Of a DNA stretch of 64,000 nt, positions 1-64,000 are shown one piece after another; position 1 is the first letter of the stretch; each line of letters begins with the position of its first letter. Both the position numbers and the translations under genes were made by a program. The stretch comes from Terracidiphilus sp. (GTDB lineage: Bacteria > Acidobacteriota > Terriglobia > Terriglobales > Acidobacteriaceae). The stretch spans positions 2,190-66,189 of the forward strand of contig JBEKGH010000026.1 of NCBI GenBank assembly GCA_050012895.1. Direction: 5' to 3'. The notes under the pieces are model-generated. The model saw nothing but the letters and a program-made list of their open reading frames with translations, had not been told where the DNA came from and ran no database searches.

Positions 1-1224
1 ATCGACGACGGACTCTCCGTCGGCAACCAGCGCGGCCAGCACCAGCGAAGCAGAAGCGCGCAGATCGGAGCACATGACGGCGGCCGAGGAGAGCCGGGCC
101 GCGCCGCGCACCGTGGCGGTGTTGCCGTCCACCTTGATGTTGGCGCCCATACGCACCAACTCCTGCACATGCATGAAGCGGTTTTCGAAGATGTTTTCGC
201 AAACCAGGCTAACGCCCTCGGCTTGCGTGGCCAGGGCCATGTATTGGGCCTGCATGTCGGTGGGAAAACCGGGATACTCCTCGGTAGAAATGTCGGCTGC
301 GCGTAAACGCCCGTCGCCGTGGACGCGAACCGCATCGGGGCCGAGCACGTCGACGCGCGCGCCAGCCTCCCGCAGCTTGGCGATGACAGCGCCGAGGTGA
401 GCTGTGTTGCAATTCGCGACAATGAGATCGCCGCCGGTGATGGCGCCGGCCACGAGCAACGTTCCCGCTTCAATGCGATCGGGGATGATGCGATAGCGCG
501 CGCCGTGAAGTTTAGCTACGCCGCACACGCGGATGGTGGACGTGCCCGCGCCCTGAATCTTGGCGCCCATGGCGGTGAGCAGAGCAGCCAGATCGACGAC
601 CTCGGGCTCGCGGGCGCAGTTTTCGAGCAGCGTGTCACCCTCGGCCAGAACCGCGGCCATTAACAGGTCTTCGGTGCCGGTGACGGTGATCTTGTCAAAG
701 ACGATGTGCGCGCCTGTCAGCCGCTGGGCGCGCGCCTCAAGATAGCCATGCTCCTGCACGATGACCGCGCCCATTTTTTCCAGGCCCTTGATGTGCAGAT
801 CGATGGGACGGCCGCCGATGGCGCAGCCGCCGGGCATGGCCACCCGCGCCATGCCGGTGCGCGCAATAAGCGGACCCAGAACCAGGGAGCTGGCGCGCAT
901 GGTTTTCACGATCTCGTAGCGCGCCACGGGATCGGAGAGCGAGCGGCAACTGATCGTGGTGCGGTCGTGCGACTCGGCTTCCAACCCCGTGGACGAAGAC
1001 CTGTCCACGGGGACACCGCGCGCCGGCAGCTCTACCTCAGCACCCATCGAGGTCAGCAGCCGCCGCTCGGTATCGATGTCGCGCACCTGCGGAATATTTT
1101 CCAGTGTGACTTCATCCTCGGTAAGAATGGCTGCGGCCATGCACGGCAGCGCCGAGTTCTTGGCGCCCGAAACGCGAATGGTGCCGACCAGCGGATTGCC
1201 GCCGCGAATGACGAACTTGTCCAT
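1..1224 (-). CDS. murA: UDP-N-acetylglucosamine 1-carboxyvinyltransferase MurA (last ~10 codons lie beyond the window edge)
   Basis: Minus-strand translation from ATG 1222-1224: [27 protein letters not shown]...[17 protein letters not shown]...[11 protein letters not shown]...[13 protein letters not shown], collinear with MurA over its whole length. Absent from the ORF track because it runs off the edge. The + ORF 706..1242 is its antisense shadow. Confidence 0.85.
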
Positions 1225-1245
1225 AGAAATGCGAGCTTTTAGCTG

Positions 1246-2454
1246 CTAGCTCTTAAGTGTAAATGCGCAGCGTTGTGGCGGCGCGAGATGCGCGGTCAGG
1301 CGGGGCTGGAAAGTAGTTCGTGCACTTGCAGGGCGTGGTCGAGTTGGTACTGGAGTTCGGAGACCTTCACCCGGCCTTCCTCCGTTTGAGGGGCTGAGAC
1401 GATTTCCCGCGAAAGTTTCGCAATTTTGAATTTGGCGCTGGCTTTCATCTGGAGGAGGATAAAGCCGCAATCGATCAATGTCGCCATTCTCGAGCCAGTT
1501 GAGAGCCATGCAGGAGGGACAACCAGACACGAAAGGGCACGCCACGCAAGGAGAGGGCTCCGCCTTTCTAACCTCGTCCCATGTCTTGGGCGTGAAAACC
1601 AGAGGGCCAGCATATGTTCGGCCAGTTGAGACTGGGACGAAGCGGTGGCAAGGCAAAGGGTTGCCGTCGACGTCGTAGCAGATCATAGGACCGCCGGAAC
1701 CGCACCATCTCGGAAATTCTGCATCGTCGCCCTTGGCGAAAATTTTCTCGAACGGAAGATCGATGAGCCGCGACGGCTCCAGATGGGGATGTTGGAGATA
1801 GAATTGAATCAGGGCCTCCAACTGGTCGGAAAACTGCGCCATAGATGAATCCAGACGATCGCCCCAAATGTTTTCGAAGGGGACGTTGGCGCCAATTTGG
1901 TCGAACCCCATGGCATGGATTTCAGCGATTCCATCGGCAATCATGGAAATGGTGTCTGGACCGATGGTCATCTTGGCCCTCTTTTCGAACCCCATCCGTG
2001 TGCAGCGTTCGAGCGCCCAGGGCACATGCCGTATCATGCGGTCGTAAGAGTCGCAGCGATTAAGGTTGTGCGCTGTGCGTGTGCCATCTATGCTGAAGCC
2101 GAACGCCACGCACGAGTGACGGTCCAGCCACGCTTTGATCTCGTCAGTGAACAGGGTGCCGTTCGTCGTGAAAGAGAACACGAACTTTTTCGGCCATCTC
2201 TGGCTGTGAACGTACTCAACCAAAGAAACGATTACGTCCCAAACGAGAAGCGGCTCTCCGCCAATGAAGTCAAAATCGACCGTCTCATGGGGCCCCTCCT
2301 CATGCATGTGGCGGGCGGCGATTTCTTTCGCAGTAGCGACAGACATAGCGCGCGAGGACCGCTCAGCGCGAACCTCATAGCAATACGAGCAGCGCAAATT
2401 GCACCGGTCCGTAAGGTGCAGCTGGACCGTTCGAGTTTTGAGCCGCTCTGCCAT
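1246..2454 (-). CDS. radical SAM / SPASM-domain peptide-modifying enzyme (anSME-like maturase)
   Basis: Likely start MAERLKTRTVQLHLTDRCNLRCSYCYE (CxxxCxxC radical-SAM cluster). GGEPLL SAM-binding motif. C-terminal auxiliary-cluster Cys motifs WCGSGGPMICYDVDGNPLPCHRF and CVACPFVSGCPSC are typical of a SPASM domain. Low-complexity C-terminal tail. Lies 8 nt downstream of the Cys-rich peptide gene. Confidence 0.8.
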   Translation of the reverse strand: MAERLKTRTVQLHLTDRCNLRCSYCYEVRAERSSRAMSVATAKEIAARHMHEEGPHETVDFDFIGGEPLLVWDVIVSLVEYVHSQRWPKKFVFSFTTNGTLFTDEIKAWLDRHSCVAFGFSIDGTRTAHNLNRCDSYDRMIRHVPWALERCTRMGFEKRAKMTIGPDTISMIADGIAEIHAMGFDQIGANVPFENIWGDRLDSSMAQFSDQLEALIQFYLQHPHLEPSRLIDLPFEKIFAKGDDAEFPRWCGSGGPMICYDVDGNPLPCHRFVPVSTGRTYAGPLVFTPKTWDEVRKAEPSPCVACPFVSGCPSCMALNWLENGDIDRLRLYPPPDESQRQIQNCETFAGNRLSPSNGGRPGEGLRTPVPTRPRPASARTTFQPRLTAHLAPPQRCAFTLKS

Positions 2455-2462
2455 AAAAAGGA

Positions 2463-2903
2463 CTAGTTGAGCGAGGTGGCGCAACGGCCGGTGCAAGTAC
2501 CGCTGCAAGTACCGCTGCAACTACCGCTGCAATTATCGGCGCAGACGCCCGAGCAAGTACCGGTGCAAGTACCGCTGCAACTACCGGAGCAGGTGCCCGA
2601 GCAGGTATTGGAACATTGGTCACATTGGGCGCTCCCACGTTCGCTGAAGCCTCCGCCCGGCTGCTGGGGTTCAGCTTCCAAGGCGTGGGAATCAAGTGCC
2701 GCGCCTTGGATTTGACGCGCACGCTGGGCAGCTTCCACATCTCCTGAACTGAGCGTTAAGCTGGAGGCCAGCAGTTTGCGGCTTGCGGAGGTCAGCAGGA
2801 GAGCGACAGCTCCGCCAACGTGGATTGCGCTGCGGAGAAACTGCCTACGATCGGCAGCCGCCTCGTTGCGCGGTTCTGTCTCACCGCTCCGGTCCGTCTT
2901 CAT
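2463..2903 (-). CDS. Tat-signal precursor with C-terminal Cys-rich CxxxC repeat (candidate rSAM substrate / RiPP-like peptide)
   Basis: MKTDRSGETEPRNEAAADRRQFLRSAIHVGGAVALLLTSA: twin-arginine motif RRQFLR followed by a hydrophobic h-region. The C-terminal 50 aa are CDQCSNTCSGTCSGSCSGTCTGTCSGVCADNCSGSCSGTCSGTCTGRC (13 Cys at a 4-residue period), built from 12-nt DNA repeats. Start at the second Met; 2915 is the alternative. Confidence 0.55.
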   Translation of the reverse strand: MKTDRSGETEPRNEAAADRRQFLRSAIHVGGAVALLLTSASRKLLASSLTLSSGDVEAAQRARQIQGAALDSHALEAEPQQPGGGFSERGSAQCDQCSNTCSGTCSGSCSGTCTGTCSGVCADNCSGSCSGTCSGTCTGRCATSLN

Positions 2904-3122
2904 ATTCGACCTCATTCATTGGAGATGCACCGAAATGCCCGGGAAGCTCGCATCTCGCCGGTCCGCTACCGACAGTGTCAGTCTGCCTTGGACCTCAAAA
3001 AAACGTCTGTGTCCATCGTCACATCGACACGGCAGACCGCGAGCGTTGGTGGAGCAAAGCGTAGGGCCAGACGCCGGAAGGACGGGGCGCGTGAAATGGT
3101 GCAAAAGCACGCGGTCAGGAAT

Positions 3123-4106
3123 CTAATTTCCGGTTGGAGCGGCGGCGACGAGACTGAGCGGCTCGCTCAACGTGAAGAGCAGCACCGTTCCGTTTTCGAG
3201 TGTCGCCTGGGGATGGCTCACCAGCAGATGCACGGAGATGACGCTGGCGCCGATGATGGTTCCGGCCAGCGCACCGCCGGGTCCGCCGAGAATGGCTCCG
3301 GTGACCGCGCCTGCGCCCACCGCGCCGCCGTACTCAATGCCGTCCTTCTTGAGGCGCGAACCAGGCGTCACCAGGCCTTCGTTGCCAATGCGGTTTGTGG
3401 ATCCGGGAGCTTCGGTCAATTGCGCATAGAGGCGGAAGTGCGTGCCATCGGGCAGGGTGACGGTTTCAGGGCGCAGACGCATGGAGCCGTGGCCGCCGGC
3501 GCGACCCGAGGAGACCGAAATCACTTTGCCGTCAATTTGAGAACCGGCGGGAATAATGACCTGGCCGTTCTGGATCACGTCGGAGGCGACCCGCGTATGG
3601 AAGGACTCGCCGGGTTGGCTATCCGAAGTGGAAAGGCGGCCCATGAGGCGGACGCGAATGTTGGTGCCCTCGCCGAGTTCCCCCTGGGGCAGCGGGGCAG
3701 GATGCACGATATCGCCATCGGGATCGGCCATCTCTGAACGTGGGCCCGGACCCGGCTGGGAAGCGTTGTCCGCCGGCGCGATCTGCACGAGGCCGTCGTC
3801 GGTACCGTCGCCGTTGGACGGAGGTGGAAGTGTCTCCGTAGCGTTGGCCGGAGCAGGAGCCGTCTCATTGGGAACGGTCTCAGCCGCGTACGGAGGAGGT
3901 GCCGGCTGGGGCTGGGCGTAGTGGCTGGGTGAGGGCTTAGCGGGAGGCGCGGCCTCTGGCGCAGGGGTGGTGATGGTGCTGTCAGGAGGAGGGCTGGACG
4001 TACCCTGGTACGGATTCGACTGGTTCGCCTCCTGCGCTCCCAGTGCGACCGCCGTGGCGGCCAGCAATGCGTACACAAGCCCGTTCGCAAATATCGTCCG
4101 TTTCAT
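3123..4106 (-). CDS. secreted Pro-rich protein with C-terminal glycine-zipper segment
   Basis: Signal peptide MKRTIFANGLVYALLAATAVALGAQ, long P/A/T-rich low-complexity linker, C-terminal GGAVGAGAVTGAILGGPGGALAGTIIGA glycine zipper. Confidence 0.5.
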   Translation of the reverse strand: MKRTIFANGLVYALLAATAVALGAQEANQSNPYQGTSSPPPDSTITTPAPEAAPPAKPSPSHYAQPQPAPPPYAAETVPNETAPAPANATETLPPPSNGDGTDDGLVQIAPADNASQPGPGPRSEMADPDGDIVHPAPLPQGELGEGTNIRVRLMGRLSTSDSQPGESFHTRVASDVIQNGQVIIPAGSQIDGKVISVSSGRAGGHGSMRLRPETVTLPDGTHFRLYAQLTEAPGSTNRIGNEGLVTPGSRLKKDGIEYGGAVGAGAVTGAILGGPGGALAGTIIGASVISVHLLVSHPQATLENGTVLLFTLSEPLSLVAAAPTGN

Positions 4107-4376
4107 CCTGATCTCCTCTCGCCCATCCGCCCCGGGGACAGACTCTTCCCTTGACGCTGTAAACCCGGCTTGGCGGGGAAAGTCGCCTTACCGGTCAGGC
4201 AAATGCGAAAACCTAACCAAATACAAGCGTAGCGTGCAATGGGAATGTCTCTTGGGTCGGCCCACACTCGGGTGCCTCGCGCGATACGAATCAATAAGGT
4301 TAATGGGAGGGTTAATGCCCGACACATGGCGCAACGCATGCGCAGGGTGTGACCGCTGCCACACAGCCTGCGGTAG

Positions 4377-5776
<1,400 letters not shown>

Positions 5777-5795
5777 GTTTCTACTCTATATCGAT

Positions 5796-5868
5796 TTGTC
5801 ATCCTGAGCGAAGCAGGGCCGCGTTCTTTGCGGCCCTGCGAAGCCGAAGGATCTGCGGTTGCTTTTAC
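5796..5868. repeat. dispersed repeat family A (GTCATCCTGAGCGAAG-[insert]-CGAAGGATCTGCGGTTGC), copy with a 10-bp-stem hairpin insert
   Basis: tgtcatcctgagcgaag cagggccgcgttctttgcggccctg cgaagccgaaggatctgcggttgctttt. The same core recurs at 18308-18372, 19786-19850 (reverse) and 34278-34318 (reverse). Confidence 0.6.
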
Positions 5869-5903
5869 TTCTCTCTCCCAACCGCCGTTGCTCTCGCCCA
5901 ACC

Positions 5904-5972
5904 ACGGATTTGTCATCCTGAGCAAGATTTGGCGCGCGCGACGCGCCAAATCGCGTCGAGGGACCTGCATTT
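5904..5972. repeat. partial second copy of repeat family A with a palindromic insert
   Basis: ggatttgtcatcctgagc, then the palindrome gatttggcgcgcgcgacgcgccaaatc. Confidence 0.4.
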
Positions 5973-6071
5973 ATCTTCGCGTGACCCAGATATCGCCAAG
6001 AAACTGGCATTGAGCCGATGCGTATATGTCGATACGCCCTAAAGCAACTGGAACACCGCTGTATTGCCCGA

Positions 6072-6821
6072 TTAGCGACTCGCTCCGCCCGTGCTTGCAG
6101 CCTTGTTGACAGCCTGCTCAATTTGCGCGGCGTCTCCCAGATAATAATGACGAATCGATTTCAAGTTCTCGTCAAGCTCCTGCACCATCGGCACACCGGT
6201 AGGAATGTTGAGGTCGACAATCTTCTCATCTGGAACGTCTTCAAGATACTTCACAAGTGCCCGCAGGCTGTTGCCGTGGGCCGCAATCAGGACCCGCTTC
6301 CCTGACCGTATGCTGGGAGCGATGACCTCGTTCCAGAACGGCAGAACGCGGTCAACCGTGTCCTTGAGGCATTCGGTCAGTGGAAGCTGCTGCTTTGAAA
6401 GCTCGCGATAGCGCGGGTCCTTCCCCGGATAACGCGGATCGGCCTCGTCCAGCGCCGGTGGGCGAATGTCGTAACTGCGGCGCCAGATTTTCACCTGCTC
6501 CTCACCATACTTCGCTGCCGTCTCCGCCTTATTTAGGCCTTGCAGCGCTCCATAATGCCGTTCATTGAGCCGCCAGTCGCGCGCGACGGGAATCCACATC
6601 AGGTCCATTTGGTCCAGCGTGATCCACAGGGTGCGTATCGCGCGCTTCAGTACCGAGGTGAAGGCGACGTCGAAGCCATGTCCCTGCTCCTTGAGCATGC
6701 GGCCGGCCTGTGTGGCCTCTTCTCTGCCTTTCTCCGACAGGTCAACGTCTGTCCAGCCGGTAAACAGGTTTTCCTTATTCCAGATGCTCTCTCCATGGCG
6801 AAGCAAAACGACTTTATACAT
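6072..6821 (-). CDS. gpmA: 2,3-bisphosphoglycerate-dependent phosphoglycerate mutase
   Basis: [32 protein letters not shown]...[31 protein letters not shown]...: the His-phosphatase RHGES motif and dPGM-family collinearity. Confidence 0.9.
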
Positions 6822-6896
6822 TTCGGCGCTCTCTTTCTTAAGCAGTCCTTTTTTTTGTTGATGATTCGCTCCAATTATACGAAAAGGACTGAACGC

Positions 6897-6938
6897 ACAA
6901 AGGCCTCCCGACGAGGGAGGCCTTATTGTCTGATTTTA
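6897..6938. terminator. GC-rich hairpin (aaggcctccc-gacga-gggaggcctt) between two minus-strand genes, possible terminator
   Basis: Perfect 10-bp stem with a 5-nt loop, followed by attgtctgatttt on the + strand. The U-tract is weak, so the transcribed strand and function are uncertain. Confidence 0.35.
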
Positions 6939-6950
6939 CCGCTGCCGCCG

Positions 6951-7418
6951 TTAGCGCAGGCGCAGGGCTTTAATGGCTGCGGGCAGGCGTTCTTCAATCA
7001 GCTTGGCGCGCTCGATGGCGATGCCGCCAAGGTACGACGGCGCGGGGGTGGCCATCAGCACCAGTGCTAGAGCGATTACGGAAAAGATCAGTCCCGCGAT
7101 GCCGGCCGAGATCAGCATGTGGTAGGTGTCCTCGACGTCCAGTGCGAAGACATTGAAGGCCACATGCTCCAGTGGGCGGATGTGCTTCAAAACCGCGAGC
7201 GCAAACAGGAAAAAGACGGCTGACAGCGAGGTTAGAACCGCCAGCGTGACGTCAAGGCTGCGATGGAACTTTTGACGCGCGCTACAATGGGCGCATTCGG
7301 CAAAATGACTTTCGTAGTCCCGGCGCATCTCAGGAGAGATGCCGGAAATGTCATACCGCCAGCTTGCCAGAATTGCCCCTACGACCCGGTCGGTGCATTG
7401 GATTCTTGCTGTAGACAT
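6951..7418 (-). CDS. membrane protein with zf-HC2 (anti-sigma-factor-like) zinc finger
   Basis: HFAECAHCSARQ matches H-x3-C-x2-C. Two predicted TM helices follow (LAVLTSLSAVFFLFALAVL, ISAGIAGLIFSVIALALVLMA). No ECF sigma gene is adjacent in the window. Confidence 0.5.
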   Translation of the reverse strand: MSTARIQCTDRVVGAILASWRYDISGISPEMRRDYESHFAECAHCSARQKFHRSLDVTLAVLTSLSAVFFLFALAVLKHIRPLEHVAFNVFALDVEDTYHMLISAGIAGLIFSVIALALVLMATPAPSYLGGIAIERAKLIEERLPAAIKALRLR

Positions 7419-7632
7419 TAGGAAATCACCTGCAAAGAATTCCGTTCAACCGCCGAGCTCCCGTGTGGAGGATCGTTACGGAAGCTTGTTTATTGGACGC
7501 CCCGACGAGTGCTCGGTTGCACAACGTCCACAAATAGACAGCGCCGCACACTTTACCCGGCGCCTTGTTCCGGCCCATCGTGCATCTTCAATTCGTGGCC
7601 GTTACCTTGCTTACTATTGTAACTCTTTCTTT

Positions 7633-8664
7633 TTAGAAACTGATAGCGGAAAGCGGCTCATGTTGCGCAGCCAGCAACAGACGGTTGGCCAATAGGCTGG
7701 CCCGGCCCAGCAAAGCGCGCTCGGCGGCGACCCGCGCCAGCTCAGGAAGGTTATTGTTTTCAGAAAGATGCCCAAGAATGACGTAGGCGGCCTGGCCGTC
7801 GTAGTCGGCGGCAAGGAAGTCCGAGGCGGCGTCGTTTGAGAGGTGTCCCACTCTGGACAAGACCCGTTGTTTGACCGACCAGGGGTAAGGACCGTCACGC
7901 AGCATCTCGAGATCGTGGTTTGATTCAAGTAGCAGCAGGTCCAGGTTGCGCAACTGTTCCCTTACGTTCGGCGGGATGTAGCCGAGGTCGGTGGCAAAGC
8001 CCAGACGAACTCCCTCGGAGCTCAAGACAAACCCCACCGGATCGGCCGCATCATGCGGAATCGTAAAAGGGTTAAGACAGATATCGCCGATAGAGAAGGG
8101 CTGGCCGGCCTGGAAGTATTCGATGGCCGGAAGCCAGGTGGGATCGTCTTTGAGCGCGGGCGGACGGCATCCAGCGGGGTCAGGGGTTGGGTCCAGAGCC
8201 GAGACCGGAGCCGGCCCCCGTGCCAAGTCTGATGCGGTGGGCGCGGCCGATGGGGCCGAGTTTTCTACATCCGCCTCGTCCAGATCGTTTTCTGCAGCCT
8301 CTGTTGCCGATTCAGGTTCGGCCCGCCTCTCGGCAGCCTGTTTGCGGACCATTTCCAGCCATTGGGCGTAGCTCATCTGGCGGCGGGGCTGAAGCCAGCG
8401 CATCCAGGCGCGATGCGTGGCCTCAGTAAAGTACACCGGGATGCCCAGCTTGCGCGCAGTCACCGCGAGGCCGTTTACGTGGTCCTGATGCTCGTGCGTA
8501 ATGACAATGGCGTTGAGGGTGGCGGGCTCTTCCCCGGCCAGCTTCATGCGCCGGAAGAGCTCGCGGCAACTCAAGCCGGCGTCGACGAGGATGCGGGTGC
8601 GGCCGCCAGTAAGAACCGTGCAGTTGCCCTTCGACCCCGACGCCAGCACAGTGAAACGGACCAT
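7633..8664 (-). CDS. MBL-fold metallo-hydrolase
   Basis: MVRFTVLASGSKGNCTVL...ILVDAG...AIVITHEHQDHVNGL (HxHxDH motif). Long low-complexity acidic insert in the middle. Confidence 0.75.
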   Translation of the reverse strand: MVRFTVLASGSKGNCTVLTGGRTRILVDAGLSCRELFRRMKLAGEEPATLNAIVITHEHQDHVNGLAVTARKLGIPVYFTEATHRAWMRWLQPRRQMSYAQWLEMVRKQAAERRAEPESATEAAENDLDEADVENSAPSAAPTASDLARGPAPVSALDPTPDPAGCRPPALKDDPTWLPAIEYFQAGQPFSIGDICLNPFTIPHDAADPVGFVLSSEGVRLGFATDLGYIPPNVREQLRNLDLLLLESNHDLEMLRDGPYPWSVKQRVLSRVGHLSNDAASDFLAADYDGQAAYVILGHLSENNNLPELARVAAERALLGRASLLANRLLLAAQHEPLSAISF

Positions 8665-8794
8665 GGTTTGAGCATACAATCTTGGGAATACAATCCGGGG
8701 TCTGTGGAGAACCCGTCCGTCCCATCCCCGTCACCCGACTGGGTAGTCGTCGGCATTGCCGGAGGTTCAAGTTCTCGATCGAAAGGAGCCGCGC

Positions 8795-9328
8795 ATGAAA
8801 TCCCACTCCGTGCTTGCCATCCTGCTGGCTTGCGCTGCAATCACACCTGCCATGGCGCGCGCGCAAAACTCAAGCCCGCAAAGTACCGGGCCAGCTCCCC
8901 TCCCTACGCCGATCGTCTACCACAATACGCAGTACGGATTCTGCTTTTTGCTGCCCGCGGATTGGAAGGGTTACACAATTGTCGCCGGCAAGTGGAGCGG
9001 GACCCTGCTGAACACAGGGAAGATGATGCACGGACCTCAGCTTATAATTCGACACCCGGCATGGACGGAAGACGATCCGTATCAGGACATCCCCATCATG
9101 GTTTTCACGCAGGCACAATGGCGCGAGAAAGAGGAGCACGGACTCATCGCAAGTACGTTCGGAGCCGATTGGGGCCCCTTCGGAAGCAATGCAAGGTATG
9201 TTTTCAAACAGCCGGACCGCTGGGTTGGCTACACCGACGATAAGGGGTGGAGAGAAGTGGAAGATTTGATGATGACCCACCCGTTCCAGGCGCCGTGCGC
9301 AAATAGCAAGGCGTCAGCCGCAAAATAG
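8795..9328 (+). CDS. secreted hypothetical protein, tandem paralog 1
   Basis: RBS AAGGAG 7 nt upstream. Signal peptide MKSHSVLAILLACAAITPAMARAQ. Shares PTPIVYHNTQY.FCFLLPADWKGYTIVA..WSGT.L.TG with the next gene. Confidence 0.6.
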   Translation: MKSHSVLAILLACAAITPAMARAQNSSPQSTGPAPLPTPIVYHNTQYGFCFLLPADWKGYTIVAGKWSGTLLNTGKMMHGPQLIIRHPAWTEDDPYQDIPIMVFTQAQWREKEEHGLIASTFGADWGPFGSNARYVFKQPDRWVGYTDDKGWREVEDLMMTHPFQAPCANSKASAAK

Positions 9329-9432
9329 TATTTGGGCTTCACAATTTTGCGATCGCCTCAAGACAGGTGCGGGCGTGGACGCCTACACGACGGCCGGTGA
9401 GGGGACCGGCGCCACTTCGAAGGGAGTTGAAC

Positions 9433-9957
9433 GTGAGAATCCATGCGGTGTGTTGTTTTCTGTTGACGTCTGCCCTGCTGCTGCCGGCTTGCGCAAATGC
9501 GCAACCCGCGCCGGCTCTCATCCCCACGCCAATCGTCTACCACAATACGCAGTACCAATTCTGCTTTTTGCTGCCCGCGGATTGGAAGGGTTACACGATT
9601 GTCGCCGACGAGTGGAGCGGGACCGTGCTGGACACAGGGCAGAAAGAGAGCGGGCCGCAACTGCTGATTCGCAATCCCAAGTGGACCGAGGCCGATCCCT
9701 GGCAGGACATTCCCATCATGATCTTCACACCCAGCCAGTGGAAGATTGTGGCAGCCGACAACATGGCGGTGAGCGCCGCGCCCATTGGGCCTGCCGAACT
9801 GGGCAGCAACAAGAGCTACGTGTTTGCGCTGCCACCGCGCTGGATCGGGTTTACGGACGCGGAAGGGACGGACGAAGTGCAGACGTTGATGAACCAGAAT
9901 CCATTTCAGGCGTCGTGCGGGCACAAGAGCACGCAGCCCATCGCGAACCTTCCCTAG
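9433..9957 (+). CDS. secreted hypothetical protein, tandem paralog 2 (GTG start)
   Basis: RBS AGGGAG, then GTG at 9433. VRIHAVCCFLLTSALLLPACANAQ signal peptide. Paralogous to 8795..9328. Confidence 0.55.
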   Translation: MRIHAVCCFLLTSALLLPACANAQPAPALIPTPIVYHNTQYQFCFLLPADWKGYTIVADEWSGTVLDTGQKESGPQLLIRNPKWTEADPWQDIPIMIFTPSQWKIVAADNMAVSAAPIGPAELGSNKSYVFALPPRWIGFTDAEGTDEVQTLMNQNPFQASCGHKSTQPIANLP

Positions 9958-9983
9958 AATTTATGCGTGAATTCGCTCTTTAA

Positions 9984-10033
9984 GTAGCGCCGGTCTCCAG
10001 ACCGGCTGTACTGGCGGCGTCCACGCCGCCAGC
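9984..10033. repeat. REP element (GTAGCGCCGGTCTCCAGACCGGC palindrome plus GGCGGCGTCCACGCCGCC)
   Basis: The palindromic unit recurs at 12223, 12352, 17336, 46797, 52477 and 62531. Confidence 0.7.
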
Positions 10034-10051
10034 GGCGGCGCGCAGCATCGC

Positions 10052-11350
10052 TCAGAGTGTCTCTGACATCGTTGCGGGAATCTCAATCGAAACCAGAGTC
10101 CCGCGGCCGGGATTGCTGACGATATTGAAGCTCGCCTGGTTGCCGTAGAGAACCTCGAGCCGTTCCTGCACATTTTTCATGCCGATGCCGGCGCCGGTGC
10201 GGCGCAGCGCGGAGGTAGGACGCCCGTTCATGCCCACACCGTCATCGGCCACCTCGATGAAGACGCGATTGCCTTCAAGGCGGCTGCGCACGGTAACCGT
10301 GCCGCCGTGGATGCGCGGCTCCAGACCGTGCTTGATGCTGTTCTCAATGAGCGGCTGCAGCAGAATGCTGGGCACCAGAACCTCGAGCGTGCGCGGATCG
10401 ATCTCCTTTTCGACGCGCAGCTTGTCGGCTCCGAAGCGCACCACTTCGATATCGAGATAATCGTCGGTGAATCTGAGCTCCTCGCGCAGGGGAACGAAGG
10501 CGTCGTGGTCCTTGAGCAGCGCGCGCAGGATGTTGGCGAGCTTGACGATGATCTCGCGGGCCAGCTCGGGCTGGCTGCGCACCAGCGCGGTCACGGAGTT
10601 GAGCGTGTTGAACAGAAAGTGGGGATTGATCTGCCGCTGCAGGGCGTCGAGACGGGCTTCGAGGACGAGACGTTTCTGCTCTTCGAGAGACATTTCGACG
10701 CGCAGGGCGTTCCACACCTTGAGCGCGATGCCCACGTTGATGGGCGCGGCCAGCCAGACCAAGGCCTGCAGCCACAACTGATCGGAGAGCAGCGCGAAGA
10801 GGCGGTGGGGAAAAAGATGCGCCAGCCAGTCGCGGGCCACCTCCATGAGGGCGATGAGAAACAGAAGCAGAATCTGGCGGTCGATGCGCGGCTTGATGAC
10901 GTTGCGGCGCACCCAGCGGTAGAGGCTGAGGTCGATGAAGGGGGTGAAGGACCAGATTTCTTCTTTTTCGACGTAGCGGCCGATCATGCCGACCACGAGG
11001 CCGAGGAGCACGTTGAAAGGCAGCGCCAGAAACTCGTGGTGCAGGACGGCGGGAACGGCGAGAACGGCGCCGCCCAGCATGGCCCAGCCGGGACCGATGA
11101 GCAGACCAAGAAGAATGACGGTTTCAAAGGAGATGTCGGCAGCGAGAAAGTTGGGCACCCGGAACCGGAGCCAGACGCCGATCGTGAGCGGCACCAGAAA
11201 AAACGCCAGCAATCCCAGCGTCTGCGCGGGGCGGCGCTTTTCCGCAAAGAGCAGGCGCCGGAATGTGGTGACCCGCGCCAGCACACTGGCCACTGAGGCC
11301 ATGACACCCAGCTTGACCAGCAGCGTGATCCAGATGAGATTGGAGGTCAC
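10052..11350 (-). CDS. LytS/YehU-family sensor histidine kinase (5TMR-LYT + His_kinase + HATPase)
   Basis: Multi-TM N-terminus, then NPHFLFNTLNSV (His_kinase PF06580-type H-box) and HATPase motifs IENSIKHG...DDGVGM...GIGMKNV. Confidence 0.8.
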   Translation of the reverse strand: MTSNLIWITLLVKLGVMASVASVLARVTTFRRLLFAEKRRPAQTLGLLAFFLVPLTIGVWLRFRVPNFLAADISFETVILLGLLIGPGWAMLGGAVLAVPAVLHHEFLALPFNVLLGLVVGMIGRYVEKEEIWSFTPFIDLSLYRWVRRNVIKPRIDRQILLLFLIALMEVARDWLAHLFPHRLFALLSDQLWLQALVWLAAPINVGIALKVWNALRVEMSLEEQKRLVLEARLDALQRQINPHFLFNTLNSVTALVRSQPELAREIIVKLANILRALLKDHDAFVPLREELRFTDDYLDIEVVRFGADKLRVEKEIDPRTLEVLVPSILLQPLIENSIKHGLEPRIHGGTVTVRSRLEGNRVFIEVADDGVGMNGRPTSALRRTGAGIGMKNVQERLEVLYGNQASFNIVSNPGRGTLVSIEIPATMSETL

Positions 11351-11530
11351 CCCATCACTGTATCGCGTAAACCCACCCTAGCCGCAAAAACAAAGACGCG
11401 GCGAGGGTGGGGCACCCGGCGTGACAAAGGCGAGGTTTGCGCGACCGTTTGGTTCTCAGCACATCGATTCTTTCATCGCCCGCGGAACAGTGGGAGTCCA
11501 GAGGGGTCCCGTTCCTCGTAAAATAGAAGC

Positions 11531-12184
11531 ATGGGACTCGAGAACGTGAAAAAGGTTGCCGAAGCGGATTTTCCCACGCGATGGGGCGCCTTCCGCATTC
11601 TGGGCTTTGAGGGCGTGCGCGCCGAGGGCCAGTCTGGCTGTGCCCCGGCCCATACGGTAGAGGGTCTGGTGGCGCTCGTGATGGGCGGCGTGCACGCGAC
11701 GACGCCGCTGGTGCGCATCCACTCGCAATGTCTGACAGGTGATGTTTTTGGGTCGTTGCGCTGCGACTGCCGGCTGCAACTGGAGCTCGCGCTCAAGGCC
11801 ATTGCCAAGGAGGGCGCGGGGATTCTGCTCTACGAGCAGCAGGAGGGCCGCGGCATCGGCCTGATGGCCAAGTTGAAGGCCTACGAGTTGCAGGATCACG
11901 GGCGCGATACCGTGGAAGCCAACGAGGAGCTGGGATTTGCCGCCGATTGCCGCGGTTACGAGTTGCCGGCCGAAGCGCTGAAGCTGCTGGGCGTGAATAA
12001 AGTCCGCCTGATGACCAACAATCCAGAGAAGGTGGCGGCGCTCGAGTCGGCGGGCATTACGGTGACCGAGCGCGTGTCGGCCGAGGTCGAACCGCAGGAG
12101 AGTTTCGCCGGCTACCTCAAGACCAAGCAGGAGAAAATGGGACACATCCTGGAAATGGTCGTCACCGAGGATCAGGCGGAATAA
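11531..12184 (+). CDS. ribA: GTP cyclohydrolase II
   Basis: VRIHSQCLTGDVFGSLRCDCRLQLELAL...EQQEGRGIGLMAKLKAYELQDHGRDTVEAN: RibA zinc-binding Cys triad and the conserved core. Confidence 0.85.
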   Translation: MGLENVKKVAEADFPTRWGAFRILGFEGVRAEGQSGCAPAHTVEGLVALVMGGVHATTPLVRIHSQCLTGDVFGSLRCDCRLQLELALKAIAKEGAGILLYEQQEGRGIGLMAKLKAYELQDHGRDTVEANEELGFAADCRGYELPAEALKLLGVNKVRLMTNNPEKVAALESAGITVTERVSAEVEPQESFAGYLKTKQEKMGHILEMVVTEDQAE

Positions 12185-12222
12185 AACAGCTACCAGGTCT
12201 CTGACCGCTTGATTTTGTACCT

Positions 12223-12275
12223 GTAGCGCCGGTCTCCGGACCGGCTGTCGTGCGGGTCTCCAGACCCGCACACGC
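12223..12275. repeat. REP element pair
   Basis: gtagcgccggtctccggaccggc, then gggtctccagacccgc. Confidence 0.65.
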
Positions 12276-12351
12276 ACTTCTTCATTCGGTCAGTGACCTA
12301 GCTACTAGCTTCTAGCTTTCAGCCCGGATTTCTCACCGGTCGCCGAAAAAC

Positions 12352-12410
12352 GTAGCGCCGGTCTCCAGACCGGGGTCCCCGACCCTGTTGGCCGACGCTA
12401 CTCATAAGGG
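12352..12410. repeat. REP element
   Basis: gtagcgccggtctccagaccgg, then ggtccccgaccc. Confidence 0.65.
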
Positions 12411-13000
12411 GGAGATTCCTGGTCCGGGCTCCCGGCGCTTCCACCCGCATTTGGAGCGCCGCTGAAATCTCGAAAAAAGGCTAGCCAGAGTGCAATGCAC
12501 CTGCTAATCTACGTGGCACGTGAACGGTGGGCCGACGAAGCGGCCGCAAAGTTGGCTGTTTCCGGCGCGGAAAGATTGGCGCTCGAGAATCAGTTGCATG
12601 CAAGCAATCCTCCGCGGAGCTTCCGTAATCGAAGTAACACGCGTGCGGGGTCGGAGCAGAAGGAACCAACCGCGAAAGCTGTCGCATTTGTCATCTTTCC
12701 CTGGTAAGTCTTCGTATCGGTGTTTTTAATTCTCCGTCTTCCTTGGCTGCCCTGGGCAGTTGTTCCAAAGCGTTTTTTTTGAATACCGGCCTTCGGCATT
12801 AGGGGCAAGTTCCTCTGAGTTCCCGGCAAGTCCACCTATCCGCATTGATTCTGCATAGAGGTGGAACTCCGAGGTATCCGGCAGACCGAACGGGCCGAAC
12901 CTGCATCTTTCGATGCCGCGAGCGGTATGTTTCCGCAGGTCGCGCGTGATTCCATTCCCTCGAGCTGAATCGCAGCCGAGTTCGTAGGGAGGACCGCGCC

Positions 13001-16000
13001 ATGAAATTCCTTATTCGTTTCCTTGCCGTCACCGCCGCAGGGCTTTTCTGCTTCGCGAGTTCGAACATCGCCCACTCCGCCTCGGATGGGGGTACCCCAG
13101 GCCGGGCTCCGGATTCGATCATCATTCCGGGACCGCTGCGCTCCTTTCTGCGCATGGCGGGCGTAAGCCAGGAGGCCAGCACGACGGAGGTGTTGCCGCT
13201 GTTGGCGCGCAATGTTTTCCTTTACGGGTACGTGGAACAAAGGAAGACCGAGTACCTGGTGCTTGCGGATCGCTACGTGCAACAAGCCAGGGAGCTCGAA
13301 CCGCTGGTCGGCGCAGACGGAATGATTCATGTGGCCGGATGCGATGACGCGGGCAAGCTGATTCAAATTCTTGGGTACAAATTTGAACGCGGCTGCAGCC
13401 GCGAAGACGCCTCGCTGATCACAGCCGACGCGGAGCGGGCGTTTCTTACTGTTGATTCCGGCTTCCCGCTGACGCGCCTGGAACAATCGTTGCAGGAAGG
13501 AACTCCCTTCAGCTATGCATTTCCGGCGACGCGAGTTCCCATTCTCTTCGCGGAGAGGGATTGGCAAGCGATCCTGCCTGCCAAGGTGCGAGGTGGAGCA
13601 ACTTTGCTCGATATGCTCTTGAACGACGAGGATGTGGATCGACTGTACGCGGGACTGGCGCGGCTTGACCCGCAAACCAGAATCCAGCTGCTGCAAACAG
13701 TGGGACTGAGGCGATTGCTCGCTTACGCACCCATCTTCGACTTTTACGGCAGCCGGATCTGCATCCGTTCCGGAGCCGTAGTTGTTCCCGGCGGCGAGGC
13801 CGCCGAACCGGCTTGGGCAGAGCTGGTGGGCGCAAATCCACATTCTCCCGGTGATTTCGTGTACCACTTGCTGGCCAAGGATCAAGGCTGGTTGGCGGCG
13901 TATTTCGATGCCCTGTCGCGCGTGAGTCCCGAGCAGCAGGCGCATCTGGTGGCCAATGGCCGATTGAAGCGCCTCTATGCTGCCTATCGATCGCCAAATG
14001 CAAATCTGAGCGCCGGCACCAGCGTTTTCCCCAGGAATGCCAACTTGCTTTTGCTGTTTGCCCGCGTGCCCTGGGACGCGGCGGGCGAGCCGAAGGTGCC
14101 GGGCGACGCTGCCCTCTGGAAGGATATCTTTGCGCATACAGACCATGCCAGCCATATACGCGAGCTCGCGCACTTCAATCGCGATGACAACAATCCCGAT
14201 CGCCTATTCGAGGCGCTGGTGGCGTGCACGAGCCTCGCGGCCGGCGAGGGACCCGCGCAAGTCTACCTGACGCTGAGCGCAATCGATAGCGCGCGGCCTG
14301 CGGAACAGCAATTGTCTAATGGGACCGTTCAGTTGCTCGCCTCGCATTTTGAAGAGTTGAACAATTGGTATCCGATCTTCGTCGAGTTTCCGTCTCTGGA
14401 CGAGAATTCGATCAAGCGTTTTGTCGACACTGTCGATCATCTCAACGGCATTGGCAATCCGGTGCTGCGCGCCAATGTTCTGGGTGCGTTCCAGGCTGAA
14501 CTCGGGATCTGGCAGGTTCTGGCGCGGCAGAAGCAAATCCCCGCTGAGCAGTTGAACGCTTCGTGGCAGGCTGCGATTCAGCCGTATGGCGGAGTCGGAT
14601 CGTCAACGGAGCTCTTCGACGCCGCGCGCCATTCGCTCGATTCCATCCTGGTGGCGGCAGGGGGCAAAGCCGATTTCACGCAGAGCCAGGTTGTGGATCT
14701 GCTGGGAGGGCCGGCGCAGAGCAGCCCGGAAGGCGCGCGCGTGCATGAAGAAATTACGCGGCGGATGCGCGCCGTGCTCGACGACCAGCGGCTGGTGCCG
14801 CTCGATACGCTCTTCGGACTCTACGACGGCCTGGGTGAAATGGCCCACGGCGACGCCATTGGCGACAGCCTTCTGCCGCTGGCGGCAGCGCTGCGCGAGT
14901 TTGAATTGCCGCGGCCCATCTTTACTTCCGGCGAGCGCGTAACCTGGTCACCCACGGTGTATGTCAGCCGCCACGCGGAGCTGCAAGTGCGCACCGATCT
15001 CACCAAGGTCATCAAGACGCCGGGAACGCCGGCGCAGTTGGAGGCGGCGCGCGCACGCCTTGCGCCCTTCCTGCGCGACACGCTGGTGGGGTTGAATTAT
15101 GCGTATTACGAGCCACCCGGCTCCCAGGTACTGCACAGCAATCCCCTCTTTGTTCGCGCGCACGACTTCACGGCATCGTCGATTCAGGGCATCAAAGACG
15201 TTTGGGGACCGCCCAATTTGATCGGCATCGGGGCCACGGCAGGCGGCGGAGCTTATTTCATTGGTTCGCTCGCCGACCTGCCCTTCGCCCTTGCTCTCAC
15301 GGAAGAAGATTTCATCTCTCCCGAGAAGCTGCAGGCACTCATCTGGAAAGAAACCGTACCCGAACTGCTGGTGAATTCCGTCCTGCCAAGGTGGTGGGCC
15401 GTGAGCCAGGACGAGCTGCACGCAACTGCTCTCTACCAGCGTGCCGGCGAAGAGCTTTTGACAGCCTCCGCAAGCCACGTCGATCTGCGCCAAAAGGTGC
15501 TGGCCGTCCTCTCTGGCCACGTGGGCTCAGGTCGAATGGAAGAGATGGAGCAGGCGCTCCAAAACTCGGACACTACAGCGACTCTGACGGCTCATCTACT
15601 CCCCTCGGACGCGTTCTATCTCGCCGCCGAGTTCCGCAAGAGATTTCCGGGAGAAGCCGCGCAATGGGGGCCCGCGAGCCGGGAGCTGGATGAATTGGCG
15701 CAGAAAGATCCCGAAGCCACCTCGCCGCAACGACTGGCCACGGACTTCGGTGTGCCGCATCCCATTCTGGCCGACAGTTACTCCTGCGCCTTCATCACTT
15801 CGGATCCCTTCCCCGTTGCGGGCGGCTACGGAAGCCGGCTCTTCGGCGAATCGTGGGAATCGAGCAACCTCTACTGGGCGCGGCTGGCCGACGAAAAGGG
15901 CTATCCTCCTGCGATGCTCAACATTTTGGTTCCCGAGTTGACGCGCCAGATGGTGGCGAACATATCGGCAACCAGCATCGACGACTGGCCGGCTCTGCTG

Positions 16001-16114
16001 CGCGCCATGCAGCAAACCGGCGAGGAATTCCGTCAGGGAAAGATCAATATTCACACCGCAAGCACGCCTCAAAACAACCAGAACATCGCGAATGGGGGAA
16101 CACATGCCGAATAG
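13001..16114 (+). CDS. large secreted hypothetical protein (1037 aa)
   Basis: Signal peptide MKFLIRFLAVTAAGLFCFASSNIAHS. Long, codon-consistent ORF with no motif I can name. Its stop overlaps the start of the VWA gene. Confidence 0.6.
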   Translation: MKFLIRFLAVTAAGLFCFASSNIAHSASDGGTPGRAPDSIIIPGPLRSFLRMAGVSQEASTTEVLPLLARNVFLYGYVEQRKTEYLVLADRYVQQARELEPLVGADGMIHVAGCDDAGKLIQILGYKFERGCSREDASLITADAERAFLTVDSGFPLTRLEQSLQEGTPFSYAFPATRVPILFAERDWQAILPAKVRGGATLLDMLLNDEDVDRLYAGLARLDPQTRIQLLQTVGLRRLLAYAPIFDFYGSRICIRSGAVVVPGGEAAEPAWAELVGANPHSPGDFVYHLLAKDQGWLAAYFDALSRVSPEQQAHLVANGRLKRLYAAYRSPNANLSAGTSVFPRNANLLLLFARVPWDAAGEPKVPGDAALWKDIFAHTDHASHIRELAHFNRDDNNPDRLFEALVACTSLAAGEGPAQVYLTLSAIDSARPAEQQLSNGTVQLLASHFEELNNWYPIFVEFPSLDENSIKRFVDTVDHLNGIGNPVLRANVLGAFQAELGIWQVLARQKQIPAEQLNASWQAAIQPYGGVGSSTELFDAARHSLDSILVAAGGKADFTQSQVVDLLGGPAQSSPEGARVHEEITRRMRAVLDDQRLVPLDTLFGLYDGLGEMAHGDAIGDSLLPLAAALREFELPRPIFTSGERVTWSPTVYVSRHAELQVRTDLTKVIKTPGTPAQLEAARARLAPFLRDTLVGLNYAYYEPPGSQVLHSNPLFVRAHDFTASSIQGIKDVWGPPNLIGIGATAGGGAYFIGSLADLPFALALTEEDFISPEKLQALIWKETVPELLVNSVLPRWWAVSQDELHATALYQRAGEELLTASASHVDLRQKVLAVLSGHVGSGRMEEMEQALQNSDTTATLTAHLLPSDAFYLAAEFRKRFPGEAAQWGPASRELDELAQKDPEATSPQRLATDFGVPHPILADSYSCAFITSDPFPVAGGYGSRLFGESWESSNLYWARLADEKGYPPAMLNILVPELTRQMVANISATSIDDWPALLRAMQQTGEEFRQGKINIHTASTPQNNQNIANGGTHAE

Positions 16115-17195
16115 AAAATACCGGATCGTCGCTTGCGCAGGAGTTTTTCTGGGCATCCTGCTTTCGGGCGGAGGAGCGCCACGCTTTGCAGCCCAGGATA
16201 GCGGCATGCGCCTGCGCGTGAATGTGAACCTGGTGCAGCTGAACGTGGCTGTCACCGACAGCAAAGGGAATTACATTACCGGCTTGCGGCCTGAGGATTT
16301 TGTCATCATGGAAGACAAGGTTCCCCAGAAGCTGGCCACGTTTGAAGAAGGCAACTTCAACCCGGGAGCGCCGGGCACGGTTGCCTCGCCCAGAACGGGC
16401 AAAGTCGCGGATACTTCCGGGGACGACGGACAACCGCTTCCCGCCATCAGTCCTTCGGGTGTGAGGATTTCGCCGCTGGCGGGCGCCGACGTCTTCATCC
16501 TCTTCGACACCAGCAACTACATGTACCGCGGCTTCGTCTTCGCGCAGGATGCCATCTCTGACTTTGTGCGCTCCATGGATGATGCCAGCAAGATCGCCTT
16601 TTACTCCTACAGCCGCGATCTTTCGCGGGCCACGCTGCTCACCGCCGACCGCTTCCACGTCGTGAATGGCGTGCGCAGTACGGTGGCCGGAGACGACGCC
16701 GCACTGTACAACTCGCTCCTGCTTACCGTGAAGGATGCCGCGCCGCTCACAGGCCGCAAAGCCATCGTGGTGTTTTCCAACGGCCCCGACAACGCCAGCT
16801 CCATTCCTCCGGAAGACGTTGCCGAGCTTGCGCAGTCGACGGGCACCATCATCTACATTGTGAGCACGCGCCAGGCGCAGGACGACCTGGTTTCGGCCGC
16901 AGCTTTCGAACGCATGAGCAGAGTCACCGGCGGCAAAGCGTACTTTGCGGGAAATTGGAGCAAGGAGAAGCAGGCCTTTGCATCCATTCGCAACGACCTG
17001 GGGCATCTCTATGCCCTCAGCTACTATCCGCAACCGAACCCCAACCGCGGTTGGCGCACCATCAGTGTCAAGCTCGTAGGCAAGGATTTACAGAAGTACC
17101 GCATTCGCACCCGCGACGGCTACAGCCTGCAGCAGCAGACGCAGGTGAACAGCGAAGCCTATCTGGAGCCCAACACGAACGTCGAACCGAAATGA
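16104..17195 (+). CDS. VWA (von Willebrand factor A) domain protein, Acidobacteria-type (TIGR03436-like)
   Basis: N-terminal TM/signal segment. VFILFDTSNYMYRGF (DxSxS-like MIDAS start)...AIVVFSNGPDNAS...IIYIVS. Overlaps the preceding gene by 11 nt, so a probable operon. Confidence 0.7.
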   Translation: MPNRKYRIVACAGVFLGILLSGGGAPRFAAQDSGMRLRVNVNLVQLNVAVTDSKGNYITGLRPEDFVIMEDKVPQKLATFEEGNFNPGAPGTVASPRTGKVADTSGDDGQPLPAISPSGVRISPLAGADVFILFDTSNYMYRGFVFAQDAISDFVRSMDDASKIAFYSYSRDLSRATLLTADRFHVVNGVRSTVAGDDAALYNSLLLTVKDAAPLTGRKAIVVFSNGPDNASSIPPEDVAELAQSTGTIIYIVSTRQAQDDLVSAAAFERMSRVTGGKAYFAGNWSKEKQAFASIRNDLGHLYALSYYPQPNPNRGWRTISVKLVGKDLQKYRIRTRDGYSLQQQTQVNSEAYLEPNTNVEPK

Positions 17196-17200
17196 GGGGG

Positions 17201-17277
17201 GTTAGCGGAGTTAGCGGGGTTAGCGGAGTTAGCGGGGTTAGCGGAGTTAGCGGAGTTAGCGAAGCTAGCGGAGTTAG
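17201..17277. repeat. tandem 9-bp repeat GTTAGCGGR x ~8.5
   Basis: gttagcggagttagcggggttagcggagttagcgggg... immediately after the VWA stop codon. Related arrays at 26466-26505 and 49911-49937. Confidence 0.8.
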
Positions 17278-17335
17278 GTCGACGCCAGCGGGCAAATTGA
17301 TTTCACACTCGGCGCCACAGAAACGCCGGTAAAGA

Positions 17336-17430
17336 GTAGCGCCGGTCTCCCCAGCTTGCGGAAAGCCGACGCGAAATTGTAGCGCCGGCCTCCCGGCCGG
17401 CTGTGCTGGCGGCGTCCACGCCGCCAGAAG
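17336..17430. repeat. REP element cluster (three palindromic units)
   Basis: gtagcgccggtctcc..., then gtagcgccggcctcccggccggc, then ggcggcgtccacgccgcc. Confidence 0.7.
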
Positions 17431-17465
17431 CCTTCGTCGGTCGAGAATCCCGCGCGACCGCCGTC

Positions 17466-18014
17466 CTAACTGCGCATCGCCTTGATCACCTTCGCCGTAG
17501 TAACCACTTGGCCCACGTGCCGCTGCGTGTGATCGGCCACGTGAATCATCGCCCCGCCGATCGACGTCGGCAACTGCTTGCGCCCCACGAAGCGCGGCGT
17601 GTCGAGATTCGCCGTAGCCAACACGCGAATGCGCTCGGCTGCGTCAGTGAAGGCCACTTCGACCTCGGCAAGCAACTCGGCCAACGGCTCCCGCTTCCCT
17701 TCACTTTCCTGTTCCGCCCCGGCCTGCTCGGACTTGAGTAATTCAAGCTGCTCGGTCGAGAGCTGTTCGCCTTCAGCATAGGTAAGAATGCGATCGGTCG
17801 AGCGCGCGATGTGGCGCAGGTGAAAAGCGATGGGCGTGAGCCCGAGCGGCTGTGCATGCATTTCGGCGTCGGTCAGGCCCGCGGTCCACTTCGTCAGATC
17901 GTCGAGAGCCAGCTCAAGCGCATGAAGAACAGCGCGGCCCGCAGCGGGCACGTCGGTGTAAGTGCCGCGGAGCCAGGGTTCGGTGTAGGGGGTTGGTGCA
18001 GGGGAAGTGGTCAT
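17466..18014 (-). CDS. DinB-family (DinB_2-like four-helix-bundle) protein
   Basis: MTTSPAPTPYTEPWLRG...HLRHIARSTDRILTYAEGE...GAMIHVADHTQRHVGQV: His-containing helices typical of DinB/YfiT-like metal-dependent proteins. Weak call. Confidence 0.45.
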   Translation of the reverse strand: MTTSPAPTPYTEPWLRGTYTDVPAAGRAVLHALELALDDLTKWTAGLTDAEMHAQPLGLTPIAFHLRHIARSTDRILTYAEGEQLSTEQLELLKSEQAGAEQESEGKREPLAELLAEVEVAFTDAAERIRVLATANLDTPRFVGRKQLPTSIGGAMIHVADHTQRHVGQVVTTAKVIKAMRS

Positions 18015-18038
18015 TGTTAAACCTCTGCTGCACTCTTA

Positions 18039-18209
18039 TTATCCACGTCGGAGTTCGGTTCGCATTTTCATCAATTCATCCATCATCTTTGACGAAATGA
18101 CGTATGCCACAACCACTCCTTTGCGCGTAATTGCTACCGGAGATTCTTGCGCATCATCGAGCAATTCGCGCCAATGTCTTCGGGCCTCGGAGGACGTTTT
18201 AATCGTCAT
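18039..18209 (-). CDS. Phd/YefM-family antitoxin-like small protein (56 aa), no cognate toxin adjacent
   Basis: Not in the ORF track. Minus-strand translation gives MTIKTSSEARRHWRELLDDAQESPVAITRKGVVVAYVISSKMMDELMKMRTELRRG, which matches the Phd/YefM N-terminal pattern (...EARxxFxELLDxVxxGEPVxITRRGKPVAVLVS...). AGGAA sits 9 nt upstream. Confidence 0.6.
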   Translation of the reverse strand: MTIKTSSEARRHWRELLDDAQESPVAITRKGVVVAYVISSKMMDELMKMRTELRRG

Positions 18210-18307
18210 GGTCGTATTCCTGCGCGAATGCGGTCTATATGTTCTAATCGGCAGCTCAAATGCGGACTTGATTTCTCGGCAGCCAATTGGCCTTCTTAAG
18301 CCATTCT

Positions 18308-18372
18308 GCCACCCCCACCTCTGTCATCCTGAGGAGCGCAGCGACGAAGGATCTGCGGTTGCTTCGGAAGCG
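18308..18372. repeat. repeat family A copy
   Basis: tgtcatcctgaggagcgcagcgacgaaggatctgcggttgcttcggaagcgcttcg. Confidence 0.6.
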
Positions 18373-18514
18373 CTTCGCTGAGGCCCGAAAATTCGAATTA
18401 CTTCCTAATTGGCGACAAAACGCCCCAACCCAATTTGGCGCCTACCATAGCCCAGGGCAACCATCGATTTTGGTCGTCGAAGGATCGGGAACATTCGCCA
18501 GAAGCAAGTAAATT

Positions 18515-19687
18515 TCACGAGGACAAATCACCGGCATTTTGATTTGGCGACGTGGAACCGGGCGAGCCCATTTCTTCAATAGCTTGGACCCTCCGGGCTA
18601 GTGGTGGATGTGTCATGAATATCTCCATTAGACGGCTGCATCTCATTGGCGCTTGAGCGAAGCGATACAAGTTGTCCAGAGCCTGAACCGCTGTTTTTCG
18701 ATTCGTTAAGGCAACGCCAGCCTCATCTGCCGCGTATTCAAATCGGCGCGAGATAAAGCAAGATGCAAGAGTCGGCACAAAGACAAGGGCAATGTCCAAC
18801 ATCGGGCGGAATGGGAAAAAGATTGGGGGAAGCAGAAGGCACGCAAAGATGAGGCTAGCAAATAGTGCAGCCATTGCCTGCATTCGCCTCCTAAAATGCT
18901 TCGACCTTCCATGTTCAAGTTCATGTCCGATAATGAAGTCGAGTTGGTCTCCTTTGAGGAATCTGCTGTAGTTGTCTGTTACGGCAATCACCTGCGCAGC
19001 CCCATAAGCATTGGTTAAGTGCCCTCTCCCTGCCGGCACGACGCACACAACTTTGAGCGACGTCTTAGTCTGTTTCGCCAGCGCAAAGGCCCTCTTGAAA
19101 AGCTCACCGGACTTAACTGGTCGCGGCTTCAACCCCTGCGCCACCCTGAGATTTGTTCTCCCGATCGAATGAAACGCAAAGGCGGCAACGAACCAAGGAA
19201 CGCAGAGAAAGCTCCGGCGGTAAAGCGCATCGAAGCCCCCGGCTGCTAATAACAACGAGGTGGTCGAGTAGATTGTGCCCCAGAGAGATAGCCTCAGCAA
19301 ATCGCTTAGTGTCCACCGGAACCCCAAGGTGGACCTATCAAAGCTAAAAGCGATAAAACGAACAATAAAAAACGCCCCAGTCGGAGCGCCGCAGAATATG
19401 AAGATTGAGTAGAAAACCGGGGCTGTCGAGATCGGTGGAATTTCCTGCTCGTGACCCGATCCTCCAACACTTTGAAAATCCCACAGCGCCCACCAAGCCG
19501 CAATCGCACACAACTCAATGACGTGATTCCACCGCCGGTATGTTAGCCACCGTGATGCCCGTCCCGACTCATCTGCGTGCGAGGTGCGGTACCGAAACCA
19601 GACCGTGGTAAGAACTGGCAAATACAGGATTGCGGCGAGCCAGAATTGCGGGCTTGAGAGAATCCACTGAGCAAAATTTCCAATCAT
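18515..19687 (-). CDS. M48-family zinc metallopeptidase, membrane-embedded
   Basis: HELEHG (HEXXH) zinc motif. N-terminal multi-TM region. Start placed at MIGNFAQWIL. Confidence 0.7.
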   Translation of the reverse strand: MIGNFAQWILSSPQFWLAAILYLPVLTTVWFRYRTSHADESGRASRWLTYRRWNHVIELCAIAAWWALWDFQSVGGSGHEQEIPPISTAPVFYSIFIFCGAPTGAFFIVRFIAFSFDRSTLGFRWTLSDLLRLSLWGTIYSTTSLLLAAGGFDALYRRSFLCVPWFVAAFAFHSIGRTNLRVAQGLKPRPVKSGELFKRAFALAKQTKTSLKVVCVVPAGRGHLTNAYGAAQVIAVTDNYSRFLKGDQLDFIIGHELEHGRSKHFRRRMQAMAALFASLIFACLLLPPIFFPFRPMLDIALVFVPTLASCFISRRFEYAADEAGVALTNRKTAVQALDNLYRFAQAPMRCSRLMEIFMTHPPLARRVQAIEEMGSPGSTSPNQNAGDLSS

Positions 19688-19785
19688 GGGCTTCGATAGG
19701 AGTCTAGCGTATCCCGCTGCGCCGGAAGCCTTCAAACAGGGTTGTCTCTGACAGGCGGCCTGTTCTTCCTGTATCACCTCGAAGC

Positions 19786-19850
19786 CGGAAACAAAGAGGA
19801 AAAGCAACCGCGGATCCTTCGGCTTCGCCTCAGAATGACAGAGCGTTCCA
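19786..19850. repeat. repeat family A copy (reverse orientation)
   Basis: The reverse complement reads ggaacgctctgtcattctgaggcgaagccgaaggatccgcggttgcttttcc. Confidence 0.6.
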
Positions 19851-19887
19851 ATTCACCTAAATCGGATTCGGAAGGCCGCCGGGGCCG

Positions 19888-20682
19888 CTACCCCGCGCTC
19901 TTCACCCGCACCACCGTGATCTTCTCAAACCCCTCTTCAAACACCGGCGGCTTGAGCTTCTCCGCCATGCGGTGCATGATGTCTTCGCTCACGGAGCGGT
20001 CGCGCTGGCGGTTGCGCTCCAGGCACACCTCGAGCGGCACATCGAAAAAGACCGCCTGCACTTCGTAGCCGAAGCTCTTGGCCATCTTGATCCACTGGCG
20101 GCGCTCGTGGATGGAGAGATTCGTCGCGTCCACATAGTTCATGGGCATTTTGGCGATGAGCCGCGCGCGTAAAAGCGAGCGCAGCGTGGAGAAGACCAGC
20201 CCCTGGTAGCGCTGCTCCTCAACATCGTCGAAGAGGATGTTGCGCAGCAAATCACTGGACAACGGGGTGATGCCGCGGCGGCCGAACCACGTGGTTTTGC
20301 CGGAGCCGGGCATGCCGATGGCCAGCACCACGAGGCCCTTGGGCGTTTGCCCCTGGGCGTTGGGCTTGGGCGACGGAACGGACGGCATCTCAGGCTGGGT
20401 TTCCACCTCGAGGCGGCCGGACCCCGCCGGCTCATTCCATTGCGGCTTGGCGGGCGATTGGGCCCGTGCAGGCCGGTCAGAACGTTGCGGCCGCGCCGGC
20501 TGGCCTTGCCGGGGCTCCTGGGCTCGCGGCGATTCCTGAGCTCGCGGCGCTGCCGGCGGCCGCGCCGGGATCTCGTCGGGATAGAGCGGGACCAGCGGAG
20601 CCGGCTGATTCGATGGGACTTCCGCGCCCGTTTTGCCGGTGGATTCTGAAGTATTCGGACCACGTCTGGAGCGTCTTCTCAT
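19888..20682 (-). CDS. P-loop NTPase / AAA_33-like predicted kinase with disordered Pro/Arg/Gln-rich N-terminus
   Basis: Walker A GMPGSGKTTW. C-terminal half resembles polynucleotide-kinase-type ATP-binding proteins. N-terminal 110 aa are low complexity. Confidence 0.55.
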   Translation of the reverse strand: MRRRSRRGPNTSESTGKTGAEVPSNQPAPLVPLYPDEIPARPPAAPRAQESPRAQEPRQGQPARPQRSDRPARAQSPAKPQWNEPAGSGRLEVETQPEMPSVPSPKPNAQGQTPKGLVVLAIGMPGSGKTTWFGRRGITPLSSDLLRNILFDDVEEQRYQGLVFSTLRSLLRARLIAKMPMNYVDATNLSIHERRQWIKMAKSFGYEVQAVFFDVPLEVCLERNRQRDRSVSEDIMHRMAEKLKPPVFEEGFEKITVVRVKSAG

Positions 20683-20955
20683 GTTGCTTTCAACCCTTGC
20701 CTAACTTTGCCTTTCACTCGGAATACCATACCGGGCACAGGCGCTGCAAATCTTGTGCACTCCGTCACATACAGTTCCGTCGCGGGAACCCCATCCTTAC
20801 GGTAGGGAATCGTGTGCGCCGGGCAGAGCTGCTCGCACTTCTTTGCCGCCGTCCACAATGTTACGATCAAGGGTTTGGTGGATTCCATTCCAAACGCCCT
20901 AAGAATTCAAGTCTTGAACCCAAATGGTTCACCCAAAGCGAAGGAGAAATCACAG

Positions 20956-21960
<1,005 letters not shown>

Positions 21961-21963
21961 GAA

Positions 21964-22050
21964 ACAGGTTTCAGGGGTCAGGGGTCAGGTTTCAGAAGGC
22001 GAGCCCGGCAAGTCCGGCAAAGTTGCGCCTGCTCCCTGAAACCTGACACC
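21964..22050. other. hairpin-forming inverted repeat in the gap-pgk intergenic region (tcaggtttcag ... ctgaaacctga)
   Basis: 11-bp perfect arms at 21986-21996 and 22036-22046, with an internal ggggtcaggggtcagg direct repeat. No U-tract. Confidence 0.4.
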
Positions 22051-22093
22051 TGGAACCTACTATTGATCTCTGGTTCCGATGAAAGGCAAAGTT

Positions 22094-23314
22094 ATGGCCA
22101 AGCTCTCGATCAAAGACATCGACCTGACCAACAAGCGGGTGTTCATCCGCGTTGATTTCAACGTACCTCTGACCGAAGACGGACAAACGATTACCGACGA
22201 CACGCGCATTGTGGCCACGCTGCCCACCATCGAGTACGCGTTGCGGCACCGCGCCAAGGTGATTCTGGCCTCGCACCTGGGCAGGCCCAAGGGCAAACCG
22301 AATCCAAAATATTCGCTGCGGCCCGTGGTGGACCGTCTGCGCGAACTGCTCGACAAGAAGGAAGACAACTACTCCATCAATGTCGCCTTCTCGCCGGATT
22401 GCGTGGGCGAAATTGCCGAAGAGATGGCGCGCCAGCTCGAATCGGGTCAGGTCCTGCTGCTCGAGAACCTGCGCTTCCACGCGGAAGAGGAAGCCAACGA
22501 CCCGGCTTTTTCAAAAGCACTCGCCTCGCTGGCCGAGGTCTACGTAAACGACGCCTTCGGCTCCGCGCACCGCGCGCACGCCTCCACCGAGGGCATTACG
22601 CACTACCTCAAGCCCGCCGTGGCCGGGCTGCTGATGGAAAAGGAAATCACCTACCTCGGCAAGGCGCTCGAATCGCCGGAAAAGCCTTTTGTGGCCATCC
22701 TCGGCGGATCGAAAATCTCCGGCAAAATCGACGTCATTCAAAACCTTCTCGACAAAGTCGACGCGCTCGCAATCGTCGGCGGCATGGCCTACACCTTCTA
22801 CCGCGCGCTCGGCGTCAAGACCGCCAAGTCGCTTGTTGAAGAAGACAAAATCGAGCTCGCCAAGCAGACGCTCGAAAAGGCGAAGGCCAAAGGCGTGAAG
22901 CTGCTCCTGCCAGTGGATAACGTGATCGCCGACAGCTTTTCGAACGACGCCAAGACCCAGGTGTGGGACAGCTCGAAAGACTTTCCCGAAGGCTGGCAGG
23001 GTCTCGACATCGGTCCCGAGTCGGTTGCCGCCATCGAACAGGTGGTTTCAACCGCAAAGACCATCGTATGGAACGGCCCCGCGGGCGTGTTTGAATTTCC
23101 GCGCTTTGCCGTGGGTACAAACGCCATCGCGCGCGCCGTGGCGGCCAATCGCGCGGCCACATCGATCATCGGCGGCGGCGATTCAGTCAGCGCCATCAAC
23201 CAGGCCGGTGTGGCCGATCAGATCACGCACATCTCCACCGGCGGCGGAGCTTCGCTGGAGTTTCTGGAAGGCAAGAAGCTGCCCGGCGTGGAAGCGCTGA
23301 CGGAAAAACAGTGA
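22094..23314 (+). CDS. pgk: phosphoglycerate kinase
   Basis: [26 protein letters not shown]...[12 protein letters not shown]...GGGASLE. Confidence 0.92.
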
Positions 23315-23331
23315 TCAGTGGTCAGTGATTA

Positions 23332-24021
23332 GTGGACAGAGAATCGAAGCCCCTGCTTGAGTATCTTGATCGAGAAATGATCATCATGAACGAACAGTGG
23401 ATCGAGCCGACTGCCGAGAACGTCAGAAATGCCTGCAAGCGTTTCGCCGACGACATCAACGAGCCCGATCTTGCACTGTTCGAACTCTTTGCACATTACC
23501 CTAAGAACGTGGATTCCGGACACGTCCTGCTGAAGGTCGTGGCGCTGAACGCACTCTACTCGACAATGATTCGCGTATATAGCAAGATCACTCCAACCGT
23601 TTATGAAGTTGCACATCACATTGTCGCAATGGGAAAGGAAGTTGATTCCGGCCTCGAAGTCGGCTTGCCAGGCTTGGTCCTCAAAATCTCAAAGTTAAGA
23701 AAAGGTGAGAACACTTTCCATAACTACTCATTTGCAACAAAGTATTGTAGCTTTCACCGGCCCGAATCTTATCCAATTTACGATTCACGCGTATACGAAT
23801 ACCTCAGACAACTCAGGAACCGCGGCAAACACAAGGGCGGCGGACTCAGACAATTCAAGAACGAAGAATTGTGGAACTATCCCAAATTCAAGGGCATCGT
23901 GGATGAGTTCCAGGTGCATTACGGACTTCAAGAATTCACGTACAAACAGATCGACGCCTTTCTTTACCTTGAAGGCGGGAAGTTGCTCTCCGCCAAAGAG
24001 CAGGAAAAGAAGAAGCTGTGA
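23332..24021 (+). CDS. hypothetical protein, lower-GC island gene 1
   Basis: Codon-consistent ORF (alternative starts at 23377 and 23386). Visibly AT-richer than its neighbours. No motif I recognise. Confidence 0.5.
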   Translation: MDRESKPLLEYLDREMIIMNEQWIEPTAENVRNACKRFADDINEPDLALFELFAHYPKNVDSGHVLLKVVALNALYSTMIRVYSKITPTVYEVAHHIVAMGKEVDSGLEVGLPGLVLKISKLRKGENTFHNYSFATKYCSFHRPESYPIYDSRVYEYLRQLRNRGKHKGGGLRQFKNEELWNYPKFKGIVDEFQVHYGLQEFTYKQIDAFLYLEGGKLLSAKEQEKKKL

Positions 24022-24034
24022 ACAGTGAACAACA

Positions 24035-24075
24035 AAATCGCATCCGATGCGAGAGCGCCGGATGCGATTTTTGAT
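24035..24075 (+). terminator. rho-independent terminator
   Basis: aatcgcatccg-atgcgagagcgc-cggatgcgatt followed by tttt. Confidence 0.55.
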
Positions 24076-24126
24076 GCCCGGTGATTCCTCGAAAATGAAT
24101 ATACTAAAAGCTGGGGCGAAATAATC

Positions 24127-24747
24127 ATGAGTTACTACACGCGAGTCTTGTCGAAAGATGAGGAGTTTCCTTCCTTTGACGAACTTGCGCAATTCGTTCG
24201 CGCCGAGCACCCACAATTCAAACTCACTCTCGAAGAAGGCACAGAGGAAGAGTGGGAAAGCCTGCTCCTCTCCGGAAATGACGACGTTGAAGTTGCGGTG
24301 ATCGAGCGCAATCCGGTCTCGGAGGGTTCAATCGGCGAGGATGACATTGCCGAATTCATCGAGGACACCCAGGATGCAAAGCCTGAAACCGGTGTCGCAT
24401 GGCTCCATGAGTTTCTGGCCTCAGTGAAAACCATTTATGCCTTTCAGCACCTGCAGGGAAACGAATTTGAAGGAGGCAGCAACGCACTCCACGCACTGCG
24501 CACAAAGTTGTGGGAGCGCGGCGACGCGATTCTGCAGGCCGATGGCGAAGGGTTCACGAATGAGGAGGGCTTCCACATCGTCTGGCAGTTCTCCGACTCG
24601 GTCTCAGGCCCATGGAACATGGGCGTGCAGCAGGACGGCGTCTGGCGTCAATTCACGATGGATCTGGGCGATCCGGATCATCGCGCTGCTTTCCTTGAAG
24701 GCTCGGTGCCCGACGATTTGACCTCGACGCTCGGATCAGGCTCGTAG
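24127..24747 (+). CDS. hypothetical acidic protein, lower-GC island gene 2
   Basis: MSYYTRVLSKDEEFPSFDELAQFVRAEHPQFKLTLEEGTEEEWESLLL...: strongly acidic, no motif I recognise. Confidence 0.5.
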   Translation: MSYYTRVLSKDEEFPSFDELAQFVRAEHPQFKLTLEEGTEEEWESLLLSGNDDVEVAVIERNPVSEGSIGEDDIAEFIEDTQDAKPETGVAWLHEFLASVKTIYAFQHLQGNEFEGGSNALHALRTKLWERGDAILQADGEGFTNEEGFHIVWQFSDSVSGPWNMGVQQDGVWRQFTMDLGDPDHRAAFLEGSVPDDLTSTLGSGS

Positions 24748-24866
24748 GCTCAGCGCCACCGCTTCTTCTCGATGGGGTCTTCCCCCTCCGGCAGAGGGTT
24801 CAGTTGACGCTTGTTGACAGGTTGGACCCGGCAATTTAACATCTGGCCTTCCCCCAAGGAATTAGA

Positions 24867-25490
24867 ATGAATGACTCTTGTCCGATTTGTTCCTCGGTGC
24901 TTCCTGAGGGCGTCAGGATTTGCCCGAGATGCGTGGACGTGAGGGACGCAAATCTGCCAGTGGTTGAGGCACCAGCGTCCGATGCGACAAAGAGCTCCAA
25001 CCCGGAGATTTACCAGCCAAAAATCGGCGGATGGCTTTCTTTCGTCAGGGCTGGCTTGGTAATTTGGGCTGTCGTGAGCGGAGCCTTTGCTATCTCGGTT
25101 AACTATGAACTGGACAATGGATTATTCCATCAACTCTTCGCGAGAGATTCGGAAATTGCGCATCTGTGCTCCTTGGAGATCGGAACGAACATAGCGCGCG
25201 TTGCCGCATTAGCTTGTCTGATGGTCCTTTTCTCAAAACGGAAGCGGCTATTTGTACGATGCATGATCGCTTATCTTGTCATCCAGTTCAGTCTGAGTGT
25301 TCTCGATCACATGGCGGCCTCAGCGGTGGCGCGGTCAATTTTCGAGGGGGAAGTAACGGTAGAACTCATAAGCCTGACGGCACTTTTTCCTGCAGAAGTG
25401 TTTGGGCTTTTTGTGGCCTTCGTGATAGCGCTGGTTTTCATTCCGTATTTTCTGAGATCGCAGCGCGTAAGAGCTACGTTTGTGCGCTAG
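24867..25490 (+). CDS. zinc-ribbon + 4-TM membrane protein, lower-GC island gene 3
   Basis: N-terminal CPICSSVLPEGVRICPRCV (CxxC...CxxC zinc ribbon), then four hydrophobic helices. Confidence 0.55.
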   Translation: MNDSCPICSSVLPEGVRICPRCVDVRDANLPVVEAPASDATKSSNPEIYQPKIGGWLSFVRAGLVIWAVVSGAFAISVNYELDNGLFHQLFARDSEIAHLCSLEIGTNIARVAALACLMVLFSKRKRLFVRCMIAYLVIQFSLSVLDHMAASAVARSIFEGEVTVELISLTALFPAEVFGLFVAFVIALVFIPYFLRSQRVRATFVR

Positions 25491-25707
25491 ATTGGTCAGA
25501 CAGCGGCCCACATTCGAAGCCGCGGCCCTTCCAGTAATTCTCCGCGCGTGTCCCCCGGTTAGAACCTGAATGCTTTGCTGGCAAAACAACTACGCACCTC
25601 TCCACGAGGCGCAGCTACCTCGCGCACCCAAGCACGGACCTGTGCTTACCATCACCCCGTACACTGAATTCCATCCATTAAGATTGGTCTGAGGGGTTTG
25701 ATAAAAA

Positions 25708-26460
25708 ATGTCTCGTAAAGCGCTGATTGCTGCCAATTGGAAGATGTACAAGACGCCGGCGGAAGCCATGGCGTTTGTCGATGCTTTTTTGCCGCTGGTT
25801 GCCGGGCACACGCGCGACGAGATCGCGCTGTTCCCTTCTCCGGTGCTGCTGCCAACCGTCACCGCTGCATGCAATGCATCGAATGTGGCCGTGGGCGCGC
25901 AGAACATCCACTTTGCCGAGGAGGGCGCCTACACCGGCGAGACTTCCGTGGGGCAACTGATCGCCGTGGGCGGAACGCATACGCTCATCGGCCACTCGGA
26001 GCGGCGCCAGTACTTTGCCGAGACCGACGAGATTGTGAACAAGAAGCTGCACACGGCGCTCAAACATGGAATCATCCCGATCGTGTGCGTGGGCGAGGTG
26101 CTGGCGGAGCGCGAGGCCGGCAAGACGGCAAGCGTGCTCGAGACCCAGGTGAAGGGCGCATTTGCGGGCATTACGCCCGAGGCCGCGGCGCCGATTGTGA
26201 TTGCCTATGAGCCGGTGTGGGCCATCGGCACGGGCAAAACGGCGACGCCGGAGATAGCCGTCGACGCACACCGCATCATTCGCGCCGAAGTGGCGAAGCT
26301 GCTGGGAGAGAACGTGGCCGCTGCTATGCGCATTCTCTACGGCGGCAGCGTAAAGCCGGACAACGCGACGGCGCTCCTCGGTCAGGAAGAGATTGACGGC
26401 GCACTGGTAGGCGGCGCAAGCCTGAAGCCGGATTCGTTTGCGGCCATCGTGAAATATTAA
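25708..26460 (+). CDS. tpiA: triosephosphate isomerase
   Basis: MSRKALIAANWKMYKT...LIGHSERRQYF...AYEPVWAIGTGKTAT...YGGSVKPDNA. Confidence 0.92.
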   Translation: MSRKALIAANWKMYKTPAEAMAFVDAFLPLVAGHTRDEIALFPSPVLLPTVTAACNASNVAVGAQNIHFAEEGAYTGETSVGQLIAVGGTHTLIGHSERRQYFAETDEIVNKKLHTALKHGIIPIVCVGEVLAEREAGKTASVLETQVKGAFAGITPEAAAPIVIAYEPVWAIGTGKTATPEIAVDAHRIIRAEVAKLLGENVAAAMRILYGGSVKPDNATALLGQEEIDGALVGGASLKPDSFAAIVKY

Positions 26461-26465
26461 AAAGG

Positions 26466-26505
26466 CAGCGGAGTTAGCGGGGCTGGCGGAGTTAGCTGCG
26501 TTAGC
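26466..26505. repeat. short GTTAGCGGR-type tandem repeat array
   Basis: gcggagttagcggggctggcggagttagctgcgttagcg, directly after the tpiA stop. Confidence 0.6.
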
Positions 26506-26546
26506 GTCCGCTGCGCGGACATTCGCAAGTTAGTAAGTTAGCAAAA

Positions 26547-26590
26547 GGCCGTTCGGAGCGAGGAGCTCCGGGCGGCTTTTGGCGTTTATC
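26547..26590 (+). terminator. rho-independent terminator after tpiA
   Basis: gccgttcggagc-gaggag-gctccgggcggc (stem with two G-U pairs), then ttttggcgttt. Confidence 0.5.
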
Positions 26591-26736
26591 GATGCTTTCG
26601 GTTGTTTGGTCTCTGTGCCCCGGAGGGGCAATCGAAAATAGCCCAGGACAAGTTCGCGTGAGCGAACGCAGTCCTGGGTATGCGGTTCCCAAATCTCCCC
26701 GCGCCTCGTAGGGGCGCGACGAAACGGGATTGCGCG

Positions 26737-28299
26737 CTACGCGTAGAAGCTGGCGATCCAGTTCTGCAGCAGCGCCGGGAAGCAACCGAGGACGAGAACG
26801 GCGGCGGCGATGAGCAACAGCACAGCCATCGTGACGGGATGCGCTTTGATGGGCGACTCGTCGGCCGCGGGCATCACATAAGCGCGCTTGAGCACCTGCA
26901 GATAGTAGTAGAGCGAGACGGCGCTGAAAGCGATGGCGAGCGCGACCAGGGCGAAGGGAACCGCGCCAGCACCGCCGGAGAGAACTGCGGCAAACAAGTT
27001 GAACTTGGCCCAGAAGCCGACCAGCGGCGGGATTCCGGCGAGCGAGAGAAAGAGCACAAGCAATACGGCGGCGAGCAGCGGGTTGCGCTTTTGCAATCCG
27101 AGGAAGCTGTCGAGTTTGTCGGAGCCGGTGGCGCGCTCCACGACGCCGACGACACCGAAGGCGCCAATGGTGGTGAGACCGTAGGTGAGGACGTAGTAGA
27201 GAACCGCCTGGGGAATGCGGTCCGGCCATGACAGGAACGCGAGCCCGAGAAGAATGTAGCCGGCATGCGCGATGGCGGAGTAGGCAAGCAGGCGGCGGAC
27301 ACTCGATTGCGCCAGCGCGGCCAGGTTGCCGAAGACCATTGACGCGACAGAGAGAACGACCAAAATCAAATACCAGCCGTAATACACGGTCATCGTGACT
27401 TCGTGTTGCGAACCGCTGACCATTGCTACCGATGCCCCGGAGTGGCTGTGGCCGGCCGATTGCCAAATCCGAACCAGGGTTTGCAAATAATGGAGAGACG
27501 CGTAGCCGATAGAAATGAGCAGAGCGAAGCTGGCGACCTTGGAAACCGATGCAATGAACGCCGCGGCGGGAGCGGGCGCACCTTCATAGGTATCTGGCGC
27601 CCAGAAATGGAATGGGACCGCGGCAACCTTAAAGCCGAGACCGGCGGCGATCATGACCAGCGCGATTAAAATCAGCGGCGTTCCGCCGTTGAAGGCGGCA
27701 TTGTTAACGCCGAAGACAACGCGCGGCAAATAGGTGGAACCGGACAAGCCGTAGAGATAGCTGAAACCGAACAGCAGAAACGCCGCGGACATGCCGCCGA
27801 ATAGGTAATACTTGAGCGCAGCTTCGGCACTCTTCTCGGATTTCTTGGCGAAGGCCGTGAGAATATAGAGGCCGAGCGAGAGCAACTCGAGACCGACGAA
27901 GATGACCAGCAGATCCTGCGCGGCGGCGATGATTATGCCGCCCGCCGCCGCCATCAGCACCACGGAGACATATTCGCCGGGGTTGCGCGTGAACTCGGTA
28001 TCGATGAAGAGCAGAAGCGTGAGCGCGGTAAGAACAAGAATCGCGATCTGCGCGACGGCTGCGGACCCACCCGCGGCAAGGAGAAGGTGCCTGCCGTTAC
28101 TCAGCCCGTCCCAACCCGCGATGTAAACAGCCCAGATCGCTGCAGCGCAGCCGAAGAGGCCAACAAGCGCGGCGACAGCGACGCGGGTCTTGGCTGCGGC
28201 CTTGCGCAGGAAGCCGAGATCGACGACCAGCACAAGGAGCGCGGCGATTTCTAAAGCCGTTTCAGGCAGCGTGGCGCGGAAGAGGTCAACGTAGTTCAT
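26737..28299 (-). CDS. nuoN: NADH-quinone oxidoreductase subunit N
   Basis: MNYVDLFRATLPE...PFHFWAPDTYEGAPAPAAAFIASVSK (ND2-type motif). Confidence 0.85.
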   Translation of the reverse strand: MNYVDLFRATLPETALEIAALLVLVVDLGFLRKAAAKTRVAVAALVGLFGCAAAIWAVYIAGWDGLSNGRHLLLAAGGSAAVAQIAILVLTALTLLLFIDTEFTRNPGEYVSVVLMAAAGGIIIAAAQDLLVIFVGLELLSLGLYILTAFAKKSEKSAEAALKYYLFGGMSAAFLLFGFSYLYGLSGSTYLPRVVFGVNNAAFNGGTPLILIALVMIAAGLGFKVAAVPFHFWAPDTYEGAPAPAAAFIASVSKVASFALLISIGYASLHYLQTLVRIWQSAGHSHSGASVAMVSGSQHEVTMTVYYGWYLILVVLSVASMVFGNLAALAQSSVRRLLAYSAIAHAGYILLGLAFLSWPDRIPQAVLYYVLTYGLTTIGAFGVVGVVERATGSDKLDSFLGLQKRNPLLAAVLLVLFLSLAGIPPLVGFWAKFNLFAAVLSGGAGAVPFALVALAIAFSAVSLYYYLQVLKRAYVMPAADESPIKAHPVTMAVLLLIAAAVLVLGCFPALLQNWIASFYA

Positions 28300-29801
28300 T
28301 GCGCGCCTCCCGCAAGCAGCGTTTTCACGGCCGGCTCAATTTGGTCAAGAAGTATGCGCGGATAGAGGCCGACAACGAGGGTGCAGACGCCGAGCAGGAC
28401 CACGCCGGCGTACTCAGGCCAGGTGATGGGAGCGAATTTGTGCTCCTGCTCCGCTTCAAGCTCGTGCGCGGTGGGTAGCGTGTCGCTGAAGAATGCTTTT
28501 TGCAGGGCGCGCCAGGTGTAGGCGACGCCGACGATGATGCCGATGCCGGAAACGATCGCCCAAATTGGATTCGCGCGCCACGCGCCGACCAGGACCTGCA
28601 GCTCGGCGACGAAGCCGGAGAAGCCTGGTAAACCCATCGACGCGATGCCCGCAAAGACAAAGGCCCAGGCGGCAAAGGGCAAGCGGCGCGAGAGGTGCAT
28701 CGGTTCAAGCTCGGCGAATTGGCGCGTATGCGTGCGGTCGTAAACCACACGCCCGACGATCGCAAATAAGAGGCCGGCAATGATGCCGTGCGAAAACATC
28801 TGCAGCACCGCGCCGTCGACGCCGATCTGGTTGAGCGTCATGAGGCCGAGCAATACGAAACCCATGTGGCTGACGCTGGAATAGCCGATGACGAATTTGA
28901 AGTCGGTTTGCGCCAGAGCGACGAGCGCGCCGTAGACGATGCCGATGACCGCGAGCCACGCGAAGACGTCGCGCCAGGAACCAATGCCGAGAAGCGAGAA
29001 TCCCCAGGGATCGAGGCCGTGCGGAAAGAGGCCGATGCCGACTCTGAGACAACCGTATGCGCCGAGCTTCATGACTACGCCGGCCAGCAGCATGGAGGCA
29101 GCGGTGGGTGCGGCGACGTGGCCGGTGGGCGCCCAGGTGTGGAAGGGCCACATGCCGGCCAGAATCCCGAAGCCCACGAAGACCAGCGGGAAGCACCACA
29201 TTTGGAAGCTGACCGACAAGCCTGCGCTCGCAAGCGCGGCGAGTGTCGTCGAGTGCGAACCGGCGGTTGCGTAGGCGGCAAGCAGACCGATGAGCACCAT
29301 GGCCGAACCGACGAAGGAGTAGATCGCAAGTTTCATGGCCCCGTACTCGCGGCGCGTCGAGCCCCAGATGGCGATGAGGAAATATTTAGGAACGATGGCG
29401 ATTTCGTAAAAAATAAAAAGCAGGAAGAGATCGCCGCTCAAAAACACGCCGTAGACGCCGCCGATGAGCGCGAGATAAAACGCGAAGAATTGATTGGTGC
29501 GGAGTTCGATGTTCCAACTGAAGAGCACGCCCGAGACCGACGCGATGCCGGTGAGCAAAACCAGCACGCGGCTGATGCCGTCGGCCGCAAGCAAGTAGTG
29601 GATGCCCATGGAAGGCACCCAGAGTACGTCGACAAACACCTGCCGCCCCTGGCCAAAGCCCGCCGCGTAGCCAGCGACGGCGATCGCAAGCCCGGCCACG
29701 GCCACGGCGAGCGCAAACCAGCGCGCAAGGACGGGTTTGTCCTTGGGGCAAAGCGCCGAAATGAGCGCGCCGGCGAACGAAATGTAAATGGTCCAAGCCA
29801 T
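28296..29801 (-). CDS. nuoM: NADH-quinone oxidoreductase subunit M (copy 2)
   Basis: PFHTWAPTGHVAAPTAASMLLAGVVMKLGAYGCLR (ND4-type motif). Confidence 0.8.
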   Translation of the reverse strand: MAWTIYISFAGALISALCPKDKPVLARWFALAVAVAGLAIAVAGYAAGFGQGRQVFVDVLWVPSMGIHYLLAADGISRVLVLLTGIASVSGVLFSWNIELRTNQFFAFYLALIGGVYGVFLSGDLFLLFIFYEIAIVPKYFLIAIWGSTRREYGAMKLAIYSFVGSAMVLIGLLAAYATAGSHSTTLAALASAGLSVSFQMWCFPLVFVGFGILAGMWPFHTWAPTGHVAAPTAASMLLAGVVMKLGAYGCLRVGIGLFPHGLDPWGFSLLGIGSWRDVFAWLAVIGIVYGALVALAQTDFKFVIGYSSVSHMGFVLLGLMTLNQIGVDGAVLQMFSHGIIAGLLFAIVGRVVYDRTHTRQFAELEPMHLSRRLPFAAWAFVFAGIASMGLPGFSGFVAELQVLVGAWRANPIWAIVSGIGIIVGVAYTWRALQKAFFSDTLPTAHELEAEQEHKFAPITWPEYAGVVLLGVCTLVVGLYPRILLDQIEPAVKTLLAGGAQ

Positions 29802-29804
29802 TCT

Positions 29805-31346
29805 CTAAAATCTCCAATGCGCCAGCAGGTTCTCGACCGTGGGATTGATGGTGTTCACGATGAGCTGGGGCACAAGGCCGAGCAGGAACATGAGGCCGAT
29901 GACGGGCGCGAGAGCCATGCGCTCGCCGTGATGCAGATCGGGAAACGCCGCCCAGCGCTCGGGAACGGGACCGCTGAATACTTTTTGAATCACCGTAAGA
30001 ATCACGACGGCCGTGACGAGCAAACCAAGCACCGATACCGTGGCCGCGATCCACGCCAGCGGAAAAACGCCGCGAAAGATGAGAAACTCGCCAACAAAGC
30101 CGTTAAGTCCGGGCAGACCGAGCGAAGAGAACAGCGCGATGCCCATGAGTCCCGCGAAGATCGGCGCGGGCTTGCGCAGACCGCCGAAGTCGTTGATGCC
30201 GCGCAGACCGCCGGAGCGAAATTGCATCATCGAGACGAACCAGAAGAGCGCGGCGGCGGTCAGTCCGTGGTTGAACATCTGCAGAATGACGCCGTTGAGC
30301 GCAGCGGCTTGACTGGCCTGTTGCGCAGCGCCGGCCGCGGGAACCGCTAGCGCAAAGATGCCCAGCAGGCAGTAGCCCAGGTGATTGATCGAGGAGTAAG
30401 CGAGGACGCGCTTGAGATCGGTCTGCGCGGCCGCGGCCCACGCGCCCATGACGACAGTGGCGGCGGCAAGAACCAGCAGCGGCGTGCGCATCGCGGCGAT
30501 CTGCGGGCCGAAGATCGGAATGGCGATGCGCAGCAAGCCGTAGACGCCCATCTTCGACATGGCGCCGGTGAGCAGCATGGTGACGGGCGAAGGCGCCTCA
30601 GCATACGCGGCGGGCAGCCAGGTGTGGAAGGGCATAAGCGGTACTTTGACCGCGAACCCGGCAAGTACGCCGATGGCGAGCCACGGCATCACCGGGCCGA
30701 GATGCGCGGTGACCATTTGTGTCAACTGGCCGGATGCAGCCATGGCCGTGAGACTCACGAAATCCATGGTGCCGGGAGCGTTGTTGCTCGTAGTCGCAAG
30801 GAAGATGGCGAGGAACGAGAGCAAGAGCGCCACCGAGCCGGCCATGGTGTAGACGAAGAATTGCGTGGCTGCGGGACCGCGCTTCGGACCGCCCCACAAT
30901 TTGATAAGGAAAAACGCGGGGATGAGGCTCAGCTCCCAGAACAAAAACCAGTGAAAGAAATTGAGCGCGGTGAAGGAGCCGAAGAGTCCCGCCTCGAGCG
31001 TGAGCACCAGTCCAAAGAAGAGGCCGGGCATGTGGTGCACACGATGCGCGGCATCGACCGCCATGAGCGTGACGATGGCCGAAAGCACGAGCATGAGACC
31101 GCCTAGGCCGTCAACGCCAAGGTGATACTCGATGCCCAGCGAAGGCGCCCAGGCCACGCGTTCGACGAGACCGATACTGCCATCGGCGGGGATGCGGGTC
31201 CAGATGAAGAGCGCAAGCAACAGGCAGGCCAGCGTGGTGAAGAGCGCCACCACGCGCGCATGGCGGCCGGAGAAGAGCGCGAGCGCCGCGCCGATGAGCG
31301 GCAGCACGGTGAGCAGCGTCAGAATTGGGAATCCGAGCACGTTCAT
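29805..31346 (-). CDS. nuoM: NADH-quinone oxidoreductase subunit M (copy 1)
   Basis: Start at MNVLGFPILTLL. PFHTWLPAAYAEAPSPVTMLLTGAMSKMGVYGLLR. Overlaps nuoL by 4 nt. Confidence 0.8.
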   Translation of the reverse strand: MNVLGFPILTLLTVLPLIGAALALFSGRHARVVALFTTLACLLLALFIWTRIPADGSIGLVERVAWAPSLGIEYHLGVDGLGGLMLVLSAIVTLMAVDAAHRVHHMPGLFFGLVLTLEAGLFGSFTALNFFHWFLFWELSLIPAFFLIKLWGGPKRGPAATQFFVYTMAGSVALLLSFLAIFLATTSNNAPGTMDFVSLTAMAASGQLTQMVTAHLGPVMPWLAIGVLAGFAVKVPLMPFHTWLPAAYAEAPSPVTMLLTGAMSKMGVYGLLRIAIPIFGPQIAAMRTPLLVLAAATVVMGAWAAAAQTDLKRVLAYSSINHLGYCLLGIFALAVPAAGAAQQASQAAALNGVILQMFNHGLTAAALFWFVSMMQFRSGGLRGINDFGGLRKPAPIFAGLMGIALFSSLGLPGLNGFVGEFLIFRGVFPLAWIAATVSVLGLLVTAVVILTVIQKVFSGPVPERWAAFPDLHHGERMALAPVIGLMFLLGLVPQLIVNTINPTVENLLAHWRF

Positions 31347-33418
31347 GGCCGGCTGCTCCAAAGAAGAATTGCAACGAGCGCGACCACGGCCGCGGCCAGA
31401 AAGCGCAGGTAGTTCTGCACGCGGCCGCCTTCCACGCGCGACAGCAGGCCGCCGCCCGAGGAAAGCTCCTCGCAGGTTTTGTCGAAGCCGCCGTCGACCC
31501 AATCGATGTCGAGCAGGCGGTTGAGCTGCGCCCATAGGCCGAAGAGCCACGCGATGGCGGCGACGATGCCGCCCCAGATGCGACGGTCGAGCCAGTCGGC
31601 CACGCGCGCCCACCACGCGTAGAAGGCGATCACGGTCGCGCCGTAGAGTTCGTCGACGTAGAGGCGATCGCGCAACGGAGCCCAAAGCCACGGAGCCGAG
31701 CGCTCAAGGGCATCGGGAGATTCGGGCTTGGGCGATTTATCGCCATAGAGCCACCAGCCGAGGCCGAGACCGACGAAGACGACCAGCGACGACAAGAGCA
31801 TGAGCTGCAGCAAGCCGGGTTCGGCAAATCCGTGAAGATCGAACGTGGCGGCGCGATTCTCAAGGAACGCGCGAAACCACGGCCACGCGGGGGTTCCGAT
31901 GACGCCGAGCGCGATGGCGAAGGCGGCGAGAATGGCGAGCGGCAGCGTCATCACCTTCGGGCTTTCGTGCGCGGTTTCGTGGCCACGCCAGTGGCCGAAG
32001 AAAACGTAGCAGACCTGGCGCGTCATGTAGAACGCGGTGAGCAATGCGCCAAAGACGAGCATATAAAACGGGCCTTTGGAGATGTCCCAATGCTTCGCCG
32101 CTTCGAGGATCCCGTCCTTCGACCAGAATCCCGAGAAGAGCAGTGGGAATCCGCACAGCGCCAACATGCCGATAGCGTAAGTAAGAAAAGTGAGCGGCAT
32201 GTCGGAGCGAAGGCCGCCCATGCGGCGAATGTCCTGCTCCTCGTGGCAGCCGTGGATGACCGAACCCGCGCCGAGGAAGAGCAGCGCCTTGAAAAAAGCG
32301 TGCGTGATGAGGTGGAACATGCCCACCGCGACTCCGCCGATGCCGAGGCCGGCCATCATGTAGCCGAGTTGCGAAATGGTCGAATAAGCGAGGATGCGCT
32401 TGATATCGTTTTGCGCGACGGCGATGAGCGCGGCAAAGACCGCCGTGGACGCGCCAACCCAGGTGACGACGGTGAGCGCCGCGGTGGTTCCATGGGGCGA
32501 GGCGCCGATTTGCATGAGAGGATAAACGCGCGCAACCAGAAAGACGCCGGCTGCGACCATGGTGGCCGCGTGAATGAGCGCGGAGACCGGCGTGGGGCCT
32601 TCCATGGCGTCGGGTAGCCAGACGTGCAAAGGAAGTTGGCCGCTCTTGCCCACAGCTCCGGCAAAGATCAGCAGGCCGATGGCGCCGGCGGCGCTCAAGC
32701 CCAACCCCGCGTGCTGCGAAAGCAGGTTGACGAGCGCGAGGCCTTCGAGCGAGCCCACGCCGTGGTTGTAGAAAAGCAACGTGCCGGTCTGCGAGTACAA
32801 CCAGACGATGCCGAGCAAAAAGAAAACATCGCCGACGCGCGTAGTGACGAAAGCTTTTTTCGCAGCCGCTGCAGCCGAGGGCTTTTGATACCAGAAGCCG
32901 ATGAGCAGATACGAAGTGAGGCCGACGATCTCCCAGCACATGAAGAGCAGCAGCAGGCTGTTGGAGATCACCACGCCCAGCATGGCGCCCGCAAAGAGCG
33001 AGAGGAAACAGAAGAAGCGGGTGAAGTTTTCGTCGTGGGCCATGTAGCCCGCCGAATAAATAAAGATGAGCAAACCGACGAAGCTGACCATCACCAGCAT
33101 GATGGCGGCCAGGGGATCGAGGACCCAGCCAAGATCGACGGTGGAGGAGCCGAAGCGGAACCAGGTGAAGTTGACGAATTCGCGGACGACGGAACCGTGT
33201 GCCCATCCGGCTACTACGTGACCGAACGCGACCAGCGACAACAGCAAGGAAATCGAGAGCGATCCGATGGCCAATGCGGCGGCAAGTTTGCGGCGCGGCT
33301 GCTTGAGAAACGCGATTACCCCCGATGCGATCATGGGCGCGACGGGAATGAGCCACAGGATGCCCGTGATCGCGGAAGCGGCGAATTGTGGAGTGAATGC
33401 TGCGGATTCCTGCATCAT
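31343..33418 (-). CDS. nuoL: NADH-quinone oxidoreductase subunit L
   Basis: PLHVWLPDAMEGPTPVSALIHAATMVAAGVFLVAR (ND5-type motif). 691 aa. Confidence 0.85.
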   Translation of the reverse strand: MMQESAAFTPQFAASAITGILWLIPVAPMIASGVIAFLKQPRRKLAAALAIGSLSISLLLSLVAFGHVVAGWAHGSVVREFVNFTWFRFGSSTVDLGWVLDPLAAIMLVMVSFVGLLIFIYSAGYMAHDENFTRFFCFLSLFAGAMLGVVISNSLLLLFMCWEIVGLTSYLLIGFWYQKPSAAAAAKKAFVTTRVGDVFFLLGIVWLYSQTGTLLFYNHGVGSLEGLALVNLLSQHAGLGLSAAGAIGLLIFAGAVGKSGQLPLHVWLPDAMEGPTPVSALIHAATMVAAGVFLVARVYPLMQIGASPHGTTAALTVVTWVGASTAVFAALIAVAQNDIKRILAYSTISQLGYMMAGLGIGGVAVGMFHLITHAFFKALLFLGAGSVIHGCHEEQDIRRMGGLRSDMPLTFLTYAIGMLALCGFPLLFSGFWSKDGILEAAKHWDISKGPFYMLVFGALLTAFYMTRQVCYVFFGHWRGHETAHESPKVMTLPLAILAAFAIALGVIGTPAWPWFRAFLENRAATFDLHGFAEPGLLQLMLLSSLVVFVGLGLGWWLYGDKSPKPESPDALERSAPWLWAPLRDRLYVDELYGATVIAFYAWWARVADWLDRRIWGGIVAAIAWLFGLWAQLNRLLDIDWVDGGFDKTCEELSSGGGLLSRVEGGRVQNYLRFLAAAVVALVAILLWSSRP

Positions 33419-33422
33419 TCTT

Positions 33423-33737
33423 TCACCCCTTCATCCTGTTGATCTTGTCGAGTTCGGTGGTGTCGGTGTGGCGATGGATGGCGATGACGAGGCCGAGACC
33501 CACGGCAGCTTCTGCCGCGGCCACGGCGATCGAAAAAATGGCGAACATCATGCCGGTGAGCGCTTCAGGATGCGGACCGAAGCGCCAGAAAGCGATCAGG
33601 TTGAGGTTGGCGGCGTTCAACATGAGCTCAATGCCGATGAGTACGAGAATGGCATTGCGGCGCACCAAAGCGCCGGCCAGGCCGATGGCGAAAAGCAGAG
33701 CGGCAACGAGAAGATAACCGGCGAGCGGCGTAGTCAC
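33423..33737 (-). CDS. nuoK: NADH-quinone oxidoreductase subunit K (GTG start)
   Basis: MTTPLAGYLLVAALLFAIGLAGALVRRNAILVLIGIELMLNAANLNLIAF... 104 aa, three TM helices. It is the 3' part of track ORF 33423..34157. Confidence 0.8.
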   Translation of the reverse strand: MTTPLAGYLLVAALLFAIGLAGALVRRNAILVLIGIELMLNAANLNLIAFWRFGPHPEALTGMMFAIFSIAVAAAEAAVGLGLVIAIHRHTDTTELDKINRMKG

Positions 33738-34237
33738 GGTTTCGGCCTCTCTTTCTCGTGCATGGCCACGATGACCGCGCCAATGGTGGCCGCTGTGAGC
33801 AGCAAAGCGACAATCTCCAGCGGCAACACGTAGCGGCCCACCAGCGCGTTGCCGATGTCGCGCACACTGACAGTGGGAACGGCGGCCTGCTGCGGCACGG
33901 CGCGGACGCTTTGCAACACGGCCCACGCGAGAACCGCAAAGACGCCGGCGGCAATCACGAGGCCGACAAACCAGGTACGGCTGAAGACGCCATCTTTGGG
34001 CAGATCGGAGCCGCGCGTAAGCAGAATGGCGAAGACGATCAGGATGGCGACGGCGCCGATGTAAACGAGAATCTGCGCAAAGCCGGCAAACTGCGCGTCG
34101 AGTTGGAGAAACAGCAGCGCCAGCCCGGCGAAGGCCACCGTGGTGGCCAGCGCGCAATGCACCAGGTGCTTGAGCAGCACAGCCGCAAGACCGCCGGCCA
34201 ACGTAAGGGCCGCAAGGATGTAGAAGATGGGACTCAC
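33734..34237 (-). CDS. nuoJ: NADH-quinone oxidoreductase subunit J
   Basis: MSPIFYILAALTLAGGLAAVLLKHLVHCALA...: ND6-like. Overlaps nuoK by 4 nt. Confidence 0.8.
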   Translation of the reverse strand: MSPIFYILAALTLAGGLAAVLLKHLVHCALATTVAFAGLALLFLQLDAQFAGFAQILVYIGAVAILIVFAILLTRGSDLPKDGVFSRTWFVGLVIAAGVFAVLAWAVLQSVRAVPQQAAVPTVSVRDIGNALVGRYVLPLEIVALLLTAATIGAVIVAMHEKERPKP

Positions 34238-34277
34238 TTGCTCCTAGTCCTTTCCTTCAGGGCACCGGCGTCCTCAA

Positions 34278-34318
34278 AAGCAACCGCAGATCCTTCGACT
34301 TCGCTCAGGATGACAGCC
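34278..34318. repeat. repeat family A copy (reverse orientation, no insert)
   Basis: The reverse complement reads ctgtcatcctgagcgaagtcgaaggatctgcggttgc. Confidence 0.6.
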
Positions 34319-34402
34319 TGCTGTTGAACGAGGCCCTGTCGCCGGGCGATGTGCTCCCGCGCTTTCTTGTTCGCTTGTTCCCTTGCTCCCTTGTTCCCTG
34401 TT

Positions 34403-35593
34403 TTATTCAGCATAGCGGTATCTCCTGGGGCCGAAGTGCTGGTTGCGCATGCTCGCGCGACCCATCAGCAGGTAGGCTGCGGCAAGAATCACCGCGCAGA
34501 CAAGCCAGCGCATCCAGCCCTCGCCCATGAAGCGCCAGAGCGCGGTGACGAGCAGGTTAAGCAGCGAAAAGGGCAGCAGAAACTTCCAGGCGAAGTTCAT
34601 CAACTGGTCCTGGCGCAGGCGGGGCAGCGTGCCGCGCACCCAGATAAAGACGAAGAGTGAGAGGATGACCTTCGAGAAGAACCAGATCCACGAAGGAATG
34701 AAGGCGAGGACCGAAAGCGGCGCGGACCATCCGCCGAGAAAGAGCGTCGCGCACAACCCCGATATGGAAATCATGGAAAGGTATTCGGCGATGAAGAAGA
34801 TAGCGAATTTGAAGCCGGAATACTCGGTGTGATAACCGGCCACAATCTCCGACTCGCCTTCGGGCACGTCGAAGGGCGAGCGATTGGTTTCAGCCATACC
34901 GGCGATCGAGAACGTCAGAAAGCCCGCCGCTCCCCAGGGCGTGAAGATGTACCAGTGAGGGAAGATACCTGAATAGCTGTTCTGCGCCGCGATGATCCTG
35001 GTCAGGGAGAGCGAGCCGGCGATCATGACAACCGACACGGTGGAAAGCACCAGTACCACTTCGTAGCTGATCATCTGCGCGATGCCGCGCATGGCGCCGA
35101 GCATTGAAAATTTATTGCGGCTGGACCAGCCGGCCATGAAAACCGAAAGCTCCGTGGCTGCGCCCATGGCGAGGAAGAACAGCAGGCCCGCGTCCATATC
35201 GACCAGCACCATGTTGCGGCCGACGGGAAGAACCGCAAAGGCCATGAAGACGGTGACCAACAGCACAATGGGCGCAAGAAAATGCACCACGTGGTCGGCG
35301 CGGTAGGGGACAATGTCTTCCTTGATGAGCGCCTTGATGGCGTCGGCGATGGGTTGCAACAGGCCGTAGGGGCCCACGCGGTTGGGACCGTACCGGTTCT
35401 GGATGCGGCCCACGCCTTTGCGCTCCAGAATCACAACGACAGCAAATAGACCCGGAAAAACGCACACGATGGCGATAGCACCGAGCACGACGCCGGCGGC
35501 GGGACGCAATGCTGTGGGCAAATAACCGACGAGCCAGTCGCGGAGGATGATGAAGATCTGGTCGAGATTGGCGGATAGGGGCGACGTCGCCAT
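34403..35593 (-). CDS. nuoH: NADH-quinone oxidoreductase subunit H
   Basis: ILERKGVGRIQNRYGPNRVGPYGLLQPIADAIK...SRNKFSMLGAMRGIAQMISYEV (ND1 signature). Extended C-terminus. Confidence 0.85.
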   Translation of the reverse strand: MATSPLSANLDQIFIILRDWLVGYLPTALRPAAGVVLGAIAIVCVFPGLFAVVVILERKGVGRIQNRYGPNRVGPYGLLQPIADAIKALIKEDIVPYRADHVVHFLAPIVLLVTVFMAFAVLPVGRNMVLVDMDAGLLFFLAMGAATELSVFMAGWSSRNKFSMLGAMRGIAQMISYEVVLVLSTVSVVMIAGSLSLTRIIAAQNSYSGIFPHWYIFTPWGAAGFLTFSIAGMAETNRSPFDVPEGESEIVAGYHTEYSGFKFAIFFIAEYLSMISISGLCATLFLGGWSAPLSVLAFIPSWIWFFSKVILSLFVFIWVRGTLPRLRQDQLMNFAWKFLLPFSLLNLLVTALWRFMGEGWMRWLVCAVILAAAYLLMGRASMRNQHFGPRRYRYAE

Positions 35594-35596
35594 GGT

Positions 35597-36211
35597 CTAG
35601 CTTCCTCCTCCGGCGGATGGTGCGGGAGGTGCGGGCGCGGCAGCTTTGGCAGCGGCGGCTTCGGCCGCGGCTTTGGCTTTTGCTTCCACCTTGGCCTTTT
35701 CCTCGCCGAGGTGCGCATCAACTTCCGATGCTTCTGTGGGATGAATCGAGTGATAGTATTCGTTCGATCTGGCCAACTGCTTGCGATCGTAGAGCAGGCC
35801 GCCGAAACGATCGTCGGTGGCCAACTCAAACTCGTTGTCCATCTTGATGGCCTCGAACGGGCAAACTTCAACGCAGATCTGGCAGCTCATGCAAACTGAA
35901 ATATCTATATCGAAGCGGGTGGGGTAAAACTGCTGCTTGCCCACATAATCCGGCTTCTTGTCTTTGCTTTTGTCGATGTAAATGCACTTTGGCGGGCACT
36001 CCTTCTCGCAGATCTGGCAAGCCACGCAACGCAAGCCGGCCTCCCAGTCTGCTCCGTCGTACACGAGAAAGGGAAACACACGCGCAGCTTCGACGGTGGG
36101 AATCCGTTCTTCGGGATACTCCACCGTGGTCAGCCGTTCTTTGGAGACGTAGCTACCGAAGAAATTCCTCGCCGTCTCCGCCATGCCCTTCAGGATGCCT
36201 TCACCAAGCAA
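35597..36211 (-). CDS. nuoI: NADH-quinone oxidoreductase subunit I (2x[4Fe-4S] ferredoxin) with Ala/Lys-rich C-terminal tail
   Basis: CVACQICEKECPPKCI and CMSCQICVEVCPFEAI motifs. It precedes nuoH, which is atypical order. Confidence 0.85.
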   Translation of the reverse strand: MLGEGILKGMAETARNFFGSYVSKERLTTVEYPEERIPTVEAARVFPFLVYDGADWEAGLRCVACQICEKECPPKCIYIDKSKDKKPDYVGKQQFYPTRFDIDISVCMSCQICVEVCPFEAIKMDNEFELATDDRFGGLLYDRKQLARSNEYYHSIHPTEASEVDAHLGEEKAKVEAKAKAAAEAAAAKAAAPAPPAPSAGGGS

Positions 36212-36239
36212 CTCCGGTTCCTCCGTAAGCGTCTAGCCG

Positions 36240-37412
36240 CTATCTGTCCACTTCTCCCAGCACAATATCCACGCTGCCAAAAATCAGCACCACATCGGCG
36301 ACATTGTGCCCCAGGCACATGTCTTCAAGAACGGTCAGATTGATCAGACTCGGCGGGCGCACGCGATAGCGATATGGATTCGGCCCGCCGTCGCTGATGA
36401 GATAAAAACCCAACTCGCCCTTGGGCGCTTCGATGCGGCCATAGGCCTCGCCCGGCTTGGGCCGGAAGCCACGAATCTTCGCCTTGGCGTCCATGATGGG
36501 CCCGGCCGGAATATCCTTGAGCGCCTGCTCAACAATCCGGATCGACTCGCGCATCTCCAGAATGCGCATCATGTAGCGGTCATAGACGTCGCCATGATCG
36601 CCAAGCGGCACGCGAAACTTGAAACGGTCGTAGATGCCGTAGCGGTCGACCTTGCGAATGTCATAGTTCACACCTGACGCGCGCAGCATAGGCCCTGAGA
36701 CGCCGGCGTTCACGGCCAGATCCGGTTTCAAAATACCCACGCCCTGGCAGCGCACCATCAAAATCTCATTTGATGACAGCAGCGCCTCAAATTCGTCGAC
36801 AAACGCGGGCAGGCCGACGACCACCTTGCGCGTCGCGTCAAGCCATGGCACGGAAACATCCACGCGGCAACCGCCGAAGCGCATGTAGTTGCACATCATG
36901 CGCGAGCCGGTGAGCGACTCGAAGAGGTCGAGGATTTTCTCGCGCTCTTTGAAGGCGTACATCAGGGGCGTGCCGCTGGCGCCCATCTCTTGAATCAAAA
37001 ATCCAATCGACGAGGCATGATTCTGAATGCGCGTGAGCTCGGCGAGGATGACGCGAATGTACTGAGCGCGCTCGGGAACTTCCTGGGCGACAAGCTTTTC
37101 CACCGCCAGCGCGTAGGCCCAGTTATTGGTAAGCGAGCAGAGGTAATCGAGGCGGTCGGTGTAGGGCATCGACCCCAGATAACTGGCCTGCTCCGCGATC
37201 TTCTCATGGTTGCGGTGCAGGTAGCCGAAGACCGGCTTGAGGCGTATGACGCGCTCGCCGTCGAGCGCCAAGTCCATGCGGAAGACGCCGTGCGTCGACG
37301 GGTGGTGCGGCCCCATGGCGAGTTCGAGCAACTCGCCCTCGCCGTCGGGCACGATCACCGGCGGCCGGTTCCAGTCGTCGAGTCTTTCGGATTTTGTTTC
37401 TACTGCACTCAT
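36240..37412 (-). CDS. nuoD: NADH-quinone oxidoreductase subunit D
   Basis: LELAMGPHHPSTHGVFRMDLALDGERV...RIEAPKGELGFYLISDG. Confidence 0.9.
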   Translation of the reverse strand: MSAVETKSERLDDWNRPPVIVPDGEGELLELAMGPHHPSTHGVFRMDLALDGERVIRLKPVFGYLHRNHEKIAEQASYLGSMPYTDRLDYLCSLTNNWAYALAVEKLVAQEVPERAQYIRVILAELTRIQNHASSIGFLIQEMGASGTPLMYAFKEREKILDLFESLTGSRMMCNYMRFGGCRVDVSVPWLDATRKVVVGLPAFVDEFEALLSSNEILMVRCQGVGILKPDLAVNAGVSGPMLRASGVNYDIRKVDRYGIYDRFKFRVPLGDHGDVYDRYMMRILEMRESIRIVEQALKDIPAGPIMDAKAKIRGFRPKPGEAYGRIEAPKGELGFYLISDGGPNPYRYRVRPPSLINLTVLEDMCLGHNVADVVLIFGSVDIVLGEVDR

Positions 37413-37465
37413 CGTCAGGTTTCAGTTCACAGTTCGGAGTTTCGCGTTTGCTTGTCGTGAGTCCC

Positions 37466-38164
37466 TTAGTCCCTGGTCCATGATCCCTTAGTTCCTTGCG
37501 CGGCCTCGGCCGCGCGACGCTCCTGCGCCCGCGCCAGCACGGCATCGTGCGGCGTGGGCTCGTACTCGTAGTCGTCCGGCTCCACGTAATCCTTGCGCAT
37601 GGGGTGATCCTTGAATCCGTCCCACATCAGGATGCGGCGCAGGTCCGGATGGCCGGTAAAAATGACGCCGTAGAGATCGAAGACTTCGCGCTCCTGAAAC
37701 TCCGCGGAGCGCCAGACGGGCGTGAGCGAAGGCAGCTCCACCCGATCGCTGCGGTTCGCGGTCTTCATGCGAATTACCAGCGGACCGTGCTTTTTCTCGA
37801 CGGAATAAAGGTGAAAAACGACCTCAAGACAGCCAGGCTCAATGCGTTTGCGCGTTTCATCGACGGTTTCTTCCACTTGCTGCTCGACTTTCCCTTCAGG
37901 GCCTTCGACACTTTTCGTCACCGTGCGCGTCACTTTCACTTTTTCGGCAATTTCTTTGTCAGGCCAGTCCACTCCCGAAACATTGGAAAGAAAGTCAAAG
38001 GCCAGATCCGCGTCGTCGCGCAGGAAGGTCGCCACGGCAACGGCGCTCGCGGGTGCAAGGCGAAGCGAGTGCTCCGCGGCCGGCCCGGGATTGGGCACAA
38101 ACTCCACGCCCGCGCCGGGAACCGCTGCCTCAATCGCCGCCTTGATCTCTTCCACCGTCTTCAA
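37466..38164 (-). CDS. nuoC: NADH-quinone oxidoreductase subunit C
   Basis: 30-kDa subunit fold: [20 protein letters not shown]...[23 protein letters not shown]. Confidence 0.85.
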
Positions 38165-38243
38165 AATCAGCCTCTAGCTCCTAGCCTTTAGCTTCTAGCT
38201 TTGTTTTCTTCGCTGCCGGCCGCGACGTTGTCCGCTAGCCTCT

Positions 38244-38276
38244 TTTCCCTGTTCCCTGTTTTCTGTTCCCTATTCC

Positions 38277-38300
<24 letters not shown>
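38244..38300. repeat. TCCCT(R)-type heptamer run (AGGGAR on the coding strand) in the nuoB-nuoC gap
   Basis: ccctgttccctgttttctgttccctattccctattccctactccctactccctg. It supplies the last codons and the stop of nuoB (…GSRE-stop). Confidence 0.7.
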
Positions 38301-38897
<597 letters not shown>

Positions 38898-39037
38898 GTC
38901 GCTTTGCTCCGAGTGAATAAGTGAAATCAGTGAAGGGAGCGAAAGAGCGTAAGCCGGGAACTCGTTAAGCAACAAACAACACCGTTCTTGAGTTCCACTT
39001 GAGATCAAATACAAGTCGTGTGCCGCCCAACTGCCGC

Positions 39038-39104
39038 TTCACTGTCTCACTCATTCACTTACTTCACTTTCTTCACTGATTCACTTCCTTCACTTTTTTC
39101 ACTG
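39038..39104. repeat. AGTGAA hexamer repeated 7 times (coding-strand sense) in the nuoA-nuoB intergenic region
   Basis: + strand: cactcattcacttacttcactttcttcactgattcacttccttcacttttttcactgg. Spacing is 8-10 nt. Confidence 0.7.
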
Positions 39105-39126
39105 GTCTCGATCCGCCTGCGGCGGA

Positions 39127-39498
39127 TCACGCCCACGTCAGCACACCCTTGGCCCAGGCCCAGGCCAATCCCTCGACCAAAAGCAGCACGAACACCAGCA
39201 TGGCCCCGCAGGCCGCCGCGCTCAGCCCCGTAAACGCCACCGCAAATGGCAATAGAAAAACGGCTTCCACGTCAAAGATGAGAAAAATGATGCCGTAGAG
39301 GTAGTAGGCTGAGCGGAATTGCACCCAGGCGTCGCCCTTTGACACCATGCCGCACTCATAAATGGCATTCTTGGTCGCGTTCGGTTTGGCAGGCGAAAAC
39401 ACCTTCGCCCAAAGCCATGCCAGCGCCAGCGGAGCTAGCCCAAACCCGAGCGCCGCCGCAAACAAAACTGCCAAGGAAAAGTAGGGACTGGAAGCCAT
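39127..39498 (-). CDS. nuoA: NADH-quinone oxidoreductase subunit A
   Basis: MASSPYFSLAVLFAAALGFGLAPLALAWL...YECGM...IIFLIFDVEAVFLLPFAVAF. Confidence 0.85.
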   Translation of the reverse strand: MASSPYFSLAVLFAAALGFGLAPLALAWLWAKVFSPAKPNATKNAIYECGMVSKGDAWVQFRSAYYLYGIIFLIFDVEAVFLLPFAVAFTGLSAAACGAMLVFVLLLVEGLAWAWAKGVLTWA

Positions 39499-39660
39499 TG
39501 CAGGAATGTAAGTCCTTCCAGTTCAAGCTATCAGTTTGGGGCCGGTTTTGGCGATGAAGTTCGGGCCGTTTCTTGCCGTTCAGGCCCGTTTTTGCACCAT
39601 TTATCCCATCCTATGAACCGTTGGCTGGGGAGCGCACTGTAGGCGGTTGCTGGAACGGCA

Positions 39661-41094
39661 TCAGCACACCTGATGGAATCCGAGACCCATCAGCTCCGCC
39701 GTCTTGCGTAGCGTAGCCGCTAGGTGGCCGACCCCCACCGCGCAATGGTGCGCCGGACCCTGGGCGTTCCAGGCCTCGATGAAACCGCGCGCGCCGAGCG
39801 GGAAACGGTAACGGCTGTTGGTGTTGCCGATCTCGAGAGTGGCGCCGGCCACAGACTCGCCCTCGGCGGCGACCAGCTTGAAGCGCGACACGGGATCCTC
39901 GACGACTGAGAGCAGCGTGACCGGCCCGTACTTGACGCTCATCTCCACCGACAATCCGCGGCCGACCTTGCCGTGATAGACCTGAAGCGGACGCACCTTG
40001 GTTTTGCCCTCTGCAATGGCGATGTGGCCGGGGCCGTCGTGGCCCATCAGTACCAGATCGTCGTTGAAGTCGACGGCATAGTACTCGGTAAATGAGCCGC
40101 CGGCTTCGAGCAGGTCCATGATCTTCATGGCGATTGCGTTCTTCACTTCGTACTCGCCGGCCACGGGGATGTGCCGCGCCGTGAGCAGCGACGTGCCCAG
40201 GATGATCGAGCTCATGGTGTCTTCATTGGCGGCATTGCCCGAGCCCTTGTAGTAGTAGGCCATGGCGTCGAGATCGTGGCGTGCGACGAAAGCGTCGAGC
40301 GCGACGGAAGTGCGAGCAGCGCGGCGCAACTCCTCGGCCGGGCAATCGGGCTGCACATCGAATATCGCGCGAAACTCTTCGAGGCGGCGTGCAATGCCGG
40401 ATTCGCTCACCTCGGCCGAAAGCGCGCTCAATTCATCCACTTCAAGCAATTCCGCGTGCACACCGAATGCAATCGACAGCAGTGTCACATCGGTCATAAT
40501 GTCGAGCATGCCGCTGTAGTAGTGGCCCATGAGCCCAAGCCGTGCCTCGGCAAGTGCGGCGCGCACCCGCGCGGCCGCCAGCCACTCCTCGATTTCGCGC
40601 CAGGTCCCGGCGTCGTCGAGAACGCCTGTCACCTGGTGGAAGGGAATCTTCGCTCTCGTGAAGAGGTTGGCGATCTCCGGCACCGGGCACGCGGAGCAGA
40701 AGGCCAGCCACTCGCCGGTCATGGCGGTGCGGTCGTTCAGCTTGTTGAACGCTTCGTAGTCGATGGCAGCTTCAGGCTGAAGATTGAGAACAATCACCGG
40801 CACGCCGGCGCGCTGCACGACGGGGAGAACGGTATTCGAGAGCGCGTAAGTGGTGACGTAGAGGAAGAGCACGTCGATGTCTTCGCGGCGGCATTGATGG
40901 CCGGCCTGACGCGAGCGCGCGGGCGTATCGATGAGGCCGAGATTGACCACGTCCACGCCGGGACGCGTGAGCCGCGACGCCACTTGCGCCACGTAGCCCT
41001 TGAGCCGCTCCCCAAGGCCCGCAAACTGGCTCCAGTAGGCATCGAGTCCGATGCCGCACAGGCCGGCACGAAGTACAGGCTTCTTGCTCATCAT
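39661..41094 (-). CDS. L-arabinose/L-fucose isomerase-family sugar isomerase
   Basis: ~480 aa, length and overall collinearity with AraA-type isomerases. A GH gene is adjacent. Moderate confidence without a search. Confidence 0.5.
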   Translation of the reverse strand: MMSKKPVLRAGLCGIGLDAYWSQFAGLGERLKGYVAQVASRLTRPGVDVVNLGLIDTPARSRQAGHQCRREDIDVLFLYVTTYALSNTVLPVVQRAGVPVIVLNLQPEAAIDYEAFNKLNDRTAMTGEWLAFCSACPVPEIANLFTRAKIPFHQVTGVLDDAGTWREIEEWLAAARVRAALAEARLGLMGHYYSGMLDIMTDVTLLSIAFGVHAELLEVDELSALSAEVSESGIARRLEEFRAIFDVQPDCPAEELRRAARTSVALDAFVARHDLDAMAYYYKGSGNAANEDTMSSIILGTSLLTARHIPVAGEYEVKNAIAMKIMDLLEAGGSFTEYYAVDFNDDLVLMGHDGPGHIAIAEGKTKVRPLQVYHGKVGRGLSVEMSVKYGPVTLLSVVEDPVSRFKLVAAEGESVAGATLEIGNTNSRYRFPLGARGFIEAWNAQGPAHHCAVGVGHLAATLRKTAELMGLGFHQVC

Positions 41095-41117
41095 CCTTCT
41101 TTCCTTTTGAGCGTCGC

Positions 41118-42605
41118 TCACCAACTGACCACAGTTACAGCGAATGGTTCCAGTTTAATGATGCTCCCGGCAAGCGGAACCCCGCGCGCCGGGTTGTCGC
41201 CGGTTTCCGTATCGACCGCAAGTGCAGTGGCCTTCTCCGCGTCGGGCAGCGAAATCGCAATCTCGCGATTTCGTTTGTTTACGAGCAGAAGCTTGCGCCC
41301 GCCGGGGGTAACGAATGCCTGCGCGCCTACATCGCTCGAACGAAGAACCGTTTCCACCAGCTTGTCGCCGGGATGAAATGAATCCTTGATGAGCTTGAGC
41401 ACCCAAAAGCGCGCGTTGGGCTGGTTTGTGGTCCAATCCATCATGCTCACGCTGGGAAATTGCGTGGGATAGCCAACCAACTGCGACTCACCCACAACAT
41501 CGATCTGCAGGCGCGAGAGCTCAATGAAAAGATCGGCATAGAGCGCGCCGGCAAGATTCCAGTAGGCTGCGAGTGGCGGCACGTTGTCGCCGGACTTGTT
41601 GTCCGTGGGCAGAATGACGCCCAACTCATCCAGATCGGTCTTCGTGTTCGGCGAAAGCCGCTTGCGAATGGCCTCGACATAGCGAACAGTGTTCAAAAAT
41701 CCGGCTTCCTGATCGAAGAACGTGTACTGCCAATGGTCCACGGTTTCGCCGTTCGCCGGTGAAGCGTAGAAATGATAAGAAATCATGTCGAGCGGAATCC
41801 CCGGCTTGTGGTTGGCGGGATTTAGGAAATACTCAAAAAACTTCTCGTCGCGTCCCGGTTCCGCCAGCGCCAGGCCGACGAACTTTGTCTCCGGCGACAC
41901 TTTTTGGATCGCGCCGACAATTGCATCGTAACGTTCCGTGTACTGCTCGGGCGTCATCTGGTGCTCGAATTCGACCTCGTTGAGCACCTCCCACCATGCC
42001 AGCTTGTAGTGGTAGCCGGACTCGTGCCGCACGCCGTCTTCGTCGCTGAATTCGCCGTTGACGTACCAACTGATCAGCCGCGCGTAGTAATCTCCGAGTT
42101 CCCGTCCGCTGGGATCGCTTAGCTCGGTACCCTGCGTATAGTTCCAGACGGGTAGGTTCGGGTCTGCCGGATAAGGTACGGGCTTCTCGGTCTTGAAGAG
42201 CCACGCCGGAATGGTGCTGAAATTCATCACTGTCGAGTGGCCGTCGGTCGCGGCCAGAAAATCCTTCGTCATGGGATCGATGAGGCTGAAATCCCACGAT
42301 GTCTTTTGCGATGTCGGCGGCTCGAGCTCGGCAACGGCGAGTTTTGGATAAGGCAACCACGGCACATAGCGCACGTAATCGGCGCCAAGCTCCTTCAGCG
42401 CCTTGTACGCGCCTGCGCTCAGCGGCTGGCCGGGACGCAGCGGCGGATTGACCACCACTTGCAGTGTCGGTGTAGTCCTTGAAACCACCGTCGTTTTGTC
42501 CCAGTGAATGCCCACCTGCAAAGGTTGCTGGGCTTGAAGCGCAGCCGCACCAACTGTGCATACAGAGACCAGGGTCAAAAGGCAAAGACAAGAAAAGGTT
42601 TTCAC
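41118..42605 (-). CDS. secreted clan GH-A glycoside hydrolase (GH39/GH30-like)
   Basis: GTG start gives signal peptide MKTFSCLCLLTLVSVCTVGAAALQA. LAWWEVLNEVE matches the clan GH-A acid/base NEP motif. Confidence 0.6.
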   Translation of the reverse strand: MKTFSCLCLLTLVSVCTVGAAALQAQQPLQVGIHWDKTTVVSRTTPTLQVVVNPPLRPGQPLSAGAYKALKELGADYVRYVPWLPYPKLAVAELEPPTSQKTSWDFSLIDPMTKDFLAATDGHSTVMNFSTIPAWLFKTEKPVPYPADPNLPVWNYTQGTELSDPSGRELGDYYARLISWYVNGEFSDEDGVRHESGYHYKLAWWEVLNEVEFEHQMTPEQYTERYDAIVGAIQKVSPETKFVGLALAEPGRDEKFFEYFLNPANHKPGIPLDMISYHFYASPANGETVDHWQYTFFDQEAGFLNTVRYVEAIRKRLSPNTKTDLDELGVILPTDNKSGDNVPPLAAYWNLAGALYADLFIELSRLQIDVVGESQLVGYPTQFPSVSMMDWTTNQPNARFWVLKLIKDSFHPGDKLVETVLRSSDVGAQAFVTPGGRKLLLVNKRNREIAISLPDAEKATALAVDTETGDNPARGVPLAGSIIKLEPFAVTVVSW

Positions 42606-42708
42606 AAGATCTTCCAGCTTTCTCTTGCAATATTGCTCCGGCGCAATGCATGCCGGTCCGCCAGCCATCTTAGCACTGGAACGGAAAACTGTCCGCCGCA
42701 GCCATGCG

Positions 42709-45576
42709 CTAATCGTCGCCATCTGCGGCGGATTTCTTCGCGCGCACTTTCAACATCGCCGGCACCGGCGCGTTGCCCATCGCATCTTTCCAAAGAATCA
42801 CGTTGAGCTCTTCCGTAGGCGCACGATCCTCGCGGCTGAAGTCCATCTTCATGCTCGCCTTTGCACCCACCGCGTTCTTTGCGTTGGCTGTGTAGATCAG
42901 GCCGTTGTCGCGGTTGATGGTGTCGGCAACGTAGGGTGGTTGATCGCCGGGGCCCGTGAACAACGACGAGATGAGCGGCGAGAAAGCGTCGTTGTTGTTC
43001 ATCGGAGGCAGGCCGAGCAGCGACTCCATGGTGCGGACGACGCTGACCGTGGAATAAAAACGGGAATCGACGAAGGGCGCGCCATCGCGGCCGTGCGGCG
43101 CGTACTTGCTGATGACCAGGGCGATGCTACGGTGCGCGTCCACGTGGTCGGCGCCGTTCTGCGCGTCGTCTTCCAGGATGAAGAACGCAGTATCGTCCCA
43201 ATACGGCGAGTGCGAGATGGCCTCAACGGCGCGGCCGACGGCAAGATCGTTATCCGCGACAGAGGATTTGGGCGTAGGACCACCGGGTCGCGTTCCCGCG
43301 GTGTGATCGTCGGGCAGGCGCATGGTGATAAAGCTGGGCATTGTGTCGTCGCCACGCGCGCGATCGGCAATCCACTGCTTCAGGTGACGCAAAAAAACTT
43401 CCACGCGGACCTGGTCGGGAACGGCCAGGTTGAAGTCCGGCATCTCCGGCGCGAAGTGGCCCACCAACTCCGGCTTGGTAGCCGTGTTGCTCGCGATAAG
43501 CGGAATGGGCCAGGGAAATTTGCTTACGCCGCCGCCCCACTCTGCCGGCAACGGTTCGCCGTGCGCAACGGCCTTGCGCGCGCAACTGGGCCCCGCTAGC
43601 ATGGCGCCCTGCGTGGCATCGGCGACCACTTCCTGTCCGCAAAACTTCGTCGAAATGTACTCGCCGAAGTGGTAATAACTCTTGCCGTGCGCCGCCAGAT
43701 TGCCCCAGAGATAGCCGCTGGCCGGCTCCTCCACGTCGGGAATTTTTTGCAGCAGCGGATAGCCGTTGGCCACCACACCTTCGTAATCGTAGGTGCGTTG
43801 CGAGCTACGGTAGCTGTGCGGCCATGTCTTCTCGAGATAATCCGTACCGATGGCTGCATTCGACCAGACGTGGCCGTCGCCCGAAACTTCGCCGGAATCG
43901 AAGAAGTTGTCGAGCACCCCGAATTCGAGCGCCAGCTTGTGTTGGTTGGGCGTAATGGATGCGCCGTATGTCGCCCACTTCGGATCGCCGTTGCCCACAG
44001 GTTTCCCGTCCTGCGCCAGGTCGCCGAGGATCTGATCGTAGGTGCGATTTTCTTTGATGATGTAAATGATGTGCCGGATGCGATCATTGCCCGGGCTTGC
44101 AGTGCCGCCGGCAAAGACGATCTTCTCCTGCGTGGCCTTCATGCGATTTTCGGCCAGCACAGTCTCGGTCCAGCCGGTAAGGCTATGGTCAATTTCCTGT
44201 TCGTCCAGCGTCGCCAGCGAGCCGTAGAGCAGGTTTCCGATGTAGGCATTGGCCCGGGCGTTGACCGTGGGCGCAGTCTCAACGCGGCGCGGAAGAAAAT
44301 TGTTCGGTCCTGTCCCTTTGCCTTTGGCGGTTGCAAGGTAGAGCGTACCGCCCGCGGGTGAAGAAAGGAAAGCCATCGATATCGGCATCCACTCCGTGGG
44401 GATGAAACCGTCGGGTTCGACCATGCCGTTCTTCGCAACCCTTGGCGTCAGCTTGCTGGTGTCGAACACAGCAACCGAATCGGTGCCCATGTTTGCAACG
44501 TAAAGCCGGCTGCCACCGCCGTTCACGGTGACAGCCACCGGTTCCGCTCCGAAGTAGCTTTGTCCCGGAAGGCGCGTATCGAAGTAACCTTTCACCGAAA
44601 ACTGTCCGCGGCCCACGTTGGCGGCGGCAACGGTGTCGCGATTGGCGAGCGCCACGTAGAGTGTTTTTTCGTCGGGCGAGAATGCGAAGTCGCAAGGATG
44701 GGTTCCGGGCGCGATGGGGCTGGAGGGCTTGAGCAGGACCAGCTTGCGCGTCACCGTGCCGCGCGCGAGATCGAGCTCGACGATTTCCGAACTATTCCAT
44801 AGAGCGACGAAGGCGCGCATTCCGTCTCGCGTTACGGCGACGGCGATGGGATAGGTGGCGGGCACAGCGTCGCTTTCAGAGAGATCGAAGCGCTTTTCGA
44901 CTGCACCGGTCGTTGCGTCAAGAAGCACCGCATCGTCGGAGAGATTTTCGGCAACCAGCAATTTTTCATGGCCGGCCGCGCCAAGCACCGCGATCGCAGC
45001 CGGGTAGGGCACGCCCTGGTCGCTTTCCGATCCGCCCGGCAGACGCGTCTTTCGCCCCGGCGGCAGTTGCGCGACGGGCAGAGGAATCAGGCGCTCGGGC
45101 GCAATCCTGCCCTCCTTGAAGCTGTAGACAAGAATTCCGCTGCCGGTGTCGCCCGGACCTTCGCCTTTGGGGTCGGACATTGATGCCATGCTGGCGTAGA
45201 TGTGGCTGCCATCGCGGCTGAAAGCGAGGCCGGAGTAGAGCGTCTGTTTGTTGCGCGGCGCGGTACGCGGGTCGGGAAAATCGGCGAGCGCACCATTGCG
45301 TGTATCGAGGACCGAGAGGGACTGGTTGTACTGCGACTCGAAGGTTCCATAGCCGGCATTCGCCGTCACCACGTAGCGGCCGTCGGGCGAAATCGCCATG
45401 GAAATCGGTAAACCATTGACGCGCTGCGGCGCGCCCGGCGCCTCGCCGATCAACTGCTTGCTCGATGGCAGGTCAATGATTCGTGCGGCGCTTGGCGCGG
45501 GAGTTTGCGCGGAAAGCAGTGCAGCAAAAAGGCAAAATGAAGCAGCGAACAGTAATACTGAAAACTTCGCACACAT
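42709..45576 (-). CDS. secreted fusion protein: N-terminal YVTN-type beta-propeller + C-terminal phosphoesterase-family (phospholipase C / acid phosphatase AcpA-like) domain
   Basis: Signal peptide MCAKFSVLLFAASFCLFAALLSAQ. Repeated propeller blades (RYVVTANAG..., LYVANMGTDSVAVFD). IRHIIYIIKENRTYDQILGDL is the phosphoesterase PF04185 signature. Confidence 0.65.
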   Translation of the reverse strand: MCAKFSVLLFAASFCLFAALLSAQTPAPSAARIIDLPSSKQLIGEAPGAPQRVNGLPISMAISPDGRYVVTANAGYGTFESQYNQSLSVLDTRNGALADFPDPRTAPRNKQTLYSGLAFSRDGSHIYASMASMSDPKGEGPGDTGSGILVYSFKEGRIAPERLIPLPVAQLPPGRKTRLPGGSESDQGVPYPAAIAVLGAAGHEKLLVAENLSDDAVLLDATTGAVEKRFDLSESDAVPATYPIAVAVTRDGMRAFVALWNSSEIVELDLARGTVTRKLVLLKPSSPIAPGTHPCDFAFSPDEKTLYVALANRDTVAAANVGRGQFSVKGYFDTRLPGQSYFGAEPVAVTVNGGGSRLYVANMGTDSVAVFDTSKLTPRVAKNGMVEPDGFIPTEWMPISMAFLSSPAGGTLYLATAKGKGTGPNNFLPRRVETAPTVNARANAYIGNLLYGSLATLDEQEIDHSLTGWTETVLAENRMKATQEKIVFAGGTASPGNDRIRHIIYIIKENRTYDQILGDLAQDGKPVGNGDPKWATYGASITPNQHKLALEFGVLDNFFDSGEVSGDGHVWSNAAIGTDYLEKTWPHSYRSSQRTYDYEGVVANGYPLLQKIPDVEEPASGYLWGNLAAHGKSYYHFGEYISTKFCGQEVVADATQGAMLAGPSCARKAVAHGEPLPAEWGGGVSKFPWPIPLIASNTATKPELVGHFAPEMPDFNLAVPDQVRVEVFLRHLKQWIADRARGDDTMPSFITMRLPDDHTAGTRPGGPTPKSSVADNDLAVGRAVEAISHSPYWDDTAFFILEDDAQNGADHVDAHRSIALVISKYAPHGRDGAPFVDSRFYSTVSVVRTMESLLGLPPMNNNDAFSPLISSLFTGPGDQPPYVADTINRDNGLIYTANAKNAVGAKASMKMDFSREDRAPTEELNVILWKDAMGNAPVPAMLKVRAKKSAADGDD

Positions 45577-45796
45577 AAAGGGCGGGCCCTCGGATCGATT
45601 CCACAACGTGCCGATGAATCGGCAATAACAAACGGCCGGGGTCGCATGCGGCTCGGGCCCATTTGCATTGTACAGGCGGGGCGAAACACTTACACCCTGG
45701 CGTCTGCTATTCACTTAGTACTACAGTTGGAGTTAAGGATTTCGGAGGGAGCAGGGGCCTTCAGGCCCCTGAAAACAGGTCAAAAGGAAACGGCCT

Positions 45797-46750
45797 TTAG
45801 GCCCGGGCCTCTATCGTCCGGCCAAATACAACTGTCAACCATTTGCGGTACGCGGGCATGCGTCCATGCGTGGCATCGACGTAGAGCTGGCGCAAACTGC
45901 GCGTGACCACGCCAACGGCTCCATCCGCAACGGGATGGTGATCGACACGCGTGACCGGGGCCACGCCCACCGCGGTTCCGGTCAGGAACAGCTCGTCGCA
46001 GACGTACAGCTCGCTGCGGTCGATGGGCCGCTCCACAATCTCCAGGCCAAGCTCGCGCGCGGCCAGCTCCATGATGGAATCGCGCGTGATGCCTTCCAGA
46101 ACGTTCTCCGTCACGGCCGGCGTGATCAGCCGCCCCTTGCGGCGCATGAAGAGATTGCAAGTGGCGCCCTCGGTCACATGGCCACTTTCATTCAACAGAA
46201 TGGCTTCATCGAAGCCCAAACGGCGCGCTTCATCGCTGGCCAGAGCGCTATTGGCGTAGGCGCCGCAAATTTTGGCGCGAGCGGGAATGGCATTGTCGTC
46301 GATGCGCCGCCAGGAACTCACGCCCGCGTGCAGCCCGTTTTCGCTGTGCAGATACTCGCCGAAGGGCAGCGCGACGATAAAGAATGCATCCTGGTCGTCC
46401 ATGGCCACGCCGATGCGCTGGGCGCTTTTGTAAGCCAGGGGACGAATGTAGAGATCGGTGCGGAATGCGTTGCGCTGCGCGAGCTCCACCGTGATGTCGC
46501 ACAACTGATCGGCCGTCAGCGGCACATCGATGCGCAGGATGCCGCCATTCTGCTTCCAGCGCACGAAGTGGTCGCGGGGCCGCATCATGAACAGCTCCTG
46601 CTCCGCCGCATCCCAGTTGGCGCGAATGCCTTCGAAGACACCGGTTCCGTAGTGCAGAGCATGAGTCAGAATTCCGATGTGCGCCTCGCGCATGGGCATG
46701 TACTGCCCTCCGAAATAGACAATCAAGTTGGGATCGGCATCTGCTTTCAT
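45797..46750 (-). CDS. ilvE: branched-chain amino acid aminotransferase
   Basis: Start at MKADADPNLIVYFGGQYMP. GTGVFEGIRAN...TEGATCNLFM...LTGTAVGVAPV (class IV PLP aminotransferase). Confidence 0.8.
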   Translation of the reverse strand: MKADADPNLIVYFGGQYMPMREAHIGILTHALHYGTGVFEGIRANWDAAEQELFMMRPRDHFVRWKQNGGILRIDVPLTADQLCDITVELAQRNAFRTDLYIRPLAYKSAQRIGVAMDDQDAFFIVALPFGEYLHSENGLHAGVSSWRRIDDNAIPARAKICGAYANSALASDEARRLGFDEAILLNESGHVTEGATCNLFMRRKGRLITPAVTENVLEGITRDSIMELAARELGLEIVERPIDRSELYVCDELFLTGTAVGVAPVTRVDHHPVADGAVGVVTRSLRQLYVDATHGRMPAYRKWLTVVFGRTIEARA

Positions 46751-46796
46751 ATCAAACCTCCGCGAGCGCTGTCGTGAAACTAATCCGTAATCTCGT

Positions 46797-46905
46797 TTGT
46801 AGCGCCGGCCTCCCGGCCGGCTGTAGTGTGGGCCTCCGAGCCCACACAAACTTACTGGCGGCGTGGACGCTGCCAGTACAGCCGATCTGGAGATCGGCGC
46901 TACAA
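46797..46905. repeat. REP element cluster (inverted pair)
   Basis: gtagcgccggcctcccggccggc...gggcctccgagccc...ggcggcgtggacgctgcc...gatctggagatcggcgctac. Confidence 0.7.
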
Positions 46906-48369
46906 TTGCTCCTCCGCGAGCGCTGTCTTGAACAGTTCCCTGCCCCGCGCTATAGCGCGCTCGTCCAGTTCCACCCAGCGCGGGTTTTTGATCAGGCGCC
47001 GCAAAGCCGCATCGATGCTGGCCTGCGGCAGCACGCCCGCCATCTCCAGCACTGCGCCGAGCATCACCATGTTGGCCGCCCGTTTATCGCCCATGGCATC
47101 GGCCACGCGCGTGAACGGGAGGGCCAGCACATGCACGCCCGCGCGTTCGCAATCGGACGGGAATTCGTCGCCGTCGTAAATAATCCATCCGCCGGAGCGG
47201 ACGCTGCGATCGAACTTGCGCAGCGAAGGCTCGTTCATGGCAACAAGCACAGTGGGCGCCGTCACCAGCGGCGAATCGATAGTCTGGCGCGAAAGCCGCA
47301 CGTGGCAATTCGAAGTGCCGGAGCGCATCTCGGGCCCGTACGACGGCAGCCATGAAACCTCAAGGCCGGCATCGAGGCCGGCTTCGGCCAGCATTTCGCC
47401 GAGCAGCAACACACCCTGGCCGCCAAAGCCCGCGATGAGCACCTCGAAATCGATCTCCTGGTCCTGATTGGATGCGTTGCCTTCTGGCAGATCTTCTTCG
47501 GCCACGCCGAGAATGCCCGGCAGCTCTGCAAGCTCGGGAGGGGGCGCGGGTGCGGGCGAGGGCTGCGCGGCCAGCCTTTCCTTCGTCCGGTCGCAAAACA
47601 CGCCCAGCGGGAAGGTTTTCTCCATCACATCGCGCACCCAGTGCTGCGATTCCACGGGCGTCATCTTCCAGATGGTCGGGCAGGGCGAGAGCACTTCGAT
47701 GAGCGAAAAACCCAGGCCGCGCACCTGGTTGTCCAGCGCGCGTTTGATGGCGCGCGCCGCCTGCGCAATCTGCTTGTTGTCGCCCAGGCCCACGCGCTCA
47801 ATGTAGGCGGGCGCCTGCAGCGTGGAGAGCAACTCGCTCACGTGCAGCGGATAGCCTTCAGTGGCGGCCGAGCGGCCGTTGGGCGTGGTGGTGGACTTCT
47901 GGCCCAGCAGCGTGGTGGGCGCGGCCTGGCCGCCCGTCATGCTGTAAATCGCGTTGTTGACGAAGATTACCGTGATGTTTTCGCCGCGGTTGGCGGCGTG
48001 CAGAATCTCCGCCGAGCCGATGGCCGAAAGATCGCCGTCGCCCTGATAGCTGATGACGATACTTTCCGGGCGGCTGCGACGGATGGCCGTGGCCACGGCG
48101 GGCGCGCGCCCGTGTGCCGCCTGCACGTTGCCCACGTCGAAGTAGTAATAGGTAAAGACGCCGCAACCCACGGGACCGACCATGATGGTGCGGTCCTGCA
48201 CGCTGAGCTCGTCGATGGCTGCGGCGAGCATCTTGTGAACAATTCCGTGGCCGCAGCCCGGGCAAAAGTGCGTCTGGTGCTGCAGCTCCGCCTTACGCTC
48301 GTAGCGCTCGTAGAACGATTTGGCCTTGCCGCGCGCGACCTCATATTCTGCAACCGCTTGATTAGACAT
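46900..48369 (-). CDS. 2-oxoacid:ferredoxin oxidoreductase beta subunit (TPP-binding) fused to a gamma-subunit domain
   Basis: [13 protein letters not shown]...GDGD...[14 protein letters not shown] (TPP/Cys cluster). A Pro/Ala linker joins a C-terminal gamma-type domain ([19 protein letters not shown]). Confidence 0.75.
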
Positions 48370-49495
48370 TGGCCATGCGCTCCTCTTCCTGAGTTTGCCG
48401 CTCCCGAGCCCGATCTGGATTTCGCTCAAGATTCGAATTCAGGCCCTCGCGGCGCGCCAGCTCATGCACAAAGCGGAGCACGTCCTCGTGCGAAGGCACG
48501 TTGCCGCCCATGCGATTCAGAAACTCGACGGGCCGCGAGCCGTTGAGTGCCAGCTTCACGTCTTCCAGCATCTGGCCGTTGCTCATCTCCACCACCACAA
48601 AGAGCCGCGCGTTGAAGGCCAGGCGCTGGAACTGCACCACCGGGAAGGGATAAAGCGTGATGGGCCGCAGCACGCCCACCTTGAGCCCTGCGGCGCGCGC
48701 CTCGGCGGTCACGGCCTTCAGAATGCGGCCCACGATGCCGTAACCCACCAGCACAATCTCCGCATCGCCCGTGCACCATTCTTCCGCGCGTGTCTCGCGC
48801 TGCTCAGCAAGCTTGTACTTGGCCTCGAGCTTTTGAATGTGCTTCTCCAGTTCATCGAAATCGAGTGCCAGTGAAGTGATGAGGTTGCCGCGTGAGTCCG
48901 CGGTTCCGGCCACCGCCCACGGGGGCAGATGCGTCGGCGTGGCAGATTGCGGAAATTCCACCGGCTCCATCATCTGGCCGATGAAACCGTCGGCCATCAG
49001 CACCACCGGATTGCGGTAGCGATCCGCCAAATCGAAGGCCAGCGCGGTCAGGTCTGCCATCTCCTGCACGGAGTGCGGAGCCAGCACGATGGTGCGATAG
49101 TTGCCATGGCCGCCGCCCTTCACCACCTGGTGATAATCGCCTTGCTCGGCGCCGATGTTGCCCAGCCCAGGGCCGGCGCGCGTGATGTCGGCAATGACGC
49201 ATGGCAGCTCCGCGCCGGCCATGTAGCTGATCCCCTCCTGCATCAGGCTGATGCCGGGGCCGCTCGAAGCCGTCATGGCGCGCACACCGGCCGACGCCGC
49301 GCCGTAGAGCATATTGATGGCCGCGACCTCGCTCTCCGCCTGCACGTACACGCCGCCGGTTTTGGGCATAAACTCCGCCGCGGCCTCGGCGATCTCGCTG
49401 GCCGGGGTGATGGGATAGCCGTAGAACGCCCGGCATCCAGCCAAGATGGCGCTCTTGACGATGGCCTCGTTGCCTTTCATCAGTTGCTTTTTCAT
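48362..49495 (-). CDS. 2-oxoacid:ferredoxin oxidoreductase alpha subunit
   Basis: [35 protein letters not shown]...[31 protein letters not shown]. Confidence 0.8.
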
Positions 49496-49878
49496 GCGGC
49501 CGCTCCCTCCAACCCGGATCTGGTTGCCCCATCCTTTTCCGCAGCCTCATCGCGGAAAGGCTGGGAATCGGGTACGGTTGCGGTTGCCCCATCCTTTTCC
49601 GCGGCCTCATCGCGGAAAGGGTGGGAACCCGCAATCACCAAACGCAACACGGTAATGGCCCCCGGCTCCGGGCACGCCATGAAGCAAATGCCGCAAGCCG
49701 TGCAGCCGCTGCCCCTATACAACGCCGTGCGGTAGCCGTAGTGATTCAGCCGCTCGCTGAGCGAGATCACCTTGGGCGGACACGCTTCGATGCACAGGCC
49801 GCAGCCCTTGCACTCTTCTTCGTCGACCTGCAACTGGCCCCGATCCGGTCTCTTGTCCGGCTTGCTCGATTGCTCCAT
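49492..49878 (-). CDS. 2x[4Fe-4S] ferredoxin (delta subunit) with a C-terminal extension encoded by 45-bp hairpin repeats
   Basis: MEQSSKPDK...[15 protein letters not shown]...[17 protein letters not shown]. The ORF then reads through two repeat copies ([15 protein letters not shown] x2) to overlap the korA-like start. Confidence 0.65.
49522..49626. repeat. two tandem copies of a 45-bp hairpin repeat (GTTGCCCCATCCTTTTCCGCRGCCTCATCGCGGAAAGGGTGGGAA)
   Basis: Copies at 49522-49566 and 49582-49626. Stem cccatccttttccgc/gcggaaagggtggg. Third copy at 49945-49988. Confidence 0.75.
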
Positions 49879-49944
49879 TCCGTCCGCCTCCTTCACGCAA
49901 CTGCCCCCAGCTCCGCTAACCCCGCTAACTCCGCTGCCTCCTCC

Positions 49945-49988
49945 GTTGCCCCATCCTTTCCGCAGCTTCATCGCGGAAAGGGTGGGAA
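49945..49988. repeat. third copy of the 45-bp hairpin repeat
   Basis: gttgccccatcctttccgcagcttcatcgcggaaagggtgggaa. Adjacent 9-bp GTTAGCGGR-type repeats (reverse) at 49911-49937. Confidence 0.7.
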
Positions 49989-49994
49989 CGCGCA

Positions 49995-51311
49995 CTACGC
50001 ATACGCCGGTTTCCGCTCCATATAGTGCGCACGCACCGCAAAATCCTCCAACTCCGCCTGGAAGCGCGGATCGGCAATGGCGATCAGCGCATCGGCGCGT
50101 TCGCGCAAGGTTTTTCCGTGCAGATAGGCAATGCCGTGCTCGGTCACAACGTAATGCACATCGGCGCGGGAAGTGACCACGCCCGCGCCCGGCTCCAGCA
50201 CCGGCACAATGCGCGACACCGTGCCGCCCCGCGCCATTGAAGGCAGCGCAATAATGGGCACCCCGCCTTTGGAACGCGCGGCGCCGCGTATGAAATCAAT
50301 TTGCCCGCCAAAACCGCTGTAGGGCCGCGTGCCCAGCGAATCGGCGCACACCTGCCCGGTCACGTCGATTTGCAACGCGCTGTTGATCGCCACCATGCGC
50401 TCGTTCTGCGCCACCACATACGGATCGTTGGTGTAGCTGATCGAGCGAAACTCGAATGCCGGGTTCTCGTGAACATAATCGAAGAGGCGCTGCGTGCCCA
50501 GCACGAACGACACCACGGCCTTGCCGCGATGCAAGGTCTTGCGCTCGCCGTTGATCACGCCGGACTCCATCAGATCGATCACGCCGTCCGGAACCATCTC
50601 GGTATGAATGCCCAGGTCGTGTTTGTCGCTCAAGCAATGCAGAACCGCCTCGGAGATGCCGCCGATGCCGGTCTGCAACGTAGCGCCGTCGGGGATAAGC
50701 GAGGCCACGTTGCGCGCCACGCGCATGTGCATCTCGGTGGCGGCCTCGGCTTCCAGTTCGAGCAACGGCCGGTCGGTCTCCACAATAGCCGAGATGCGGC
50801 TGAGGGGAACGACGGTGTCGCCATGCGTGCGCGGCATCTGCCGGTTCACTTCGGCAATCACAATGGGAGCGCAGCGCAATACCGTCTGCGTGCAATCCAC
50901 CGTAGTGCCCAGGGTCACGAATCCGTGTGCGTCCGGCGGCGACACCTGCATCAACACCACATCGAGCGGCAGGTCGCCGCTCTCAAACAGGCCTTCAATC
51001 TCGCTGAGGAAGATGGGCGTGTAATCAGCGCGGCCATCGCACACCGCCTCGCGCACATTCTCGCCCAGAAACAGGCCGCGATGACGGAAGTGGCCTGCGT
51101 ACTCGGGCCGCGTGTAATCGGCGGCGCCGAGCGTCTTCATGTGAATGATTTCGACGTTGCGAAGCTCGGGCGCCCGGGCCACCAGCGCTTCCACAAGAGG
51201 AGAAGGCGTTCCGCAGCCCGATTGAATCCAGATGCGAGCGCCGGATGCGACGGCTTTGAGCGCCTCCGCGGCGCTCATGCGCTTGCGCTCGGTTTCCTCA
51301 GTCCAGCTCAT
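49995..51311 (-). CDS. acetyl-CoA hydrolase/transferase-family CoA-transferase (4-hydroxybutyrate/succinyl-CoA:acetate type)
   Basis: ...[25 protein letters not shown]...[26 protein letters not shown]...: AcetylCoA_hydro N- and C-terminal domain pattern. Confidence 0.7.
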
Positions 51312-51777
51312 CTTGAGCCGCCTCCGCGAATTGCTTGCATCGGCGCCGATATTCGCCTCACAAATCGAGCCTCCGGGAGCTATGCATTACTCCTCTAAGC
51401 CCACTTTATTCTGCACCTTGGCAAAATCTGACTGCAGTGATGGGTGTCACCCCTCCCCTTGCACGTTCGGGGCAGAATTTAGGAGTGAAATTGGCGTCTT
51501 CTCCAGAAACTACCGATATTTAGGTTGCTTTGTGCAAATCTGATGCGATCTTGCACAACTCAACCACAAGGCCCGCAATTTCCGCAGCTGGATGCACGGA
51601 AATTGCGAGATGGCTTTGAGCAACGCGGGCGCGTCGCCAGCCGCAGAGCGGCTTATAGCTGTCTGCTGTCTGACGTCTGCTGTTTGCTTTCACCTTGTGC
51701 TGTGCTGGAATGAGCCGGTTCAGCTTGCACCTGCAGAATGAAGCTAAAAGCTAAGAGCTAAAGGCTAAAAGCTCGAC

Positions 51778-52419
51778 TCAGTTGCTCTTGTTCGGGTTGT
51801 CGGTGGCGATGGACGGCAGATCGAGCGCCACAAGGGCAAACCGGGTCTGACCGTTGTCGGAAGCTTGAAAACCCACAATGTGCTGGTGCCGCTTCGATCC
51901 AGCTTTCAACTCCATGCTATCCTCGCCGGTGCCGTAGTCATGGCGATCAACTTGTACCGTAGTGGTGTTGCTCTTGTCGTCGGCGCAGGTCAACCCGTCA
52001 GAGGTTGCAGTCGGCTTTCCTACCGGGGTGGTGCCCTGGCAAGTGATCACATCGCCGTAGCGGCCCAGCGCCTTCTTGTAGAACGTGACAACCTGATCCT
52101 GCTGGTCCGGGGTTTCATAGGAGACGACGCGCACGCGCAGCTCCCACTCGCCAAAGCCCAGGTGCACGTCCGCCGAATCGTGGTCGTCGCCGTCCTTGTC
52201 CTTCACCAGCGCGGCGCCGGGATACGCCGGCAGGCCGAGATCGGCCGCCGTGGTCTGGTCGGTATTCACATGCACCCCGCCAAAGGGAGTGTCCACCTGG
52301 ACATTCTTCTCTTGGCCGTTGGCGTCCTTGTCCACGTGGATTCTGCATCCAGCCACTCCGGCCGCAAGAGCCAGACAGGCAAGCAGGCCGGCGGCCTTCG
52401 CAATCGGGTTTCTCTTCAT
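51778..52419 (-). CDS. lipoprotein, hypothetical
   Basis: MKRNPIAKAAGLLACLALAAGVAGC: signal peptide with a lipobox Cys. Confidence 0.55.
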   Translation of the reverse strand: MKRNPIAKAAGLLACLALAAGVAGCRIHVDKDANGQEKNVQVDTPFGGVHVNTDQTTAADLGLPAYPGAALVKDKDGDDHDSADVHLGFGEWELRVRVVSYETPDQQDQVVTFYKKALGRYGDVITCQGTTPVGKPTATSDGLTCADDKSNTTTVQVDRHDYGTGEDSMELKAGSKRHQHIVGFQASDNGQTRFALVALDLPSIATDNPNKSN

Positions 52420-52476
52420 GGCAATCGCCCTCTGGCCAAGTTATACGCCAGCCGAAGGAAAAAGGTTCCGGAAAAG

Positions 52477-52506
52477 TGCAGCGCCGGTCTCCAGACCGGC
52501 GCTACA
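52477..52506. repeat. REP element
   Basis: gcagcgccggtctccagaccggcgctac. Confidence 0.65.
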
Positions 52507-52519
52507 AAATAGTCCGACC

Positions 52520-52627
52520 TCAGTGCGTCGACGGCTTGTCTTCCTTGCTGCTGGTGGAGAACAGGATCGACACCACAAACACCGCGAGGATGACAAACAC
52601 AACGAAATACGGGGAAGAAATGTGCAT
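52520..52627 (-). CDS. small 35-aa hydrophobic protein (not in ORF track)
   Basis: AAGGAG RBS 8 nt upstream of the ATG. MHISSPYFVVFVILAVFVVSILFSTSSKEDKPSTH: a single TM helix. Confidence 0.45.
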   Translation of the reverse strand: MHISSPYFVVFVILAVFVVSILFSTSSKEDKPSTH

Positions 52628-52671
52628 CGCGCAGAGCTCCTTGATGAATCCAGATTAACAAATCGAGCATT

Positions 52672-52752
52672 TAGCCTTCAGCTCTCAGCTTTCAGCTCCC
52701 GCATCGGGTCTTAGCTGACGGCTGACAGCTGAAAGCTGAGAGCTTTTTCCTG
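52672..52752. other. long perfect hairpin (18-bp arms agctctcagctttcagct / agctgaaagctgagagct) followed by TTTTT
   Basis: Arms at 52680-52697 and 52728-52745. The loop contains gctgacggctgacagc. It belongs to the AGCT-rich family (see also 1238-1258, 12295-12330, 38186-38212, 51738-51778). Confidence 0.6.
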
Positions 52753-52785
52753 TTTCTTGTTCCCTGTTCCCTGTTCTTCTACTCC

Positions 52786-55700
52786 CTACTCCCTATTGGC
52801 TATTCCCTGCTTTGAATAGTCGACCCGTATCGTCAATATCTCATACGGCTTGATCGGCGCCTTCACCACATCGCCCTCCACCTTGAGCGCATCGCCTTCG
52901 GGCTGCTCCATGAGATTCGTTACCGTCGCTCCCGTCGCCCCCGGCGGCACATGGAACTCCGCAGTCGTCGCCTTCCCCGCCCACTCATACACGCGGAAGA
53001 TCAATCCATTCGCGTCTTCAGCTTTCTTCACCGCAGTCAGCACCACATTCTCCGGCGAGACCGAAGCAAACGAGTGCTCGGCCGGCAGCGAGCCCGCGTG
53101 CGCCGTAGTCACAACCGCCTGGAGCGGGTAGTCGTACTCCCATCCATGGCGCACGGTGAGCGCGTCCTTCCATGTGCCCGCATGCGGATAGAGGGCGTAG
53201 TGGAAGTGATGGTGCCCCTGGTCGGCATCGGGATCGGGCCATGTGGGCGAGCGCAGCAGCGTAAGACGCAGCACATTGCCCACGGCATCGTAGCCGTACT
53301 TGTCCTGGTTGAGCACGCTCAATCCGTAGACTTTTCCATCAGCGCCCGTGCCCGAAAGATCCGCCCAGCGTATCGCCGGAACCTCGAACTGCGCCTTCTC
53401 CCACGAATTGTTGCGCGTGGTGGGCCGCTCGATCGCGCCGTAAGGAATCTCGTACGTCGCGAAGTCGCTAGTGACGGCCAGCGGAAACGCGGCCTTGAGC
53501 AATACATGCTTTTCGTGCCAGTCAATGTCGTTGTCAATGTCGATTTCGCCATTGCTGGTGAGACTAATCGTTTGGATGAACTTTGAGTTCTGCCAGTGAT
53601 ATGTTACGCGAATCGGGGCATTGGCATAACCGGCCACCAGATTCACCGAATCCGCCTTGTCGATGGTCATCGGCGCGACGTCAAGCGTGCCGGGATCGAT
53701 GTTCCAGGCGTCGTAGTTCTTCGGTAGATCTTTGAAGAACTGTAGTTGGTTGCCGCACGAGTTCGGCGCCAGTGTCTCAATGCCACCTTTTTTAATGCTT
53801 GTGATACAGCCTGTGGACTTATCAACCAGAACCGCGACCCCCTCGCCGGAAAGTCCTAATTCCTTTGCGCCGCGCGGGGGCGGAGGCGGCCCACCCGGAC
53901 CCCAATGATTCGTCATCTCGAAAACTTTATAGCCCATCGCGGGAACGTCGCCTGCATCAAAGGAGAGTTCGACAGTGCCATCTGCGTCTCTCGAATACGT
54001 GTAAATGGGAGCCCTTCTGAATTCTTCCTCAGGCAGTTGCGGATCAAGTATTAAATTGCCTACCGCTCCGTTCGGCAAATGAGCCGTCACAGTGACCATG
54101 CCCGAACGGTTCCAGCCGAGTGGGTTGTAAACGACGATTGGAATTCTGTTGGGCGCGCTGGTACTTGTATTGATTCGCTCCACGATGGTCTCCAGCGCCC
54201 CGCTCGAAATCTCATTCGTCGACATGCGCACCCAGTCGTAATCCTTCTGCGCATCCTTATAAATCACGCCGATCCCCGACCCCGCCGCCAGATCATGGAA
54301 CTGATTGAAGAGAACTTTCTTCCAATCCTCGGTCAGCTCGTCCGCCGGATACTTCGCGCCAAACAACCACGCCAGCGAAGAAACTTTCTCCGCGTTCAGC
54401 ACCTCTTCCTCGCTGTCGCGCATGTTCTTCTTGTGCATGGCCTGCGTGGTGTAAACGCCGCGGTGATACTCGAGATACATCTCCGTATCCCACGTCGGTA
54501 TCGCAACCTTCCCCGCCACTGCAACCGGCGCCTCGTAATGCGGAATCGACTGGTAATCCCACGTCCGGCTCTCCGGCGCAATCTCCTGCTCGACCGTCGA
54601 GAAAAAGCTCTGCGCCGTCCCGAACTGGTACTTCGGCGTCACCGGCTCTCCGCCATTCGCGGCGACCGAGGCTGAGGAAGGCGTGGCCCAGCGAAATCCC
54701 TCGTCCAAAATCGCCCGCGTGGGCCCTCCGCCGTGGTCGCCCACGCCGTAAAGGTCCATCATCTCCATCAAGCCCGGCGAAAGCTGGCGCGCGGTGGCAA
54801 GATCGTCGCTCAGCCGCACCGGACCCAGGTCCAGGTTCACGTAGTCGTGCGGAAAATACGTGAGCACCTTCGATCCGTCGGGCGACTCCCACCAGAACAG
54901 CTTGAAAGGCAGCTTGTTGGTGTCGTTCCAGGTCATCTTTTGCGTGACGAAGTAGTCGATGCCGCTCTTCTTGTAGATCTGCGGCAACTGCCACGTGTAC
55001 CCAAACGAATCCGGGTTCCAGCCGATCCGCACGTCGACGCCGTAGGCCTGCTTATACCAGCGCTTGCCCACCAGCAACTGGCGCACCAGCGATTCGCCGT
55101 CGGGCATGTTCAGGTCAGGCTCGACCCACATGCCGCCGACAATCTCCCAGCGGCCATCTTTGATGCGCTGCTTGATCTCACTGTTCAGGGCCGGGTATTT
55201 GTCGGCCATCCATTCGTTGTAGGCCGCAGCCGATTGCGTGTATGTGTAGGCCGGATACTCGTTCATCAACTGCAATGCCGTACCAAAAGTGCGGTGCACC
55301 ACGTCCACGGTTTCGGTCCACGGCCAGAGCCACGCCGCATCGATGTGCGCATTGCCGTCGAGCAGAAACGTGGCCTGCTGCAGCAGCGGTCGCAGCACTT
55401 CAAGCCGTGCCTGTGCCTCTTTCAAGCTCGCGTCAAACTTCGTCTGCCCCTGGGCACGCGCCTCCGCGCTGCCCGCTTCGGCCGCGTCCAGAGCTTGCAA
55501 ATCTACCGCGCCAATGGCCCCATTCAGCGTGGCCATGGGGTCCATCTTCCCCTCGACATCGCTGGGCGCAAGGCTCGGCAGCAGCAGCGCAGCCGAAAGA
55601 AACTCCTCGGCCAGGCTCTGCGGATTAGGCCGGCTCTCGGGAAAATCCACGCGCAGCGTAGCGCCGTTGAAGGACTTCACGTCGATGGTCTCGAGCAACT

Positions 55701-56208
55701 TGACCGCAACCACCACCTTGTCGCCGGGCCGCGCATCGTCGAACAGCACCTCCGGCTCCAGGTCCTCGCCCAGGGCCACGCGGCGGCCGTTGAAGTAGAG
55801 AATCTGGGGGACGGCTCCGTTGGCGTCGGCGTGGAACTGGAACCAGATGCGCGCACCAGTCAGGTCGTAGCCGTTCAGCGTCGCCGGCAGTTGAATGGTC
55901 TGGCGAATCCACGCGGCACTGGTAGAAAATTGCGCGCCCACGGCCGCATCCTGCCAGCCGCTCGCGTCGAGATTCACGGCTTCGCCGTGCGGCAGATCGC
56001 CTTCGTGCATCTTCCACGTGCCAGCGGGCAACTGCGACAGGCTCATCAGCCGTTCCACCACGGCGCGGGACTGCGGCGACAACAACGCAAGGCCCCGGCC
56101 CACTTCGCTGCCGCGTTGCGCCGCGGCAGGCCAGGCAACGAAAAACGCTCCGAGAGAAAGGATGAGGAGCGCAAAAATGCGGCAAGGAAATTTCAACGAA
56201 GCGTTCAT
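52786..56208 (-). CDS. secreted GH38 alpha-mannosidase
   Basis: Signal peptide MNASLKFPCRIFALLILSLGAFFVAWPAAAQ. ...AHIDAAWLWPWTETVDVV...NPDSFGYTWQLPQI...: GH38 N-terminal catalytic-domain pattern. 1140 aa. Confidence 0.75.
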   Translation of the reverse strand: MNASLKFPCRIFALLILSLGAFFVAWPAAAQRGSEVGRGLALLSPQSRAVVERLMSLSQLPAGTWKMHEGDLPHGEAVNLDASGWQDAAVGAQFSTSAAWIRQTIQLPATLNGYDLTGARIWFQFHADANGAVPQILYFNGRRVALGEDLEPEVLFDDARPGDKVVVAVKLLETIDVKSFNGATLRVDFPESRPNPQSLAEEFLSAALLLPSLAPSDVEGKMDPMATLNGAIGAVDLQALDAAEAGSAEARAQGQTKFDASLKEAQARLEVLRPLLQQATFLLDGNAHIDAAWLWPWTETVDVVHRTFGTALQLMNEYPAYTYTQSAAAYNEWMADKYPALNSEIKQRIKDGRWEIVGGMWVEPDLNMPDGESLVRQLLVGKRWYKQAYGVDVRIGWNPDSFGYTWQLPQIYKKSGIDYFVTQKMTWNDTNKLPFKLFWWESPDGSKVLTYFPHDYVNLDLGPVRLSDDLATARQLSPGLMEMMDLYGVGDHGGGPTRAILDEGFRWATPSSASVAANGGEPVTPKYQFGTAQSFFSTVEQEIAPESRTWDYQSIPHYEAPVAVAGKVAIPTWDTEMYLEYHRGVYTTQAMHKKNMRDSEEEVLNAEKVSSLAWLFGAKYPADELTEDWKKVLFNQFHDLAAGSGIGVIYKDAQKDYDWVRMSTNEISSGALETIVERINTSTSAPNRIPIVVYNPLGWNRSGMVTVTAHLPNGAVGNLILDPQLPEEEFRRAPIYTYSRDADGTVELSFDAGDVPAMGYKVFEMTNHWGPGGPPPPPRGAKELGLSGEGVAVLVDKSTGCITSIKKGGIETLAPNSCGNQLQFFKDLPKNYDAWNIDPGTLDVAPMTIDKADSVNLVAGYANAPIRVTYHWQNSKFIQTISLTSNGEIDIDNDIDWHEKHVLLKAAFPLAVTSDFATYEIPYGAIERPTTRNNSWEKAQFEVPAIRWADLSGTGADGKVYGLSVLNQDKYGYDAVGNVLRLTLLRSPTWPDPDADQGHHHFHYALYPHAGTWKDALTVRHGWEYDYPLQAVVTTAHAGSLPAEHSFASVSPENVVLTAVKKAEDANGLIFRVYEWAGKATTAEFHVPPGATGATVTNLMEQPEGDALKVEGDVVKAPIKPYEILTIRVDYSKQGIANRE

Positions 56209-56385
56209 GACGGTTCAACCCTCTGCCGCATTGTAGGGCATGGCGGCGATCGGGCTGGGGGCTGCGTTGGTATCTTGCTCCCTCGCTCTCTTGCTCCTTC
56301 GCCCTATTCCCTATTCCCTACTCCCTACTCCCTGTTTTTCTCCCCCCGCAACCCGCGCAAATGCACTAATCTTGCCTTGTCGCAT

Positions 56386-57267
56386 ATGTCCGGCTATTTT
56401 GCCAAAATCCGGGAAGCGCTTTTTCATGCCTATGCCCACGACATCGTGAATGTGGCGAAGGCCGCGGCCTACTCCGGAATGCTCATGTTTTTTCCTGCCC
56501 TGCTGGTTATCACCACGCTGGTGGCCCAGGTGGAGGAGGGCCCCTCGCTGATGGGCGAAACGCGCGCCGTCCTGGAGCAGTTCGTTCCGCCCGACACCCT
56601 CGATCTCGTGCAGTCCTCCATCCTCACGCACCAGTTCCGCTCCGGCACGGTGATTCTCTCCGCCACCTCCCTGAGCCTTTTTGCGGGCCTCGGCGTAATG
56701 CTTTCGTTCATGGAGGGTTTTCGCCGCGCCTACCGGCTTCCGCCCGAAAGCTGGACCTTCTGGGGACGCCGCGTCCGCGGCCTGATGCTGGTACTCATCG
56801 TGCTGGTTCCCCTGTTGCTGGCTTCGCTGGCCATCGTCTTCGGTCACCAGATCGAATTGTGGATGGTCGATAACGCCGGCCACGACCTGCGCTATTTCGT
56901 CATCTTCATCTCGCGCATGGTGCGCTGGACGGTCAGCTTTGTCGCCATCGTCGCTGTGCTCATCGCGCTCTACCATTTCGGCACGCGGCGCACCGAGCAT
57001 TGGGCCTGGGTAGTACCGGGCGCCATCGCAGGCACCATCATCTGGTTCCCCGCCACACTGGCCTACGGCTGGTACGTCACCAGCGTGGCCAATTACACGC
57101 GCATCTACGGCTCCTTTGCCGCCGGCATCGCCACCCTGGTCTGGCTCTACATCACCTCCTTCAGCGTCCTATTGGGCGCGGAGCTGAACGGCGTTCTCTA
57201 CTGGGAACGGCAGATTCAACTGGCCGGGAATAAGATCGCGCCCGAGCTGGCCCGCGCCTCACAATAA
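56386..57267 (+). CDS. YihY/BrkB-family membrane protein
   Basis: MSGYFAKIREALFHAYAHDIVNVAKAAAYSGMLMFFPALLVITTLVA..., six TM helices. It is the 3' part of the long shadow ORF 54733..57267. Confidence 0.7.
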   Translation: MSGYFAKIREALFHAYAHDIVNVAKAAAYSGMLMFFPALLVITTLVAQVEEGPSLMGETRAVLEQFVPPDTLDLVQSSILTHQFRSGTVILSATSLSLFAGLGVMLSFMEGFRRAYRLPPESWTFWGRRVRGLMLVLIVLVPLLLASLAIVFGHQIELWMVDNAGHDLRYFVIFISRMVRWTVSFVAIVAVLIALYHFGTRRTEHWAWVVPGAIAGTIIWFPATLAYGWYVTSVANYTRIYGSFAAGIATLVWLYITSFSVLLGAELNGVLYWERQIQLAGNKIAPELARASQ

Positions 57268-57455
57268 GCACTTTCCCGTCGCACTTTCCCCGCATCGTGC
57301 AAGTCCCAACTCGGAACGTCTCTGATACGGCCTCATTTCCAACCATTCCTATCCCCGTCCTTCCATTTACAATGGAGTCTGCAGCTTTCCTTTGCCCCTT
57401 TTCACCAAATCAAAAACTTTTTGCCTGAACTTGAATTGCCTCCGGAGCTTCCTCG

Positions 57456-59054
57456 ATGCCCTTTGCCGATCTGAACCTGACGGATTCCCCTTCGCAGCGC
57501 CGCGCTAAAATTGTCGCCACGCTCGGGCCCGCCTCCAACACGGAGTCCGTGATTCGCGACATGATCCTCGCCGGCGTTGACGTGGTCCGGCTCAACTTTT
57601 CCCACAGCACCCACGAACGCAAAGCCGCCGTCATCCAGAAAATCCGCAAGGTGAGCAAAGAGGAACGCAGGCCGCTGTGCATCCTGGCCGACCTGCAGGG
57701 GCCCAAAATTCGCACCGGGCTGCTCAAGGATCATCAAGCCGTGCTGCTCAAGGCGGGCCATCGGCTCGTCATCACGACGCGCGAGGTGCAGGGCACGGCA
57801 TCGCTTATCGGCACCACCTTCAAGACTCTGGCGGAGAATCTCGAGCAGGGCTCGCGCCTTCTGCTCTCCGACGGACTCATCGAGTTGCGCGTCCATGAAG
57901 TGAACGGCGAGGATGTGGCCTGCGATATCGTCAACGGCGGCATGCTGGGAGAACACAAAGGCATCAATCTTCCCGGCGTCCTGGTGCGCACGCCCTCGCT
58001 CACGGAAAAAGATGCCGAGGATCTCGAATTCTCGCTCAATCACGGCGTCGACGCCATCGCCGTCTCCTTTGTGCGCACCGCTGAAGACGTGAGCCTGGTG
58101 CGCAACCGCGTGGCCGCGCTCGGCGGCCACACCTGGATCATCGCCAAGCTGGAAAAGCCGCAGGCGGTCGAGCATCTGGAGGCCATCCTGCAGGTTTCCG
58201 ACGGCATCATGGTGGCCCGCGGCGACCTCGGCGTGGAAGTTCCGCCGGAGAAGGTGCCTGCCATTCAGAAGTACATCATTCGCCGCGCCGCCGAGTACTC
58301 CAAGCCCGTCATCACGGCCACGCAGATGCTTGAATCCATGATCGAGAATCCGCGGCCCACGCGTGCCGAGGTTTCCGACGTGGCCAACGCCATCTACGAC
58401 GGAACCGACGCCGTCATGCTCTCCGGCGAGTCGGCCGTGGGCAAGTATCCCGTGGAATCCGTGGCCATGATGTCGCGCATCGTCACCGAAACCGAGCGCC
58501 ACATCAAAGAGAACCTCGGAACCGGGGCCCGCGAACGCCACACCCATCTCTCCATCGCCGAAACCATCTGCGAAGCTACGGCTCACGCCGCCGACGATCT
58601 CGACCTGCGCGGCATCGCGCTCTTCACCGAGTCCGGAGTCACAGCGCGCCAGCTTTCCAAGTACCACCCTTCAGCGCCCATCTTCGCGCTCAGTCCCGTT
58701 GAAGTCACCGTCAACCGCCTCAACCTCCTCTGGGGCACCACCCCGATCCGCTGCCCCAAGGCCAACACCACTGAAGCCATGGTCGACCTTGCCGAGAAGC
58801 TGCTGGAAAAGGGCGGCTACGTGCGCCCGCGCGAGGTGATCGCGATTGTGGCCGGCACGCGCACCAAGTCCGGTTCCACCAATTTCCTGCGCCTGCACGT
58901 GATGGGCGAAAACGCCGCCTCGCAGACCCATCCACCCGCGGCCGCACAGAGCGCGCCCGCAGGCAAAAAGCACACGGCCCGCTCCGCGCGTTCCGCTGAA
59001 GCGCAGAAGCCGGAATTCTCCGAGGCCGCAAGATCCCTCTCCGCAAAATATTGA
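57456..59054 (+). CDS. pyk: pyruvate kinase with a ~55-aa low-complexity C-terminal tail
   Basis: IVATLGPAS...VVRLNFSHS...MVARGDLGVE...SGESAVGKYP. Confidence 0.9.
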   Translation: MPFADLNLTDSPSQRRAKIVATLGPASNTESVIRDMILAGVDVVRLNFSHSTHERKAAVIQKIRKVSKEERRPLCILADLQGPKIRTGLLKDHQAVLLKAGHRLVITTREVQGTASLIGTTFKTLAENLEQGSRLLLSDGLIELRVHEVNGEDVACDIVNGGMLGEHKGINLPGVLVRTPSLTEKDAEDLEFSLNHGVDAIAVSFVRTAEDVSLVRNRVAALGGHTWIIAKLEKPQAVEHLEAILQVSDGIMVARGDLGVEVPPEKVPAIQKYIIRRAAEYSKPVITATQMLESMIENPRPTRAEVSDVANAIYDGTDAVMLSGESAVGKYPVESVAMMSRIVTETERHIKENLGTGARERHTHLSIAETICEATAHAADDLDLRGIALFTESGVTARQLSKYHPSAPIFALSPVEVTVNRLNLLWGTTPIRCPKANTTEAMVDLAEKLLEKGGYVRPREVIAIVAGTRTKSGSTNFLRLHVMGENAASQTHPPAAAQSAPAGKKHTARSARSAEAQKPEFSEAARSLSAKY

Positions 59055-59109
59055 CTGGCTGCTCTCGATCGTCGGTTCCCTGCAGCCAGGCCGGCCCTGC
59101 GGCCGAACC

Positions 59110-60192
59110 TCATTCTTGCGATGGCAGCGTTTTGAGTTCCCGCAGGAACGCTTCGACACGGGCGTGGTTCACGCCGAGAGCCCGTTCCAACCTCAGAGTA
59201 ACCGCGGTCCCCGCGTCCTCCTCTTTTTCCAGGATGAATTCCAGGCCGACACCATCGCGTCCCCACCGAACCGCTTGTGCATTAACAGTGAGGGTTCGCT
59301 CAGCCGTTGGATGATCCCGGTCTGTCAAGGTGACTCGGACCACCGTGCCGGGGTACCAGCGCTCATTGGTAACGATGTACATCCCCGTCAAACTGATATC
59401 ACGCACCTCCTGCGCCATCGGAGTGCCGCCGGTGAAGAAATAGGCAATCAATCCCGGCAGCTCCTCCCGCAGGGCCACGCGGGGGTCGACAGGATCTCCC
59501 AGCAGCAGGTTCGTGAGCCAACTCCTGGTTCCCAGCCTCTTCTTCCAGGCACCGGGTTCGATAGGCAGTGAGGCCGCACGCTCTTCCGCGCCGGCCTGTT
59601 CCCCGCCAGCAATCTCTGCCTTTGCGGGTGTGGACTCAATGGGCGCCTCAGCCTTTGCCCCCCTCATTCTCTTCAAATACTGCTTCATCTCTTCGGTTTC
59701 GGCGATGATCAACTGATCGCCGGCCCTCATCTCTCCCTTGGCCACGGTCTCTGCCGGAAGGGTGAGCAGGCTGCGGGCTTTTGCACTTGAATCGGGCAGG
59801 CTGGCGAGGGGAAACGACTCAACGGTGGCAAGAACCACACAATCGTTGTCCAGGAAGACCAAATCCACCGGAAAGCGGATGCTGGTTGGAGAGATTTCCA
59901 TGTACGGAAGAATCCAGAGCCCGGCGCCGGCGTCCTGTCCCAGGGCTCGCAGGCCCGCTTCTACGCCGCCAGACGAAGCGTCGGCAGCTTTTACATCGGT
60001 AGCCACGAATTTTACATCGGTGGCCACGAACCGCTCACCGGTTTGGTTGTAAACACAATATTTCTCTTGATTTGCCGCGGAGCCTCGCGTCGGCGCAACC
60101 ATGGGCGCCGCGTCTTGCCGAGCGGCCACTGGTCCCGCTGGTCTAAAATGCCGGATCTCCCCCATAGGTATCCTGTTCTTTATTATCCTCAA
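59110..60192 (-). CDS. DUF192-like N-terminal domain + PilZ-like C-terminal domain protein
   Basis: LWILPYMEISPTSIRFPVDLVFLDNDCVVL (DUF192-type PLDxxFLD). PRVALR(ELPGLIAYFFTGGTPMAQEV)RDISLTG fits RxxxR...DxSxxG of PilZ. Internal direct repeat ERFVATDVKFVATDVK. Start codon uncertain. Confidence 0.45.
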   Translation of the reverse strand: MRIIKNRIPMGEIRHFRPAGPVAARQDAAPMVAPTRGSAANQEKYCVYNQTGERFVATDVKFVATDVKAADASSGGVEAGLRALGQDAGAGLWILPYMEISPTSIRFPVDLVFLDNDCVVLATVESFPLASLPDSSAKARSLLTLPAETVAKGEMRAGDQLIIAETEEMKQYLKRMRGAKAEAPIESTPAKAEIAGGEQAGAEERAASLPIEPGAWKKRLGTRSWLTNLLLGDPVDPRVALREELPGLIAYFFTGGTPMAQEVRDISLTGMYIVTNERWYPGTVVRVTLTDRDHPTAERTLTVNAQAVRWGRDGVGLEFILEKEEDAGTAVTLRLERALGVNHARVEAFLRELKTLPSQE

Positions 60193-60469
60193 GTTAAGCC
60201 CTCCGTCTACGTGCGAAAAGACATTTCTTTCGCCCGCACCTCGTAGGCCAACCTTGCGGCTTGGCGGTATCCCGTGGCGGGATTCTTAGCCGTTTTCGGA
60301 GGGCCACTGCACAATTCCCGCACCCGGCTTTCTTGGTCCCTCGTCCCCGCTTTCTTGGTCCCTCGTCCCCTCGATCCCTTGGTCCCTTGGTCCCTGCATT
60401 CGGAGTATCCTTAGACGTCCCCGAAAATGTGGGCCGAATGGGGTCCAGTCCCCGGCCATGGGAGGAAGT

Positions 60470-62509
60470 ATGTTCGACAGTATGTTTTCGCCAGCCACTC
60501 TGCTCGAGGGAGTGGTTCTTCTCAGCCTCTTCATTCTTATCGTTCTTAATGCCAAGTCGGTTTACAGCATAGGCCCCACACAAGTCGGTCTGGTCCGCAA
60601 GCGCTTTGGCGCAAAGTTGCCCGGCGACAACCCGATCGCCTTCAAAGGCGAGGCCGGCTACCAGGCGGAACTGCTCATGCCCGGTCTGCGCTTCAAGTTC
60701 TGCGGGATTTACGCAGTCGCCAAACATCCGTGGGTGCAAGTCCCTGCCGGCCAAATCGGCGTAGTCATCGCGCAGGTGGGCTCACCCACACCGATCGGCG
60801 CCAAGTCGGGCGTGTACAAACCCGAGTTCGGCAACTTCACCGACGTTTCAGGCTTTGTGGCCAACGGCGGACAAAAGGGCGTGCAGCGGCCAGTGCTTTC
60901 GCCCGGCATGCTGGCCCCCATCCATCCTGTAGCCTTCCTCATCATCACCAAGCCGCAAGTCTTCGGCGTTCCCATTACCGATACCTACCGCCAATTGACC
61001 GACCAGACGGGCCGGCTCACCTTCACGGCGTTCGGCCTGGAAGAGAGGCAGCTCGAAGTGACGCGCATTGCACCCCGGCCCACCGAGAGCGGCAAGGTCG
61101 CGGACATGATCGGCATTGTCACCTCGCTCGAAGGCCAGCCGCTGCAGGCAGGCGCCATCGCCAGCCGCCTGGGAGTCTTCGACGATGTCGCGGACCTCGA
61201 AAAGAAGCCCGACACCACCGACTTTCAGCTCATTGCCGCCATCCTCGGCAGCAAAAACACGCTGCACAATAACTACCAGGACTTCCAGCAATTCCTCGAT
61301 GCCGGAGGCAAGATCGGCCTGCAACACGATCCGCTTCTCTACGGCGCTTATAACCTGAATCCGTTCCTGTTGCGCGTCGAGCAGGTCCCGATGCTGGTCG
61401 TCGAACAGGGGCAGGTGGCTGTGATCAAGGCCTACGTTGGTCTGCCCACCCAGGACACTTCCGGCGTCGGATTCAAGTTCGGCAGCCTGGTGCGGCCGGG
61501 CCATCAAGGCATCTGGCAGGAAGCACTGCGCACCGGCAAATATCCCATCAACCCCCGGATTTACGACGCCAAGGTAGTGCTGACCGCAATCCTCAAGCTC
61601 GACTGGGCCAAGGACGTCACCGGAGCCCACGGACTGGACGCGCGCCTCGAACCTATCATTGCGAAAAGTAATGAGGGCTTTGTCTTTTCCATCGACCTCC
61701 AGGTCCTCATCCACGTTCCCGACACTAAAGCACCGCGCGTGATCTCCATGGTCGGCTCCATGGAAAATCTGGTCAACGAGGTTCTGCAGGCGGCCGTCGG
61801 CAATCTCTTCCGCGACAAAATCGGCGGCATGGAAGCCATCAAGTTCATCCAGACGCGCCAGGTCGTGCAGGAGGAGGCGTTCGCCTACATCCTGAAGAAG
61901 CTCGCCGAGTACGAAATCGAAACCCGCGGCGTCTACATCCAGGACGTGATCTACCCGGCCGCACTGGTCACGGTGCTCACGGAGCGCGAGGTGGCGCACC
62001 AGCAGGTAGAAACCTTCAAGATGCAGCGGCAGGCGCAGGACCAGCGCATCGAGACGGAGAAGGCGCGCGGCACTGCGGACATGCAGGCCCAACTCGCGCA
62101 AGCCGCAGTCGGCGTCGACATCAAGAAAAACAATGCCGAGGCTCGCAAGGCAGAAGCCGACGGCGAATCCACGTACATTGAACGGACCGGCACAGCCCAG
62201 GGCGCGCAGGTGCGAGCCGTTGGATTGGCCCGCGCCGAAGCCTATCAAAAACAAGTTGCAGCATTGGGCCAGGGAGCCACGGCTCTCGTGAATGCCATCG
62301 AGGCGCTTTCCCGGAGCAACGTCCCATTCATGCCCAACACGCTGGTTACGGGCGGCGGCGGCTCGGCCAACGGCGTTCTCGAAGGCCTGGGAGCGCTGCT
62401 CATGCAGAAGGTTGCACCGGCAGCAGCTACAAACACTCTGCCAGCCTCAACGAATTTGGATAAACCCGCCGACTCACCGCAGCCGCCAACCAGCCCCGGC
62501 AAGGCGTAG
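60470..62509 (+). CDS. SPFH/Band-7 (flotillin/YqiK-like) membrane protein
   Basis: GGAGG, then ATG at 60470. TM helix LLEGVVLLSLFILIVL, then VGLVRKRFG. Coiled-coil region with QRQAQDQRIETEKARGTADMQAQLAQAAV. Ala/Pro-rich C-terminus. Confidence 0.65.
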   Translation: MFDSMFSPATLLEGVVLLSLFILIVLNAKSVYSIGPTQVGLVRKRFGAKLPGDNPIAFKGEAGYQAELLMPGLRFKFCGIYAVAKHPWVQVPAGQIGVVIAQVGSPTPIGAKSGVYKPEFGNFTDVSGFVANGGQKGVQRPVLSPGMLAPIHPVAFLIITKPQVFGVPITDTYRQLTDQTGRLTFTAFGLEERQLEVTRIAPRPTESGKVADMIGIVTSLEGQPLQAGAIASRLGVFDDVADLEKKPDTTDFQLIAAILGSKNTLHNNYQDFQQFLDAGGKIGLQHDPLLYGAYNLNPFLLRVEQVPMLVVEQGQVAVIKAYVGLPTQDTSGVGFKFGSLVRPGHQGIWQEALRTGKYPINPRIYDAKVVLTAILKLDWAKDVTGAHGLDARLEPIIAKSNEGFVFSIDLQVLIHVPDTKAPRVISMVGSMENLVNEVLQAAVGNLFRDKIGGMEAIKFIQTRQVVQEEAFAYILKKLAEYEIETRGVYIQDVIYPAALVTVLTEREVAHQQVETFKMQRQAQDQRIETEKARGTADMQAQLAQAAVGVDIKKNNAEARKAEADGESTYIERTGTAQGAQVRAVGLARAEAYQKQVAALGQGATALVNAIEALSRSNVPFMPNTLVTGGGGSANGVLEGLGALLMQKVAPAAATNTLPASTNLDKPADSPQPPTSPGKA

Positions 62510-62530
62510 CCAGACTTGAGTACCGCCGGT

Positions 62531-62608
62531 CTCCGGACTGGCGGTAGCGGGGGTCTCCAGACCCCCGCACCTGTAAGCCGGGTGCCCCACCTTCGCCGAT
62601 GCGCGCAA
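62531..62608. repeat. REP elements upstream of RAYT
   Basis: taccgccggtctccggactggcggta...gggggtctccagacccccgc...gggtgccccaccttcgcc. Confidence 0.7.
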
Positions 62609-62690
62609 TCTGCGCAGCGGCTAAGGTGGGATATCTATCGTCTTTTATGGTCTTTTACAACCCCACTCAATCTTCTCTACAATCGCGCCG

Positions 62691-63095
62691 ATGACCCAAG
62701 GTCTCAAGCGGTATCAATTCACGGGCGATCTGCATTTCGTCACATTCAGTTGCCACCGTCGGCAACCGTACCTCACCTCCGTCGCGGCACGCTCCCGGTT
62801 TGAAGAAGCGCTTGAGCGCACACGCCAGCGCTACGGATTTTGCGGTCTCGGGTATGTCGTGATGCCAGAGCACATCCACCTGCTCGTCAGCAAGCCACGT
62901 ATCGGCTCGCTCGCAAAGGCACTTCAGGCTCTTAAGGTGTCGGTGTCGAAGCGTTCGACCCAGAGGCCTTTCTGGCAGTCGCGCTACTACGACTTCAATG
63001 TGTATTCCTATCGCAAGCAGGTCGAGAAGCTCCGTTACATCCATCGCAATCCTGTCCATCGCGGCCTGGCCGAGCAGCCGCAGGACTGGCGCTGA
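62691..63095 (+). mobile_element. REP-associated tyrosine transposase (RAYT, IS200-like Y1 HuH transposase)
   Basis: GDLHFVTFSCHRR...VVMPEHIHLLVS (HuH)...RSQRPFWQSRYYD (catalytic Tyr). Flanked by a 15-bp inverted pair, GGCTAAGGTGGGATA (62610-62624) and TATCCCACCTTAGCC (63222-63236), plus REPs. Confidence 0.8.
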
Positions 63096-63204
63096 TCGAG
63101 CTTTCGCCATTACGCGACGGGCGAACGCGGTACCGTCGAGATCGAGTCATTCTGGACCTCGGCGCTACGCGAGAAGCAGGGAGAAAAAACTATAAAGAAC
63201 GAAT

Positions 63205-63285
63205 AGGCGCTGTAGATAGGTGTATCCCACCTTAGCCAGTCAGCCGTTCCGGCTGCCTATCGAAGGTGGGGCACCCGCCCACCGC
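63205..63285. repeat. inverted repeat / hairpin downstream of RAYT
   Basis: tcccaccttagcc...ggctgcctatcgaaggtggggcaccc. Confidence 0.6.
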
Positions 63286-63492
63286 CGTCGAATGTGCTGG
63301 CTTTGTATCAGGGCACGACTTCAGTCGTGCCGAAAAGACCGCAAAAACATGTGCGGGGCTTTAGCCCCTGAGGGACGTTTTTCCACCGGCTACGAGAATT
63401 TATGCAACCAGCGCATCGCCGCTCGCCCTGGCAAGCCAAGACGAGGCACCCCAACCTGGAGATCTAGGACGGACCACCTGCAGTGTTTTGCT

Positions 63493-64000
63493 CTACCGGA
63501 TGGTCTCGATTGCTGAACAAAGGCGATTGCAATTCCAGCATTGTGCCGGCTCGGGCGTCTTTGAGACGTAGCCGCAGACAGTGCGAACGAAAAAATCGAC
63601 GGGCTCGCTAGCGGGAGAGTCCGCGCCAACGGCTCCCATCTGCCCGATCTGTTCACTGAACAAATGCGCATTTGTTTTTTCTGCTTTAAGCGCCCAAGTG
63701 AGTGTTTCGGCAGCAGAGTTGGTGGTGCTCCGGTTCTCGGCTAGAAACCGCGGATACATCGAGTCGATTTCGTACTCTGTCTCGACCATTGCAGCGGCCA
63801 GGTTTTCCCGGGTGGTCTTCACTTCGACCGGTTGAATCTCAGCCTCGGGTTCGCCGCCCAATCGCCGGATTAGGCTGGCGTTGTTGCTGGCTTGGATCTG
63901 TTCGGAGCGAGCTGTGGCCCGGAGCAAACTGGCTGCTCCATGCAACCCGTCGGAATCCGCTTTTCTGGCATACGCAGTGTAGAGAGTGTGAGTATTGGTT
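63493..64000 (-). CDS. rubrerythrin-family protein (N-terminus beyond window edge)
   Basis: Ferritin-like ...YTAYARKADSDGLHGAASLLRATARSEQIQASNNAS...EYEIDSMYPRFL... and a C-terminal rubredoxin-like VCGYVSKTPEPAQCWNC. The track start at 63945 is an in-frame TTG; the ORF continues to the edge. Confidence 0.6.
   Translation of the reverse strand, partial: TNTHTLYTAYARKADSDGLHGAASLLRATARSEQIQASNNASLIRRLGGEPEAEIQPVEVKTTRENLAAAMVETEYEIDSMYPRFLAENRSTTNSAAETLTWALKAEKTNAHLFSEQIGQMGAVGADSPASEPVDFFVRTVCGYVSKTPEPAQCWNCNRLCSAIETIR

Follow-up and report, generated by a model that had tools for sequence, protein, structure and literature searches.

Peptides with Cys-X-X-X repeats that are targets of a radical-SAM/SPASM maturase are catalogued as TIGR04114/TIGR04115 and PF27846, and no experimental characterisation of TIGR04115 systems was found in the searchable literature. 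A characterised relative is the freyrasin maturase PapB, which forms several thioethers per peptide, linking Cys to Asp/Glu in six CX3D motifs (PMC9413430), and multiple Cys thioethers are likewise installed in a small subunit by QhpD (PMC11002830). General-secretion signals on RiPP precursors were recognised recently, in the form of Sec and lipoprotein signals on MNIO-modified peptides (PMC12452194, PMC13056109), and have been termed rare (PMC12452194). Among these peptides, the bufferins are signal-peptide-bearing Cys RiPPs that chelate copper in the periplasm (PMC12452194). No paper joining Tat, a RiPP precursor and radical SAM was found in the searchable literature.

The window analysed here is a stretch of 64,000 nt from Terracidiphilus sp. 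(contig JBEKGH010000026.1). The initial annotation of this DNA had proposed that a Cys-rich peptide gene with a twin-arginine leader and the radical-SAM gene behind it represent an undescribed class. All of its features were recovered at their positions, on the minus strand, which it had not specified. The novelty claim is not supported in view of the catalogued family and its characterised relative PapB; the acidobacterial pair represents an unusual variant within a peptide family already catalogued, though uncharacterised, and not a wholly new class. The features of the locus are as follows.

1-1224, minus strand: murA, cut by the window edge (PF00275, 308.9 bits)
1246-1295, minus strand: end of the spurious out-of-frame tail, intergenic in the intact gene
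1296-1471, minus strand: true maturase C-terminus, out of frame, matching residues 334-390 of the intact protein P0001; it contains C334, the last of seven SPASM Cys, and two long helices
1471/1472, minus strand: junction of a 14-nt deletion (GCGTACGAATTGGC missing), seen as a blastn gap and a frameshift
1472-2454, minus strand: in-frame part of the radical-SAM/SPASM maturase, residues 1-327 (PF04055, PF13353)
2463-2903, minus strand: precursor gene (146 aa and stop), from its ORF and translation, with Tat-type signal, conserved box, linker and Cys-repeat core
2466-2624, minus strand: core, residues 94-146, with 13 Cys (one C-x2-C, then eleven C-x3-C)
2703-2759, minus strand: conserved post-signal box, residues 49-67, LTLSSGDVEAAQRARQIQG, candidate maturase docking site
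2766-2903, minus strand: predicted Tat signal peptide, residues 1-46 (n-region, RR motif, h-region, c-region)
2832-2852, minus strand: DRRQFLR motif, residues 18-24, from the translation
3123-4106, minus strand: ORF of a 327-aa signal-peptide protein with a Gly-zipper-like tail, 219 nt upstream of the precursor gene

The precursor, the maturase, murA and the glycine-zipper gene thus share the minus strand of the window. The precursor was read from the ATG at 2903 (146 aa); an alternative ATG at 2915 would give 150 aa. Its product scored 26.4-26.5 bits (E 6e-6) against the NCBIfam model of the CXXX-repeat radical-SAM target, TIGR04114, and passed the cut-off of 20, and PF27846 was annotated on the identical 146-aa product of two same-population contigs (L001 and L002). 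The precursor was identical across six same-population contigs, and TIGR04114 matched 10 of 26 clade members (E<=0.05).

At the related loci L004, L007, L087, L088 and L089, one to three co-oriented precursor genes were found directly upstream of the maturase gene, and the same pairing was seen in the same-population contigs. Chance can be dismissed as the source of the pairing: each of the five related loci for which DNA was available shows it, and the precursor scores above a curated HMM threshold. The proposed precursor-maturase couple was therefore borne out by adjacency and common orientation in all related loci with DNA, together with a conserved leader and a hypervariable core. The Cys-rich precursor gene was the only conserved neighbour of the maturase at the loci examined, the other neighbours including secA, an ABC transporter and IS elements. 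Neither a conserved protease or transporter beside the pair at the related loci, nor sulfatase or qhp genes in the neighbourhoods examined, were detected.

The flanking genes are incidental, and a functional link of either to the pair was rejected. The initial annotation had placed a co-oriented murA downstream, and it does start at 1224, 21 nt past the stop codon (1246-1248) of the frameshifted ORF; however, this adjacency was absent from the five related loci. The upstream gene lies on the same strand as described, and its 327-aa product had no Pfam or NCBIfam match, but it was found in the same-population contigs only, so that a conserved link does not hold. Across the whole window, neither Rfam nor tRNA scans gave matches, a promoter scan found none, and all terminator-like matches fell within coding sequence, none between the three genes.

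The family comprised 21 clusters (E<=1e-10) among 1.84 billion representatives and was restricted to uncultured Acidobacteriaceae of soil and peat, which makes its ecological reach modest. The contigs L001-L003 and L097-L100 derive from peat and soil samples. A search of genome contigs gave one close locus, L007, among the matches listed, which covered at least 600 stretches with distant radical-SAM genes; the genome of the window itself was not among these matches.

A Tat signal is recognised by three features: the motif Z-R-R-x-Phi-Phi, at least 13 uncharged residues forming a weakly hydrophobic h-region, and a basic c-region. The RR motif, uncharged h-region and basic c-region were all present in the window leader, in which DRRQFLR is followed by the h-region SAIHVGGAVALLLTSAS of 17 uncharged residues and then by the basic c-region RK. 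The twin-arginine motif and h-region first noticed in the 146-aa ORF proved to be a family trait: RRxF[LI] was invariant in 33 of 33 relatives, and the RR motif stands 4 residues before a Gly/Ala/Ser/Thr-rich uncharged stretch of 17 residues, with a basic c-region residue after it. GGA, LLL, A46 and the EAARRA box were also invariant or nearly so among the relatives. A46, invariant among ten locus-derived precursors and nearly invariant among 26, would be the last residue of a putative signal-peptidase I site, L-L-A46/S-S.

The two Tat models, both insensitive here, gave little signal. TIGR01409 (TAT_signal_seq) matched 2 of 26 members (17.6 bits for one, against a cut-off of 16.7, and 15.3 for the other), PF10518 matched one of 26, and the window peptide itself matched neither. 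This near silence would suit a hydrophobic segment that acts as a Sec signal or stays in the membrane as an uncleaved anchor, with the arginine pair recognised by the maturase or a chaperone. Such an arrangement is also consistent with the signal-like N-termini without RR on distant Cys-repeat peptides (P0176, P0180 and P0172), and with an RRE-less maturase, which must recognise another leader element. Nevertheless, the invariant RR-x-F-[LI] (33/33), the uncharged stretch and the basic c-region are three hallmarks of Tat, and Tat suits a cross-linked cargo better than Sec does; we therefore regard a Sec signal or anchor as unlikely. The leader sequence points to use of the Tat pathway. This leader is specific to the clade, since two loci at 35-40 % identity (L090 and L092) encode CxxxC cores without any signal peptide, as do the bona fide TIGR04115 loci.

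The signal is followed by a conserved box with the family consensus L-x-L-x4-[LM]-[ED]-A-A-R-R-A-[RQ]-Q. L51, A58, A59 and A62 were invariant and R60 and R61 nearly so among the ten locus-derived precursors, and L51, A59 and A62 were still invariant among 26. The AlphaFold2 model of the precursor, which is of low confidence (pLDDT 49) and uninformative on the core, placed helices at residues 17-48 and, within the box, at 53-65. The box may serve as the docking site of the maturase. It sits after the predicted cleavage site, which leaves the maturation scheme incomplete.

The core holds 13 Cys within the last 53 residues, spaced by 3 once and then by 4 eleven times, in units that are mostly C-[ST]-G-[ST]. 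Tandem Repeats Finder detected a period of 12 (8.2 copies at 2488-2586) and one of 48 (85 % match). The initially described array of 13 Cys encoded by 12-nt repeats was accordingly recovered, although the single spacing of 3 means that it is not strictly periodic. A strict CxxxC register is not a trait of the family either, as the relatives mix CxC, CxxC and CxxxC in the ratio 17:115:215. With 26 % Cys and otherwise small residues, the core is of a Cys/Gly/Ser/Thr type that is hypervariable among relatives; in P0126, the N-terminal 82 aa are identical to those of the window precursor and the core is different. A conserved leader joined to a hypervariable core, as read from these sequences, is a hallmark of RiPPs.

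Acidic residues were scarce in the cores. Of the 53 residues in the window core, two are Asp and none is Glu, and PapB-type Cys-X3-Asp/Glu acceptor motifs were not found in it. Only 4.4 % of the core residues across the family are Asp or Glu, the acceptors of PapB and QhpD, so that the acceptor here, and perhaps the reaction as well, must be a different one.

Few acceptors for PapB-type chemistry in a core rich in Cys and small residues could also indicate a periplasmic poly-Cys buffer for metal or redox, similar to metallothionein, in which the thiols themselves are functional, the enzyme performs limited or different chemistry or cofactor loading, and Tat exports the loaded form. Tat classically transports cofactor-loaded proteins, and this association would fit such a cargo. 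The copper-chelating bufferins provide a parallel (PMC12452194). However, the length and register of the core are hypervariable, leaving no fixed geometry for a metal site, free thiols would be oxidised in the periplasm, and strict genetic linkage with a maturase related to enzymes that use up Cys thiols in thioethers argues that most of the Cys are modified. A buffer of free thiols is thus judged quite unlikely, and a core cross-linked by its maturase is preferred.

The maturase gene begins with the ATG at 2454, 8 nt past the precursor stop, and translation confirmed the CxxxCxxC motif (residues 18-25, nt 2380-2403) and the two further Cys clusters claimed for it (251/259/269 and 303/306/312/315), with SPASM Cys 1-6 at nt 1510-1704. 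Radical_SAM and Fer4_12 domains were present in the profile search, and the in-frame part shared 99 % identity with P0001, the intact protein of 390 aa. The SPASM signature was taken as CxxxCxxC followed by C-x9-15-G-x4-C, C-x2-C-x5-C-x2-3-C and a final C. The clade shows this arrangement, with C18/C22/C25, C251, C269, C303, C306, C312, C315 and C334 invariant and G264-x4-C269 in place; R329 and H333 were invariant as well.

The best family matches fell far below their thresholds. Against TIGR04115 (cut-off 350), the window copy scored 148.8 bits and the intact P0001 151.6 bits, compared with 447-562 bits for bona fide members, to which the window-type maturase is ~27 % identical. Against the PapB family NF047865 (cut-off 340), the score was 149.8 bits, compared with 435.7 for a Paenibacillus PapB orthologue. 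Best matches of ~150 bits against cut-offs of 340-350 place the maturase in a separate sister clade. The next-best models were those of QhpD, CcpM and SCIFF maturases, several of which form thioethers. Membership among the CcpM and nif11 maturases was rejected on HMM scores far under the cut-offs, and a SCIFF/CteB-type identity on 89-90 bits against a cut-off of 425 for TIGR03974 and on the absence of the RRE.

AlphaFold2 modelled the maturase with a mean pLDDT of 90; the model opens directly with a radical-SAM beta-strand and ends in helices 334-358 and 363-387. The top solved structure in Foldseek was CteB (E 1e-17, TM 0.65), followed by anSME and ChlB, and by sequence, too, CteB was the nearest of the solved structures (E 1.4e-17). 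The alignment begins at CteB residue 97, which indicates that the maturase has no N-terminal RRE, and it has no signal peptide. The residues at the active site, which were located by regular expression and are suggestive only, read Y-I-T-S-H-R in the maturase, F-F-T-S-H-Q in CteB and Y-F-T-S-Q-R in the PapB orthologue.

As anSME structures were the second-best structural matches and sulfatases also bear export signals, an enzyme of the anSME or QhpD type, with its substrate elsewhere and the Cys-rich ORF as a bystander, was considered. The initial annotation had itself named firm clustering with anSME, with a canonical sulfatase substrate elsewhere, as one outcome that would undo its proposal. 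The enzyme is not an anSME, with 60.1 bits for TIGR03942 against a cut-off of 349 and no sulfatase in the neighbourhoods examined; nor is it a QhpD, with 96 bits for TIGR03906 against 453 and no qhp operon. Given these scores and a neighbourhood in which only the Cys-rich gene is conserved, this reading is effectively refuted and retains hardly any probability.

The window copy of the maturase is frameshifted, which had been missed by the initial annotation. In blastn against L001, L002 and L003, one 14-nt gap was found and otherwise 0-2 mismatches, and the same single gap appeared against L097 and L098. R329-H333 are lost through the deletion, and the invariant C334 is left in the wrong frame together with the C-terminal helices. 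The in-frame stop of the true C-terminus lies at 1296; the window ORF runs on to 1246 instead. As written, the deletion would cost a ligand of an auxiliary cluster and would be expected to inactivate the maturase.

These losses are compatible with a pseudogene decaying in this genome, in which the deletion is real, the maturase dead and the peptide unmodified or unmade, and the end of contig L099 at most 10 nt from the junction suggests heterogeneity of the population at this point. However, the maturase is intact in all five of the independent assemblies from the same population (L001, L002, L003, L097 and L098; 99-100 % identity), and no other lesions occur in the precursor or the rest of the maturase, the 2.1 kb compared with L001 showing 0 mismatches apart from the gap. 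In addition, enolase, encoded 4 kb away, has lost 79 nt at 5566/5567 in a frameshifting deletion that L097-L099 do not share, and a second frame-breaking deletion in a housekeeping gene points to sequence quality, not selection. A search of metagenome contigs with a 28-nt enolase pattern gave matches in unrelated organisms only and showed the normal enolase sequence. A decaying pseudogene is therefore unlikely. The similar deletion in the enolase makes an artefact likely, and the intact same-population assemblies indicate either an artefact or a very recent lesion, so that the maturase deletion is probably one of these two.

In summary, the two genes appear to form a RiPP-like module found in Acidobacteriaceae and to represent a variant of the CXXX-repeat radical-SAM target family, in which cross-linking in the cytoplasm is followed by Tat export and signal-peptidase cleavage; we consider this reasonably probable. 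The precursor would be made with a bipartite N-terminus, consisting of the Tat signal and the helical box (EAARRARQ), ahead of a variable linker and the hypervariable core. The RRE-less SPASM enzyme would bind it in the cytoplasm, probably via the conserved box, and would install multiple Cys-derived cross-links. By analogy with PapB, QhpD and CteB, these are most likely thioethers, a chemistry extrapolated from enzymes that are ~20-30 % identical. The cross-linked peptide, no longer unfolded, would leave by the general Tat pathway and would be trimmed by signal peptidase I, probably after A46. Export by Tat with trimming by signal peptidase I would explain the absence of a conserved dedicated protease or transporter. 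The product may act in the periplasm or cell envelope, where a protease-resistant metal-binding or protective role is as plausible as an antimicrobial one. The sequences establish how the genes are paired, their family relationships, the conserved motifs and the architecture of the enzyme; Tat use, the cleavage site, the thioethers with their acceptor and the role of the product are inferred.

A more specific scheme, which would amount to a route of RiPP maturation not described before, is offered tentatively and as rather less likely than not: the Tat signal replaces leader, protease and transporter, the RRE-less enzyme docks on the post-signal helix and builds a ladder of short thioether rings on the poly-Cys core, and Tat exports the already cross-linked peptide to the periplasm as a protective or metal-binding molecule, not an antibiotic. 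In such a ladder, the conserved Gly at +2 could possibly offer its alpha-carbon to the Cys sulfur.

If true, a radical-SAM substrate with a Tat-type signal would extend the idea of general secretion to the folded-cargo pathway, a mechanistically sensible route for a peptide that an oxygen-sensitive enzyme has already cross-linked in the cytoplasm. Since the cores are without PapB-type Asp/Glu acceptors, a different cross-link is expected, and the acidobacterial clade offers a compact two-gene system for determining the chemistry of the CXXX-repeat family.

Compared with known systems, the locus is most similar to TIGR04114/TIGR04115/PF27846, with which it shares C-terminal Cys-X-X-X repeats rich in Gly/Ser/Thr and an adjacent RRE-less radical-SAM/SPASM maturase of ~360-390 aa. 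The bona fide precursors of that system have cytoplasmic leaders, whereas the window family has a Tat-type signal and the EAARRARQ box; here the precursor gene comes before that of the maturase, and the pair occurs in Acidobacteriaceae. PapA/PapB, which yields the ranthipeptide freyrasin, resembles the pair in the size of the SPASM maturase and the period-4 Cys motif of the substrate. PapA has no export signal, and PapB joins Cys to Asp/Glu in CX3D/E, whereas the i+4 residue here is another Cys. CteB/CteA (thermocellin, SCIFF) has in common the SPASM domain with its pair of auxiliary clusters, and four of the six residues near the active site are similar; in contrast, CteB carries an N-terminal RRE of ~96 residues, which the window maturase does not have, and SCIFF precursors are short, with six Cys and no signal peptide.

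In anSME/sulfatase and QhpD/QhpC, as proposed here, a polypeptide acts outside the cytoplasm after a SPASM radical-SAM enzyme within it has modified its Cys, but the window locus has neither a sulfatase CxPxR context nor a qhp operon. The bufferins and other MNIO-modified RiPPs have Cys-containing precursors in which a general-secretion signal replaces the classical leader, and minimal clusters without dedicated protease or exporter, with a function that is probably periplasmic (PMC12452194, PMC13056109). Those systems combine a Sec or SPII signal with an MNIO enzyme and a partner protein, whereas a Tat-type signal and a radical-SAM/SPASM enzyme are found here. The new element with respect to the known family is thus the Tat-type leader together with the divergent clade of the maturase.

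The genes of the module (precursor and maturase) all lie on the minus strand, and the ORFs, leader, Cys array and neighbouring genes described in the initial annotation were found where it had placed them. The features of the region are as follows.

1224, minus strand: start of the MurA gene (PF00275, 309 bits)
between 1471 and 1472, minus strand: 14-nt deletion in the maturase gene (absent bases GCGTACGAATTGGC)
2454, minus strand: start ATG of the radical-SAM maturase, 8 nt past the precursor stop codon
2463-2903, minus strand: precursor ORF, 146 aa
2915, minus strand: alternative in-frame start ATG of the precursor, adding 4 residues
3123-4106, minus strand: gene for a protein of 327 aa that has a signal peptide and ends in a glycine-zipper-like tail, 219 nt upstream of the precursor; no family match in Pfam or NCBIfam
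5566/5567, plus strand: 79-nt deletion in the enolase gene (about 4560-5776)

The precursor opens with an acidic/polar n-region, followed by D-R-R-Q-F-L-R (residues 18-24) and an h-region of 17 residues without charge (SAIHVGGAVALLLTSAS). This stretch is followed by R-K-L-L-A-S-S, the segment LTLSSGDVEAAQRARQIQG and a linker rich in Pro, Gly and Glu; residues 53-65 were modelled by AlphaFold2 as a helix with low confidence. The C-terminal tail of 53 residues contains 13 Cys, spaced by 3 once and then by 4 eleven times, in units that are mainly C-S-G-T or C-S-G-S. Tandem Repeats Finder detected a 12-nt period in the core DNA (8.2 copies, 2488-2586) and a second period of 48 nt (85 % match). The precursor scored 26.4 bits against NCBIfam TIGR04114 ('Cys-rich repeat-containing protein / tSAM_targ_Cxxx'), above the curated cut-off of 20, and a match to Pfam PF27846 (tSAM_targ_Cxxx_rpt) is precomputed for the identical protein of L001 and L002, two contigs of the same population.

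The family of precursors with this Tat-type leader is rare. A leader-only profile recovered 28 clusters among 5.8 billion proteins, and when 1.84 billion representatives were searched exhaustively with a profile, 42 matches reached E<=1e-3 and 21 reached E<=1e-10. All 33 full-length precursors carried RRxF[LI]. Their cores contained 8-20 Cys with spacings of CxC (17), CxxC (115) and CxxxC (215), Gly at Cys+2 in 73-78 % of units, and a composition of 26 % C, 26 % G, 17 % S, 11 % T and 4.4 % D+E. In the alignments RR, F22, L35, L51, A59 and A62 were invariant, and G30, G31, A32, L37, A46, A58, R60 and R61 were invariant or nearly so. The leader is thus kept across precursors while the core is hypervariable, which by alignment is the classic signature of a RiPP precursor. 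One example is P0126, a second precursor allele on a 632-nt ENA contig, in which the first 82 residues are exactly those of the window peptide, whereas a shorter core of another sequence follows (CVLCGGCSYTCEGSCSGCTGTC…); this allele points to diversification of the core cassette inside one population, or to a paralogue.

A textbook Tat signal combines an RR motif, a weakly hydrophobic h-region and a basic c-region, and the precursor leader corresponds to it in its motif, its weakly hydrophobic, Gly/Ala/Ser/Thr-rich h-region and its basic c-region. The invariance of these leader features is strong evidence of function. The curated Tat HMMs, by contrast, detected hardly any members: TIGR01409 scored above its cut-off for one member (17.6 vs 16.7) and narrowly under it for another; at E<=0.05 it matched 2 of 26 members, and PF10518 matched 1 of 26. 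Tat targeting of the precursors is predicted with good, though not full, confidence. Among the loci sampled, the Tat leader appears special to this clade: the CxxxC-core peptides adjoining the 35-40 % identical maturases of L090 and L092 have ordinary cytoplasmic leaders, one with a GG motif, and a signal peptide is missing from the precursors examined next to bona fide TIGR04115 enzymes. Some weak matches of the exhaustive search were other Cys-repeat peptides with signal-like N-termini. L101 (83-1139; Logan SRR5969117, P0168), a low-GC contig of an unrelated lineage, carries at least three tandem Cys-repeat genes with Tat-like leaders ([NS]-R-R-[DE]-F-F-K); no maturase is visible on it, the contig, at just 1.1 kb, being too short to show what follows.

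The maturase carries the Pfam domains PF04055 and PF13353, with CxxxCxxC at residues 18-25 and further Cys at 251/259/269 and 303/306/312/315. NCBIfam models were scored on the window copy and on the intact 390-aa enzyme P0001.

Maturase scores against NCBIfam models, with cut-offs
TIGR04115 (CXXX-repeat maturase): 149-152 bits (window copy, P0001), cut-off 350
PapB (NF047865): 150 bits, cut-off 340
QhpD: 96 bits, cut-off 453
SCIFF maturase: 89-90 bits, cut-off 425
anSME: 60 bits, cut-off 349

The enzyme was also far under the cut-offs of the CcpM and nif11 maturase models, and the anSME identity considered in the initial annotation was not borne out by its score. Bona fide TIGR04115 enzymes from Firmicutes and other genomes reach 447-562 bits on their own model, and a Paenibacillus PapB orthologue reaches 436 bits on that of PapB. 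The window enzyme thus falls in the same broad RRE-less group, outside both equivalog families, and is with its relatives a third clade beside TIGR04115 and PapB.

The AlphaFold2 model of the maturase was confident (mean pLDDT 90.2), and its closest solved structure was CteB (Foldseek E 1e-17, TM 0.65), with further matches to anSME, ChlB, SuiB, TigE and SkfB. Because the alignment to CteB begins at CteB residue 97 and nothing in the model precedes the opening beta-strand of the radical-SAM barrel, the maturase has no N-terminal RiPP-recognition element. Two long helices (334-358 and 363-387) follow the SPASM domain. Six 'catalytic-site proximity' positions have been defined on CteB (PMC10288494).

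Residues at the CteB-defined proximity positions
Window clade: Y-I-T-S-H-R
CteB: F-F-T-S-H-Q
PapB orthologue: Y-F-T-S-Q-R
TIGR04115 members: Y-I-[SC]-[ST]-x-R

The residues of the window clade are compatible with a thioether-forming pocket, though no more than suggestive of one.

As written, the maturase ORF encodes 402 aa, of which the last 75 are Pro/Arg/Ala-rich nonsense; a plausible C-terminus (CGFILLQMKASAKF…) is read in another frame, ending at 1296. P0001, 99 % identical to the window enzyme, reads …NGDIDRRTNWHCGFILLQMK…. Compared with the window over 1.5-2.1 kb, the same-population metagenome contigs L001, L002 and L003 showed 0-2 mismatches and a single 14-nt gap, and the same lone gap was found with L097 and L098. 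The deletion removes R329-H333 and puts C334, the seventh SPASM-motif cysteine, out of frame. A 32-sequence maturase alignment showed no variation at R329, H333 or C334. The gene as written should give an inactive enzyme. The 79-nt deletion likewise splits the enolase gene, with the conserved …ILIKxNQIGTxTET… segment gone and the frame shifted; the 79 nt are present, and the enolase intact at 430 aa, in L097, L098 and L099 of the same population. Since both frame-breaking deletions affect conserved genes, <=4.1 kb apart, and neither occurs in independent assemblies of a population 99.6 % identical to the window, long-standing pseudogenisation, by which the window maturase would be an old pseudogene, is less likely than a very recent lesion or an artefact in the sequence or its assembly. 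The window instance is damaged, probably through artefact.

Two further differences between assemblies were observed. In place of the 121 nt at window 6840-6960, the 99 %-identical L097 carries 930 nt (2259-3188) with small genes for a membrane-like protein of 182 aa and a protein of 77 aa; the difference is a true indel or else a third window deletion. Contig L099 ends at window position 1482, no more than 10 nt from the 14-nt junction, as would happen at a branch of the assembly graph; this would fit heterogeneity at that position.

The close maturase clade comprises about 30 protein clusters (63-75 % identity, nearly all 391 aa), and a taxonomic label is known for one close locus only (L007, an Acidobacteriaceae MAG). 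Conservation of the gene pair, which the initial annotation had proposed as a check, was confirmed: in every close locus for which DNA was available, the maturase is immediately preceded by between one and three precursor genes in the same orientation (one each in L087 and L088, two each in L004 and L007, three in L089). Flanks vary, with secA, ABC transporter, TonB-dependent receptor, IS/transposase and MscS channel genes; the neighbours in the window are murA and enolase. No protease or exporter is kept beside the module among the close loci compared. Judged by gene order, the conserved unit is the precursor(s) plus maturase.

In L087 (1-7704) the module lies amid resolvase/recombinase, IstB (IS21) and rve_3 integrase genes, which hints at a mobile module, and adjoins another radical-SAM gene, unrelated and coding for 466 aa, that is accompanied by a 50-aa ORF. 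secA divergently adjoins the module in L004 (722-3817), L007 (1729-4746) and L088 (1-2906), probably as lineage synteny, and in L004, one lineage only, a 698-aa ABC transporter (7245-9341; ABC_membrane + ABC_tran) lies 69 nt past the maturase. Elsewhere in the window, a ferredoxin-like ORF with CxxC motifs (49495-50295, minus strand) ends in a tandemly duplicated segment, a 15-letter stretch read twice. The GC content is 60.2 % for the whole window and 57.5 % for the module, and no tRNA genes or Rfam families were detected at threshold across the 64 kb.

The maturase is a cytoplasmic SPASM radical-SAM enzyme that lacks a signal peptide and is genetically coupled to Cys-repeat peptides; past their signal, the precursors contain another conserved box. 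In the proposed mechanism, the enzyme would bind the precursor via the conserved helix, its C-terminal helical hairpin being a possible docking surface, and would cross-link the core inside the cytoplasm. Tat accepts cargo that has stopped being an unfolded chain, and for this reason the cross-linked product would be exported through Tat and then cut by signal peptidase I, plausibly past the conserved L-A46. The signal peptide on the precursor favours a role of the product in the periplasm or envelope.

Thioethers are the most likely cross-links, since they are made by several of the closest relatives with known chemistry (PapB, QhpD, CteB/SCIFF), as described for PapB and QhpD (PMC9413430, PMC11002830). 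The acceptors of PapB and QhpD are Asp/Glu, whereas these residues are near-absent from the window clade cores, so that the acceptor would have to differ. Since Gly at +2 is the sole conserved non-Cys core position, a Cys-to-Gly alpha-carbon thioether is a reasonable candidate, with Ser/Thr side-chain carbons as the alternative.

The interpretation in the initial annotation is thus partly supported. Its claim of a wholly new class was too strong, as CXXX-repeat targets with a radical-SAM maturase are already catalogued and PapB is a studied cousin; the novelty appears to lie in a divergent maturase clade being paired with precursors whose leader is a Tat-type signal. In the literature, as far as it was covered, neither a report joining Tat, a RiPP precursor and radical SAM nor a characterisation of TIGR04114/TIGR04115 was found. 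Behind the window instance stands a real and rare family of mechanistic interest. RiPP precursors with general-secretion signal peptides have been described as rare, with documented examples from MNIO systems (PMC12452194, PMC13056109); these carry Sec or lipoprotein signals, whereas the signal of the window clade is predicted to be of the Tat type.

What the first reader, a model, noticed from the sequence alone, without database searches (positions are those of the whole stretch)
23332..25490. Lower-GC three-gene cassette inserted between pgk and tpiA
gap, pgk and tpiA are usually contiguous. Here 2.4 kb separates pgk from tpiA. The insert is visibly AT-richer than its surroundings and holds three co-oriented genes. 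Gene 1 is a 210-aa protein of unknown type. Gene 2 is a strongly acidic 206-aa protein. Gene 3 is a CxxC...CxxC zinc ribbon fused to a 4-TM domain. A clean terminator follows gene 1. The compositional shift and the interruption of a conserved operon suggest horizontal acquisition. A small soluble protein plus a membrane zinc-ribbon protein is the kind of architecture seen in phage-defence or abortive-infection cassettes.
Basis: partly seen in the sequence, partly recalled or inferred. Interest (0 to 1): 0.65.

Follow-up and report, generated by a model that had tools for sequence, protein, structure and literature searches.

The report
Gene-turnover hot spot between pgk and tpiA
The three genes between pgk and tpiA are not one imported cassette: the middle gene is a long-standing resident of this Terracidiphilus lineage, and the two outer genes are separate strain-specific insertions, one of which looks like a DNA-glycosylase-type anti-phage enzyme.

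Summary
2,393 bp with three co-oriented ORFs separate pgk from tpiA in a Terracidiphilus (Acidobacteriaceae) genome.

The single-cassette reading fails.
- **Gene 2** (acidic, 206 aa, no Pfam family) lies between pgk and tpiA in all 104 related loci where pgk, gene 2 and tpiA are all visible. It has near-native codon usage and diverges in step with gap+pgk, so it is resident.
- **Gene 1 and gene 3** have low GC and are absent from the closest relatives. They occupy two different spacers, so they are independent insertions.
- **The "clean terminator" after gene 1** is the conserved native pgk terminator. Gene 1 was inserted just upstream of it, without the promoter its homologues carry.

In relatives the same slots hold PIN toxin–antitoxin pairs, Uma2 nucleases, a Shedu defence gene and miscellaneous genes. 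This is a classic hot spot flanked by core genes.

Gene 1 belongs to Pfam PF27257 (distantly related to DUF6308). It has a confident helix-hairpin-helix DNA-glycosylase fold and an invariant Lys…Asp…Asp-x3-aromatic pattern like that of Dag1, a defence-associated glycosylase. Its homologues recur at this slot with phylogenies discordant with pgk. A Dag-like antiviral role is plausible but untested.

Gene 3 is an orphan zinc-ribbon–DUF2569 membrane protein of unknown role. Interest is modest.

The parts
20956..21960 (+). gap (glyceraldehyde-3-phosphate dehydrogenase), left core anchor
   Evidence: Pfam Gp_dh_N and Gp_dh_C, E 1e-59 and 9e-38. 81-99% identical in all 80 related genome loci.
22079..23314 (+). 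pgk (phosphoglycerate kinase), core gene on the left edge of the hot spot
   Evidence: Pfam PGK, E 4.5e-161. 98% identical to a Terracidiphilus MAG, L001.
23308..23339 (+). Short array of TCAGNNN-type heptads directly after the pgk stop. It belongs to the native pgk 3' region.
   Evidence: Tandem 14-nt repeat D13. The heptad pattern occurs 12 times in the window against 0.33 expected. Arrays of 0 to about 14 heptads follow pgk in related loci.
23347..24035 (+). Insertion 1, about 690 bp, GC about 48%: a promoter-less gene 1 segment. AATCG lies at both junctions (23342-23346 and 24036-40).
   Evidence: Homology to L001 stops at 23346. Homology to L002 and L006 resumes at 24035/24037. The segment 23315-24033 has GC 0.477.
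23386..24021 (+). Gene 1: 211-aa member of PF27257 (HI_0787_N), with a helix-hairpin-helix (HhH) DNA-glycosylase-like fold. Candidate Dag-like glycosylase.
24034..24076 (+). Native pgk terminator hairpin: 13-bp perfect arms, 12-nt loop, T-run
   Evidence: Inverted repeat I7. The same hairpin follows pgk in L002, L006 and many other loci that lack gene 1.
24127..24747 (+). Gene 2: resident, conserved, acidic 206-aa protein with no Pfam family and two tandem alpha/beta domains
24794..25639 (+). Insertion 2, about 850 bp, GC about 52%: gene 3 with its own promoter-like site. It replaces the native gene 2-tpiA spacer, in which gene 2 and tpiA lie about 110 bp apart.
   Evidence: Homology to relatives stops near 24793 and resumes at about 25640. 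The segment 24772-25704 has GC 0.527.
24814..24842 (+). Sigma-70-like promoter candidate, TTGACA-17-TAACAT, 25 nt upstream of gene 3
   Evidence: It is the only promoter-like site in 20500-26800. This is a consensus match only; 2.0 sites are expected by chance in that region.
24867..25490 (+). Gene 3: orphan zinc-ribbon (CPIC...CPRC) plus four-TM DUF2569 membrane protein
   Evidence: Pfam DUF2569, E 5e-17, full length. The only hit in 5.8 billion proteins is itself. Absent from 160 related loci. Hydropathy and CxxC positions.
25708..26460 (+). tpiA (triosephosphate isomerase), core gene on the right edge of the hot spot
   Evidence: Pfam TIM, E 6e-90.

Best explanation
The pgk-tpiA interval of this Terracidiphilus genome is a gene-turnover hot spot flanked by core genes. 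It is not a cassette. It has three layers.

1. Gene 2 is a resident, vertically inherited, cytoplasmic acidic protein of an unnamed family. Its function is unknown. It is probably transcribed with tpiA.

2. Gene 1 is a horizontally exchanged single gene of family PF27257 with a helix-hairpin-helix (HhH) DNA-glycosylase fold.
   - Here it was inserted by illegitimate recombination (AATCG at both junctions) between the pgk stop and the native pgk terminator.
   - It lost the promoter its homologues carry, so it is now most likely expressed by read-through of the gap-pgk transcript.
   - Inferred function: a Dag-like defence-associated glycosylase. It would flip out and excise a modified base from invading phage DNA, using the invariant Lys118/Asp132/Asp189 and a stacking aromatic at position 193.

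3. Gene 3 is a separately inserted orphan zinc-ribbon-DUF2569 inner-membrane protein with its own promoter-like site. Its role is unknown and nothing ties it to genes 1 or 2.

Shown: residency of gene 2, independence and recency of the two insertions, native origin of the terminator, the hot-spot cargo in relatives, and the fold and conserved residues of gene 1.

Inferred: read-through expression, glycosylase activity, and an anti-phage role.
For: Organism and synteny:
- pgk is 98% identical to a Terracidiphilus MAG, and 80 related loci were fetched.

Gene 2 is resident:
- It is found in 51 of 80 genome loci, and always between pgk and tpiA (47 of 47). In metagenome loci the figure is 57 of 57.
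- It is present throughout the window's own clade on a gap+pgk tree.
- Pairwise divergence correlates with gap+pgk, Pearson r = 0.60 over 1,081 pairs.
- CAI is 0.68 against a reference of 0.70.
- It is 94% identical to L001, in line with the flanking genes.

Genes 1 and 3 are recent and separate:
- Gene 1 is in 0 of 80 and 2 of 80 related loci; gene 3 is in 0 of 160.
- GC3 is 0.60 and 0.56 against a reference of 0.75.
- DNA homology to relatives breaks at 23346/24035 and at about 24793/25640.

The terminator is native:
- The hairpin is conserved after pgk in loci without gene 1.
- In L082, L084, L088, L089, L093 and L095 the order is pgk, heptads, hairpin, TTGACA/TATAnT promoter, gene 1 homologue. 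In the window the order is pgk, heptads, gene 1, hairpin.

Hot-spot cargo in relatives:
- PIN+Phd/YefM pairs, RHH_6+PIN_3 pairs, Uma2, an AI-2E transporter and a CarboxypepD_reg protein.
- BrnT and RES-Xre modules.
- Shedu SduA, GGDEF-EAL, SPFH, GH53 and an acyltransferase.

Gene 1 moves horizontally but stays at this locus:
- Of the 10 homologue contexts examined elsewhere, 7 lie immediately downstream of pgk and one more lies just upstream of tpiA.
- Gene 1 identity is discordant with pgk identity. L093: pgk 78%, gene 1 74%. L082: 87% and 64%. L089: 90% and 50%. L111: gene 2 90%, gene 1 48%.
- The homologues have low GC in every host, 44-55% against 57-60%.

Gene 1 fold and active site:
- pLDDT 96.
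- K118, D132 and D189 are invariant in 60 of 60; position 193 is aromatic in 59 of 60.
- Dag1 is a solo, unannotated HhH-fold protein. Its predicted active site holds K118, D132, D184 and W188. The K118A, D184A and W188A mutants lose defence against 7-deazaguanine phages, and D132A keeps partial activity. Dag genes lie in AT-rich, mobile contexts, and Dag homologues are reported in Acidobacteriota (bioRxiv 10.1101/2025.10.29.685425).
Against: - No Dag sequence could be obtained, so membership of gene 1 in any Dag family is untested. The agreement in residue numbers could be coincidence.
- Profile searches found no sequence-level link to solved glycosylases. An hhalign comparison against EndoIII was uninformative.
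- PADLOC (2023) does not recognise gene 1.
- The tight linkage of gene 1 homologues to pgk could instead reflect a housekeeping or metabolic link.
- There are no phage or plasmid homologues and no viral structural match.
- Read-through expression is inferred only from the missing promoter and the position of the terminator.
- Genes 2 and 3 have no assigned mechanism.
Confidence: 0.62

Rival explanations
1. Genes 1-3 form one horizontally acquired operon-like cassette, a soluble protein plus a membrane zinc-ribbon effector, that acts as a phage-defence or abortive-infection system.
For: - The three genes are co-oriented and adjacent.
- The block as a whole has lower GC than its surroundings.
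- The same slots in relatives carry toxin-antitoxin modules and a Shedu gene.
Against: - Gene 2 is conserved at this position in 104 of 104 informative loci, without genes 1 or 3.
- Gene 2 has near-native codon usage.
- Genes 1 and 3 have separate junctions.
- The conserved native terminator separates gene 1 from gene 2.
- Gene 3 has its own promoter-like site.
- Gene 1 homologues occur without gene 2 or gene 3.
- Gene 3 has no relatives at all.
- PADLOC found no hits.
Confidence: 0.03
2. All three genes are ancestral parts of the glycolytic locus, an extended gap-pgk-X-Y-Z-tpiA operon, and were lost in the relatives.
For: - Gene 2 is ancestral to the clade.
- Gene 1 homologues lie after pgk in several distant Terracidiphilus.
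Against: - Genes 1 and 3 are missing from every one of the closest relatives, with pgk 91-98% identical. That would require many independent clean losses.
- Gene 1 and pgk identities are discordant.
- GC3 and CAI of genes 1 and 3 are 2-3 sd below the reference.
- Gene 3 is an orphan.
Confidence: 0.05
3. Gene 1 is not a defence gene. It would be a housekeeping-type HhH-fold enzyme, such as a DNA-repair glycosylase or a nucleoside/queuosine-salvage-like hydrolase, or a non-catalytic DNA-binding protein. Its recurrent position after pgk would then reflect co-expression or simple persistence at the locus.
For: - Most homologue contexts (8 of 10 outside the window) lie in the pgk-tpiA interval.
- There is no hit in PADLOC, PHROGs, phages or plasmids.
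Against: - The distribution is patchy: 2 of 160 close loci.
- GC is low in every host.
- Its phylogeny is discordant with pgk.
- Its neighbours are toxin-antitoxin modules and nucleases.
- Housekeeping glycosylases are core and compositionally typical, according to 10.1101/2025.10.29.685425.
Confidence: 0.25
4. Gene 3 is a decaying or non-functional remnant, or a mis-called ORF, inside junk DNA inserted between gene 2 and tpiA.
For: - It has no relatives among 5.8 billion proteins apart from itself.
- Its CAI is the lowest of the genes at this locus, 0.50.
Against: - The DUF2569 match is full length, E 5e-17, covering profile positions 3-143 of 143.
- The zinc ribbon and four TM segments are intact.
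- A promoter-like site lies at the right distance upstream.
- An identical protein is recorded in an independent metagenome.
Confidence: 0.1

Closest known systems
Dag (defence-associated HhH DNA glycosylases), e.g. Dag1/VP1840 of Vibrio parahaemolyticus (bioRxiv 10.1101/2025.10.29.685425)
   Same: - A solo protein of about 200 aa that ordinary sequence searches do not annotate.
- A predicted helix-hairpin-helix glycosylase fold.
- A conserved Lys, two Asp and an aromatic four residues after the second Asp. Gene 1 has K118, D132, D189 and an aromatic at 193. Dag1 has K118, D132, D184 and W188.
- An AT-rich, horizontally exchanged gene in a variable locus next to toxin-antitoxin and defence genes.
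   Different: - Gene 1 lies in a chromosomal hot spot between core genes of an acidobacterium, not in an integron cassette.
- Activity and phage target are unknown.
- In this genome gene 1 lacks its own promoter.
Pfam PF27257 (HI_0787_N) and PF19827 (DUF6308), uncharacterised families
   Same: - Gene 1 and all 120 listed homologues carry PF27257.
- 44 of 60 homologues also match DUF6308 over the K118-D132 segment, best E 1.5e-6.
   Different: Neither family has a described function. Gene 1 itself scores below the DUF6308 threshold: 14.9 bits against a cut-off of 27.3.
Canonical HhH-GPD base-excision-repair glycosylases (Ogg2 TM1821, MutY, EndoIII, MagIII, AGOG)
   Different: - There is no detectable sequence similarity.
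- There is no Fe-S cluster motif.
- A beta-hairpin (residues 102-111) replaces the classical hairpin.
- The gene is accessory, not core.
Integration/turnover hot spots flanked by core genes (Oliveira et al. 2017, PMC5635113; core defence hotspots of P. aeruginosa, PMC10250203)
   Same: - The same pair of core genes (pgk, tpiA) brackets highly variable cargo in related genomes. The gap ranges from 126 to 5,736 bp and 127 ORF clusters are singletons.
- The cargo includes toxin-antitoxin modules, nucleases and Shedu.
- No integrase or other mobile-element marker is present at this locus.
   Different: - The hot spot is very small, with one to a few genes per slot.
- It splits a glycolytic gene cluster.
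- It contains a resident conserved gene (gene 2) in its middle, which creates two sub-slots.
DUF2569 (PF10754; E. coli YdgK-type inner-membrane proteins)
   Same: The C-terminal 155 residues of gene 3 match the whole profile, E 5e-17, and there are four hydrophobic segments.
   Different: Gene 3 has an extra N-terminal CxxC...CxxC zinc ribbon. It is so divergent that no relative shares 5-residue words with it. The family's function is unknown.

Membership tests
Dag defence-associated glycosylases (10.1101/2025.10.29.685425) | [quoted passage not shown] | tested here: met
Dag defence-associated glycosylases (10.1101/2025.10.29.685425) | Catalytic Lys-Asp pair plus a base-stacking aromatic lining the pocket (Dag1 K118, D184, W188; D132 contributes) | tested here: inconclusive
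   K118, D132 and D189 are invariant in 60 of 60 homologues, and position 193 is aromatic in 59 of 60. The spacing matches Dag1. No superposition or alignment with a Dag could be made.
Dag defence-associated glycosylases (10.1101/2025.10.29.685425) | Sequence homology to one of the 17 validated Dag families | not testable with these tools
   The paper's supplements list locus tags and accessions only.
Dag defence-associated glycosylases (10.1101/2025.10.29.685425) | Accessory, AT-rich, horizontally exchanged context near defence or mobile genes | tested here: met
   - GC is 48% against 60% for the window.
- Homologues have 44-55% GC in hosts of 57-60%.
- Its phylogeny is discordant with pgk.
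- Neighbours in other genomes include BrnT, RES-Xre, PIN and Uma2.
- Shedu occupies the same slot in L041.
Dag defence-associated glycosylases (10.1101/2025.10.29.685425) | Protects against phages with modified (7-deazaguanine) DNA and cleaves such DNA in vitro | not testable with these tools
   This needs an experiment.
Pfam PF27257 (HI_0787_N) | Match to the family model | tested here: met
   Precomputed PF27257 hits exist for the exact window protein (P0001; L081) and for all 120 listed homologues. The model is not in the local Pfam copy, so no score was computed here.
Known anti-phage defence systems (PADLOC-DB v2) | Any of the three proteins matches a defence-system model | tested here: not met
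   No families for genes 1, 2 or 3 at E up to 1.
Single horizontally acquired operon or cassette | The genes co-occur and move together, with one pair of junctions | tested here: not met
   - Gene 2 occurs without genes 1 or 3 in more than 100 loci.
- Gene 1 homologues occur without genes 2 or 3.
- There are four junctions, not two.
- A native terminator lies between genes 1 and 2.
DUF2569 (PF10754) | Score above Pfam's gathering threshold over the whole domain | tested here: met
   Gene 3 scores 63 bits against a cut-off of 26.5, covering profile positions 3-143 of 143.
Type II toxin-antitoxin pair (considered for genes 1+2 or 2+3) | Two small adjacent co-transcribed genes that co-occur, with a match to toxin or antitoxin families | tested here: not met
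   There is no co-occurrence. There are no toxin or antitoxin Pfam hits. The gene gaps are 105 and 119 bp, with a terminator in the first.

The most novel reading that the evidence does not exclude
The PF27257 family (distantly related to DUF6308), so far uncharacterised, would be a lineage of Dag-type antiviral DNA glycosylases. In Acidobacteriaceae it would be 'locus-locked' to the pgk 3' slot. Divergent alleles would be swapped between species by recombination in the flanking glycolytic genes. In this strain the gene would have been captured upstream of the pgk terminator, so that a defence enzyme is expressed constitutively from a glycolytic operon. In addition, gene 2 would define a new conserved two-domain protein family tied to the pgk-tpiA locus of this clade.
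Probability: 0.35. Interest if true: 0.5.

Novelty: new member of a known kind. Interest (0 to 1): 0.33.

Why it matters
The result corrects an attractive but wrong reading. It shows how a gene-turnover hot spot flanked by core genes can look like an inserted cassette when only one genome is read.

If gene 1 is indeed a Dag-like glycosylase, three things would follow:
- glycosylase-based anti-phage defence would extend to soil Acidobacteria;
- an unnamed Pfam family, and possibly DUF6308, would gain a function;
- it would be an example of a defence gene kept at one chromosomal address by recombination in the flanking genes.

Gene 2 is a widespread family with no Pfam model: 1,515 homologues (clusters at 90% identity) and 476 clusters at 50% identity. 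It could be worth a family definition. None of this is very surprising to a specialist.

Tried and rejected
- **PADLOC, NCBIfam and PHROGs scans of the three proteins:** nothing significant.
- **Profile search of the gene 1 family against PDB sequences:** only noise.
- **hhalign of the gene 1 family against E. coli EndoIII, typed from memory:** probability 0.1, uninformative.
- **tblastn of gene 1 against phage and plasmid collections:** no match. Gene 3 against plasmids gave one marginal Paenibacillus chromid hit, E 1e-3.
- **Foldseek of gene 1 against viral structures:** nothing, E > 0.5.
- **afdb50 fold library:** unavailable.
- **Pfam scan of 70 divergent gene 2 relatives:** no family.
- **Metagenome scan meant to reach distant gene 2 relatives:** the first alignment was too divergent for the tool. 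The second returned only close relatives, 71-95% identical, so linkage of distant members to pgk/tpiA remains untested.
- **Mobile-element signatures around the inserts:** there is no tRNA, integrase or long terminal repeat. Only a 5-bp AATCG sits at both gene 1 junctions, which may be microhomology or chance.
- **The 'CAGTGAT' repeats after pgk, considered as a possible recombination site:** rejected. They belong to a genome-wide heptad-array terminator-like repeat.
- **Dag protein sequences:** not obtainable from the paper's supplements.
- **A first tree script:** timed out and was rerun.
Full report
**What is in the sequence**

- The window comes from a Terracidiphilus-like acidobacterium. 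Its pgk product is 98% identical to that of a Terracidiphilus MAG.
- gap lies at 20956-21960, pgk at 22079-23314 and tpiA at 25708-26460. All three were confirmed by Pfam.
- Between pgk and tpiA lie 2,393 bp with three co-oriented ORFs:
  - gene 1: 23332/23386-24021;
  - gene 2: 24127-24747;
  - gene 3: 24867-25490.
- Gene 2 is strongly acidic, pI 4.16.
- Gene 3 has CPIC and CPRC motifs followed by four hydrophobic segments, and a full-length DUF2569 match with E 5e-17.
- A perfect 13-bp-arm hairpin with a T-run follows gene 1 at 24034-24076.

**Composition**

The low GC is not uniform. The window has 60.2% GC. Twenty-six long reference ORFs give GC3 0.746 ± 0.065 and CAI 0.70 ± 0.075.

| Gene | GC | GC3 | CAI |
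|---|---|---|---|
| gene 1 | 48.2% | 0.60 | 0.61 |
| gene 2 | 56.2% | 0.66 | 0.68 |
| gene 3 | 51.4% | 0.56 | 0.50 |

Gene 2 is close to native. Genes 1 and 3 are not.

**Comparison with relatives**

I fetched 80 loci from related species genomes using pgk as the query. I fetched another 80 metagenome loci using gene 2. All were mapped with tblastn.

- Gene 2 is present in 51 of the 80 genome loci at 67-95% identity.
- Wherever pgk, gene 2 and tpiA are all visible, gene 2 lies between pgk and tpiA: 47 of 47 genome loci and 57 of 57 metagenome loci.
- On a gap+pgk tree, gene 2 is spread over the whole group and is present in every member of the window's own clade. There are scattered clean losses: seven loci have pgk and tpiA only 126-350 bp apart.
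- Pairwise gene 2 divergence correlates with gap+pgk divergence, r = 0.60 over 1,081 pairs. Mean gene 2 divergence is about 2.3 times that of gap+pgk.
- Gene 2 is therefore a resident, vertically inherited gene.
- Gene 3 is in none of the 160 loci.
- Gene 1 is in none of the 80 closest loci and in only two of the metagenome loci. There it is 48% and 74% identical.

**Junctions**

- In the simplest relatives (L002, L006) the order is: pgk, about 60 bp, hairpin, about 50 bp, gene 2. Gene 2 and tpiA then lie about 110 bp apart.
- DNA homology between the window and its relatives breaks at 23346 and resumes at 24035/24037. It breaks again near 24793 and resumes near 25640.
- The hairpin after gene 1 is the same hairpin that directly follows pgk in genomes lacking gene 1. 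It is the native pgk terminator, not a terminator brought in by gene 1.
- Gene 1 sits between a short array of TCAGNNN heptads after the pgk stop and this hairpin. AATCG is present at both junctions.
- In six other genomes that carry a gene 1 homologue after pgk, the order is: pgk, heptads, hairpin, a TTGACA/TATAnT-type promoter, a 5' leader, then the gene. The window keeps only the last 40 nt or so of that leader.
- I infer that gene 1 is promoter-less here and is expressed by read-through from gap-pgk.
- Gene 3 carries the only sigma-70-like site of the region (24814-24842) 25 nt upstream of its start.
- These are two separate insertion events flanking a resident gene.
- Gene 2 is 94% identical to L001, in line with pgk (98%) and tpiA (97%). 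It was therefore not imported together with its neighbours.

**The interval is a hot spot**

- The pgk-tpiA distance ranges from 126 to 5,736 bp.
- Both sub-slots are variable. The pgk-to-gene 2 spacer exceeds 300 bp in 26 of 47 genome loci. The gene 2-to-tpiA spacer exceeds 300 bp in 17 of 47.
- Cargo in relatives includes:
  - PIN+Phd/YefM pairs (7 loci) and RHH_6+PIN_3 pairs;
  - Uma2 nucleases, including one in the closest relative, L001;
  - a CarboxypepD_reg protein, an AI-2E transporter and small membrane proteins;
  - BrnT and RES-Xre modules;
  - a Shedu SduA gene, a GGDEF-EAL protein, an SPFH protein, a GH53 enzyme and an acyltransferase.
- 127 ORF clusters are singletons.
- No integrase, tRNA or long terminal repeat is present.
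- This fits turnover hot spots flanked by core genes, maintained by recombination in the flanks (PMC5635113, PMC10250203).

**Gene 1**

- It has 282 homologues, all assigned to Pfam PF27257 (HI_0787_N).
- 44 of 60 homologues also match DUF6308 over the most conserved segment.
- The AlphaFold model is confident, pLDDT 96.
- No sequence-level link to solved structures was found.
- K118, D132 and D189 are invariant, and position 193 is aromatic in 59 of 60 homologues.
- A 2025 preprint describes Dag proteins (10.1101/2025.10.29.685425):
  - They are solo, unannotated, HhH-fold glycosylases in AT-rich mobile contexts.
  - They destroy phage DNA that carries 7-deazaguanines.
  - Dag1's predicted active site holds K118, D132, D184 and W188. 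K118A, D184A and W188A abolish defence; D132A keeps partial activity.
  - Dag homologues are reported in Acidobacteriota.
- Gene 1 shares the same Lys-14-Asp spacing and the Asp-x3-aromatic motif. This is striking, but I could not obtain any Dag sequence to test homology.
- Of the 10 homologue contexts examined outside the window, 7 lie directly after pgk and one lies just upstream of tpiA.
- Gene 1 identity is discordant with pgk identity:

| Locus | pgk identity | gene 1 identity |
|---|---|---|
| L093 | 78% | 74% |
| L082 | 87% | 64% |
| L089 | 90% | 50% |
| L111 | gene 2 is 90% | 48% |

- The homologues have low GC in every host.
- The simplest reading is an accessory gene that is exchanged between species but stays at one address, because integration uses the conserved flanks.

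**Gene 2**

- It has 1,515 homologues (clusters at 90% identity) and 476 clusters at 50% identity.
- No Pfam family matches any of 70 divergent members.
- The best-conserved motifs are QAD-EGF(T/S)NE-G-HI-WQF and MDLGD--HR-AF.
- I cannot assign a mechanism. It is cytoplasmic, conserved yet dispensable, and its constant spacing of about 110 bp from tpiA suggests co-transcription with tpiA.

**Gene 3**

- The only hit among 5.8 billion proteins is an identical copy.
- It is a real-looking but orphan zinc-ribbon-DUF2569 membrane protein.
- Nothing links it functionally to genes 1 or 2.

**Verdict**

- The "three-gene defence cassette" interpretation is not supported.
- Horizontal origin is supported for genes 1 and 3 only, as independent events.
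- My estimates: about 0.85 for the mosaic and hot-spot structure; about 0.4-0.45 for the Dag-like antiviral function of gene 1; about 0.6 for read-through expression.
- Overall this is a new member of known kinds: a hot spot between core genes, and a candidate defence glycosylase. It is of modest interest.

Noticed in passing
window 21964-21995 (+) / 22029-22053 (-); 23308-23339; 52671-52695 (+) / 52715-52739 (-); also L025, L053, L093 after pgk: Arrays of TCAGNNN heptads occur 12 times in the window against 0.33 expected. Inverted arrays form long hairpins followed by T-runs, a terminator-like or REP-like intergenic repeat. After pgk, the copy number varies from 0 to about 14 among related genomes.
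   Followed up: partly
window 26616-26678 (-): There is a near-threshold match to the Acido-Lenti-1 RNA motif (RF01687): 36.5 bits against a gathering score of 37, E 1.4e-5. It lies between tpiA and nuoN. A similar sequence occurs at a different place in L001 (2774-2872).
   Followed up: no
window 18515-19807 (-): A 430-aa membrane protein ORF with an HExxH motif lies three genes upstream of the finding. It is also compositionally atypical (GC 52.9%, GC3 0.57, CAI 0.49), which suggests another acquired gene nearby.
   Followed up: no
L041 9242-10363 (-): A complete Shedu SduA defence protein (PF14082 E 5e-28, PF21407 E 9e-8) occupies the pgk-to-gene 2 slot in a related MAG.
   Followed up: partly
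L082, L084, L093, L095 (between gap and pgk): A subclade of Terracidiphilus carries a RidA-family gene (Ribonuc_L-PSP) between gap and pgk. The gap-pgk spacer is therefore also variable in this group. The window has only 118 bp with heptad hairpins there.
   Followed up: no
L003, L021, L024, L025, L042, L052, L053: Gene 2 has been lost cleanly in at least seven related genomes, leaving pgk-tpiA gaps of 126-350 bp. Some of these are sisters of genomes that carry gene 2, so the conserved gene is dispensable.
   Followed up: partly
window 19888-20682 (-) and the equivalent position in L082, L084, L088, L093, L095: An AAA_33-type kinase gene is conserved divergently upstream of gap across the clade. 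The window copy has a long Pro/Arg/Gln-rich N-terminal extension in a stretch of 65-70% GC.
   Followed up: no
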